Shown here piece after piece: positions 1-64,000 of a DNA stretch of 64,000 nt. Position 1 is the first letter of the stretch, and the number at the start of each line of letters is the position of its first letter. The translations under genes and the position numbers were made by a program. The stretch spans positions 632,896,001-632,960,000 of the forward strand of contig NC_067400.1 of NCBI RefSeq assembly GCF_016432865.1. The letters are read 5' to 3'. A model generated the notes under the pieces. The model ran no database searches. It saw nothing but the letters and a program-made list of their open reading frames with translations, and was not told the DNA's origin. This DNA is from Antechinus flavipes. Its lineage: Eukaryota.

Positions 1-149
1 GCCCAGGTGGGCCCACCTTGGTCTCGGGTCTGGCTCTGCGGGGTAACCTTGGGGAATCGTGGAGATAAGAACTCCCTTGGGGGCCAAGGGCCACCAGCAG
101 GATCTAGGAAGATGCCGAAGGTAGGAGTCAGGCAGCCGTGGGGGAGTCA

Positions 150-230
150 CACCCTCTCGGCCTCAGTTTCCCCATCTGTAAAATGACAGGGCTGGGTAGG
201 TAGACTCCAAGGACCCTCTAATTCTAGATG
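150..230 (+). mobile_element. MIR (CORE-SINE) fragment
   Basis: Core motif GGCCTCAGTTTCCCCATCTGTAAAATG followed by a degenerate MIR-like 3' segment. Confidence 0.7.
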
Positions 231-454
231 AATGCTCTCCCTCCCCGACCTCGCTCAACTAGAGGAGGGGGAGAAGAGGGGGACTCCTCCAACACCATCT
301 CCAGTCCCCCCCAGAGCAGCCCCTCTGCCGGCAGCCTCTCCTTCCCTGCCACAAGCAGTCTTTTCCAATTCCCTTCCGTGTCTCCCTTTCTCTCCCCCTC
401 CCCCCCCAAGTCCTCCAGTCCCACTCCAAGTCCAGTTGTGTCCCACTCTCCGTG

Positions 455-635
455 AGCCCATTTGGGATTTTCTTGGCAGCTACTGGAGCAGTTTGTCATT
501 TCCTTCTCCAGCTCATTTGACAGATGAAGAAACTGAGGCGCACGGGGATAAGAGACTTGCCTAAGGTCCTTGGGACACTAAGCTTCTGAGGCTGGATTTG
601 AACTCGGGGAGATGACTCCAAACCCCGAGTTGTGA
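455..635 (+). mobile_element. MAR1-like marsupial CORE-SINE, 5'-truncated
   Basis: GGATTTTCTTGGCAG..TACTGGAG..TTTGTCATTTCCTTCTCCAGCTCATTTGACAGATGAAGAAACTGAGGC..CTGAGGCTGGATTTGAACTC resembles the MAR1 consensus as recalled; element orientation is nominal. Confidence 0.75.
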
Positions 636-927
636 GCACTATGACGCCTCTAGCAGCCGGCTCACCCCCCTAAGCCTGAGGAGCAGTCGATGAGAAGCTA
701 TTGGCCCCGGGGAAGGCACACAAGGATAGGGCTTAAATAGCAGGCGACCCTGCTCAGCGGGGACCTCCGGCTTCGACTTCAAAGCTCTGACCACCTGGCA
801 GGGCATCTTACAGATGGGGAGACTGAGGCTGAGAGGCACAGGGCAGATCCAGACCTGGGATGAGACTCTGGGCGCCCAGGAGAGGAGGGCTGGGGCTATA
901 CAAGGAACTGATTTTGGGGGGTCCTCA

Positions 928-2438
<1,511 letters not shown>

Positions 2439-2953
2439 GCCCGCTCCCCCTGGTCCTCGCGGGCCTCGGGGAGTGGGGGTCGTTTCTGGGCCCGGGGCTC
2501 TGGGGGTGGCTGGGAACTACCGAGAGGAGGCGGTGGAGGGTTTGCTCCTCTCACGTTCAGAAGTTCGGCCCCCTCCCGTCACTTGGCACTTTGCCCAAAT
2601 GCTACCATGTTGCTATAGGGACGGGGGCGGGGCCCCAGATTCTGTGATATCACGGGAGTCGTTGCGCACGCGCAGAAAACGGGGTCGAGAACGCGAGGAG
2701 GCCGGAAAGCCTGGACTCGGGTACTCCCGAATGGGAATCATTGCGCATGCGTACCACGAAGAACCGGGTGAAGGTAGTAGGGAAGGATCGGCTTCAGGCA
2801 CAAGAGTGATGTGACGTTACGGAGAGGGAGGAGCTAGAGGGAGGGGGGCCTCGGGGTCCAAACGCAGGTGCTAGAGTGGCGCAGGCGCAGAGGTTTCGTC
2901 CGCCCTCTCCCAGAGTGCCCCGCGCGTGGTCACGTGAACGCTGGCGAGCGGCG
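2439..2953. promoter_or_regulatory. Bidirectional CpG-island promoter between GARIN5A and EMC10
   Basis: 515 bp between divergent ATGs and CpG-rich. NRF1-type TGCGCACGCGCA (2663-2674) and TGCGCATGCGTA (2742-2753), CRE-like TGACGTTA (2812-2819), E-box GTCACGTGA (2929-2937). Confidence 0.8.
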
Positions 2954-7034
<4,081 letters not shown>

Positions 7035-7051
7035 GGGTCGACCTGTCACTA

Positions 7052-7057
7052 AATAAA
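7052..7057 (+). terminator. EMC10 proximal polyadenylation signal AATAAA
   Basis: Canonical hexamer 17 nt after the TAA stop. Confidence 0.7.
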
Positions 7058-7911
7058 GTTCCCATTGGACCCTGCTCTTGTCTGCAGCTTTTGGGGCCCC
7101 AGCGGGGCCTGACGTGCCTTGGAGGCTTCAGTGAGCTCCACTGAGGGAGTCAGGCTGGAGGAGGCGGGAGGGTCCGGGACCCCAGTCATGTGAGGGCGGG
7201 GGCTGTCATGGACTAGATTGCCTGTAGTCAGAAGAAGGGGGATGAGGGGGCTTCTCCCTGGGCCGGGGGCGGCTGCTGTGGCAGAGACCCAAGGGCACCT
7301 GCAGGCAAGGGGAGCTTCAGTGCTCGCCAGCGTGGGCCTTGGGAAAGCGGGTGTAAAGCACCCACTGTGTGCAGAGCGCTGCCCTCAAGGACTGGTCGTC
7401 CGGGTCTTAAGGAGCCCCAATTTCTGGGGACGTAGGGGTGACAAGGACCCCCTTAGACAGAGCTGGGGCGCCTTAGCCTGCTTGGGCCAGATGACTGGGG
7501 GATTGGGTCCCCGAGGGTGGCGGGGACCCTCCTGGGCACCATCGGGGAGGGGGCCAGCGGTCAGCGAGCTCTCCGTGAGGCCCTTGGGCGGACAGAAAAC
7601 GGTTTCCACAACTTCTGTTGGCAGAGTTCAAAATGTAACGGGAGCATTTATTTATTCACTTGGTGACTTAGTGCGGGAATAAGGGAACTGGGGCAGTGGA
7701 AGCTTCATTGGGTTCAGAGTTGGTGCTCGCCGCCGCCCGCTGCCTGCAGATGCTCCCGCGGGGCCGCCCCGTCTGCACAAAGGAGCCGCTCTCCCTGAGC
7801 GAGTTCGGGCCCCACCCCGGGTAACTCCTCACCCGGGGCGGTGACGCCCCCCCAGCAGCCCGCGAGCCGGGAGGCCGAGAGACGCCGCAGACCGCGCGCG
7901 CGCCCGAGGAG

Positions 7912-8061
7912 CGCGCCGGGGGTTTGGGGAGGCCGGGAACGTGCCGGGGCTTTGGGGAAGTTGGGGAGGCCGGGAGCGCGCCGGGGCTTTGGGGAGGCCG
8001 GGAGCGCGCCGGGGCTTTGGGGAGGCCGGGAACGCGCCGGGGCTTTGGGGAGGCCGGGGGC
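7912..8061. repeat. ~28-bp G-rich minisatellite, ~5 units
   Basis: Unit GCGCGCCGGGGCTTTGGGGAGGCCGGGA inside a CpG-rich patch. Confidence 0.85.
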
Positions 8062-8795
8062 CGCGTGTCCGCACGGCTTTAGAACTCAGACATTCGGCGC
8101 CGGACAGAAGCAGGAGGGGCCCGCCGTGGGCCCGGCCACGTGAACAGAGAAAGCCTCGCCGGTGCTTCGGCTCCGGGCGGCGCGCGCCCCACCCCCTGCT
8201 TCTTGCTCCACTGGGTCCAGCCCAACGTGGGCGCTGAGGGGGAGGCCTAGCGAGCAGGAGGCGCTGGGCCGGCGGGGTCTGGGGGAGCTGGCGGCAGCTG
8301 TGGCGGGGATGCGTCATCCAAGTCTCTGCCCCAGCAAGGGGTCAGCCACGGACGTTCCCCCTGTGCAGGGTGGGGGCAGGGAAAGGGGCGTGAGGGGCGA
8401 GAATATTGGGCTTCTGGGGACAGTGTCAGCCTGCACCTTACAGGGCTTCCGGGGAGGGCTCCGCGCGGGGGGCTTCCCATCAAGGGCTTGTGGGTGTCTA
8501 AGGGGGGGCGCAGTTTCAGGTTTCACCAGGAGGTGGAGCTGGACGCCCGAAGTCCCCCTCAGGGATGGAAGCTGGTGCCCTGCTGGGTCAGTGTGGGGAG
8601 ACTGGGGGAGGGGCTTCCTGGCCCTGCAGTGGCCGGGGCTGTTAATGCTTATCCCGGCCCCACGCTCCTCGTCCGGAGCGCGCGCATCAGGCCGGGGCAG
8701 CGGCAGGCCCGCCAGAGAAGTCTCCGGCTCAGTCTGGGCCCGCGGCTGGTGGCCGGGGCTCCTAGTCCTAGGTCTCTCAGGTGGGCACTGTTACT

Positions 8796-9020
8796 GTCAG
8801 CCGCTCTCGGGCCGGCGCTCTCCTCGCCGTCAGCTGCTCTCCGGCCGGCGCTCTCCTCGGGTCAGCTGCTCTCGGGCGGGCGCTCTCCTCGCCGTCAGCC
8901 GCTCTCGGGCCAGTGCTCTCCTCGCCGTCAGCCGCTCTCGGGCGGGCGCTCTCCTCGTGGTCAGCTGCTCTCGGGCGGGCGCTCTCCTCGCGGTCAGCTG
9001 CTCTCCGGCGGGCGCTCTTT
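8796..9020. repeat. 33-bp minisatellite, ~7 units
   Basis: GTCAGC recurs at 8796, 8829, 8861, 8894, 8927, 8960 and 8993; unit GTCAGCYGCTCTCGGGCSGGCGCTCTCCTCGCC. Confidence 0.92.
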
Positions 9021-9920
9021 CCCAGGGGGTCCGAGGAGCAGGCCAGCCTGTTAAGGAAGGGGCGTTGGGGGCATCGGTGTCCTGGAGGCTGCTGCGGATC
9101 CCAGATGCTTTTTGTCCATCGGAAGAAGAAATGGCCTTTAGTTGGAGAATAGACAACTGGGGGGAGGGGGTTCTTTACCTACAAGGGGTTGGGGGGGAGG
9201 CCGTATGGAATGGCCTCTGAACAGGAAGGGATCCTGAGGTCCAGCCTTCCAGGCCATGCAGGAGCCTAGAGAAATGGGCAGCTCAGTTCCTATTTAGGTG
9301 GCCCAGACAGGTCCAGGGGAGAAGGCTGTGGGTCCTTGAAAAGCAAGGGAAGGGGAGTGGGGGGGGCACCAGGCAGCCCTTCCCCCCAGCAGGTACTTAG
9401 GAATCACCCTTGGTGAGGTTGGGGCTCTGGGGGGCGTCTTCCTTGTCCGCATCCTCACTGATTAGTGACTTCGGCCAGGATCCAAGGCAGGTGTCCCAGG
9501 GTGCAAAACAGGCAGAGAAGAGAGACAGAGAGAGGTCAGAAAGGGCCTTCTCCCCTCCTGGTCCAGCCAACCCTGCCAAGAGCCAGTCCCTGACTCAGCC
9601 CACCCTGGCCCCTGGGGGCAGCTGGAGGAGGCGAAGCCTTGACCTGCCCCCCAGCCTGACGTCCCCCATCCTGAGCCCCCTCCCAGCCCTGACGTCCCAT
9701 TCTGAAGGCCTCTAGCTTTGACATCCCCTGTCCTCCCAGCCCTGACACTGCTGTGCAGCCTCCTCCAGCTCTGGCGCTGAGTCTAGCCTCAGCTTGGTGA
9801 CTGTGGGCCAGTCCCTGCCTTTGTCTGACCCTCGGTCAAACCAAGGGAGTCCGGCTCGGTGGTCCCTTAAGGGCCCTTGTGTTGTGTGGTAGAAAGGGAG
9901 GAAGAGGAGAAAGGGAGAAG

Positions 9921-9993
9921 GAGGAGGAGGAGGAGGAGGAGGAGGAGGAGGAGGAGGAGGAGGAGGAGGAGGAGGAGGAGGAGGAGGAGGAGG
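9921..9993. repeat. (GAG)n trinucleotide microsatellite, ~24 units
   Basis: Uninterrupted GAG run. Confidence 0.97.
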
Positions 9994-12900
9994 CAGCTAG
10001 AGGCTCCCTGCTCTGCCCTGCCTTAAGGCTTCTGACTCGCATTCTCCAATGGCTGCCAAGGCATCTGGGCCCGGGTAGGAGGCCAAACTTCCAAAGTGGG
10101 AGCAGTTCCCTAAGTCATAGAGAGGGTCAGAGCCCGAGCTCGGACCCAAGTCTCCCAGCTCAGTGTGTTTCTCACCTGGTGAGCATAGGCTAAGAAGGGG
10201 GGAGGGGAAGAGGAGAGAGAAAAGGAGAAAAAGGAGAAAGAGGAAAAGAAAAAGAGGAGGAAGAGGAAGAGAAGAAAAAGGAGAAGAAAAGGAACAAGAA
10301 AAGGAAGAAGAGAAGAACAAGAAAAAAGAGGATGAGGAGGAGAAGAAAAAGGGGAGGAGGAAGAGAAGAAAAAAAAGAAAAAGAGGAGAGGAGGAGAAGG
10401 AAAAGAACAAAGTGGAGGAGAACAAGAAAAAGGAGGGAGAGAAGGTGGAGGAGAAAGGAGGAGGAGGAAGAGAAGGAAAGGAACAGAAGAAAAAGGAAGA
10501 GAGAACAAGAAAAAGGAGAAGAGAAGGAAAAGAACAAGGAGGAGGAGGAGGAGGAAGAGAAGGAAAAGGAGGAGGAGAAGAAAAAGGGGAGGAGGAGGAA
10601 AAGAAGAAAAAAGAAAAGGAGGAAGAGAAAAAAGAAGAAAAAGGAGGAAGAGAGGAGAACAAGAAAAAGGAGGAGAGGAGAAGAAAAAGAAGAAAGTGGA
10701 GAACAATAAAAAGGAGGAGAGAGAAGACAAAGAAGAAGGAGGAAGAGGAAGAGAAGAAAAAAGAAAGAGAAAAAGAAAAGCAGGAACAGAAAAGAATAAG
10801 AAAAAAGAGGGGAGAAAGAAGAAAAAGGAGAAAGAAAAGAACAAGGAGGAGGAAGAAAAAGGAAAAGGAGGAGGGGAGACAGAAGAAAAGGCTGAGGAGA
10901 AGAGAGGGAGGAGGAAGAGAAGAAAAAGGAGAAGAAGAAAAAGGAGGAGGGAAACAAGAAAAAGGAGGAGGAAGAAAAAGGAAGAGAGAGGAGAACAAGA
11001 AAAAGGAGAAGAGGAGGAGGAAGAGAAGAAAAAGGATGAGAAGGAAAAGGACAAGGAGGAGGAAGAGAAGGAGAAGGAGAGGGAAAAAATGAAGAGAGAC
11101 AGGCGGAGAACAAGAAAAAGGAGGAGGAGGGAAGACAGAAGAAGGGATGAAGAGGAAGAGAGACAGGAGGATGAGAAGAAAAAGGAGGAGGAAGAGAGGA
11201 GGAGAAAAACAAGAAAAAATGAGGAAGAAAAAAAGGAAGAGAGAGAGGAGAACAAGAAAAAAGAGGAGGAATGGCAGAAAAAGGATGAGGAGAAGGAAAA
11301 GAACAAGAAAAAGGAGGAGAGAGAAGGTGGAGGAAGAGAGATGGAGGAGAACAAAAAAAGGAGAGAGAGAAGGTGGAGGAGGAGGACAAGAAAAAGGAGG
11401 AGGAAGAGAGACAGGAGAAGGAAAAGAACAAGGCAGAGGAAGAGGGAAAAGGAGGAGAAGAAGAAAATGAGAAAGAGAGATGGAGAAGGAAGAGGAGGAG
11501 AAAAAAGAAGGAAGAGAGACAGAAGGAAAAGGAGGAGGAGAAGAAGAAAAAGGAGGAAGAGACAGATAAAGAGAGGAAGTGTAGAAGAAAACGGGGGACA
11601 AGGGAGAGAAGGAGAACAAGAAAAAGGAGGGGGGAGACAAAAGAAAGATGTGAGCAGGAGGAGAGAGACAGGAGGAAGAGAAGAAAAAGAAGAAGAAAAG
11701 GAGGAGGGAAACAAAAGGAGGAGGAAGAAAAGAAAAGGAAGAGAAGGGGAACAAAAAAAAGGAGAGGAAACGGAAGAGAAGAAAAAAGGATGAGTATGAC
11801 AAGAACAAGGAGGAGGAGAACAAGAAAAGAGAGGAGAGAGAAGGTGGAGGAAGAGGAGAAAGGAGGAAGAAGAGAGAAGGAGGAGGAGAGAGAGAAGGTG
11901 GAGGAGGAGAAAGGAGGAGAACAAGAAAAAGGAGGAGGAGGAAGAGAGGCAGGGGGAAAAAGAAAACAAGGAGGAAGGAAAAGGAGGAGGAGGAGAAAAT
12001 GAGAAAGAAAGATGGAGGAAGAGAGAGAAGGAGGGTAAACAGAAGAAAAGGAAAAGGAGGAGGAGAGGAAGAAAAAGGAAGAAGAAACAGAGAGTAGGAA
12101 GAGTAGAGGAAAAAAGGAGGAGAAGGAAAAGGACAAGGAAGAGAAGGAGAACAAGGTAAAAGAGGAGGAAAGACAGAAGGAAGGGGTGAGGAAGAGAAGT
12201 GACATGGAGGAGGAGAGAGCAGAGGAGGAAAAGAAAAGGAGGAAGAGAGAGAGGAGAACAAAAAGGAAGAGAGGAGGAGGAAGAAAATAAAAAGAATGAA
12301 AAGGAAAAGAACAAAAAAAAGGAGGAGAGAGAGAAGGTGGAGGAAGAGGGGAAAGGAGGAAGAAGAGATGGAGTAGAAAAACAAGAAAAAAGAGGAGAGA
12401 GGAAAGTGGAGGAAAAGGAGAAGGAGAAAAAGAAAAGGAGGAAGAGAGGAGAAGGAAAAGAACAAGGAGGAAGAAGAGAAGGAAAAGGAGAAGAAAATGA
12501 GGAAGAGACACAGGAAGAGGAGAAGAAAAAGGAGGAAGAGATAGAAAGGAGGAAGAGTAGAAGAAAAAGAAGAAGGAAAAGGACAAGGAAAAGAAAGAGA
12601 ACAAGAAAAAGGAGGAGGAGGAGAGAGACGGGGGAGGAAGAAAAGAATAAAGAGGAAGAAAAAGGAGAAGGAGAAGAAGAAAAAGAGGAAGAGAGGAGAA
12701 GGAAAAGAACAAGGAGGAAGAAGAGAAGGAAAAGGAGAAGAAAATGAGGAAGAGACACAGGAAGAGGAGAAGAAAAAGGAGGAAGAGATAGAAAGGAGGA
12801 AGAGTAGAAGAAAAAGAAGAAGGAAAAGGACAAGGAAAAGAAAGAGAACAAGAAAAAGGAGGAGGAGGAGAGAGACGGGGGAGGAAGAAAAGAATAAAGA

Positions 12901-15900
12901 GGAAGAAAAAGGAGAAGAGAAGAAAAAAGAAAAAAAGAGAGACAGAAGGAGGAGGAGGAGAAGAAAAAGGACAAAGAGAAAGATAAAAAGAGAAGGAAGA
13001 GTAGAAGAAGAAAAAGGACAAGGAAGAGAAGGAGAACAAGAAAGAGGAGGAGGAGGGGAGACAAAAGGGGTGAGGAAGAGAAGTCAGACAGAGGAGGAAG
13101 AGAATAAAAGGAGGAGGAAGAGAGGAGGAGGGAAACAAGAAAAAGAACGAAGAACGAAGACAACAAGAAAAAAGAGGAGGAGGAGGAAGAGAAGACAAAG
13201 AATGAGGAGAAGGAGAACAAGAAAAAGAAGGAGAAGAGAGAGAAGGTGGAGAAGGAGAAAGAGGAGAACAAGAAAAAAGGAGGAGGAAGAGAGACAGGAG
13301 AAGAAGGAAAAGAACGAGGAAGAAAAAGGAGAAGAAGAAAATAAAGTAGAGAGACAGAAGAAAGAGAAGAAGAAAAAGGACAAGAAAGAAAAGGAGAACA
13401 AGAAAAAGGAGAGGAGGAGAAGGAAGAGGAGGAGAAGGAAGAGATTGGGAAGAGGAGAAGAAAGGAGGAAGAGGAGAAAGGAAGAAGAGAGAGGAGAACA
13501 AGAAAAAGGAGTAGAGGAAGAGAAGAAAAGGATGAGAAGGAAAAGAACAAAGAGGAGGAGAACAAGAAAAAGGAGGAGAGACAAGGTGGAGGAAGAGGAG
13601 AAAGGAAGAAGAGAGAGGAGAAGAACAAGAAAAAGGAGGAGAGACAGAAGGTGGAGGAAGAGGAGAAAGGAAGAAAAAGAGATAGAGGAGGAGGAAGAGA
13701 GACAGGAGGAGAAGAAAAAGAACAAGGAGGAAAAGAGACAGGAGGAGGAGGAGAACAAGAAAAAGGAAGAGAAGGAGGGGGAGGAGAAGAAAAGGAAGAA
13801 AAAGAGACAGAAGAGAAGAAAAGGAGGAAGAGAGGAAAAGGAAAGGAGGAAGAGACACAAAAAGAGGAGGAAGAATAGAAGAAAAATGAGGAGGAGAATA
13901 AGAAAAAGGGGGAGAAGGAAAAAAGGAGGAGAGAGGAGGAGGAGGAAGAGAAGAAAAAGGGAGGAGAGAGAGTAGTTGGAGGAGAAGGAAAAAGAGAAGG
14001 AGGAAGAGAGGAAAAGGAAAAGGAAAAGAAGAAAAAGAAGGAAGAGAGATAGAGGAGGAAAAGAAGAAGAAAAAGAAGGAAAAGAACAAGGAAGAGAAGG
14101 AAAACAAGAAAAAGGAGAGAGAGAAGGAAGAGATTGGGAAGAGGAGAAGAAAGGAGGAAGAGAGAGATAGGGTGGAAGAGGAGGAAAAGAAAGAAATAAC
14201 AAGGAGAACAAGAAGAAGGAGAAAGAGGAGACAGGAGAACAAGAAAAAGGAGGAGAGAGCGAGCAGAAGTAGAAGAAGGAAAAGGAGGAAGAGACATAAA
14301 GAGAGGAGAAGAAAAAAGGACAAGAAACAGAAGGAAAACAAAAAGGAAGGAGACAGGAGGAGGAGCAAAGAGAAGAAGAAAAAGAAAGGGGAATAGAAGT
14401 AAAAGGAGGAGGAGAGACAGAAGGAGGGAGGAGGAGGAGGAAAAGGAGAGAGATGGGAAGAGAGGAGGAAAACAAGGAAAAGGAGGAGAGAAAAGAAGGA
14501 AAAGGATAAAAAGAAGAAAAAGGAGAGACAGAAAAGATGAAGGAGAAGGAAGAGACGGAGGAGAAGGAAAAGAAGAAGAAAAAGGAGGAAGAGAGAGATA
14601 AGAGAGGAGGAAGTGGGGAAGGAAAAGGACAAGAAGAAGAATAAGAAAAAGGAGGAGTAAGAAAAGGAGACAGGAGGAAGAGGAGGAGAAGGAAGAGGAA
14701 GAGCAGTAAAAGAATAACAAGAAAAAAGAGGAGGGGGAGGAAGAGAAGAAAAAAGGACAGGGAAAAGGAGAAGGAGGAGAGAGAGAGGAGAAAGAGAAGG
14801 AAAAGGAGGAAAAGGAAAAAGATAAGGAAAAGGAGGAGGAAGAGAAGAAAAAGGAAGAGAGAAACAAGGAGAAGAAGGAAGAAGAGAGACAGGAGGAGAA
14901 AAAAAGACAAGAAGGAGAAAAAGAAGAAGGAGAAAGACAAAGGGGAGGAGGAGAGAAGCAGGGATGAAGGGAGGTTAAGGTATTGGTATTATGTGAACTG
15001 GTGTCACCTCTGAAATATTTCTTAACGTTACTAATTCCTATTAAAAGAAAAAGAAGGAGAGAGGGAGAGGAAGGGGCAGAGACAGACACAGAGAATAAAG
15101 GAGGGAAATGAGAAGAGAGAAGCTTGATCGCCTAGGAGAGGCTCTCTGGAGGCTTGTCACAAGTGGAGAGAAGAGGAAAGAAGGGGGAGGAGAAAGGCCA
15201 GAAGGGGAGCATGGGAAGAAAAGGCTGGCACAGGAACAAGAGCCAGCTTCCTCCGACCTGTGCTGCTCTAGGTTTGCTCGAATCCCTCCTTGTTCCCCTT
15301 TGACATCCCCCTTTCCCAATTCGTTGAGGCATGTGGAGTCCCATTTCACAGCTGAGAAGACCAGGCCAGAGAAGCGGAGAAAGCTTCCAGTGTCACTGGC
15401 TGCTGATGTCCAGGACTCTGGACCCTGCTTCCCTCTGCCTTCCAAGGGAGCTGCCTTTCATCCCTTCCTCAGGCTTTTGGGAACTGGACAGGGCAGTCAA
15501 ACCTGCCAGTTAAACCCAAGGCAGGGCTCAAGGTAGCTCTGTGTCCACCCCAGGGGGAGCACAGAGCTCTGTGCACAGTAGGTTTGCGGTTGGATGTAGG
15601 TGAACAGCAGGAGGGGAGTTAAACAGTAAATACAGAAGAGAGGAGAAAAAAGGGAAGGATGAAAGAAAAAGGGGTGAGAGGGAAAGAAAAATAAGAGAAA
15701 AATAGAGAAGGATGGGTAGACAGTGAGGTGAGAAGGTCGTGAGGATAGAGAAGAATGAAGAGAAAGGAGAAGAGCTTGGGGATGGAGTGAGAAGTGGAAG
15801 ACTGAGCAAGAAAGAAAGAAGGCAATGCGAGGCAAGAGGTGGGTGAGAGACCAGAGAGAAAAGAAAAGCATGAAATGGGAGTTCTGAGGGGAAGAAGGGA

Positions 15901-17179
15901 AAAAAAGAGAGATAGAAGAAAGGAGGAGAAAAGAGAGGAGAAAATTAGGAGGGCGAAAGGAGAAGGAAGAAGAGGGACAAAGGAGACAAGGAGAAAATAG
16001 GGAAATGAAGGATGGGGAGAAGAGAAAAGAGTCAAATACAAGTGAGAGAAAAAGGAAAAGGAGAAGATTAAGAAGGAGGAGGAGAGGAAGAAAAAATGAG
16101 AAGAGAAGACCAAAAATAAGAAAGGGAGGGAGGAAGTGAGGAGAAAATAAAGTAGAGGAAGAATGGGATAAGAAAGCAAAAAGAGGGAGAAGGAAGAAAA
16201 GTCACTGATGTGGAGCTAAAAGGCACCTTAAATGTCACACAGTCTTAATTCCTTAATTTTATGGAGAAGGAAACTAAGAGAATAGGTCCCCTGAGGGGAA
16301 AAGAAGTGGAGAGAGTAAGAAAAGGGAAAAGGAGTAGAAAGGGTTGAGGAAAGGAAGAAGAAATTGAGAGGGAGAAGAAAAAAAAAGGCACAAAGGACAG
16401 AAGGAAAAGGGGAAAGTCAATGGCCAGGAGAGGGAGGAGTAAAAAGAGGAGAGGAAAAAAAGATGGAGGTAAGGAAGGAGACCTGAGAAAGGGAGGAAAA
16501 CAATGTTGAGAACTGAATGGAAGAAGATGCAGACAGTATGGTGGAGCATGAGCTGGGAGAAGGTAAGAGCAAGGAAGATTAAAATGAAGAGAAGCAAAAG
16601 ATAAAAATTGAGAGAAGGGAGAAAAGAAAGGTAAAGGAAGAAGAAAGTGAGAAGCAGAAAAAAACAGGAGTAACAGACAAAAGGATAGGAAGACAGAAGA
16701 GAAGGAAGAGAAAATTTGAAGAGGAAAGGTAGAAAAAAGAATAGGAAGAAAGGAGGAAAAGAAAATTAAGACAGAAAAAAGTGAGGAAAGGAGGAAAATA
16801 AGGATAAGTTAAGTGAGGAAGAGAAAAGAAGTGAGAAGAAAGGAAGAGAAAGAAAATGAAGAAAAGGATAAAGAAATGAGTGAGGCAGAAGGGAAAGAAA
16901 AGATAGAAAAAGTAAAAGGATGAAGACAAAGAACGGAGAGAGGAAAGAAAGTGAGAAATAAAAGAGAGAGGGGTAAGAGAAAAGGACCAAGACAGGGGAG
17001 AGGAAGAAGAAAGAAAGATTAGAAAAGGAAGATGAAAAAAAGAGGGTGAACAAAAGGAAAAGAGAGAAGAAGAAAGGGAGGAAGAAGACAGCGGGAAAAT
17101 ATTAGATAAAGAAAAAGAGAGAGGAAGAAGAAACTGAGTAGAAAATGAGAGGGGTAGAGAAAAGAAGGGGAGGCAGATC

Positions 17180-17340
17180 TCAACAGAGAAATGGTGAGCT
17201 ATAGGTGTGGAGAATGAGGCACGAGCAATGTACTGTTGGGATTTTGTTTTTAATTGGGAAATTTTATTCTGGAAAGGTTATTGAGAAAGTGACAGTGATG
17301 ATAAAAAAGAGAGAAGAGCACTGATACACATTTTAAAGAG
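17180..17340 (+). mobile_element. Degraded L1 3'UTR remnant embedded in purine tract
   Basis: ACAGAGAAATGGTGAGCTATAGGTGTGGAGAATGAGGCA..TTTTGTTTTTAATTGGG resembles marsupial L1 3' ends, like the copy near 57.1-57.3 kb. Confidence 0.4.
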
Positions 17341-20300
17341 GCAAAAAGAAAGAGGGAGAAGTTAGGAAAAGGAAAAGAAAGATGGAAAAGGAAGAAAGGG
17401 AAGAAAAGCCTGAAGAGAGAAAAGAAAAGGATGAAGGCAAGGAAATAAGAAAGAGGGGTAAATAAAAAAGGGAGGAAGATGAAAAGGAAGAGAGAAGATT
17501 GCTTTGAGTGGGAGTGAAAGAAAAGAAGAGAAGGATAAAGAAGGGAAGGAGGGGGGAAGAAGGCAGATGAGAGTGACCAGCAGAAGAAAATGGAGAGGAG
17601 GAAGAGGAGGGGAGAGAGTCAGTGGCACGTGGATGGATGACAGTGAGGGCTATAGACTCCCCTCCTTCAAGCCAGAGGATGACTGTCCACAGTCTCATTG
17701 GTCACAACTTGCAGGTTCTTGAGGGAGGAAGGGGGAATGTAAGAGGTGTGGGAGAAAGGGAGATAGAGAAAGGGCAAAAGGTTAGAGTTTGAGGGGGGAA
17801 GGAGAGACAAATGTGGGAGAGGACTTACAGAAAAGGAGGAGAGGGGAAACAGAAGAAGAGGAAAGAAAAAAGAGAGGGAGAGATAGGGAAGAGGAAAAGA
17901 AAGAACAGAAGAGAGAAAAGGCAAAGAAAAAGGGAGACACTTGGGAGAGAAGAGAAGGAAGAGAAAGTGGGAGACAGAGCAAGGAAGAAATGGAGAGGAG
18001 GAAGAGGAGGGGAAGATAATGGGAAGAAAGGGAAGAAAAGCCTGAAGAGAGAAAAGAAAGGAAAGAGAAAAGAAATGAGGGGATTGTGAGGAAGAAAACA
18101 ATGTGGGAGAGAAAGTAGCGGAGGAGATAAGGAGGAAAAGGAGAGAAACAGAAAAGGAAAATTAGGAACTGTGAGGCAGAAGAAGAGAGAGGACAGGGGA
18201 GAGACAGAGAAAGCTGGAGAGAGAAAGAGACCTCAGAGACAAAGGCAAAGACAGAGAAACAGAGATCTGGGGGAGAGGAAGGGACAGAGAAGAGAAGGGG
18301 AGAGGTAAAATAAATGGGACAGAGGAAAGAGACAGAAGGGATGAGAAGGGGAAAGTTAGAGGGAATGAGAAATGGAGAAAGTGGAAAAGTGATGGAGGAA
18401 GGAGAGAGATAATGAGTGATAGAAGAAAGAAAGAAAGGGAGGAGAGAAGAGACCAAAAATAGGGGGAACAGGAAAGATGTAGAGAGGGAATATGAGAGAG
18501 AGAGAGAGAAGAAAAAAGAGAGGGAAGAGATAAAAGGAAGAGAAAGAAGAGACAGAGAAATGGGGGAAGAGAAAGGAAATAGAATGAAAAGTGGAGGAGA
18601 GAAAAAGAGAGGGAGAGAAGGGGCAAGAAGAGAGGAGAAAAGGAAAGTGGGAGAGCAAAAAGGAGAGAATAAAAAAGGAATAAGAATAAGGACATAAGGA
18701 ATAAGGAAAGAGAATGAAGAAAGAGGAGGTAGAGGGAAGAGAGAATGAAAAAAAGGCAGAAAGAGGAATCAAAAATGGGGGAAGAAAAAGGAGATAGGGA
18801 AAGGAGAGAAGAGAAAGATCGAAAGTTAGAGGCAAAACAAAGGGTGAGAGAGAAAGGGAGGAGAAGAGAAAAAAGAGACAAAAGGAGAAAATAAGAGAGA
18901 GAAAAGAGGAAGAGAGACGGAGGGGAGGAAAGAGTAAAGAGAGGAAGGGAGAAATTTAAGGGGAGAGAGATGGAAATAAAGAGGGAGGGGAGAGATGTAA
19001 AGATAAAGGCTAGAGAGGGAGAGAGTATGATAGGAAAGAGAGGAAAAAGAAGAGATTGTGAGAAAGAGAGAAAAAGGGAAAGGGATAGAGAATAAGGGGA
19101 GAATGAATAGAGAGGAAGGGAAATGAAAAGAATGAGAAAAGAAAAAGAGGGAAGAAGAAAGAGAGAGAGTGAGTTAGTAAGGAAAAAGATGAAAGGAAGG
19201 GAGAGATGGGGAGAGAAAAAGGGAAGAGAGGAAAGAGATAAGAAAGAAGAGGAGAGAGGTGGAGAAAAGAAGATAGTTTAAAGGGAGTGAGTGAGGGAAA
19301 AGTGGGAAAATGGAGAGGAGAAAGGCAAGAAAGGTGGAGAGAATCATGGAAGAGAGGAGACAAATAGAGATGAGGAAGTGATAAACAGGACAGGAGAAGA
19401 GAAAGAATGAGAGAAAGGAAAGTGGGAAAAGAGGAGGGGAGACGGAAGAAAGACAAAGCGGAGAGAAGACAGACAGAGGGAGATGGAAGAGATAAGATAA
19501 GTGGAGAGAGAGTGATAGATGGAAGAGAGATCTACAAGGAGAAGTGAGGAGAGAAGAGAAGGAAGAGACAGGAAAGGAAGGAAGAGAAAGTGGGAGACAG
19601 AGCAAGGAAGAAATGGAGAGAAGAGGAATAAAGTGTGTTTGAGAGGAGAAAGAAAAGATAATAAAATGGGGAAGAGAGAGGGGAGAAAAAAGGAAAGAAT
19701 AGACGGGAGTAAAATTAGAGAGAAGAGAGAGGGAGGGAAAGAGGAAGAGAGGAGGAAAATGAGAGAGGGAAGGAAAGAAAAAGAGGAGGCAAAGGGAGAA
19801 AGAAATGGAGAGGAGAGATGGAGGAAGACAGGAGCAGACAGAGGAGGAGAGGGAAAGTTAGAGATGGCATGAGAAAGAGGAAAAGAAAGAACAGAAGAGA
19901 GAAAAGGCAAAGAAAAAGGGAGACACTTGGGAGAGAAGAGAAAGAGGTAAAGAGAGGGGGAAAGATGACATAGAGAAGTGGGAGGAGCAGCGTGAGGGAG
20001 AGAAAGGGAAAGGAAGAGAGAAGTGGAAAGAAAGGCATAGAGGAGGGAGAGATAGGGAAGAGGAAAAGAAAGAAGGAAAGAAAAGAAAGGAAAGAGAAAG
20101 AAAGAGGAGGGGAAGATAATGGGAAGAAAGGGAAAGAGAAAAACAACAAGGGAAAGATGGAGTGACAGATGGAGAAAGTGAAAAAGAGATGGAGAGAGAA
20201 GAAAGAGGGAAAAGGAGTGAAAGACAGGTGAAAAGGTGCAGAGAGAGGGAGAGGAGAGGAGAGGGAGGGGACAAAGAAACAGAGTGGAAAGAAAAGAGAA

Positions 20301-23300
20301 AGTGAGGAGAGAAATGGAGAAATTTAGAGTGACAGGTGGAGAGAAAGGTTAGAGAGGGAGGGAGTGTGATAGGAAAGAGGAGAGGAAGAAGAGAGGAAAG
20401 AAGATTGTGAGGGAAAGAGAAGCAAGGGAAAAGGAGTAAATATAAAGGGGAGGGAAGAACAGGTAGAGAGGAAAAGGAAGTAGAGAAAATGAGAAGGAAA
20501 GAATAAGAGGGAAGCAAAAAGTTAGGAAGGAAGGGAGAGGTGGAAAGAGAAAGGGGGAAAAGAGTAAAAATAAGAAGGGACAGGAGGGGGGAAAGGAAGA
20601 TAGTTTAAAGTGAGTAAGAAAAAGTAGGAAAGAGATAGAGGGGAGAAAGGCAAGACAGGCAGACAAGAGTCATGAAGGACAGGAGACAAATAAAGAAGAG
20701 AGGGAGGGATAAATGAGGAAGGAGAAGAGATGGAGAGAAGAAGAGGGAGAAGGTGACAATAAGGGAAAGGAAAGTGGGGAAAGGGTAGAGAGAGGAAAGA
20801 GTAGAAACAGGAGAGCGTGTGAGTGAGGAAAAATGAAAAGAGGGAGAGGATGCAGCAAAACAGGGAAGAGAGGAGAATAGGGGAAAAGGAGGGATAGAGG
20901 GGAATAAAATTAAATGTGAGAGAAAAGAGAGAGGGAGGGAAAGGGGAACAGAGGAGGAAAATGAGAGAGGGAAGGAAAGAGAAAAGAGGAGGCAAAGGGA
21001 AAAGAGAAAGGAGAAAGAAATGGAGACGAGAGATGGAGGGAGACAGGAGCAGACAGGAGGAGAAGGAAAGTTAGAGATGGCATGAGAAAGAGGAAAGGAA
21101 AGAGTGGAAGAGAGAAAAGGCAAAGAAAAAGGGAGACACATGGGAGAGAAGAGAAAGGGGTAAAGAGAGGGGGGAAGGTGACATAGAGAAGTGGGAGGAG
21201 CAGTGTGAGGGAGAGAAAGGGAAAGGAAGAGAGAAGTGGAAAAAAAGGCATAGAGGAGGATGAGACAGGGAAGAGGAAAAGGAAAGGAAAGATAGGAGAA
21301 AAAAAGATGAGGGGAAGAGAATGGAGAGACAGGGAGAGAGAAAAAACAGCAAGGGAAAGTTGGAGGGACAGAGGAGAAAGTGAAAATGAGATGGAGAGAG
21401 AGGAGGGAAAAAGGGAAAAGGAGTGAGACAGGAGAAAAGGTGCAGAGAGAGAGAGAGGAGAGGAGAGGGAGGGGACAAAGAAACAGACAGAGTGGGAAGA
21501 AAAGAGAAAGTGAGGAGAGAAATGGAGAAATTTAGAGAGAGAAGACATAGAGGGGAGTAAAATTGTGAGAGAGAAGAGAGAGGGAGGGAAAGGGGAAAGA
21601 GGGGAAAGTGAAAAAAGATGATGGAGGAGGGAGAAAGTGCAACGAGAGAGTTGAGAGGTGGGGAGAGAGTTATGGAGAGGTAAGGAGAAGGGAGGAAGTA
21701 GAAAAGCATGAGGGAGGGGGAGGGGAGAGAGGGACAGAAAAGGGAAAGAAGAGAGGAGACAGAAAAACAGAGAAGAAAAGAGACAAAAATAGGGAAGAGA
21801 GAAAGGTAGAAGGTAGAGGTAGTGAGAGAGGGAGAGGAAAAAGACGGGGAGAAGAGAGGAAAGAGATAACAGGGAGATAGATGGGGGGACAAAGTAGATA
21901 GAGAAGAGGAAAGGGAAAATTAGAGGAGTGAGTGAGACAGAGCAAAGAAGAGAGTGGAGAGAGAAAGGGAGAAGAGCAGAGGGCAGAGAAAATGAGAGAA
22001 GACGAATGGAGAGAAAAGGGTAGAGGAGGAAGAGAGACTAATAGGGAAGAAATGGAAAGGGGAAGGGGAAAAGTGACAGTAAGGGAGCAAGGGAGAGAGG
22101 GAGTCAAAAGGAAGGGAAGGGAAGATGGGGAAAGAAGAGGGAAAGAGAGCAGAGAGCAAGTGTAAGTACAGGGGAGAGGAGAGAGGAAGATGGAGAAGAG
22201 AAGGGGGTTGAGAGAAAGCAAAGGAGAGGGGAGAGAATAAGAGTGAAAGAGGGCAAATGAGCAGGGAGGAAAGAAGGAAGTGGGGGGAGAAGAGAGGGAA
22301 AGAAAGAGAGAAGCAGAGAAGGAAAATTAGAAAGGCAGTGAAAGAGTCAGAGGAGGGGAGGGAGAGGGGAGAGAAGTGAAAAATCGGAGGGAGGGAGAGG
22401 GAAAAGTGAGAAAGGGAAGGAGGGAAGAATAGAGAAGTGGGAGGAGCAGCGTGAGGGAGAGAAAGGGAAAGGAAGAGAGAAGTGGAAAGAAAGGCATAGA
22501 GGAGGGAGAGATAGGGAAGAGGAAAAGAAAGAGAGAAAAGAAAGGAAAGAGAAAGAAAGAGGAGGGGAAGACAGGAGCAGACAGGAGGAGAGGGAAAGTT
22601 AGAGATGGCGTGAGAAAGAGGAAAGGAAAGAGTGGAAGAGAGAAAAGGCAAAGAAAAAGGGAGACACTTGGGAGAGAAGAAAAAGAGGTAAAGAGAGGGG
22701 GGAAAGATGACATAGAGAAGTGGGAAGAGCAGAGTGAGGGAGAGGAAGGGAAAGGAAGAGAGAAGTGGAAAGACAGGCATAGAGAGAGGGACAGAAAAGG
22801 GAAAGAAGAGAGGAGACAGAAAAACAGAAGAAAAGAGACAAAAATAGCGAAGAGAGAAATAAAGGTAGAAGGTAGAGGTAGTGAGAGAGAGGGAGAGGAA
22901 AAAGACGGGGAGAAAAGAGGAAAGAGATAACAGGGAGATAGAGGGGGGGACAAAGGAGATAGAGAAGAGGAAAGGGAAAATTAGAGGAGTGAGACAGCAA
23001 AGAAGAAAGTGGGGAGAGAAGAGAGAACAGGGAGATAGATGGGGGGACAAACATGTAGAAAGAGGAGGGAGAGTAGAGAAGGGGAAGAAAGGGTGGGGGT
23101 GGAGAGGAGTAAAGTTATAAGGAATGAGAGAGGAAAAGAGAGGGAGAGAGGAAAGGCCAGAAAGTTAGAGATGGCATGAGAAGAGGAAAGGAAAGAGTGG
23201 AAGAGAGAAAAGGCAAAGAAAAAGGGAGACACTTGGGAGAGAAGAGAAAGGGGTAAAGAGAGGGGGGAAGGTGACATAGAGAAGTGGGAGGAGCAGTGTG

Positions 23301-26300
23301 AGGGAGAGAAAGGGAAAGGAAGAGAGAAGTGGAAAAAAAGGCATAGAGGAGGGAGAGGAGAAGAGGCTGGGGAAAAGGAAAAGGAAAGTTTAGAGTGAAG
23401 AGAGTCAGAAAAAGGAGGGGGAGAGAGGAGACAGAAAAGGGGGTGAGAGGAAAAAGGAGACAGAAAAGGGGGTGTGGAAAGGGCGAAAGTTAGAGGGAGG
23501 GAGAGAAGTGAAAATGAGATGGAGAGAGAGGAGGGAAAAAGGGAAAAGGAGTGAGACAGCAAAGAAGAAAGTGGGGAGAGAAAGAGAGAACAGGGAGATA
23601 GAAGGGGGGACAAAGGAGATAGAGAAGAGGAAAGGAAGAGAGAGAAAGAGGAGGGAGAGATAGGGAAGAGGAAAAGAAAGAGAGAAGCAGAGAAGGAAAA
23701 TTAGAAAGGCAGTGAAAGAGTCAGAGGAGGGGAGGGAGAGAAGTGAAAAATCGGAGGGAGGGAGAGAAGTGAAAAATCGGAGGGAGGGAGAGGGAAAAGT
23801 GAGAAAGGGAAGGAGGGAAGAATAGAGAAGTGGGAAGAGCAGAGTGAGGGAGAGGAAGGGAAAGGAAGAGAGAAGTGGAAAGAAAGGCATAGAGGAGGGA
23901 GAGGAGAGAGGGACAGAAAAGGGAAAGAAGAGAGGAGACAGAAAAACAGAGAAGAAAAGAGACAAAAATAGGGAAGAGAGAAAGGTAGAAGGTAGAGGTA
24001 GTGAGAGAGGGAGAGGAAAAAGACGGGGAGAAGAGAGGAAAGAGATAACAGGGAGATAGATGGGGGACAAACATGTAGAAAGAGGAGGGAGAGGAGAAAG
24101 GGAAAATTAGAGGAGTGAGACAGCAAAGAAGAAAGTGGGGAGAGAAAGAGAGAGGGAGAGACAGAGACAGAGAAAGAGAAAAAGAAGGGGGACCAACATG
24201 TAGAAAGAGGAGGGAGAGGAGAGAGGGAAAGAGAGGGAGAGAAGAAAGGCCAGAAAGTTAGAGAGGAAGGGAGAGAGGAGAGAGGGAAAGAAGGGAGAGA
24301 GGAGAGAGGGAAAGAAGGGAGAGAGGAGAGAGGGAAAGAAGGGAGAGAGGAGAGAGGGAAAGAAGGGAGAGAGAAGAGACAGAAAGAGAAAAACAGAGGG
24401 GGACGGAGGAAAGGGAGAAGGTGAGAAACAGAGGAGAGAGAGGGAGAGGAAAAAGGGAAATATGGGAGAGTAAGAAAAGAAGAGAGGGAAGGAGAAAAGG
24501 AAAGGATGAAGAGAGAGAAGAGACAGAAAGACAGAAAAGGAGATAGGGTGGAGAAGAAAAGGTAAAGGGAGGAAAAGAAAATGGAGGGAAAGACGGAAAC
24601 TTAGAGAGGGAAAGAGAGGGAGAGAGGAAAGGCCAGAAAGTTAGAGAGGAAGGGAGAGAGGAGAGAGGGAAAGAAGGGAGAGAGAAGAGACAACATTGGG
24701 AAGAGACGTGGAGAGAGAGGAGAAAGAAAGGGGAAGTTGGAGGGAGGGGGAAAGTGGAGAGTGAATGGAGGACGAAAAGAGAAGAGGAAAGGGCAGAGGG
24801 GAGGGAGAAAGTGGAAGAGACGGAAAGGGAGAAAGGTGAAGAGAATGAAGGAAATAGGAGAAGAGTAGAGGGAAAGGAGCAAGTGAGAAAGAGAGAAGGA
24901 AAGAATTAGAAAAGGATAGAAAAAGGAGAGTATTAGAGGAGAAAGGGAAGTGAGAGAATGAGAGTAAACAAGAGAAAGAAAGAGAGAAGGAAAGAATTAG
25001 AAAAGGATAGAAAAAGGAGAGTATTAGAGGAGAAAGGGAAGTGAGAGAATGAGAGTAAACAAGAGAAAGAAAGAGAGTAAGGGCAGGGTGAGAGAGTAAG
25101 GAGAAAGAGAGAGGAAACAGCAAAGGGGGAAAATTAGAGATCGAGTGAGTCGTAGGAAGAGAGGCAGAGAAAGGGAAAAGAATTAGAACAGAAAAGAGAG
25201 ATGGGGAGAGAAAAGGGGGAAGAAATGAAGGCCAGATAGAGGGGAAGGAGGAAAGTTGAGAGGGAGCAAGCGATGGAGGTAAGAAAGGGAAAGCTCAAAG
25301 AGGGAGGTGGAAAAAGGGAGGCAGAAGGAAAGCAAGGCAAAGAGAAGGAGAGTAGAAGAGAGAAAATGAGGGGAAAGGGGGAATGAGAAGAGGGGAGAGG
25401 AAAAAGGGAAATATGGGAGAGTAAGAAAAGAAGAGAGGGAAGGAGAAAAGGAAAGGATGAAGAGAGAGAAGAGACAGAAAGACAGAAAAGGAGATAGGGT
25501 GGAGAAGAAAAGGTAAAGGGAGGAAAAGAAAATGGAGGGAAAGACGGAAACTTAGAGAGGGAAAGAGAAAGAAAGGGGAGAGAAGAAAAAGAGGTAAAGA
25601 GAGGGGGGAAAGATGACATAGAGAAGTGGGAAGAGCAGAGTGAGGGAGAGGAAGGGAAAGGAAGAGAGAAGTGGAAAGACAGGCATAGAGAGAGGGACAG
25701 AAAAGGGAAAGAAGAGAGGAGACAGAAAAACAGAGAAGAAAAGAGACAAAAATAGGGAAGAGAGAAGGTAGAAGGTAGAGATAGTGAGAGAGAGGGAGAG
25801 GAAAAAGACGGGGAGAAAAGAGGAAAGAGATAACAGGGAGATAGAAGGGGGGACAAAGGAGATAGAGAAGAGGAAAGGGAAAATTAGAGGAGTGAGACAG
25901 CAAAGAAGAAAGTGGGGAGAGAAAGAGAGAACAGGGAGATAGATGGGGGACAAACATGTAGAAAGAGGAGGGAGAGTAGAGAAGGGGAAGAAAGGGTGGG
26001 GGTGGAGAGGAGTAAAGTTATAAGGAATGAGAGAGGAAAAGAGAGGAGAGAGAAAGGCCAGAAAGTTAGAGAGGAAGGGAGAGAGGAGAGAGGGAAAGAA
26101 GGGAGAGAGAAGAGACAAAATTGGGAAACAGAAGAGACAAAATTGGGAAGAGCCGTGGAGAGAGAGGAGAAAGAAAGGGGAAGTTGGAGGGAGGGGAAAA
26201 GTGGAGAGTGAATGGAGGACGAAAAGAGAAGAGGAAAGGGCAGAGGGGAGGGAGAAAGTGGAAGAGACGGAAAGGGAGAAAGGTGAAGAGAATGAAGGAA

Positions 26301-27593
26301 ATAGGAGAGAAGAGGGGAAAGGAGGGACCAACATGTGGAGTTTTTTGGGGGGGGTTCAACTGCGGCTGATCAGGGTCCGGCACCTCGGGGCTGGACTCTA
26401 ACTCTTCCTCTGGGCTAACTCAGTCCTGCTTAGCTCCCAGAGCCCGGCCCAGGCCGTGGGCAGAGTCTCCCAGGTCACACTGTCAATTCTAAGTTCTGCA
26501 GGAGCCCCTGAGAGTGTCCTCGTGTGGCTCTTTCTGGCTATCTTGTGAGTGCTTGGCCCCCGTGAGTTCTTCATGAAAGTCTTTTCCGGGCAAGGGGCTC
26601 GCCCCGTGTGGCCAGCCCAATGGAGCTGCGCTCTCCCCAGGGAGCTGGAATGCTGGGTAATTCAGTTCCGGAAGGGATCCAAGTGTCTGGTAGTGCCAGC
26701 GCTAGGGGAAAGAAGGGGAGGGGAAGAGAGGAAGAAGAAAGGAAAGTAAGATTAAGAGAAAGGAGGAAAGAGAGTGAGAAAGGGGAGAGAAGAAAGAAGA
26801 GAGAGAAAAGGGAGAGAGGAGACAGAATTAAGAGAGTGAAAAGAAAGGAAAAAGGAGACAGAAAGGAAAGGCAGAGAGAGGAAAGAGACAGACAACAGAG
26901 AGGAGATAAAAATGAGGATGAGGAAGGAGACCATCAAAAGGGGAAAGAAAGGAGAGATAGAAAGGTATGGAAAGTGGGAAGGTGGGATAGAGGGAAAGAG
27001 GAAGAGGGATATGGAAGAGGGAGAAGAGAAAATGAAAGATGGAGGAAGAAAGAGAAGAAGAGGGAAGGAGAAAAAAAGGAGTGTGGATAGTAGGGAGGAA
27101 AGAGTTTCGAGAAGAGAGGATGGAGAAGAGGGGAGGAAGTTAAAGTTAGGGAAATAAGGAGAAAGGGAAAAAAGAGTGAGAGGAAAGAGAAAGAAAGAAC
27201 TGCACAAGAAGGGAGGGGGAAGGAGAGAGAACAGAAAGCGGGAAGAAAGAAGAGAGAGAAAAGGGAGAGAGGAGACAGAAGGGATGGAAAGGGGAACATT
27301 AGTGGGAAGAGAACATTAGAAGGAGAGAAAGGAGAGGAAAAGAGAAAGTAGAAGAGAAAACAAGGACGAGGGAAGGAAGGGTAAAGTAAGAGATTAAGAG
27401 AAAGAGAAGGAGGGAGAAAGGGGAGAGATGGAAGGGAAGAAAAGAAGGGGAATGAAAGGAGAGAAGGGAGGGAAGAAGAAGGAAAAGAAGGAGGAGAAAG
27501 AAGAGAGAAGGGAAAACGGAAAAAGTGGAAGATAGCTTCCTATCAGTTCCAGAGAAAAAGATGTTCCCCTCTCCCCTTCTCCCCTCCTCCCCT

Positions 27594-27617
27594 CCCCCCC
27601 CCCCCCCCCCCCCCCCC
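27594..27617. repeat. Poly-C homopolymer (24 nt)
   Basis: Direct count. Confidence 0.9.
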
Positions 27618-27839
27618 GATTAAACTCATGGCCTCTAATCTCCCACCGGACACCTAAATCTCGCTCGGACTTCCGCTACCTCTCTCAGCTTCCTTTCCCT
27701 TCTCATGGGAGGCCTGGAGAGTGGAGCACCCTACTCCTCCCAGCGCCCTTCTCATGGAGGGCAGAGCCTGGACTTTCCCACTGCATCCCTTGCTCTGACT
27801 CCTTTCAATCCCTGCTACTCTCCCCCATAAACTCCCTGG

Positions 27840-27900
27840 GGGCACCTCAGCATAACAATGTCTGGCACTTAGTAGGTGCTTAATATTGAGTGGATTGGAT
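27840..27900 (+). mobile_element. L2 3'-tail fragment
   Basis: CATAACAATGTCTGGCACTTAGTAGGTGCTTAATA followed by a (TTGGA)-like tail. Confidence 0.6.
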
Positions 27901-30900
27901 TGGAAAGCAAAGAGAGAGTGGGGAGGAGGAAAGCAAAAGATTAAAAGGGAGGCAGAGAGAAAGAGAAAGAAAAAGGAGAGAAACACAGAAAAGGGAAGAA
28001 AGGAGACAAAGGAGAGGGAGAGGAAAGAAAGGTGAGAGACTGAGGAGAAGAGAAAGACAGAAAGAAGGGGGAAAGAAAGGAAGATGAAAAGAAAGGGACA
28101 AAGAAGGAAAGGAAGATAAGGCAGAAAAGGAGGGAGAGGGAAGAGTGGGTAGAGAGAGAGGGGAGAAGAAAGACAACAGTGAGAGTGAAAGTTATTAGAG
28201 GGAAAGAGGGGAGGAAGGAAAATGAGGGGAAAGGAGAGAAGAGAGAGAAAGAGGGAAATGAGAAAGAAAAGACAGAGAGGAGAGGGGAGATAGGAGATGG
28301 AGAGATAGAGAAAGTGAAAGGGGAAGGAGAGAAAGTGGAAGAGAAGCAAGGGAGGGAGAGATAGAAAGTGAGAGTAATGTTGCAGTGAGACAGTGGGAAA
28401 GAAAGGAAAGGAATAAAGGGGATAAGGAAATTAAGGGAGAGAGAACAAGGAGAAAAAAAGGAGAAGGGAGATGAGATAAGGAAGACAGAGGGAGAGAGAA
28501 AACGGGAAGAAGAGAAAGAGAGGGAAGAATGTAGAGGAAGAGAAAAGTAGGGAAAGGAGAGGGACAGAGAATGGAGAATGAGAGGAAGGGAGGGAGGTGG
28601 AAGAAGAAAGGAAAGGGAAAATTAGGGAAAGTGGCAGAAGGAGGGAGAGAGGTGAAGAAAAGGAGAGAGAAGACATGAAAAACAAGGGAGAAGAAGCAGA
28701 AAAAGAGGAGTGAGAAGGAGTAGGGGGAGTGAGAGTGAAAAGAAAGTAAAGGGAGAAAGTGGGAGAGGAAGGGAAAGTAAGAGATCAAGAGAGGGAAAGT
28801 TAGAAAGGGAGAAAGGAGAGAAAAAAGGCCAAGAGGTGAGAGAGAAGAGAGGGAAAGATGATAACAGAAGGGGGCGTGGAGAGGAGTACAGTTAAAGGGA
28901 GTAAGAAAGAGGGGAATAGAGGAAATGAGGGGGAGAGAGGAGGAAAGTGAGAGAGGGAAAGAGAGGGAGAGAAGAAAGGCCAGAAAGTTAGAGAGGAAGG
29001 GAGGGAGGTGGAAGAAGAAAGGAAAGGGAAAATTAGGGAAAGTGGCAGAAGGAGGGAGAGAGGTGAAGAAAAGGAGAGAGAAGACATGAAAAACAAGGGA
29101 GAAGAAGCAGAAAAAGACGAGTGAGAAGGAGTAGGGGGAGTGAGAGTGAAAAGAAAGTAAAGGGAGAAAGTGGGAGAGGAAGGGAAAGTAAGAGATCAAG
29201 AGAGGGAAAGTTAGAAAGGGAGAAAGGAGAGAAGAGAGAGAAAGAGGGAAATGAGAAAGAAAAGACAGAGAGGAGAGGGGAGATAGGAGATGGAGAGATA
29301 GAGAAAGTGAAAGGGGAAGGAGAGAAAGGAGAGAAAAAAGGCCAAGAGGTGAGAGAGAAGAGAGGGAAAGTTAGAAAGGGAGAAAGGAGAGAAACACAGA
29401 AAAGGGAAGAAAGGAGAGAAGGGAGGGAAGAAGAAGGAAAAGAAGGAGGAGAAAGAAGAAGAGAAAAATAAGAGATCCAGAAAGGGAAATTTAGAGAGAA
29501 AGAGAAAGAAAGGAGAGAAGAGAGAGAAAGAGGGAAATGAGAAAGAAAAGACAGAGAGGAGAGGGGAGATAGGAGATGGAGAGATAGAGAAAGTGAAAGG
29601 GGAAGGAGAGAAAGGAGAGAAAAAAGGCCAAGAGGTGAGAGAGAAGAGAGGGAAAGTTAGAAAGGGAGAAAGGAGAGAAACACAGAAAAGGGAAGAAAGG
29701 AGACAAAGGAGAGGGAGAGGAAAGAAAGGTGAGAGACTGAGGAGGAAGAGAAAGACAGAAAGAAGGGGGAAAGAAAGGAGAGAAGAGAGAGAAAAGGGAG
29801 AGATGGAAGGGAAGAAAAGAAGGGGAATGAAAGGAGAGAAGGGAGGGAAGAAGAAGGAAAAGAAGGAGGAGAAAGAAGAAGAGAAAAATAAGGGAGAGGA
29901 GACAGAAGGGATGGAAAGGGGAACATTAGTGGGAAGAGAACATTAGAAGGAGAGAAAGGAGAGAAAAAAGGCCAAGAGGTGAGAGAGAAGAGAGGGAAAG
30001 TTAGAAAGGGAGAAAGGAGAGAAGGGAGGGAAGAAGAAGGAAAAGAAGGAGGAGAAAGAAGAAGAGAAAAATAAGGGAGAGGAGACAGAAGGGATGGAAA
30101 GGGGAACATTAGTGGGAAGAGAACATTAGAAGGAGAGAAAGTGGGAGAGAAAGTGGGAGAGGAAGGGAAAGTAAGAGATCAAGAGAGGGAAAGTTAGAAA
30201 GGGAGAAAGGAGAGAAGAGAGAGAAAGAGGGAAATGAGAAAGAAAAGACAGAGAGGAGAGGGGAGATAGGAGATGGAGAGATAGAGAAAGTGAAAGGGGA
30301 AGGAGAGAAAGGAGAGAAGGGAGGGAAGAAGAAGGAAAAGAAGGAGGAGAAAGAAGAAGAGAAAAATAAGGGAGAGGAGACAGAATTAAGAGAGTGAAAA
30401 GAAAGAAAAAAAGGAGATGGAGAGGGAAAAGTTAAAGTGAAAGAAAAAGAGAGGGAGAGAGAGAAAGTAGAAGAGAAGGTAAGGGAGGAAGAAAATAGAG
30501 GAAAAATAAGAGATCCAGAAAGGGAAATTTAGAGAGAAAGAGAAAGAAAGGAGAGAAACACAGAAAAGGGAAGAAAGGAGACAAAGGAGAGGGAGAGGAA
30601 AGAAAGGTGAGAGACTGAGGAGGAAGAGAAAGACAGAAAGAAGGGGGAAAGAAAGGAGAGAAACACAGAAAAGGGAAGAAAGGAGACAAAGGAGAGGGAG
30701 AGGAAAGAAAGGTGAGAGACTGAGGAGGAAGAGAAAGACAGAAAGAAGGGGGAAAGAAAGGAAGATGAAAAGAAAGGGACAAAGAAGGAAAGGAAGATAA
30801 GGCAGAAAAGGAGGGAGAGGGAAGAGTGGGTAGAGAGAGAGGGGAGAAGAAAGACAACAGTGAGAGTGAAAGTTATTAGAGGGAAAGAGGGGAGGAAGGA

Positions 30901-31879
30901 AAATGAGGGAAAGAAGAGAAAGGAGAGAAGAGAGAGACAAAGAGGGAAATGAGAAAGAAAAGACAGAGAGGAGAGGGGAGAAAAGAGATGGAGAGATAGA
31001 GAAAGTGAAAGGGGAAGGAGAGAAAGTGGGAGAGAAAGTGGAAGAGAAGCAAGGGAGGGAGAGATAGAAAGTGAGAGTAATGTTGCAGTGAGACAGTGGG
31101 AAAGAAAGGAAAGGAATAAAGGGGATAAGGAAATTAAGGGAGAGAGAACAAGGAGAAAAAAAAGGAGAAGGGAGATAAGGAAGACAGAGGGAGAGAGAGA
31201 ACGGGAAGAAGAGAAAGAGAGGGAAGAATGTAGAGGAAGAGAAAAGTAGGGAAAGGAGAGGGACAGAGAATGGAGAATGAGAGGAAGGGAGGGAGGTGGA
31301 AGAAGAAAGGAAAGGGAAAATTAGGGAAAGTGGCAGAAGGAGGGAGAGAGGTGAAGAAAAGGAGAGAGAAGACATGAAAAACAAGGGAGAAGAAGCAGAA
31401 AAAGACGAGTGAGAAGGAGTAGGGGGAGTGAGAGTGAAAGAAAGTAAAGGGAGAAAGTGGGAGAGGAAGGGAAAGTAAGAGATCAAGAGAGGGAAAGTTA
31501 GAAAGGGAGAAAGGAGAGAAAAAAGGCCAAGAGGTGAGAGAGAAGAGAGGGAAAGATGATAACAGAAGGGGGCGTGGAGAGGAGTACAGTTAAAGGGAGT
31601 AAGAAAGAGGGGAATAGAGGAAATGAGGGGGAGAGAGGAGGAAAGTGAGAGAGGGAAAGAAAGTCAGAGAAAAGGCAAAGTGGGAGTGGGAGAAGGGAGG
31701 AGAAGAGAGAATGCAAGGAGAGGGGAGGAGAGAGGGACAGTTAAAGAGGGAGAGACAGGAAAGGGGGGAGAAAAGAGATGGGGTAAGGAGAGAGTGAAGA
31801 AAAGAGAAAAGGACAAAGGAGAGAGAGGCAGCCAGTGGGAAACTAAAGCCCAGGAGGTAGAAAGGGTGTGCTTGAATGC

Positions 31880-32555
31880 CCACTCGCTCCCTCCTTTTTC
31901 CCACCCCAGTCCCTACCTCCTCCTGTGGGTCCCGATTCTTTCCATCTCTTTCCTCATTCTTTCCATTGTGCAATTCCCCTATCCTCTGTATTCTCTTCCT
32001 CTCTCCCCCTCTCCATTTCTCTCTCCTTCCCTCTTTCTCTCCTCCCTCCTGTTTCTCTCCCCCTCCCTCCTTCCCTCTTTCTCCCCCAGTTTCTCTTCCT
32101 CTCTCCCCCTCTCCTTTCTTGCTCTCCCTCCCCTCTCTTTCTTTCTCTCCCTCTCCTCCCTCCCACTCTCCATTTCTCTCTCCTTCCCTCTTTCTCTCCT
32201 CCCTCCCACTCTCCATTTCTCCCTCCTTTCCTCTCTCCCCCTCCCTCCTTCCCTCTTTCTCTCCTCCCTCCCACTCTCCATTTCTCCCTCCTTTCCTCTC
32301 TCCCCTCTCCATTTCTCCCTCCCTGCCTTTTCCCCTCCAGTTTCTCTTCCCCTCCCTTTCTTTCTATCTCCCTTCCATTTCTCCCTCCCCCTCCTCCTTC
32401 CCTTTCTCCCTCCCTGTCTCTTTCTCCCCCAGTTTCTCTTCCCCTCTCTCCCCCTCCCTCTTTCGCTCTCCCCCTCCCCCTCTCCATTTCTCTCTCCTTC
32501 CCTCTTTCTCCCCTCTTCATTTCTCCCTCGCTGTCTTTCTCTCCCCCATCCCCCT
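31880..32555 (+). repeat. Polypyrimidine block (opposite polarity to flanking purine tracts)
   Basis: C/T-rich on the plus strand; recurring module CTCTCCATTTCTCTCTCCTTCCCTCTTTCTC. Confidence 0.95.
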
Positions 32556-32967
32556 TTGGTTTTAAGACTTCCCAGGTACTTTTCTCACAAGGCCCATAGG
32601 AGGGAGGGGGTAGGATCTGGGGCCTGGGATTTTGGGGGGACAGGGAGCTAGGGAGATCATCTGGCAGCACAGGGAGGGTGCTATCTTCTCTGCTCGGCTC
32701 CCACCCGTGAGATGATTGAGTGGCCCCCTCCCCCAGCAAGGCGGGGGTCCAAGGCAGCCCTCCAGGCCATCTTCCTGGGCTCGCCCCTCCCCTACAAGTG
32801 GGCCTGTGAAGGTTCCCCAGCCCGGCGTTCTTTGGGAGGCTGGGGTGAGAAGGCAAGAAAAGGAATTGGGGAGAGAGACAGAGATGGAGAGAGAGATGAA
32901 GAGATAGAGAGACAGAGACAAAGAGGGAGAGACAGAGGGAGACAGAGGGAGACAGAGGGAGAGACAG

Positions 32968-34875
32968 AGAAAGGAGCTCCATCCCTGCCGGGAACCGGGC
33001 CCGTGGCCCATGAACCTCCCCCTCCCACCAGCCCTCGCCCCGGGACTCAAGACACTGAGACACAGACAGAGACAGAGAAAGGAGCTCCATCCCTGCCGGG
33101 AACCGGGCCCGTGGCCCATGAACCTCCCCCTCCCACCAGCCCTCGCCCCGGGACTCAAGACACTGAGACACAGACAGAGACAGAGAAAGGAGCTCCATCC
33201 CTGCCGGGAACCGGGCCCGTGGCCCATGAACCTCCCCCTCCCACCAGCCCTCGCCCCGGGACTCAAGACACTGAGACACAGACAGAGACAGAGAAAGGAG
33301 CTCCATCCCTGCCGGGAACCGGGCCCGTGGCCCATGAACCTCCCCCTCCCACCAGCCCTCGCCCCGGGACTCAAGACACTGAGACACAGACAGAGACAGA
33401 GAAAGGAGCTCCATCCCTGCCGGGAACCGGGCCCGTGGCCCATGAACCTCCCCCTCCCACCAGCCCTCGCCCCGGGACTCAAGACACTGAGACACAGACA
33501 GAGACAGAGAAAGGAGCTCCATCCCTGCCGGGAACCGGGCCCGTGGCCCATGAACCTCCCCCTCCCACCAGCCCTCGCCCCGGGACTCAAGACACTGAGA
33601 CACAGACAGAGACAGAGGCAAAGGAGAGAAGAGGTGGGGGGAGAGTCTGACAGAGGAGGGCAAGAGAAGAGAGAGAGGTGAGATAGAGAGAGGGAGAGAC
33701 AGAGAAAGGAGCTCCATCCCTGCCGGGAACCGGGCCCGTGGCCCATGAACCTCCCCCTCCCACCAGCCCTCGCCCCGGGACTCAAGACACTGAGACACAG
33801 ACAGAGACAGAGAAAGGAGCTCCATCCCTGCCGGGAACCGGGCCCGTGGCCCATGAACCTCCCCCTCCCACCAGCCCTCGCCCCGGGACTCANNNNNNNN
33901 NNNNNNNNNNNNNNNNNNNNNNNNNNNNNNNNNNNNNNNNNNNNNNNNNNNNNNNNNNNNNNNNNNNNNNNNNNNNNNNNNNNNNNNNNNNNNNNNNNNN
34001 NNNNNNNNNNNNNNNNNNNNNNNNNNNNNNNNNNNNNNNNNNNNNNNNNNNNNNNNNNNNNNNNNNNNNNNNNNNTGCCGGGAACCGGGCCCGTGGCCCA
34101 TGAACCTCCCCCTCCCACCAGCCCTCGCCCCGGGACTCAAGACACTGAGACACAGACAGAGACAGAGATGGAGAGAGAGATGAAGAGATAGAGAGACAGA
34201 GAAAGAAAGAGATGGAGAGAGACAGAGAGGCAAAAGAGAGAAGAAAGGGGGAGGAGAGAATCTGACAGAGGAGGGCAAGAGAAGAGAGAGAGGTGAGATA
34301 GAGAGAGGGAGAGACAGAGGGAGACAGAGGGAGAGACAGAAAGACAGAGGGAGAGACAGAGAAAGGAGCTCCATCCCTGCCGGGAACCGGGCCCGTGGCC
34401 CATGAACCTCCCCCTCCCACCAGCCCTCGCCCCGGGACTCAAGACACTGAGACACAGACAGAGACAGAGATGCACAGAAAGATAGGGAGAGACAGAGGGA
34501 GAGACAGAAAGAGGGAGATGGAGAGAGACAGAGATGGAGAGAGACAGAGAAAGGAGCTCCATCCCTGCCGGGAACCGGGCCCGTGGCCCATGAACCTCCC
34601 CCTCCCACCAGCCCTCGCCCCGGGACTCAAGACACTGAGACACAGACAGAGACAGAGAAAGGAGCTCCATCCCTGCCGGGAACCGGGCCCGTGGCCCATG
34701 AACCTCCCCCTCCCACCAGCCCTCGCCCCGGGACTCAAGACACTGAGACACAGACAGAGACAGAGAAAGGAGCTCCATCCCTGCCGGGAACCGGGCCCGT
34801 GGCCCATGAACCTCCCCCTCCCACCAGCCCTCGCCCCGGGACTCAAGACACTGAGACACAGACAGAGACAGAGAA
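32968..34875. repeat. 108-bp minisatellite, ~13 near-identical units in several runs separated by GAGACAGA-rich spacers
   Basis: GGAGCTCC starts at 32973, 33081, 33189 and onward (period 108). Unit GGAGCTCCATCCCTGCCGGGAACCGGGCCCGTGGCCCATGAACCTCCCCCTCCCACCAGCCCTCGCCCCGGGACTCAAGACACTGAGACACAGACAGAGACAGAGAAA. Confidence 0.97.
33893..34075. other. Assembly gap / masked run (183 N)
   Basis: N run inside the 108-bp array. Confidence 1.
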
Positions 34876-35026
34876 AGGGAAATGGAGAGGGAGAGATAGA
34901 AAGAGGGAGAGAGACAGAGATGGAGAGAGAGACAGAAAGACAGAGGGAGACAGAGGGAGACAGAGGGAGAGAGTGAGAAACAGAGGGAAATGGAGAGGGA
35001 GAGACAGAGGGAGACAGAGGGAGACA

Positions 35027-35364
35027 GGGCCCGGTCGCCGCCCGCCCCTCCCGGCCCAGCCTCTCACCTGCAAATCCGTCTCCGGGGCAGCCCCAGCCCA
35101 GGCCGCCCCAATATAAGGGCCCGCAGGCCGGGCTCCGGCCAATGAGCGGCTGCCTCCGCCTCCGCCTTATCTCGGGCCCAGACCCCCCGGCTCCGCGGAT
35201 GCTAAATCGGGCTCCTCAGCTGTCATCAGCCCCTGCCCAGCCTGAGCCCCACCAGACAGCTGGGCCTGCCCTGGGCGGGGGGCACCTGTCCCAGGCCATT
35301 TTTGGGCAGGTTCTCGGCCCAAGAATAGAAACCCCTGAGCGGGCACTGAGCTGGGGGAGGGGCC
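35027..35364. repeat. Third copy of the JOSD2 distal 3' flank (338 bp fragment)
   Basis: Matches 36948-37285 (offset 1921) and shares its diagnostic variants (GGGCCCGGTC, CTGGGCGGGGGG) rather than those of the 39970 copy. Confidence 0.92.
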
Positions 35365-35546
35365 AGGATCGGACCCGGACTGGGGGCTGGGGGAGGGGCC
35401 AGGATCGGACCCGGACTGGGGGCTGGGGGAGGGGCCAGGATCGGACCCGGACTGGGGGCTGGGGGAGGGGCCAGGATCGGACCCGGACTGGGGGCTGGGG
35501 GAGGGGCCAGGATCGGACCCGGACTGGGGGCTGGGGGAGGGGCCAG
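35351..35546. repeat. 36-bp G-rich minisatellite, 5+ perfect units, running into a gap
   Basis: AGGATCGGACCCGGACTGGGGGCTGGGGGAGGGGCC at 35365, 35401, 35437, 35473 and 35509; same unit as at 45.3 kb. Confidence 0.97.
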
Positions 35547-35759
35547 NNNNNNNNNNNNNNNNNNNNNNNNNNNNNNNNNNNNNNNNNNNNNNNNNNNNNN
35601 NNNNNNNNNNNNNNNNNNNNNNNNNNNNNNNNNNNNNNNNNNNNNNNNNNNNNNNNNNNNNNNNNNNNNNNNNNNNNNNNNNNNNNNNNNNNNNNNNNNN
35701 NNNNNNNNNNNNNNNNNNNNNNNNNNNNNNNNNNNNNNNNNNNNNNNNNNNNNNNNNNN
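35547..35759. other. Assembly gap / masked run (213 N)
   Basis: N run. Confidence 1.
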
Positions 35760-36109
35760 ATGGAGACGAGATGGGGATCCGATGCTCCAAGCAGTCCCTC
35801 GCACACAAGGGTCCCTTTGTCCCAGCACTGAGGGGCCCACAACGGAGCTGTTGTCCTGGGCCTGGGGGGGAGGGGAGGCTCTGGAAACCTTCAGAATCCC
35901 AGCGGGACTGGCGGGGCCCTGGAGGGCGTGGGGTCCTTGGCCCCAGCCTGCCCCGAGCCAGCCCCCGGGCCCTGGTTCCTCTGTCCAACAGGGAAGCCCG
36001 GAGCCCCGGCCCAGCTCCCCCCTGCCCAGGGCAGGCTTCTCCCCGAGGGGCCCAGGAGGCTGTGGGCCCCGGGCTGAGCCGGAGGAGGGGGGATGAGTGG
36101 AAAGGGGGG

Positions 36110-36947
36110 GAGACAGCAAGAGCGGAGTCGGCAGAGGCAGAGGCAGAGGCAGAGAGACAGGAGAGGGAGAGATAGAAAGAGGGAGAGAAAGAGGCAAAAG
36201 GAGAAAGGGAGAGGAGAGAGTCTAACAAAGGAGAGCAAGATAGGAGAGAGGGTGAGAGAAAGAAAGAGACAAGAGAGAGAGGGAGAGACAGAGAAAGAGA
36301 AAAACAGAGGGGGATGGAGGAAAAGGGAGAAGGTGAGAAACAGAGGAGAGAGAGGGAGAAAGACAGAGGGAGAGACAGAGAAAGAGAAAAACAGAGGGGG
36401 ACGGAGGAAAAGGGAGAAGGTGAGAAACAGAGGAGAGAGAGGGAGAGACAGAAAGACAGAGGGAGAGAGAGACAGAGAAAAACAGAGGGGGACGGAGGAA
36501 AAGGGAGAAGGTGAGAAACAGAGAGAGAGGGAGAGACAGAGAAAGAGAAAAACAGAGGGGGACGGAGGAAAAGGGAGAAGGTGAGAAACAGAGAAGAGAG
36601 AGGGAGAGACAGAAAGAGGGAGAGACAGAGAAAGAAAAACAGAGGGGGACGGAGGAAAAGGGAGAAGGTGAGAAACAGAGGAGAGAGAGGGAGAGACAGA
36701 AAGACAGAGGGAGAGACAGAAAGAGAAAAACAGAGGGGGACGGAGGAAAAGGGAGAAGGTGAGAAACAGGAGAGAGAGAGAGAGACAGAAAGAGGGAGAG
36801 ACAGAGACAGAGAAAAACAGGGGGATGGAGGAAAAGGGAGAGTGAGAAACAGAGGGAGAGAGTGAGAAACAGAGGGAGAGACAGAGGGAGAGACAGAGGG
36901 AGACAGAGGGAGACAGAGGGAGACAGAGGGAGAGACAGAGGGAGACA
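36110..36947 (+). repeat. GAGACAGA/GGAGGAAAAGGGAGAAGGTGAGAAAC purine-rich satellite spacer
   Basis: Recurring module GAAAAACAGAGGGGGACGGAGGAAAAGGGAGAAGGTGAGAAACAGAG; a paralogous spacer lies at 39361-39969. Confidence 0.9.
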
Positions 36948-38114
36948 GGGCCCGGTCGCCGCCCGCCCCTCCCGGCCCAGCCTCTCACCTGCAAATCCGT
37001 CTCCGGGGCAGCCCCAGCCCAGGCCGCCCCAATATAAGGGCCCGCAGGCCGGGCTCCGGCCAATGAGCGGCTGCCTCCGCCTCCGCCTTATCTCGGGCCC
37101 AGACCCCCCGGCTCCGCGGATGCTAAATCGGGCTCCTCAGCTGTCATCAGCCCCTGCCCAGCCTGAGCCCCACCAGACAGCTGGGCCTGCCCTGGGCGGG
37201 GGGCACCTGTCCCAGGCCATTTTTGGGCAGGTTCTCGGCCCAAGAATAGAAACCCCTGAGCGGGCACTGAGCTGGGGGAGGGGCCGGAGAGCCGGGGCCT
37301 CCTCCCAGCTGTCCGGCCCTCCCCGCCGGCCCCTCCGCCCCACCTGTTCTCAGCCTGACCTCCCTTTTTGCCAGCGCCCCGCAGGGGACCCACAGAGGAC
37401 TCCTCGTGCGTCACGTCCCTCCGCAGTCCTGCCCCCGCGCCGTCCGCCCTCTGTCCCCCCAACAGCTCCCCAGGCCCTGTCCCGGGTCCCGGATGCTCCT
37501 TCCCCCCAGCCCCCCTCCCCCCTCCGCTGCAAGGACCAGGAGCCTCAGCCCTCAAATAGCACTTGAGAGGTTTTTAATGCGCTTGTCAGAGAAATAGTGC
37601 GGCCGGGCGTGTGATCAGTACCATGATGGCTGCCGGGGAAGGCTGTCGAGGCGCTGATATCGCGGAGCTCTCACCAGCCCTGGGAAGTGGGGGCCACACT
37701 TATCCCCATTTTACAGATGAGGAAAGTCAGTCTCCAGAGGGGAAATATAACTTGTGGGGGCGGGGCCCCAGGAAGTCCAGCACTGCGCCCCCCCAGGTCT
37801 GACCCCCCCAGCACGTGGCCCTTGGCACCCAGCTCGGCCGCCGGATCAGTGGAACCTGAATAGGGAAGGGAGAAGTGGGGGAGCCGCCGGGCGGGGCCGG
37901 CCCGGAGGGGAGGGAGGGCAGATAAGGCTGAGGAGGGCCCCCCCCCCGGGCGCCTTCAGCCTCTGCCCCTCTCCGGGCGCTGAGGGCTGGGCAGAGACGG
38001 ACGCCGGCGCGGGGAGGCCAGAGGCCGGGGAAGGCACACTCACGGCGGCCGAGGCCAGCAGCAGTGACAGGGAGAGGTAGGCGCCCGGCGGGCCGGGCCG
38101 TGGGGGCGGGGCGC

Positions 38115-38965
38115 TCAGGCCGCCTGCAGCCAGCTGCCCCGCCCTCCACCTCTTTGGTGACCACCAGAAGCACCTCACACGGGCCCTCGGCCAGGGCGGC
38201 CGACAGGAAGTCCCTGGGGGAGAGGGGCCACGGTGGGTGGCCGGCCTTTGGCCCTGGGCTCCGCCCCCCGCGGCCCCTTGAGCCCCCGGTCCCGCCCCCG
38301 CCCCCGCGGCCCCCCGAGCCCCCGGCCCCGCCCCTTTGCGGCTCCCCGGGCTCCTGCCAATGAGGGGCTCCTCCACCTCCGCCCTTATCTCGGGCCCAGA
38401 CCCCTCGGCTCCGCAGAAGCTAAATCGGGCTCCTCAGCTGTCATCAGTCCCCCTCATCCCCCCCCCCGCACTCCCGGGGCTCAGCCCCTCCTCGGCTCGC
38501 TGGGCCCTCGCCCCCCCCCCCCGCTCCGCCCCCCCCCCCCGCCCCCCGCCGGGCCCTCACCTGAGCTCGGCCTCGCCGCCCAGGGCCACGGGCTCCCGAA
38601 GCTTCGAGTCCAAGTTGTAGTAGACGTTGCCCACCTGGCGCAAGGCCACCCAGTGGCGCCGCTGCAGGGGCAGGGACAGCACGCCCAGGGAGACGGGGGA
38701 GGGCAGGTTCAGGATGAAGCCCAGGACCTGGGGCAGGGCCAGCTGGGCCAAGGGCCTGGGGAAGAGCGCAGGGAGCGGGCTCAGCCGGGCCTCCCCCTCC
38801 CCTCCCGCAGCCCCCGCCCCTCCCCCAGACGAGCTCTCACCGCCGCCGTCCCACCACACGGCCGCCAGCCCCAGGCCCTGAAGAGCAGCCATGATGACGT
38901 TCACATCGTAATTCCCCGTGCCCAGGAGGCTTCGATGAGGGTTCAGGCGGGAATCGGGGGCCAAC
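38115..38965 (-). pseudogene. JOSD2: Partial tandem duplicate of JOSD2 (last three coding exons: 38965-38841, 38755-38561, 38213-38115), lacking the first coding exon, with two 1-nt deletions
   Basis: Block 36948-39360 is near-identical to 39970-42381. Exon B' is 125 versus 126 nt (GACGGCGGCG vs GACCGGCGGCG) and exon D' is 99 versus 100 nt (CCCCGCCC vs CCCGCGCCC). No copy of the exon with the start codon and catalytic Cys. Could be an assembly false duplication. Confidence 0.7.
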
Positions 38966-39360
38966 CTGCAAGGGGCGGCAGGGAGGGCTCTCAGGGAGGT
39001 CTGCTGGGGCTGGGGGCCCCCCTGTCTCCATCCAGTTCCGGGCTGAAGCAGGCCCTGCCCTTCCCCTGCCCGCTTCCCTCTGGCTCCCAGACCCGGGAGC
39101 ACCCAGAAGGGATGAGGAGAAAGGGGGAGAAAGGGACCGGGAAGGCTCCTTGTGAGCCCCTCCCCTCTTTTCCGTTTGTCTTCTGCCCAGAGAAAGGACC
39201 TCGAACACCATAGGGGCAGAATGAATGTTTTTGTCACTGGACCATGGAGCCCCGCCCACACGAGGTTCCTCCTCAGGTCCCGGGCAGCCCTTTGGGGACC
39301 TTCTCTCCTCTGCCCTCCCCACCCTAGTGCAAAGCTCATCACCTCCCGCTGGGTCACCAG

Positions 39361-39969
39361 AGGAGAGAGAGGAGAGACAGAAAGACAGAGGGAGAGAGAG
39401 ACAGAGAAAAACAGAGGGGGACGGAGGAAAAGGAGAGAGTGAGAAACAGAGGAGAGAGAGGGAGAGACAGAAAGAGGGAGAGACAGAGAAAGAAAAACAG
39501 AGGGGGACGGAGGAAAAGGGAGAAGGTGAGAAACAGAGGAGAGAGAGGGAGAGACAGAAAGACAGAGGGAGAGAGAGACAGAGAAAAACAGAGGGGGACG
39601 GAGGAAAAGGGAGAGAGTGAGAAACAGAGGAGAGAGAGGGAGAGACAGAAAGAGGGAGAGACAGAGACAGAGAAAAACAGGGGGACGGAGGAAAAGGGAG
39701 AAGGTGAGAAACAGAGGAGAGAGAGGGAGAGACAGAAAGAGGGAGAGACAGAGACAGAGAAAAACAGGGGGATGGAGGAAAAGGGAGAAGGTGAGAAACA
39801 AAGGAGAGAGAGGGAGAGACAGAAAGAGGGAGAGACAGAGACAGAGAAAAACAGGGGGATGGAGGAAAAGGGAGAGTGAGAAACAGGGAGAGAGTGAGAA
39901 ACAGAGGGAGAGACAGAGGGAGAGACAGAGGGAGACAGAGGGAGACAGAGGGAGAGACAGAGGGAGACA
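39361..39969 (+). repeat. Purine-rich satellite spacer between the two JOSD2 blocks
   Basis: Same module family as 36110-36947. Confidence 0.9.
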
Positions 39970-40594
39970 GGGCCCAGCCGCCGCCCGCCCCTCCCGGCCC
40001 AGCCTCTCACCTGCAAATCCGTCTCCGGGGCAGCCCCAGCCCAGGCCGCCCCAATATAAGGGCCCGCAGGCCGGGCTCCGGCCAATGAGCGGCTGCCTCC
40101 GCCTCCGCCTTATCTCGGGCCCAGACCCCCCGGCTCCGCGGATGCTAAATCGGGCTCCTCAGCTGTCATCAGCCCCTGCCCAGCCTGAGCCCCACCAGAC
40201 AGCTGGGCCTGCCCTGGGGGGGGGGGCACCTGTCCCAGGCCATTTTTGGGCAGGTTCTCGGCCCAAGAATAGAAACCCCTGAGCGGGCACTGAGCTGGGG
40301 GAGGGGCCGGAGAGCCGGGGCCTCCTCCCAGCTGTCCGGCCCTCCCCGCCGGCCCCTCCGCCCCACCTGTTCTCAGCCTGACCTCCCTTTTTGCCAGCGC
40401 CCCGCAGGGGACCCACAGAGGACTCCTCGTGCGCCACGTCCCTCCGCAGTCCTGCCCCCGCGCCGTCCGCCCTCTGTCCCCCCAACAGCTCCCCAGGCCC
40501 TGTCCCGGGTCCCGGATGCTCCTTCCCCCCAGCCCCCTCCCCCCTCCGCTGCAAGGACCAGGAGCCTCAGCCCTCAAATAGCACTTGAGAGGTT

Positions 40595-40600
40595 TTTAAT
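40595..40600 (-). terminator. Probable JOSD2 polyadenylation signal ATTAAA (duplicate at 37573-37578)
   Basis: TTTAAT on plus, about 540 nt downstream of the stop; first common hexamer noticed. Confidence 0.55.
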
Positions 40601-41138
40601 GCGCTTGTCAGAGAAACAGTGCGGCCGGGCGTGTGATCAGTACCATGATGGCTGCCGGGGAAGGCTGTCGAGGCGCTGATATCGCGGAGCTCTCACCAGC
40701 CCTGGGAAGTGGGGGCCACACTTATCCCCATTTTACAGATGAGGAAAGTCAGTCTCCAGAGGGGAAATATAACTGGTGGGGGCGGGGCCCCAGGAAGTCC
40801 AGCACTGCGCCCCCCCAGGTCTGACCCCCCCAGCACGTGGCCCTTGGCACCCAGCTCGGCCGCCGGATCAGTGGAACCTGAATAGGGAAGGGAGAAGTGG
40901 GGGAGCCGCCGGGCGGGGCCGGCACGGAGGGGAGGGAGGGCAGATAAGGCTGAGGAGGGCCCCCCCCCCGGGGGCGCCTTCAGCCTCTGCCCCTCTCCGG
41001 GCGCTGAGGGCTGGGCAGAGACGGACGCCGGCGCGGGGAGGCCAGAGGCCGGGGAAGGCACACTCACGGCGGCCGAGGCCAGCAGCAGTGACAGGGAGAG
41101 GTAGGCGCCCGGCGGGCCGGGCCGTGGGGGCGGGGCGC

Positions 41139-43765
41139 TCAGGCCGCCTGCAGCCAGCTGCCCGCGCCCTCCACCTCTTTGGTGACCACCAGAAGCACCT
41201 CACACGGGCCCTCGGCCAGGGCGGCCGACAGGAAGTCCCTGGGGGAGAGGGGCCACGGTGGGTGGCCGGCCTTTGGCCCTGGGCTCCGCCCCCCGCGCCC
41301 CCTGAGCCCCCGGCCCCGCCCCCGCCCCCCGCGGCCCCCTGAGCCCCCGGCCCCGCCCCCGCCCCCCGCGGCCCCCCGCGCCCCCGGCCCCGCCCCTTTG
41401 CGGCTCCCCGGGCTCCTGCCAATGAGGGGCTGCCTCCACCTCCGCCCTTATCTCGGGCCCAGACCCCTCGGCTCCGCAGAAGCTAAATCGGGCTCCTCAG
41501 CTGTCATCAGTCCCCCTCATCCCCCCCCCCCGCACTCCCGGGGCTCAGCCCCTCCTCGGCTCGCTGGGCCCTCGCCCCCCCCCCTCCGCCCCCCGCCGGG
41601 CCCTCACCTGAGCTCGGCCTCGCCGCCCAGGGCCACGGGCTCCCGAAGCTTCGAGTCCAAGTTGTAGTAGACGTTGCCCACCTGGCGCAAGGCCACCCAG
41701 TGGCGCCGCTGCAGGGGCAGGGACAGCACGCCCAGGGAGACGGGGGAGGGCAGGTTCAGGATGAAGCCCAGGACCTGGGGCAGGGCCAGCTGGGCCAAGG
41801 GCCTGGGGAAGAGCGCAGGGAGCGGGCTCAGCCGGGCCTCCCCCTCCCCTCCCGCAGCCCCCGCCCCTCCCCCAGACGAGCTCTCACCGCCGCCGGTCCC
41901 ACCACACGGCCGCCAGCCCCAGGCCCTGAAGAGCAGCCATGATGACGTTCACATCGTAATTCCCCGTGCCCAGGAGGCTTCGATGAGGGTTCAGGCGGGA
42001 ATCGGGGGCCAACCTGCAGGGGGCGGCAGGGAGGGCTCTCAGGGAGGTCTGCTGGGGCTGGGGGCCCCCCTGTCTCCATCCAGTTCCGGGCTGAAGCAGG
42101 CCCTGCCCTTCCCCTGCCCGCTTCCCTCTGGCTCCCAGACCCGGGAGCACCCAGAAGGGATGAGGAGAAAGGGGGAGAAAGGGACCGGGAAGGCTCCTTG
42201 TGAGCCCCTCCCCTAAGGACCTCGAACACCATAGGGGCATAATGAATGTTTTTGTCAATGGACCATGGAGCCCCGCCCACACGAGGTTCCTCCTCAGGTC
42301 CCGGGCAGCCCTTTGGGGACCTTCTCTCCTCTGCCCTCCCCACCCTAGTGCAAAGCTCATCACCTCCCGCTGGGTCACCAGCTGCAAAGGCTGCTGGGGG
42401 AGCTCCGGCCAGGCCATCAGCCCCCAAAGGGATGACCCCTTCCTCAACAACCCCTGCGGCTCCCTATGGCCTCCAGAATCAAGTACAAAACCCTCTACTC
42501 GGCATTCAGAGCCCTGCTTGGTCTGACTGCTTCCCAGCTTTCCAGTCTCTTGCCTCCCTCTCCACCTCCCTCCCCACGGAGAGCTCTTGGGAGCAGTAAT
42601 TCTGGCTGTTCTAGATCCCGGTGGGAACTGGCCCCCAGCCCTGAGAGGCTCCCCCCCCCAGCCTTCCTCAGCCCCCTCCCCATTAATTCCTGTTTATCCT
42701 GACCTGAACGTGTTTGTAGTTGTCTCAGGCTGGAGTGAGAGCTCCCTACCCACAGCGCCGGCCCTTTTGCCTCTCTCTAGCCTAGCGCTCCCCGGGCCGG
42801 CTTCCCAGCACCCCAGGGCCGGCCTCGGCCAAGCCTCCTAGTGCTCCCCAGGCCGGCCTCCTAGTGCTCCCTGGGCCGGCCTCTCCCCACCCCCCCAGCC
42901 TCAGCCAAGCCTCCTAGTGCTCTCCAGGCTGGCCTCCTAGTGCTCCCCAGGCTGGCCTCCCAGCACCCTGGGGCCGGCCTCAGCCAAGCCTCCTAGTGCT
43001 CCCCGGGCCAGCCTCCTAGTGCTCCCCAGGCTGGCCTCCTAGTGCTCCCCAGGCTGGCCTCCTAGTGCTCCCCAGGCTGGCCTCCCAGCACCCCGGGGCC
43101 GGCCTCAGCCAAGCCTCCTAGTGCTCCCTAGGCTGGCCTCCTAGTGCTCCCCAGAGCCAGCCTCTCCCCCCCCCCCCCAGCCTCGGCCAAGCCTCCTGGC
43201 CCATCCTGGGCTCTGCCCTCCCTCCTTCCTTCCTTCATTGGCAGGTCCCTGCCACAGTCCCTTGGAAGCAAGTTCCTCCTGCTGGGCCTGGCATTCAAGA
43301 CCAGCCCCTCTCACAGCCTCCTGCCCTTCCCTTGGTGACTCCAGCTGCCCCTCCCCCTCTCTGAGCCTCAGTTTCCCCACTTGAACAATGAGAAGGCTGG
43401 ACGGCTGCAGGCCCCACGCCCCCCCCCCCCCCCCCCCAGCCCGGCTGGGCCACCTCCCCGCCCCAGAAGGGACGGCTTGTTCAGAATCCCAAATGGGGAG
43501 CAGGCGGGAAGGGGCGCACACCCGGGGCTGGCCCCCTCCTCCTTCCCACCCGGCAGTCTGCCCGCGCGCCCGTGGGAGTGGGCGGGGGGCTGTGGGGGCG
43601 TCACCTCTTGCAGATCTCATCGGCCGCTTCCTGGCTGAAGAGGCGCTGCTGCAGGACGTTGTTGAGCGCGTGCACGGCGCAGAGCTCCAGGCGCTGCCGC
43701 TCGTGGTACACGGGCACGGGGGGCTCCGCGCCCCGCTCCTCGGGGGGCCCCGGGCTCCCCGACAT
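41139..43765 (-). CDS. JOSD2: Josephin domain-containing deubiquitinase 2, 193 aa; exons 43765-43605, 42013-41888, 41802-41608, 41238-41139
   Basis: [36 protein letters not shown]|[42 protein letters not shown]|[42 protein letters not shown]..|[32 protein letters not shown]. Cys/His/Asp triad intact; all introns phase 2, GT-AG; 582 nt. Confidence 0.97.
42780..43150. repeat. ~23-bp minisatellite with variant units in a JOSD2 intron
   Basis: Unit CCTCCTAGTGCTCCCCAGGCTGG interspersed with CCTCAGCCAAG and CCCAGCACCC variants. Confidence 0.9.
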
Positions 43766-44129
43766 CCAGGGTCCTGCGCACACCGGGAGAGAGGCACGGG
43801 CGCACTGAGCCTCCAGGGGGAGGGCGAGGCAGAGACGCGGAGCGGGGGAGCAGAGGGAGGGGCGCGGAGACTCGGGCCGAGGCCCAGGAGGCTGGGGCTG
43901 CAGGAGGTGCAGACTGGGACGGGGAGACCCGAGGCGGGAGGCGGAGGCTCAGGGGGCGGGGGCGGGGGCGCAGAGACAGAGGGACGGGGGGGCGCCGGGG
44001 AGGTCAGAGACAGGGAGAGACCGAGTTGGGAAGGGGCAAAGACGGGGCTGGGGGGGGCAGACAGAGACAGGGAGGCAACCGCACCGACCGAGGAGCTGAG
44101 TCAAGCGCGGGGACGCGGACCGATGCTTA

Positions 44130-44680
44130 GAGATCCCGCCCCGCCCCGCCCCGCCCCAAGCCGCCAAAGGGGAAACTGAGGCTCAGGCAGAGCCTGAACC
44201 CCCGGCCGGGGCCCCTCCCTCCTCTCGAGTCGCTTGGCAACAAGTCCCGCCCCCGCCCCCCTCCGGACCCTGTGGGACTCGCCTTCCCAGAGGTCCCCGC
44301 GCCAAGACTGATCTTCCCAGAAATCCTCACGGCTTCTTTCGGAACGCTTTCCCAGAAGCCCCTGCTGTCTCTTGCGGGACACTTTCCCAGAAGCCCCTTG
44401 GCCTGCAGTGGGACTCGTCTTCCCAGAACCTCCCGCGGTGGGCCCGCAAAACCAGGTAGTCAGGCGGAGGCGTGCATGGGACGCCTGGCCTTCCCAGAAG
44501 CCCCCGCGACTAACGCCGGACTCAACTTCCCAGGAGGCCACGCGGCCTGCTCGGGTCCACACTTCCTAGAAGCGTCCTCAAAAGGCCTAAAATGACCTTC
44601 CCAGAATCCCTCGGGAACTTGAAGCCCGTAGTGGGGAAACCGAGGCACAGAGTCGAAACAAGCACGTAGTGGGGAAAGAA
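44130..44680 (-). promoter_or_regulatory. JOSD2 promoter region: GC boxes, X-box-like site and phased TTCCCAGAA array
   Basis: (CCCCG)n Sp1 boxes at ~44137-44158 and ~44246-44258; GTCGCTTGGCAAC at 44229-44241; nine TTCC(C/T)AG cores at 44284-44606; CpG-rich and upstream of the first coding exon. Confidence 0.7.
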
Positions 44681-44999
44681 GGGCAATATGAAGAAATTGA
44701 GCCACGGAGCGGGGGAGAATGAGTGAGATAACTGAGGCAGAGAGTGGCCCAACGGGCGGAACGTGGGGTCCGGTGGAGCAGAGCTTTGAATGCCACATCT
44801 CCCCTCTCCCCAAATGTTGAGGCTTATAGAGCTCAGAGTGTTTCAGATAAACGGCAGACTTGTGCTAGTGACCCCCAAGGCCTCGGGGTCAGTCAGGGTC
44901 GCCAGGTGACTCTGGAGCCCCCCATCCCCGCAGTGCCAAACAGTGGGGAGCGCACCCGGGGCTGGCAGGGGGCGTGGGGGGGAGGCCAAGGAGCCGGCC

Positions 45000-45420
45000 T
45001 GGGGGCTGGGAGGGGGGCGGGGCAGGATCGGGCCCGGGCTGGGGGCTGGGGGCGGGAAGGATCGGGCCCGGACTGGGGGCTGGGGGCGGGGCAGGATCGG
45101 GCCCGGGCTGGGGGCTGGGGGCGGGGCAGGATCGGGCCCGGGCTGGGGGCCGGGGGAGGGGCCAGGATCGGACCCGGGCTGGGGGAGGGGCGAGGAGCGG
45201 GGAAGGATCGGGCCCGGGCTGTGAGCTGGGGGAGGGGCCAGGATCGGGCCCGGCTGGGGGCTGGGGGAGGGGCGAGGAGCGGGGAAGGATCGGGCCCGGA
45301 CTGGGGGCTGGGGGAGGGGCCAGGATCGGACCCGGACTGGGGGCTGGGGGAGGGGCCAGGATCGGACCCGGACTGGGGGCTGGGGGAGGGGCGAGGAGCG
45401 GGGAAGGATCGGACCGGGAC
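45000..45420. repeat. G-rich ~30-36-bp minisatellite between ASPDH 3' end and JOSD2 promoter
   Basis: Units GGGGGCTGGGGGMGGGGCCAGGATCGGRCCCGG with GGCGAGGAGCGGGGA variants. Confidence 0.92.
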
Positions 45421-45595
45421 TGGGGGCTTGCAGCGAAGGTTCCGGTGACCCGAGCCTTACCCACAGAGCTTGGGGCTCCCTTCTGGCCCCCTCAGGGGGG
45501 TGTCCTCGGTCCCCCCACCCCTTTTGCTCCCCGCCCAAGTCCCAGAGGCCAGTACTGAGGCAAGCAGAGATTTCCATTGGAGCCAAGACCCCCAC

Positions 45596-45601
45596 TTTAT
45601 T
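45596..45601 (-). terminator. ASPDH polyadenylation signal AATAAA
   Basis: TTTATT on plus, 37 nt past the stop. Confidence 0.8.
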
Positions 45602-45638
45602 GACAGGGAGGCTGGCGCGTGGCGGGCAGCCCCGGTCC

Positions 45639-48104
<2,466 letters not shown>

Positions 48105-48364
48105 TTCTGGCTCTCCTGGCCAGCGCTGACCTTTGGACAGGTGACCTTTGCACCCCGTCCCCGCACTAGAGAGAAGGGGGGCAGATCCCCGAACCTTCCA
48201 GACAAGGGCTCTTCCCTCGTGGGCCGGGTCTGGCGGGGGAGCGCCTCCCCGGCTGTGTCGCCAACTCCCCCTTCCCTGGAGGTGCTAAGTCCCTTCCCCC
48301 TCCTCATTGCCATTGACGCCTTCGAAGCCTTCTCCTCCCCCCACCCCCTCGCGGGCCCAGCCAG

Positions 48365-48378
48365 GTTGCCGTGGCAAC
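48365..48378. promoter_or_regulatory. RFX X-box (GTTGCCGTGGCAAC)
   Basis: One mismatch from the palindromic GTTRCCATGGYAAC consensus; 260 bp upstream of the ASPDH ATG. Confidence 0.65.
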
Positions 48379-48972
48379 CTCATCCCATTTAGGGGAGGGG
48401 GTTGGCAGTGAGACCCGGGGATGGGAGCTCAGGCTGGCTCTTGCAGGCGTGGGCGCTCTCCTCCGGCCCCTCTGCCCAGCTTCTCCCTTTTCTGACTTTG
48501 TTTCCCGTTTGTGTCTGCCCTGGGTGGCGCCCCCTGCCTTGCTCCGAGTGCCCGGGGCTCCTTTTTAGGCTCCCGGCCCTGGCCCGGTCTGGGCCTCCAT
48601 CTCTGGCCGTCCAGTCCATCCCCTCCCCTTGTCCTTCCGCTCACCCAGCTCCCGCCAGTCCCCTGGCTTGGAGCAGCCGCCCCCTCCCCGGCCCCCCCTC
48701 CCCCCCAGGGTCACTGGCTGGAGGAGGACCTTGCCCTCGAGCCACCCGAAGAAGGGCGGGGCCTCGTGCCCTTTGGCCCCACCCCCAGGGCCGGCTTCGA
48801 GCCTGGGTCTCAGAAGGCTCTTGCTCCGCCTCCCCCAAGCTCCGCCCGCGGTGGGCTCGGGCCGGCTTCGCTCCTCTCCCGCCAGGGGTGGAGATGGCGG
48901 AGGCTGCGGCAGCCGAGGTCCCCCCTCCCCTCTCCAGCCCCTCCTCCCCAACCACCTGGTGTCTGCTGCAGT

Positions 48973-48986
48973 GTTACCATGGCAAC
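48973..48986. promoter_or_regulatory. RFX X-box (GTTACCATGGCAAC)
   Basis: Full match to the canonical X-box consensus, inside a CpG-rich patch upstream of ASPDH. Confidence 0.75.
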
Positions 48987-49929
48987 GGGGACTGGCAAGG
49001 GGAGAGAGGGAAAGAGAAGAGACGGAGGGAGAGGGATCTAGTCACACACGGGGAAGGAGGGAGGGAGGGAGAGAGATCCAAGGATGGGGAGAGCCCCCCT
49101 CCCCCCCATTCAGAGCCTCACAGAGAGAACATACAGGGAACATCACCCGCAGTAACAAGAGATGGAAAAACACAGAGATGGGCGAGAGACAAAAGTTGGA
49201 GGAGTCTGGAGGAGAGGCAAGAGTTTTCCCCCAGGGAAGCTGCGTCTTGGAGAGTCCGGGAGAAGAACCGCGGGGCCCCCCAGCCCGAGGTTCTTCTCCA
49301 CGCTGGGATCTCTTGTCAGCCCCTCCTCATGGGGCTGGGGGGAGGACGGCAAGGAAGGCCATGAGGTCCCCCGCCCATCCTTCCAAGCGGGGCAAGATCC
49401 GGCCTCGCAGTGCCTCTCGCCTCCCTCATCCCATAGGTTGGGGAATCTCCGCTATTATGTCTTGGGGTCCCTCTGACTGCGTGCACCTGGGGGTCTCTTC
49501 CAGTGACTGTCCTTCAGGGCTTCTCTTAAAAGTCACCCTCTCCACCTCCCCCATCCGAGGGACGGCCCGAGGTCCCGCGTCCTTCCCAGGGCCGGCCGTT
49601 TGTCAGGCCCTGGGCCACGGCTGCGGTGCTCTCTCCGGAAGGCCGGGTGGCCATCTCTGAGGAGGCCGGATCTGGACCCAGGGCCTCCAAGGGGACGCCG
49701 GGGCAGCCGCCGAGCTCTGCCGCCGAGCGCCCCCCGGGGTCTCTCTGGGGACACGTGCATCTAGAAGCATCTCTCATTGGACCAAAGCTGGAGTCCGACC
49801 GTCTCCAGGCTTGTCTTTCAGGGTCCCCTTTTCCCCATCGTCCCTTGCCTGCCGAAGCTGCTTCTCATGGGGATCTGTTCTCAGCCCAACTTCTCTGGTC
49901 ACACTGAGCACGGGCTACTGCGGATTCTC

Positions 49930-50230
49930 TCCTTTGTCTCCTGTGTCTTTCTCTCTGTGTCCTCTCTTTGTGTGTCTCTCTCTGTCTCTGTCCCTCTCTC
50001 TTATTCTGTTCCTCTGTCTCTGTGCTTCCTCTTTCCTCTGTTTCTGTCTCTGTCCTCCGTGTGTGTCTTTCCCCTTCTGTCTGTCTGTCTCTCTGTTTCT
50101 GAGTCTGTCTCTGTCTTTCTCTCTGCCTCTGCCTCTGTATGTATGAGGCTGTGTCTCTGTCCCCTCTTGTCTCTATCTCTCCGTGTTTGAGTCTGTATCT
50201 CTCCGTGCCTGTCTCTGTCTCTGTCTACTT
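49930..50230 (+). repeat. TCTC/TGTC-rich low-complexity tract
   Basis: Degenerate (TCTCTG)n. Confidence 0.85.
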
Positions 50231-51405
50231 GTCCCTGTGGATCTCGGGGGAGAAGTAGGGCCTGGATGAAAAGATGCTGTTTCCAAGCTCATCTTTTGCC
50301 CTCCCCGCCCCCCTGATATTTGGGCCCTTCCCTTTCCCACTGAGCGGCCTCTGGCCCTGGTCTCTTCCTCCTTCTTGGTTCCTCTTCTCTCCTCCCTTTC
50401 CTACTCCTCTGGGCCCCGAAACGAGGAAGATCGGGGCCCTCCCTTATCTAGGGTCTTCTCCCATCTTTTCCTTTTCCCTTCCTCCCACTGTCGCACGCCC
50501 CTCCCCCATCTCTGTCCTCCTCTTTGTCTGAGCCCCACCTGCTGCCTTATTCTCTCCTTTTTTTTCCTCAACAGCCCCTCGACTGTTTCACTCTTGGTTT
50601 TCCCATATCTCTGCCCCCTTCTCCCCAACACCACCCACAGTGGTGCCTTCTCCCCCTCCCAATGAGGAGGAAACGCAGAGAGTCGCCAACAGTCTTGAAG
50701 AGCCCCCCACGGAGGGGGGAGAGAGGTTGGGCTGGAGAGCCAGTGTGGGAACGCAGAGGCAGGAGCTCTCCCTGGCACCCCGCTCTTCCGTCGGCGTCCT
50801 GGGGGGCTCTGGCTGCTCCCTGTCTCCGTGGGGACCTTTGTCATCCACAGACCAAGGGGTGGGGCGACGTCTCTGGGTCCTTCCAACTGCCACGGATTCC
50901 AAGGTATGGAGGGCTGGCTCCTTTGGTGTCCCCCAAAGTAAAAGGACTTTTACCAGAAACCCGAAAGGAGGAGTCACACAGAGCTGCACACACACACACA
51001 CACGCACACACACACAGAGCCTCATTCAAAAGATCTCCTTTCCCTTTCTTCAAACCTCCATCTAAGCCCTGCTCCAAGTAGAAGAATGGACAGGGTCCCG
51101 GGGACCCAGGCAGGGAGGGAGCTTCGGGCTCCTCTGGTCTGATGCTCTCTCTTTCCAGTTCGGGAAACAGAGGTGGGCTCAAGGTCATAGAAGGAGAAGG
51201 CAGTCTCCAGACAACACTCCCAGTCTGCTCAGCTTCTTCAGCTTAAAATGAGGGGCTGCCCTCAAAGAACTCCACCTTTGCCCTTCTCTGATACTGTACT
51301 GGGGGGCATGGGAGAGCCCCAAGCCCAGCGGGTGACCTCACTAATCACCTCATCTTCTGCGGGCTGGAAAGGAGGGGTTTGATAGAGCTCCTCTCTCTCC
51401 CTCTC

Positions 51406-51408
<3 letters not shown>

Positions 51409-51484
<76 letters not shown>
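51409..51484. repeat. (TC)n microsatellite, ~38 units
   Basis: Perfect dinucleotide run. Confidence 0.97.
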
Positions 51485-51488
<4 letters not shown>

Positions 51489-52360
51489 CCTCATGAATTT
51501 TGCATTTCTATTTTCATGACAAAAAAATTTTTTTACTTTTTCTTTTTTTTTTAAAGTAATTACAGAGCAGGGTAGTCATCGACACACACCTCCCTTCAGT
51601 ATCAAAAAAGTCTATGGAGCAGGTTTGGGGAAGGGAAGGATTTTGGCGGTGGGGGGCAGGAGACTGGGGCTCCCCCTCCCCCCATCCAATGGGCAGGGTG
51701 GGCTAGGCCAGGGCTTGGAGCTTAGCATGTGGTAGGGACCAGGCCGGGGGTAGTTGGAGCTCAGGTGATTCGGTCTGTCTCTTCGGTTTGGAGGAAGGGA
51801 TGGGAGGGGAAGGCATCAAACTGCAAAAATGAACCATAAAAGGGGTTTGTTGGGGGTGGGGGAGGGGGAGAGGGCCCCTCAAAAAAGCTCTCCCCTTGAG
51901 GGTTGGCAGGGGGTGGGGATGGGGGCTGGGGAGGGTGAGGAAAGACCCGGAGGGGTTTGGGCCATCTCTTCCGAACCCCACATCCCTCGGGGGCTCGAGA
52001 GAGGCCGGAGGGGGGCAGCTCTGTTAGAATCCCCAGCGAGGTCCAGTCTCGATGTGGCTCCCGTCCCCTCCTCCCCCCCAACATTCCTCCCAGGACTTCC
52101 CACTACGGGGGGAGGAGTCAGGGATGCAAACCAGGAGTCAAACGGTCAGGGTTCCCCCCCCTTCCCCCTCTCCCCTTCCCCGCAGGGCTTGGGGAGAGTC
52201 TCACGTCCCGGAGGACAGGGGCGGGGGTGGGCGAAGGGTCCAAGGGTCCAAGATGGCGCCTTCTCCCCCGCGTGGGGAGCTCGGGGCGTCCGTGTCCCCA
52301 GCCGCGTTTCCCCACCCCGCCGCGTCCCCTCGACGCCAGGGAGCTGCCGCCGGGAGGGCC

Positions 52361-54175
52361 TCAGATCTGTGTCTCTTGCACGTTCTCCTTGGAGCTGCTC
52401 TTGAAGAGCAAAGGTTCGTGGATGGAGTTGAGCCCGGGGGGGCCCTTCCCCCCGCAGCCCCCGCCGCCCGGGTTGCTGCTGTAATGGGCCTTGAAGGCAG
52501 CGGCCACATAGTGGTGGTGGTTGAGATGGTCACGTTCCAGGGCGGGCAGGGCCAAGTGGCTGTCCCCGCCCCCGCCCACGCCGGACACGGCGGCGGCCGC
52601 GGCGACGGACACGGCGGAGGCGGCGGGCAGCTCGTCCTCCACGTTGATGATCTCCACGGTGCGCGTGGGGCCGTGGTGCTTGTGCAGCTGGTGCTGCTTT
52701 CGGAGCTTGTAGAAGGCGACCAGCATCACGGCGGCCATGAAGGTGATGGCCACGAAGCAGCCGATGATGATCTTGGTGGTCTTCATGACGTCGTCCAGGT
52801 CTTTGAGGGCGTTCTCGGTCACGTCCGTGATGGGGACCGTGAAGGCCTTCTCGGTGGGCCGCGAGGACCTCGGGGCGGGCGCCGTGGTGGAGGAGGAGGC
52901 GGGCCCTCCCACGTCGCCGCCCCGGGCCCCGCCCCAGCCGCCGTCCGTGGTGGGCCCCGGAGGTTCCTTCTCCGTCCCGCGGGGCAGGAGGATCTCGTCG
53001 CCAGACTGGGTCTCCAGCGTCTCCACCGTCACCGTGGTGAAGTACGTGTAGCCTCCCCCGCTGGAGCCCCCGGGCCCGCCGGGACCGCCCGCCCCCACGG
53101 GGTCCACGGCGGAGACGTTGAGGGTGGCGGACGCCGTGGTGTTGCCGGCCGAGTTGGTCACCATGCACGTGTACTGGCCCGTGTCCTGGACCGTGACGTT
53201 GGTGAAGTTGAGGGTGCCGTCGTGCAGGACGGAGATGCGGACGCGGTACGAGCCGTGCGTCATCAGGGTCCCGTTGGGGGTCAGCCAGTTGACGGACGTC
53301 ATGGAGGTGCCCGTGCGGCACTTGAGCTCGGCCGCCATGCCCTCGGTGACGTTGAGGTCCGTGGGCGGCTCCACGATGACCGGCGCGTAGCAGGTGAAGT
53401 GCGACTGGTCCAGCTCGCCGATGTAGCGGCCCTTGAGGCCGGCGGGCGCGTGGCAGCGGGCGCAGCACGTGGTGTTGCTGGGGACCGTCTCCTTGAGCCA
53501 CCAGCTGAGCCAGAGCACGTCGCAGTTGCAGTGCCACGGGTTGTGGTTGAGGTGCACGCGCTCCAGCCGGTGCAGGGGCGTGAAGAGGTCGTGGGGCAGG
53601 GACATCAGGTTGTTGTGGGACAGGTTGAGCTCCTCCAGGGACTTGAGGTCGTCGAAGGCGTTGCGCTCGATGGTGCCCACCTGCGCGTGCATCAGCCACA
53701 GCTTGCGCAGGCTGGTGAGGCCCTGGAAGGAGCCGGGCCGGATCAGGTCCAGCCGGTTGCCCGACAGCTCGAGCTCCTCGAGCCGGACCAGCGCCGTCAG
53801 GTTGGGGATGTCCTTCAGGTTGCACATGCCCAGGTTGAGGTAGCGCAGGTTGACGAGCCCCTCGAAGGCGGCCTCCGAGATGTACTCGAGCCGCTTGAGC
53901 TCCCCCAGGTCGAGCCGCCGCAGCGACGGCACCCGNNNNNNNNNNNNNNNNNNNNNNNNNNNNNNNNNNNNNNNNNNNNNNNNNNNNNNNNNNNNNNNNN
54001 NNNNNNNNNNNNNNNNNNNNNNNNNNNNNNNNNNNNNNNNNNNNNNNNNNNNNNNNNNNNNNNNNNNNNNNNNNNNNNNNNNNNNNNNNNNNNNNNNNNN
54101 NNNNNNNNNNNNNNNCTTGCTCAGCTGCAGGATCTCCAGGTGCCGCAGGTGCTTGAAGGTGTCGGTCCGGATCAC
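52361..54175 (-). CDS. LRRC4B: Leucine-rich repeat-containing protein 4B (netrin-G ligand 3), last coding exon (604 aa + stop); N-terminal exon lies beyond the window
   Basis: Acceptor CTCCAG|GTG ATC CGG. LRRs, [22 protein letters not shown], Ig domain ([31 protein letters not shown]), [24 protein letters not shown]-terminal PDZ ligand VQETQI. The frame is preserved across the 180-N gap. Confidence 0.97.
53936..54115. other. Gap / masked run (180 N) inside the LRRC4B coding exon
   Basis: N run, in frame. Confidence 1.
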
Positions 54176-54584
54176 CTGGAGCGGAAGGGGCGAGAAGCCC
54201 GTTAGCGCCTGCTCTGCCCCCTCCCCCCGGGGGGGCTCTCCGGCCGCAAGGCCGCCTCCTCCGGGAAGCCCGGCCCGGGATGCTCGCAGCTCCCCCGGCG
54301 GACCTCCCAGCCTTCCTGCCCAATCTACGCGGCCCCGGCGGCTGTGTCGGGGCGGACGCGAGGGCCCCCGAGGACGGGAACCAATCCGGAACCGGCTGGC
54401 CTCGCTGCCTGAGGGCTGTTCTCGTGTTCCCCTCCCAGGTCCTTCGCCTGCCCCTCGCTGGTTCTGAGTCTGCTCCCGCCACTGGTCAGCCCCTTCTGGA
54501 TACTCGCTAACAAGGATCCTAGCGGCAGAGCGGCCCCGCGGGTGTCTGAGCACCCTCCGAAGTTCAAATGCAGCCTCAGGCCCG

Positions 54585-54730
54585 CGGGTCAGCCTAGGGT
54601 ACTCTGCCTCAGTTTCCCCAACTGTAAAATGGTGACCCGTACTTCCCAGAGTTATTGTAAGGACCAAATGAGATACTTGGGCAGGGGCGGCATTAGCCCG
54701 GCACGTGGTAAGCACGCATTTCCTTCCTCG
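54585..54730 (+). mobile_element. MIR fragment
   Basis: CTCTGCCTCAGTTTCCCCAACTGTAAAATGG..GTTATTGTAAGGACCAAATGAGATA. Confidence 0.8.
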
Positions 54731-55865
54731 GAGGTCCCTTATATCTCAGAAGCTCTCGCTCCCATGGCTCGCCACCCTCCAGCCCAGGCAAGGGACTTCT
54801 GCTACTACAGCCTCAATCTGGAGAGAGGCAGGGGCAGGGGGACCAGAGAAGCAGCCCGGATGGACGGAATCACATGTGCCAGCGGATGCCAGGCTAGTAC
54901 GAGGACCCTTATCACAGCCCTCTCCATGAGGTTGGGCCAGCTCACCAGGAAGTGGGCAAGGGGGGGCCCTGGAGAAGGGATGGGCGGGGGAGAGGAGGGG
55001 AGGAAATCTGGGATTCTGGAACCTAGAAAGACGCCCTGGAAAGAAAGAGCTAGCCTTGACCCTGACTCGCCACCAATTTGTGGAGGACTCTGGGTAAATC
55101 ATTTCTTCCCTCACTTTCTCTCATCAGTCAATCCACATGCTATATGAATAGCAGCATGGCCCCGGGGAATGGAGGGTTAGGACTCCCGAAGCTTGTTCAG
55201 ATCCTGCCTTGGGGGTTATCAGCCGTGTGACCTTGGGGAAATTGCATAAGTAAGCCTCTATTTCCTCTCTGTGAAAGGGCGGGGGTGGTGGTTTGGCCTC
55301 TATTATCACCTCCACTTTTACTATAGCCCTGAGCCTCCTTGGAGAAAGTGGATGGGAGGTGTTTTGCCAGGGAAGCCAGAAAGCATCCTCGGGCCTTTGG
55401 TTCCCATCCCCATCTCTGAGGGTCTCTCCAACATTCAAGGCCTAGGAGGACTGTTTGGGGAGGAAGGCTCGCAGGCTTGGCAAGGAGGGCCCCGGGGATC
55501 TTGGGCCTTCCCATGGGCTGAGCCTTGGGGAGTAGATCTCACCTCCAGACGGGCTCACGGGGAGCTTTCTTTAAACCGGAAAATGCTGCATCCACCACAG
55601 CTGCGCCCCAATTTCAGAGAAAGGCTAGAATCTCGGCACTGGAGGTTCAGAGGCCATTGCAGCCAATTGTGCCTGACATTTATGCTAGCTCTGGGACCCT
55701 ACACAAGTCGCTTTTGAATCCTGGATTTTCTCATCTATAAAATGTGGATAAATGAGGATTATCCTACCTGGATCCTCAGCTTCGTAAGGGAAATGTTTTG
55801 TAAGCCTTGATTTACATTATACACACATGTATGTGTATGTATATGTGTATAAACATACACACATG

Positions 55866-56075
55866 TTATTGTTCAGTTGTGTCCAATTCTTCATGACCCT
55901 AGTTGAGGTTTTCAGGGAAGAGACCGGAGCCCTTTGCCATTTCCTTCTCCAACTCATTTTGCAGGTGAGAAAATGGAGGCAGAGGAGACATGACTTTTTC
56001 AGGGTCACACAGCTAGGGTCTGAGGCTGGATTTGAAATAAGGTCTGACTATCAGGCCAGTGCCCTCTCCAGCTGC
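55866..56075 (+). mobile_element. MAR1 marsupial CORE-SINE, near full length
   Basis: TTATTGTTCAGTTGTGTCCAATTCTTCATGACCC..TTTGCCATTTCCTTCTCCAACTCATTTTGCAGGTGAGAAAATGGAGGCA..CAGGGTCACACAGCTAG..TCTGAGGCTGGATTTGAA; main taxonomic clue for a marsupial; orientation nominal. Confidence 0.8.
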
Positions 56076-56089
56076 TCACAGAGAGATGG

Positions 56090-56450
56090 TGGTCCACTCT
56101 GGCCCCCAAGTCTTTTTCATAAGTCCTACTGTTGACCCAGTCAATTTGCATTCATCTATTTGAGGTCAATTTCTTGATCCCAAATCTCCATTTGTCTATT
56201 GGATTTTTTTTCTCACATTCAGGTGTGGGCTCTAGCTTGCCAAGATCCTTTTGGATTCTGACTCGGTTATCCAGGCTGTTAGTTTTGTGTTATCTACAAA
56301 TCTGATGATGTACATGCCATCGCATCGTGCAAATCACTGGTAAACGATTTATTCGAATGAAGGATTTTATATCGACACTTACTCAACTTGATCTTATTGG
56401 ATTTTGCCCGTCACTGTGGCCTGCTGAGATCTTTGGGGGTTCTGATTCTA
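56090..56450 (-). mobile_element. L3/CR1 LINE fragment
   Basis: CCAAGATCCTTTTGGATTCTGA..TTTGTGTTATCTACAAATCTGAT..TCACTGGTAAA resembles antisense CR1/L3 RT-region sequence. Confidence 0.65.
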
Positions 56451-56461
56451 GCATCCAATTC

Positions 56462-56570
56462 AATTGAACTCAATAAACATTTACTATAAACCGGCAAATA
56501 TCGTGCTGGATTTGGAGATATGATGAAGAAAAACTGACTCTTTGTACTCAAGGAACTCAGAACTCATTAG
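56462..56570 (-). mobile_element. L2 3' end, reverse orientation
   Basis: CTCAATAAACATTTA..GTGCTGGATTTGGAGATA..CTCAAGGAACTCAG. Confidence 0.7.
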
Positions 56571-56574
56571 ACTG

Positions 56575-56680
56575 GGAGCTAGCTCCTTGAAGGCAGGCTG
56601 TCTCTTGTTTTCCCTTGTATCCCCAGGATTTAGTACAGGGCCTGGCACAGAGCAGACACTTACTAAATGCTTGTTGGAGC
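56575..56680 (+). mobile_element. L2 3' end, forward orientation
   Basis: GCTCCTTGAAGGCAGG..TGTATCCCCAG..CCTGGCACAGAGCAG..TAAATGCTTGTTG. Confidence 0.75.
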
Positions 56681-56949
56681 AAAGACGGACAATCTAATGA
56701 CATGTATGTACGATCCCAGAGAGTATTATAGAGTCATCAAATGGACACAAATCCATTTTGTTTCTTGCTTCTGAGCTCATTTTCCATTTACGCAACAAAT
56801 ATCTCGTTTGTATGTATTTGTTTGCTTTTTTTTCTCCCTTATTAGACCAGAATTTCTGTGAAAGAAAGCACTATCTTCTGCCTTTCTTTGTATCCCCAAG
56901 GCTTAGCACAGGTCCTGGCACAATGGGGGTGCCCATGCACTGGGAGATC

Positions 56950-57290
56950 ATTGATGAATGTAATGGAATCATGTTGAAAAGGATGATTTCTGAGAAACCT
57001 TGGAAGACTTAGATGAACTGATGCAGACGGAAGTTGAGCAGAACTGGAGAACACTCTATATTATAACAAGGACAAACAGCTTTAAGAGCCCTGATAAATG
57101 CAAGGATCGCCCATAATTCTCAAGCATCCCTTCCTAAGAGAGAAATGAGACTCAAGGTGCAGAAGGAGACACGGATGGCTAAGATGATAAGTTTTGCTTT
57201 CCCACGGATATCTGACGCAAGGCTGTGTTTGTGCATTTTCTAATTTGGTGGGTGGTCTGAGAGAGAAAGGAGATGGGGTGGCAACTTTTT
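56950..57290 (+). mobile_element. Marsupial-type L1 3'UTR fragment ending near a (TA)n tract (~57300-57340)
   Basis: GGATGATTTCTGAGAAACCTTGGAAGACTTAGATGAACTGATGCAGACGGAAGTTGAGCAGAACTGGAGAACA..GACTCAAGGTGCAGAA. Confidence 0.7.
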
Positions 57291-57399
57291 TTTAAAAGCA
57301 TATATCTATATATATAGATTATATATATATATATATAGATACATATTCATCTAGAAGGAGGAGGAAAGGCTTCCTGAAAATACCTGAAGAAAGAGCAGG

Positions 57400-57600
57400 A
57401 TTTCTCATGGCATCATGGAGTCAGAAGAACTTAGATTGAACCTAGTCTTGGACACTTTTCTGGCTTTGTGACCTGAGTCAAATAACTCTCTTGTGCCTCA
57501 GTTTCCTCATTTGAAAAATGGGAATCAAATTAATTGTATCATCTACATCTCCCAGTTGCTGTGAGGAAAGCACCAGTGAATTGTGATCATTACGGATGAA
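57400..57600 (+). mobile_element. MIR fragment
   Basis: GGAGTCAGAAGAAC..TGTGACCTGAGTCAAATAACTCTCTTGTGCCTCAGTTTCCTCATTTGAAAAATGGG. Confidence 0.8.
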
Positions 57601-59004
57601 AATGAGAGAAATTTCTTGCCCGGATATGGGAGAAAGAAATACAAGATAAGGAAATATTCTGCTGTGTGAGGGAAAGGGATTAACGACAGGCTGAGTTTAC
57701 ATTTCATCCCTCAGGTAAAAAAAGGGGGCATTGAAGGATTAGGGGATGGCATTCCTGTAGCTTGTGTAGACTGAAGTGTCTGGGGTCCATGAAGCCAAGC
57801 TGAAGGCTATTACTATGGCGCAGGAGAGAGTGATAAGTGCTGAGTTTAATCTATTGGCTCAGAGAATGGGAGAGAAAGGACTGGACTGAGAGTATCAGGG
57901 AGTTTGGATTTAGAAGATTTAAGCCCTCGGAGGTGATGAGAGGTGGGAGTGGGTGAGAGCCCCAGCCCCAGTGGAGGGGAGAGTAGGGAACAGAGACAAG
58001 TCCAGAATGGAAAGCTGAGAGTTAAGGGACCAGTAGGTCACAATCCATGATCCGGAGCTTCCAAAAACCAGAAGAGGAGGCTATATATCCCCCAACTCAT
58101 TAATGAAACTGTAAATAGTCCTCTCTTCCTTATAACTACATTCTGGCTAAATTGAACTATGGTTCAGAACTAAATGGAGAAAGTGATTTGAATGGCCCAT
58201 CAAGGGACTCTGAGAGTAGCAGCAAAGGCTTGTGGGTACAATAAGGATGAGAACAGGGCAGTATCCAGCAATCCTGGTGGGACAGATATAAGGAAAGGGA
58301 AATATCTCGCCTTTCTTCCAAATCTGGCCTTTCTTTAGTAAAGTCTCCCTAGATTGATGCCAGCCAGGATAGCATTCCCAGACTCAGGGATCACCCTCCG
58401 GGGCAGGGGAGGGGGGAGGAGGCAACCAATTAACTAGAGCTGGGAGGAACTAGAAGTCAGAGTCTGCCTGAAGTCTTCACTTCTTCGTGGATACCCACTT
58501 TATTCTCTGCCTCAGTTTTGCCTCGATGAGTGTGGGAAAGAGATCCTTGGCAGGACAGGGTAGGGCAGGGCAGGGAGGAGAAGCAGCGAGAATCTGGGGA
58601 GCGTCTTGGTATCTTTTGTCCTTCTAACTGGGGATAGAGCGGAGGGTAAATGGAGATTTGTAAAAAAAAAAATGGTCAAAGGAGGAGTGAGGAGGGTTAA
58701 GAGGAAGGCAGCCGGTGCATCCATATTTCTTCAAAGGAGGAAGGGAAGCTTTGGGAAAGCCGACTCCCCCCTCACTTAAGTGCTCCCACCACCTAACTCT
58801 CTAAGCCTCTAAGGCTCCTCTAAGTGGGAGCTGACCAGCAAGGACACAGGGCATTCCTCATCAGGGCAACGTCCTCACTTACCCAATTAAAAGGCCAAGA
58901 AATGAGATGCTGGTTAGGGAGCAGCCAGCTGCCACCAGGGAGCTCGGCTCACCTGCTTCGTATGAATGACATCTCAGGGGCTCGACAGAGTGTGGGTGAG
59001 CTGC

Positions 59005-59410
59005 CAGTAACAGAGAGATGGAGGCAGAGAGAGAGACAGAGACAGTAACAGAGAGACAGAGGCAGAGGCAGAGCAATAGAGACACAGAGACAGAGACAAA
59101 GGGGCAGAGACAGAGAAATAGACAAAAAACAGAGACAGTAACAGAGGGAGAGAGATAGAGGCAGAGCAATAGAGACACAGAGACAGTCAGAGACAAAGAG
59201 GCAGAAACAGAAATAGAGAGGCAGAGACATTAAGAGAGAAAGAGAGAAATAGGCAGAGTGAGAAACTGACAGAAAGAAAACTAGACAGCAATTGAGGAAT
59301 GAAAGGAGGGAGGGAGAGAGAGAGACAGAGAAAAAGACAGAGACGGAGAGAGAGAAACACAGAGAAAGACACTGAGATAGAAAGACACAAAAACAGACAA
59401 CAGCAAGAGA
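59005..59410 (+). repeat. GAGACAGA-rich purine low-complexity tract
   Basis: Degenerate (GAGACA)n. Confidence 0.85.
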
Positions 59411-61904
59411 CACACACAGAGTTTGGCAGAACAATTGCGGCTGATCCTGGCTTAGGAAATTCATTTTCATTATCCCTTCCTCCTGGGATGAAGCCTTTCA
59501 AATAGGATGAAAAGATGCTCTCTACCTCTCATCATCCCTTTTTCCTTGTAACTTTTTTCTTGTTTCACTTGCATTCAGATTTCTGAAAGAGTAGGGGGAG
59601 CAGCCAGTGGCCAGAGCACACAGGGAGGCGCTAGGAACGACAGTACCAGAGGAACCAGAAGCCAGAGAGACTGAGAAACATTCTCCCCCTGAAGCAAAGC
59701 CTTTAAGTTCAGGGGCCCCGAGAAGAGAATGTTGAGAGTTGCTGGGACTGCTGGAATGATGAAGTGAGAAGCCGATTTCTCTTTTAGTCTCTGGTTCTGG
59801 ACAGAGTTTCAGTGCCTCATTTCCTTTTACATGAGCCACAGGGCTGAAGACCAGAAGGAACTGAGAGGAGCGATAGGAGATGACAGGAGATGGATGTGTT
59901 CTATAGGAGAGTGTTAGGCTCTTAGTCTATTCTTTAATCTATGTACAATCAATCAGGACATCTGAGCACCCAGACACTGAATTCACCAGGCAGGGAATCC
60001 AGATAGGTTGGGAGTTGAGAGCCGGTTACAAAGAGTAGGGTGTGTATTTTAATATTTAGATAATATTCCATATTTTCTAAATTACATTCAGACCAGAGCC
60101 CTGAGAGATAAATCCAAACCATAGTACAGCAGTGTGGTTTGACAGATATTTGCAGAATGAGGGTCCCCTGGGGGCCCAAAGTCATAGTCTCTTAAAGTGT
60201 CACCGCTCATGTACTCAGAGTACCTCCTGGTGATCGCTTTCCCCCCTTGCTGGATATGGAATACACGCTGTCTTTCTGGGAATAGTGAAGATGGCTCTCG
60301 AGCCACACACCCCGATGGCCTGAGTGACAGCTGTGTCACTGTCTCAGTATGGGATGCCACGTTTTTTGGACTAGGGAACCAGCATGGCAGATTGGGGGAA
60401 AGAGCGGAAGTGGATAAATTCGATTTCATTAAGTATTTCACAGAGTTTCTCACACTATCATTATTCTTTACAAGGTGGAGAAACGTGGACTAGAGACGGT
60501 TCATTTATTTGGATTTGGAACCGGTTAAAAAGTCCAGAGAGCAGACAGTAAGCGGACAACGTCAGCTTGGAAAGGGGCTTCCAGGGGAGGGCCTTAGCAG
60601 TCTGGCCCCTGGCCGCTTTATCGATGCTCTGGGCAAGGCATAGAGAACACGCCGATCAAAGCTGCGGATGAGAAAGAAAACCGGGAACGATGCTAACAGG
60701 CTGGCCGATAGAGTGAAGATGTGGAAAGCTCTCGTCGGGCCGGAACGCCGGACGGAATCTAATCAGCTAAAGCTTGAAAGAGATGAAGGGTCCCCCACCC
60801 GAGTCCTCAAAGCCCTCTTCACACGTGCGAGTCGGGGGAGAGGAGGCAAGACGACAATATGAGAAAATGGCCGAGCGAGTGGGCTCTGACGCAGCTCAGG
60901 GTGAGTGGGCTTGTGGCCAGAGGAGCCGAGCCGGGCTTGGGCTATGCGGAGACAGGACCGGTGCCGGCCGGAAGCAAGAGCTCTGTGGCCCTGACCCCGT
61001 TTGGGGCGCCGGCCCTGGCTCTGAGAGGTCACCGGCAAGGAAGTGCCCCACGGTGGGCACTGGTCGGGGCATCCGAGAGCCGGGCGTGTTAAGCTTGGAA
61101 AAGAGAGGAGACAAGAGCTGTTCTCCCATATGGCGGGAAGCAGCAGGACCCGTCTACCACGCCCCACAGGGATGGGTGGGGGCTGCAGAGAGCCGGGCTG
61201 AGGCCCCATCTCAAGGAAAGCAGCCGTTCCTCGCACTTAGAGCTCCCGCAAGGAGCTGCCTCAGGAGCCGGGGCCTCCCCCTTTCCCGGGGGTCTCCGAG
61301 CGACTGCTGGAGGCCGGAGCACCATTTACAGGCTGAGCCAGCCAGCCTCGGAGGGCTGTTCTATGGCAGCAGTGGAAAGGGACGGGGACGGCCTAGAAGG
61401 GAAGAAGGGGAGTAGCAACAGTGGCCCCGGGCTGGGGCCTGACAAAGCAGCCCCCAGCTCCTCTCGGCTGATCATCACGGCTCTGGCTGTTGGCGCTCTG
61501 GGCCGCGTCACCCTACCTGGAGCTCGGGGATGACCGTACTGTCTCTCCCTGCTCTGGGCATGAAGGGCCTTTATGTAATCCCGGCGTAAAGCGGAACATC
61601 AGTGCCCGCTGTTGTTCCCGGTGATCTCATCTGCTCCCACGGGGCTCAGGAGCAGCTCTGCAGAGAGCCTGCTTCTGAATTCCGAGTCCTGCTCCGGGCC
61701 CGCGGCCCGGCCGGACGCCGTGGGCTGCACACCTACAAGCACGGCGTGTCCACATGGCCAGACGACCCGGTCCGCCGGTCGCTAACGCACCTCCCATTGT
61801 CGAGTCCTCAGCTACACTTGCCTCTGCACCCCCACCCCCTCAAATCCTTAGCTTTTGTGGAGGCCCAAGTCAGATGCTGGCCTCTGGGATGGGGATGGGG
61901 AAAA

Positions 61905-62190
61905 TGAAGGAAGGAGAGGGAAGGAAAGACAGGAGGAAAGGAAAAAAAGAGGAAAGGAGAGAGGAAGGAAGGGAAGGAGAGGGGAAGGAGAGAGGAAGGA
62001 AGGAAAGAACAGAGGAAGGAAAGGAAAAGAGGAAAGAAGGGAAAGAGGAAGGAAAGGGAAAAGAGAGAAAAGGAGGAAAACAGAGGGAGAGTGGAAGGAA
62101 GGGAAGGACAGGGGAAGTAAAGGAAGAGAGGAAAGAAAGGAAGGAGAAAGGGAGCATAGAAGGAAGGGAAGGAAGGTGGGAGGGAGGAAA
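61905..62190 (+). repeat. GAAGG-rich polypurine tract
   Basis: Nearly pure A/G. Confidence 0.9.
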
Positions 62191-62194
62191 TAGT

Positions 62195-62400
62195 AAGTTC
62201 CTATTAGATGTCGGGTATTATGCTAAGCTCTATTTGTATAATGACTTCATTTGATCCTTACAGCAACCCTACATGTCTAAGTGCTGTTTTATTTCCATTT
62301 CACTGTTGAAGAAACTGAGGCAGACAGAGAAGAGGCGCCCAGGCTCACATAGCTAGGAAGCGTCTCAGGCCAGAGTAGGGCTCGAGTCTTGCTGAGTCAC
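62195..62400 (-). mobile_element. MIR-family SINE, reverse orientation
   Basis: CTTCATTTGATCCTTACAGCAACCCT..TTTCCATTTCACTGTTGAAGAAACTGAGGCAG..CCCAGGCTCACATAGCTAG. Confidence 0.75.
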
Positions 62401-62884
62401 TGTGCCCCTCGCCCCCGAGGAGGAAGCTTTCCAAGGTTCCCCTGCCCATTTCAGAGAGTTCCAGCCCCATCTTCCAACCGGCCCGGCTCTGGCGCCAGGA
62501 CACGGTCCCATCTGGCAGCGAGCGCCGGCCTTCCCGGTGACAAGCGTGCCTCGAACCCTCAGCACGCCGGCTGGAGGCCGCTGAAGGGCCTCGGGCCGGG
62601 CCACACGGTAAGTGGCCAGTGAGGTCTGAGCACAAATCCTCTGCTGCCCGTGGGACCTCGCCCCAGATGCTCAATCTCAGAGCCCTCTCTGGCCCTTCGC
62701 TCTCCCTCGTCCCACACGTCCAACTCACGGCCCCGTCTCGGAGGTTCTCTTCCCGGGACATCCCAGTCTGTCCCCGTCACTGCGCTCACACGGTGCGGTC
62801 TTCAGGCCCTGAACTGGCAGGCTAACTCCCCTCCAAACCAAACTCCCTTCCCCAGTCACCCCAACTTTTTCTGTCTCATAACTC

Positions 62885-63430
62885 CTGGCATCTGCCCCCT
62901 GCCACACAATGCCCCTCCCCTGGCATCTTCCCCCTGCCACACAATGCCCCTCCCCTGGCATCTTCCTCCTGCCACACAATGCCCCTCCCCCTGGCATCTG
63001 CCCCTGCCACACAATGCCCCTCTCCCTGGCATCTGCCCCTGCCACACAATGCCCCTCCCCTGGCATCTTCCCCCTGCCACACAATGCCCCTCCCCCTGGC
63101 ATCTGCCCCCTGCCACACAATGCCCCTCCCCTGGCATCTTCCCCCTGCCACACAATGCCCCTCCCCCTGGCATCTGCCCCTGCCACACAATGCCCCTCCC
63201 CCTGGCATCTGCCCCTGCCACACAATGCCCCTCTCCCTGGCATCTGCTCCCTGCCACACAATGCCCCTCCCCTGGCATCTTCCCCCTGCCACACAATGCC
63301 CCTCCCCCTGGCATCTTCCCCCTGCCACACAATGCCCCTCCCCCTGGCATCTTCCCCCTGCCACACAATGCCCCTCCCCCTGGCATCTTACCCCTGCCAC
63401 ACAATGCCCCTCCCCCTGGCATCTGCCTCC
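62885..63430. repeat. 35/36-bp minisatellite, ~15 units
   Basis: Unit CTGGCATCT(G/T)CCCC(C)TGCCACACAATGCCCCTCCC(C); starts at 62885, 62920, 62955, 62991 and onward. Confidence 0.97.
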
Positions 63431-64000
63431 TCTGTAAGGTTTATATGGTCCCCTCCTCATATTCCAGGAGAACTGAATTTCCGCTACTTTTCATCCATGC
63501 TGTTCCATCGCCCTGCCTTTGCCCAGGCAGTCCCCCACACCAGACACGCCATCCTTCCTCACTGCTGTCTTAGAATTCCCAGCTTCCTTCCCATCTCTGC
63601 CTGTCGCCCAGGAGCTGCATCCCCCAAGAGACCCTCGGCGCCCTCCACCTGCCAGCCACTCGTGCTGTCCCCTCAGTGACGCACCGTGACCTTCACACAC
63701 GATGTCTGCCCCCCATCACAGGGTCCAGGTGGTTCCCCAACAGAGCGGCGGCTCCCTGTGGTGAGGGCCTGCTGTCGGTATCCTCAGAGCCTCACACAGA
63801 ACCTGATATGTAGTTGATGCTCAACAATTGCTGGCTGGTAAACAAGAATCCTGGTTGTCTCCTTCTTGCCACATGCAGTGTCCTCTTCTCCATCCTCCTC
63901 ATCCTTGGCTCCCTGCAGCCTCCGACTCTCAACCCCCCTCTCTCCCTCCCTGGGCCTCTGGGGCGTCCCTTTCTCGGGTTCCCTGCTCTCCTCTGCCTTC

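What the first reader, a model, noticed from the sequence alone, without database searches (positions are those of the whole stretch)
44284..44606. Phased array of nine TTCCCAGAA-type cores with divergent spacers in the JOSD2 promoter
Seen: cores start at 44284 (TTCCCAGAG), 44314, 44349, 44384, 44420, 44491, 44527 (TTCCCAGGA), 44563 (TTCCTAGAA) and 44598, all on one strand. Spacings are 30, 35, 35, 36, 71 (one slot skipped), 36, 36 and 35 bp, while the intervening ~26 bp differ in each unit. Extended consensus is roughly GGAC(T)N2-5TTCCCAGAAGCC. Known: TTCN3GAA is the STAT GAS element (TTCCTAGAA also binds STAT5/BCL6), and ACTACAAnTCCCAGnAnGC is the ZNF143/THAP11 motif found clustered in housekeeping promoters; inverted ACTAC words occur at ~44456, 44627 and 44666. 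Inference: an ancient tandem repeat in which selection kept only the binding cores and their spacing, making a periodic factor-loading platform.
Basis: partly seen in the sequence, partly recalled or inferred. Interest (0 to 1): 0.75.

Follow-up and report, generated by a model that had tools for sequence, protein, structure and literature searches.

The report
Ancient ZNF143-type site array at JOSD2
At the 5' end of the marsupial JOSD2 gene, nine to ten copies of one short DNA word survive from a tandem repeat older than the living marsupial orders; the DNA between them has drifted like neutral sequence, but the words, which match the ZNF143 transcription-factor motif, have been kept by selection.

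Summary
Nine same-strand TTCCCAGAA-type cores lie at the stated coordinates. Six are exact, and the 64 kb window has only one other exact copy.

The window is marsupial and JOSD2 is on the minus strand. The array lies 0.52-0.84 kb upstream of its start codon.

The array is present unit for unit in bilby, monito del monte and opossum, and a wallaby gene model translates it.
- Across four marsupials, 72% of core columns are invariant.
- Spacers are 46% invariant, about the same as four-fold degenerate sites (47%).
- So selection has kept the cores. Spacing is only partly kept.

Five units match the 13-nt ZNF143 consensus TTCCCAGVAKSCY exactly (0.32 expected by chance). No unit keeps the THAP11 module ACTAYR.

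At the same promoter position, fox, sloth and squirrel carry two forward M4/SBS2-type units and platypus carries one. Hoatzin has a separate array of 11 near-canonical ZNF143 sites.

Best reading: a tandem expansion of a ZNF143/M4-type promoter element into a cluster of same-type binding sites. A STAT (GAS) reading is not excluded, because 7 of 9 cores fit it.

The scan has noted other tandem factor-site arrays in this genome, but not this one.

The parts
44274..44615 (+). The whole array: nine units plus one decayed slot, period about 35-36 bp. Motifs read on the + strand, antisense to JOSD2.
   Evidence: orthologous in three marsupial loci
44284..44292 (+). Unit 1 core TTCCCAGAG, invariant in 4 marsupials and not a GAS site. 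On the minus strand it abuts the exon-1 end of the wallaby model.
44314..44322 (+). Unit 2 core TTCCCAGAA. Dromiciops has GTCCCAGAA; Monodelphis has an ETS-like CCGGAAGT.
44349..44361 (+). Unit 3, exact match to the ZNF143 consensus TTCCCAGVAKSCY
44384..44396 (+). Unit 4, exact match to the ZNF143 consensus; core invariant in 4 species
44420..44428 (+). Unit 5 core TTCCCAGAA (TTCCCATGA in Dromiciops)
44450..44458 (+). Decayed tenth slot (aaCCAGgtA); it explains the 71-bp gap and is decayed in all four marsupials
   Evidence: inference
44491..44503 (+). Unit 6, exact match to the ZNF143 consensus
44527..44539 (+). Unit 7 TTCCCAGGAGGCC, exact match to the ZNF143 consensus. It is not a GAS site, and the core is the same in 3 of 4 species.
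44563..44571 (+). Unit 8 TTCCTAGAA (TTCCCGGAA in Monodelphis, TTTCCGGAA in Dromiciops, deleted in Macrotis)
44598..44610 (+). Unit 9 TTCCCAGAATCCC, exact match to the ZNF143 consensus
44229..44241 (+). X-box-like word GTCGCTTGGCAAC, conserved in marsupials. Eutherians have GTTGCCTGGCAAC at the matching place, which anchors promoter orthology.
44246..44260 (+). GC box (CCCGCC repeats) between the X-box-like word and unit 1; a second GC box lies at 44135-44157
44281..44283 (-). Junction implied by the wallaby model: exon 1 would end at 44283, followed by a GC-type donor (aag|gcgagt on the minus strand)
   Evidence: inference from another species' predicted protein
43604..43774 (-). First coding exon of JOSD2: acceptor cag|GACCCTGG, ATG at 43765-43763, CDS down to 43604

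Best explanation
The array is a tandem expansion, to nine or ten units of about 35 bp, of an M4/SBS2-type promoter element (GGACT-N4-TTCCCAG-N3-nCCCnGCG). That element sits at the 5' end of JOSD2 in all the amniotes examined. The expansion predates the split of opossums from Australasian marsupials. Since then the spacers have changed at about the rate of synonymous sites. The 9-nt cores, and to a lesser degree +14..+16, have been held by purifying selection. The kept part equals the 5' half of the ZNF143 (Staf) binding site, while the THAP11/HCF-1 module ACTAYR has decayed in every unit. Inferred mechanism, not shown: the units act as a cluster of moderate-affinity ZNF143-type sites in the CpG island around the JOSD2 transcription start. 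Several could be occupied at once, since an 18-bp footprint fits a 35-bp period. Together they would sustain or buffer JOSD2 transcription, or take part in start-site choice, as non-canonical ZNF143 sites do at the ZNF143 gene itself.
For: The cluster is non-random. Orthology is unit by unit in Macrotis, Dromiciops and Monodelphis. Window 44052-44635 aligns at 78-81% identity, like the coding exons, while most intron and intergenic DNA does not align. Invariant columns are 58/81 in cores against 121/261 in spacers (p 7e-5). Without CpG columns the figures are 56/74 against 77/170. With cores defined in Monodelphis they are 49/54 against 140/261. Four-fold sites are 40/86 invariant; cores against four-fold sites gives p 0.0016, spacers against four-fold sites p 1.0. 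Conservation peaks at +1..+8 and again at +14..+16. The published consensus strings are Znf143 ATTTCCCAGVAKSCY and GFY-Staf RACTACAATTCCCAGAAKGC. TTCCCAGVAKSCY has 5 exact hits in the window, all in the array, against 0.32 expected, and 4, 4 and 1 in the arrays of the other marsupials. Outgroup units align without gaps in the same register. Two forward M4-type units stand at the same promoter position in each of fox, sloth and squirrel, and one in platypus. Hoatzin has 11 sites fitting YYCCCRnnRTGCnYYGCG in the same orientation. SBS1/SBS2/TBS definitions and ZNF143 binding come from PMC3627581.
Against: There are no binding, chromatin or transcription-start data for any marsupial. The central ATGCA of the 18-bp SBS1 is not present; the consensus has AGCCC at +8..+12. 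Positions +9..+12 are no better conserved than the spacer average. Only 1 of 9 Monodelphis units fits the 13-mer exactly, while 6 fit GAS. JOSD2 was not found together with ZNF143 in the searchable papers or in the four supplement files held as text. Conservation of a CpG-free 9-mer could in part reflect the aligner anchoring on repeated words.
Confidence: 0.55

Rival explanations
1. The array is a row of STAT-binding GAS elements (TTCN3GAA) that makes JOSD2 cytokine- or interferon-responsive in marsupials.
For: TTCCCAGAA is the Fc-gamma-receptor GAS used as a STAT1 probe (PMC9279507). An exact GAS is present in 7 of 9 window units and in 5, 4 and 6 units of the other marsupials. Monodelphis units 6 and 8 are the palindromic TTCCCGGAA.
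Against: Unit 1 (TTCCCAGAG) is invariant in all four marsupials and unit 7 (TTCCCAGGA) is the same in three of four, yet neither is a GAS. Dromiciops changes (GTCCCAGAA, TTCCCATGA) break GAS but keep TCCCA. Homologous outgroup units (TCCCAGCGG, TTCCGGCGG, TCCCGGCGTGC) are not GAS but M4/SBS-type. A second conserved patch at +14..+16 lies outside a GAS.
Confidence: 0.12
2. Another factor that reads TTCCCA/TGGGAA occupies the cores, or ETS factors on the CCGGAAG variants do. Candidates are the Ikaros family with NF-kB p50, or RBPJ. ZNF143 would be incidental.
For: The downstream M4 module TCCCRRNR binds Ikaros and tethers NFKB1 (PMC5006282). RBPJ binds the TTCCCA inside SBS sites (PMC3627581). 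CCC and +8 are the best-kept positions. Monodelphis and the eutherians carry CCGGAAG(T) variants.
Against: The full 9-mer, including G6, A7 and A8, is conserved, which is more than TGGGAA needs. The RBPJ consensus quoted is TTCCCAA, not TTCCCAG. Ikaros factors are lymphoid-restricted (PMC5006282 calls them lymphocyte-specific), and I take JOSD2 to be broadly expressed (own knowledge).
Confidence: 0.13
3. The repeated word works in RNA. The array is transcribed as part of the JOSD2 first exon and the minus-strand word UUCUGGGAA acts in the 5' untranslated region.
For: Residues 26-81 of wallaby isoform X4 are an ungapped 71% match to the minus-strand translation of 44281-44448, joined to the ATG exon at 43774. 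So at least one gene model runs through units 1-6.
Against: This is a predicted model from another species, and I could read no RNA here. The reading frame is not kept: the period is not a multiple of 3, there are 10-12 bp indels, and there is no ATG start in the window ORF. The homologous outgroup units are recognised DNA motifs. There was no Rfam match.
Confidence: 0.08
4. The array is a neutral relic: an old minisatellite in a slowly evolving CpG island with no selected role for the cores.
For: The spacers evolve like four-fold sites. Unit loss and indels are tolerated. Other unconserved minisatellites lie next door at 45013-45402.
Against: Cores are significantly more conserved than spacers and than four-fold sites, after CpG, gap and ascertainment controls. 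Nine of nine units are still recognisable in both Dromiciops and Monodelphis, the latter across the deepest marsupial split.
Confidence: 0.07

Closest known systems
M4 / SBS2 composite promoter motif (ACTAYRNNNCCCR; ACTACAnTTCCCAnnATGCAYYGCG) bound by THAP11-HCF-1 and ZNF143 (PMC5006282, PMC3627581)
   Same: TTCCCAG core. ACT at -7..-5 and YGCG at +14..+17 are in the same register. It lies at the 5' end of a gene in a GC-rich stretch. Bona fide M4 matches stand at the same JOSD2 position in eutherians and platypus.
   Different: The ACTAYR module has decayed in all nine units, with no M4 match. The central ATGCA is missing. There are nine to ten tandem copies instead of one or two.
Non-canonical ZNF143 sites around the start site of the ZNF143 gene (PMC3936768)
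   Same: Several low-score SBS in a conserved non-coding stretch at or just downstream of a transcription start, which is possibly the situation here if the wallaby model is right.
   Different: That case has three sites, not a tandem repeat, and its start-site switch was shown by experiment. Nothing has been tested here.
[quoted passage not shown]
   Same: An identical 9-mer in six units.
   Different: Units 1 and 7 do not fit GAS, although unit 1 is invariant in four marsupials and unit 7 is the same in three. The ancestry of the units is M4/SBS-type.
Hoatzin JOSD2 upstream array (L009:3422-3953; 102 bp x 5.2 copies, 95% alike)
   Same: A tandem array of ZNF143-type sites, antisense to JOSD2, directly upstream of the coding start. 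Its first unit carries ACTACG.
   Different: Sites alternate at 54 and 48 bp, the copies are young or homogenised, and the 18-mers are near-canonical with TGC and YYGCG. It is probably an independent expansion.
Other tandem factor-site arrays noted by this scan in the same genome (five CTCF sites between ASPN and OMD; nine NF-Y boxes at MAJIN)
   Same: A binding word multiplied by a minisatellite at a regulatory position.
   Different: Different factors and origins. I did not examine those notes.

Membership tests
ZNF143/Staf binding site (SBS1) | 5' part of the motif as in the published consensus TTCCCAGVAKSCY | tested here: met
   5 of 9 units match exactly and 4 have two mismatches. There is no other exact match in 64 kb, against 0.32 expected. 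The consensus string is taken from PMC6585704.
ZNF143/Staf binding site (SBS1) | Full 18-bp form TTCCCAnnATGCAYYGCG | tested here: not met
   No unit fits YYCCCRnnRTGCnYYGCG. The array consensus has AGCCC in place of ATGCA, but YGCG is in register.
ZNF143/Staf binding site (SBS1) | Bound by ZNF143 in vitro or in cells | not testable with these tools
   No ChIP or EMSA data. JOSD2 was not found with ZNF143 in the searchable papers or supplements.
M4 / THAP11 binding site | ACTAYRNNNCCCR | tested here: not met
   0 matches in the window and in the three marsupial loci; 1-3 in each eutherian and platypus locus. ACTAYR with at most one mismatch occurs in 0-1 units per species.
GAS element (STAT) | TTCN3GAA palindromic half-sites | tested here: inconclusive
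   7 of 9 units fit in the window and 4-6 in the other marsupials. Units 1 and 7 do not fit, although unit 1 is invariant in four species and unit 7 is the same in three.
Tandem repeat (minisatellite) origin | Head-to-tail units of one period with residual similarity outside the core | tested here: met
   Spacings are 30-36 bp. Flank identity between units is 0.41 against 0.28 from composition. TRF itself does not call the array. Eutherians have a 31-bp two-unit version.
Selected regulatory element | Cores more conserved between species than spacers and than a neutral proxy | tested here: met
   Invariant columns are 72% in cores, 46% in spacers and 47% at four-fold sites.
Phased platform | Spacing conserved between species | tested here: inconclusive
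   Most slots are kept within 0-3 bp, but one slot is 35/35/23/25, one is 36/35/36/47, and one unit is lost in Macrotis.

The most novel reading that the evidence does not exclude
The 5' end of JOSD2 is a place where a ZNF143-type site is repeatedly multiplied into a tandem array and then held by selection, in separate amniote lineages: about 35-bp units in marsupials, 48/54-bp units in hoatzin, and a 31-bp pair in eutherians. That would imply this gene needs many ZNF143-type sites, for example for dose sensing or start-site choice, with ZNF143 taking over from THAP11/HCF-1 in marsupials.
Probability: 0.3. Interest if true: 0.65.

Novelty: new variant of a known kind. Interest (0 to 1): 0.5.

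Why it matters
This is a clean natural experiment on how a cluster of same-type factor sites evolves. One tandem repeat has been followed unit by unit across the deepest marsupial split. The 9-nt words are kept while the spacers run at about the synonymous rate, and one half of a bipartite motif (ACTAYR) is lost from all copies. It gives a directly testable case for three questions. Does copy number of ZNF143-type sites matter? Does spacing matter? Can ZNF143-type sites work without the THAP11 module? The second, unrelated array at the same gene in a bird suggests the expansion is not an accident. It is a single locus, no binding has been shown, and the element type is well known, so the interest is moderate.

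Tried and rejected
There are no start-site, expression or population data.
2. Tandem Repeats Finder does not detect the array.
3. There is no Rfam family at 42000-47000.
4. blastn does not align the array to fox or platypus. Homology to outgroups rests on position, motif and register.
5. Paper searches: ZNF143 with JOSD2 gave 0 papers. The bare 9-mer returned mostly unrelated papers. 'ZNF143' with 'tandem repeats' gave nothing relevant. Josd2 is absent from the four supplement files held as text for PMC11687419, and no supplements are held for PMC3627581. These blanks say little.
6. Four isoform proteins (horse, wallaby, antechinus, sugar glider) were not on record, so those loci could not be fetched.
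7. A protein-coding reading of the array (minus-strand ORF 44101-44562; the wallaby N-terminal extension) was rejected. The period is not a multiple of three, the indels shift the frame, and the window ORF lacks an ATG.
8. The idea that the inverted ACTAC words are M4 sites was rejected on word order. Their MIR-like nature is only weakly supported.
9. The search of earlier findings by sequence was blank.
The homologue search used an ORF by reference, with the scored region limited to one exon, and conservation at codon positions was computed exon by exon.
11. None of the loci fetched is from human or any other primate. The N runs were left alone.

Full report
**Observation.** Spacings are 30, 35, 35, 36, 71, 36, 36 and 35 bp. 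The exact 9-mer occurs seven times in the 64 kb on both strands, six of them inside these 323 bp. Shuffles give 2.18 for the whole window, so the cluster is far beyond chance. Tandem Repeats Finder does not report it. The 27 flanking positions of the units are still 41% alike, against 28% expected from composition, as expected for a decayed tandem repeat. The 71-bp gap holds a decayed core-like word near 44450-44458, which makes a tenth slot.

**Setting.** The window is marsupial. JOSD2 lies on the minus strand.
- Its first coding exon is 43604-43774, with the ATG at 43765.
- The last ASPDH exon is at about 46406-46762, also on the minus strand.
- The array therefore lies 0.52-0.84 kb upstream of the JOSD2 start codon, between JOSD2 and the 3' end of ASPDH, and its motifs read antisense to JOSD2.
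- Between the array and the gene lie a GC box (44246-44260) and an X-box-like word (44229-44241). Both are conserved.

**Comparative data.** No vertebrate genome search was on hand, so I found JOSD2 proteins with a one-exon query and fetched the DNA around the genes. None of the loci is from human or any other primate.

The array is present and collinear in bilby (L004), monito del monte (L003) and opossum (L005). Window 44052-44635 aligns to all three at 78-81% identity, like the coding exons, whereas most intron and intergenic DNA does not align. The predicted wallaby isoform X4 has an N-terminal extension whose residues 26-81 match the minus-strand translation of 44281-44448 without gaps (71% identity). 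So the wallaby has units 1-5 with spacing of the same total length. The array therefore predates the split of Didelphimorphia from the Australasian orders, which published time trees put at roughly 70-90 million years (my own knowledge).

**Selection.** Invariant columns across the four aligned marsupials:

| Class | Invariant | Share |
|---|---|---|
| Cores | 58/81 | 72% |
| Spacers | 121/261 | 46% |
| Cores, CpG columns removed | 56/74 | 76% |
| Spacers, CpG columns removed | 77/170 | 45% |
| Cores, gap columns removed | 58/71 | 82% |
| Spacers, gap columns removed | 121/209 | 58% |
| Cores defined in Monodelphis, scored in the other three | 49/54 | 91% |
| Spacers, scored in the same three | 140/261 | 54% |
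| JOSD2 four-fold degenerate sites | 40/86 | 47% |
| JOSD2 codon positions 1 / 2 / 3 | 156, 169, 115 of 184 | 85% / 92% / 62% |

- Cores against spacers gives Fisher p = 7e-5, and the difference holds under each control.
- Cores differ from four-fold sites (p = 0.0016); spacers do not (p = 1.0).
- Per-position conservation peaks at +1..+8 (0.78-0.94) and again at +14..+16 (0.78-0.85).
Selection has kept the cores, and the spacers look close to neutral.
- Spacing is kept only in part. Window, bilby, Dromiciops and opossum give 35/35/23/25 for slot 3-4 and 36/35/36/47 for slot 6-7, and the bilby has lost unit 8.
- A period of 35-36 bp is about 3.4 helical turns, so neighbouring sites do not share a face of the helix (arithmetic).

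**What the word is.** The unit consensus is GGGACTcgCC-TTCCCAGAA-GCCCCyGCG. Published consensus strings are ATTTCCCAGVAKSCY for ZNF143 and RACTACAATTCCCAGAAKGC for GFY-Staf. SBS1, SBS2 and the THAP11 site are defined in PMC3627581, and the bipartite M4 motif ACTAYRNNNCCCR in PMC5006282.
- TTCCCAGVAKSCY has five exact matches in the window, all of them units of the array (44349, 44384, 44491, 44527, 44598), against 0.32 expected.
- The other marsupial arrays hold 4, 4 and 1 exact matches.
- The ACT at -7..-5 and the YGCG at +14..+17 stand in the SBS2 register. The ACTAYR module itself is gone: no M4 match in the window or in the three marsupial loci.
- The central ATGCA of the 18-mer is also absent.

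**Ancestry.** At the same promoter position the outgroups carry forward M4-type units in the same orientation.
- Fox, sloth and squirrel each have two forward units; in squirrel and fox they stand about 31 bp apart (squirrel: ACTACAGCTCCCAGCG... and ACTACGATTTCCGGCGG...).
- Platypus has one forward unit.
- All four (fox, sloth, squirrel, platypus) also have an inverted ACTACnnnTCCCA-type site farther upstream.
- Seven window units and eight outgroup units align essentially without gaps (one 1-nt gap, in fox unit 1), with GGACT, T(T/C)CCC(A/G)G and CCCnGCG in register.
- The hoatzin has its own array: 102 bp x 5.2 copies, 95% alike. It carries 11 sites that fit YYCCCRnnRTGCnYYGCG at alternating 54 and 48 bp, in the same orientation, just upstream of the coding start. 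Its first unit has ACTACG.

So JOSD2 has a ZNF143/M4-type 5' end across amniotes. The marsupial array is an expansion of that element, and a second expansion with a different unit length exists in a bird.

**Mechanism (inferred).** Nine to ten moderate, non-canonical ZNF143-type sites in the CpG island would act as a cluster of same-type sites. A 35-bp period leaves room for an 18-bp footprint on every unit. The wallaby model suggests that at least some transcripts start upstream of unit 6 and run through the array, with exon 1 ending right after unit 1 (44283) and joining 43774. In the window the donor would be of the GC type. If so, the sites lie around or downstream of a start site. The ZNF143 gene shows such an arrangement, where non-canonical sites steer start-site choice (PMC3936768). 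None of this is shown for JOSD2.

**Rivals.**
- STAT/GAS is the main one. TTCCCAGAA is the Fc-gamma-receptor GAS, and 4-7 units per species fit TTCN3GAA. However, units 1 and 7 are not GAS although unit 1 is invariant in all four species and unit 7 is the same in three; several lineage changes break GAS while keeping TCCCA; and the ancestral units are not GAS.
- Readers of TGGGAA (Ikaros with p50, RBPJ), or ETS factors on the CCGGAAG variants, remain possible.
- An RNA-level role and pure neutrality are less likely, for the reasons given in their entries.

**Limits.**
- Only four marsupial sequences were aligned. Column counts treat sites as independent, and the aligner may favour repeated words.

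Noticed in passing
L001:5480-5850, L007:5330-5700, L008:4400-4830 (eutherian JOSD2 loci): Fox, sloth and squirrel have a separate periodic array of CCTAGCAACAG / GTTACCTAGCAAC words between the M4-type units and the ATG exon. The words resemble the RFX X-box (compare the consensus TGTTKCCTAGCAACM listed for Rfx6 in PMC6585704). Marsupials have only one such word, at window 44229-44241.
   Followed up: partly
protein P0045 (wallaby josephin-2-like isoform X4, XP_072463114.1), residues 1-83: The N-terminal extension of this predicted isoform is a translation of the array (repeated ASGK, LLGK, FWEG, LWEG). It is probably an annotation artefact of a 5' exon, not real protein.
   Followed up: partly
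window 45013-45402: A G-rich minisatellite of 36-bp period (10.6 copies, 81% matches) lies 400 bp beyond the array. It has the same period as the array but unrelated sequence, and it does not align to the other marsupials.
   Followed up: partly
window 45887-46516: ORF translations on both strands show a short periodic peptide repeat (for example [13 protein letters not shown]). This points to another tandem repeat just downstream of the ASPDH last exon.
   Followed up: no
window 33022-34830: The word CTCCCACCAGCCC recurs at steps of mostly 108 bp (13 hits) next to the N run at 33893-34075. This is a 108-bp tandem repeat.
   Followed up: no
window 2907-2924 (+): A lone 18-mer, CTCCCAGAGTGCCCCGCG, fits the fuller ZNF143 pattern YYCCCRnnRTGCnYYGCG. 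It is the only such match in the window.
   Followed up: no
window 44629-44660, 44668-44680, 44163-44195: Words such as GGGGAAACCGAGGCACAGAG recall the core of MIR-type SINEs (my own knowledge). Only short matches to the SINE copies in the platypus locus were found. The first is conserved in Dromiciops and Monodelphis.
   Followed up: partly
window about 38200-39100 and 41100-42100 (-): JOSD2 exons B, C and D each hit two places about 3 kb apart in tblastn, which agrees with the partial tandem duplication noted earlier. The array and the first coding exon are single-copy.
   Followed up: partly
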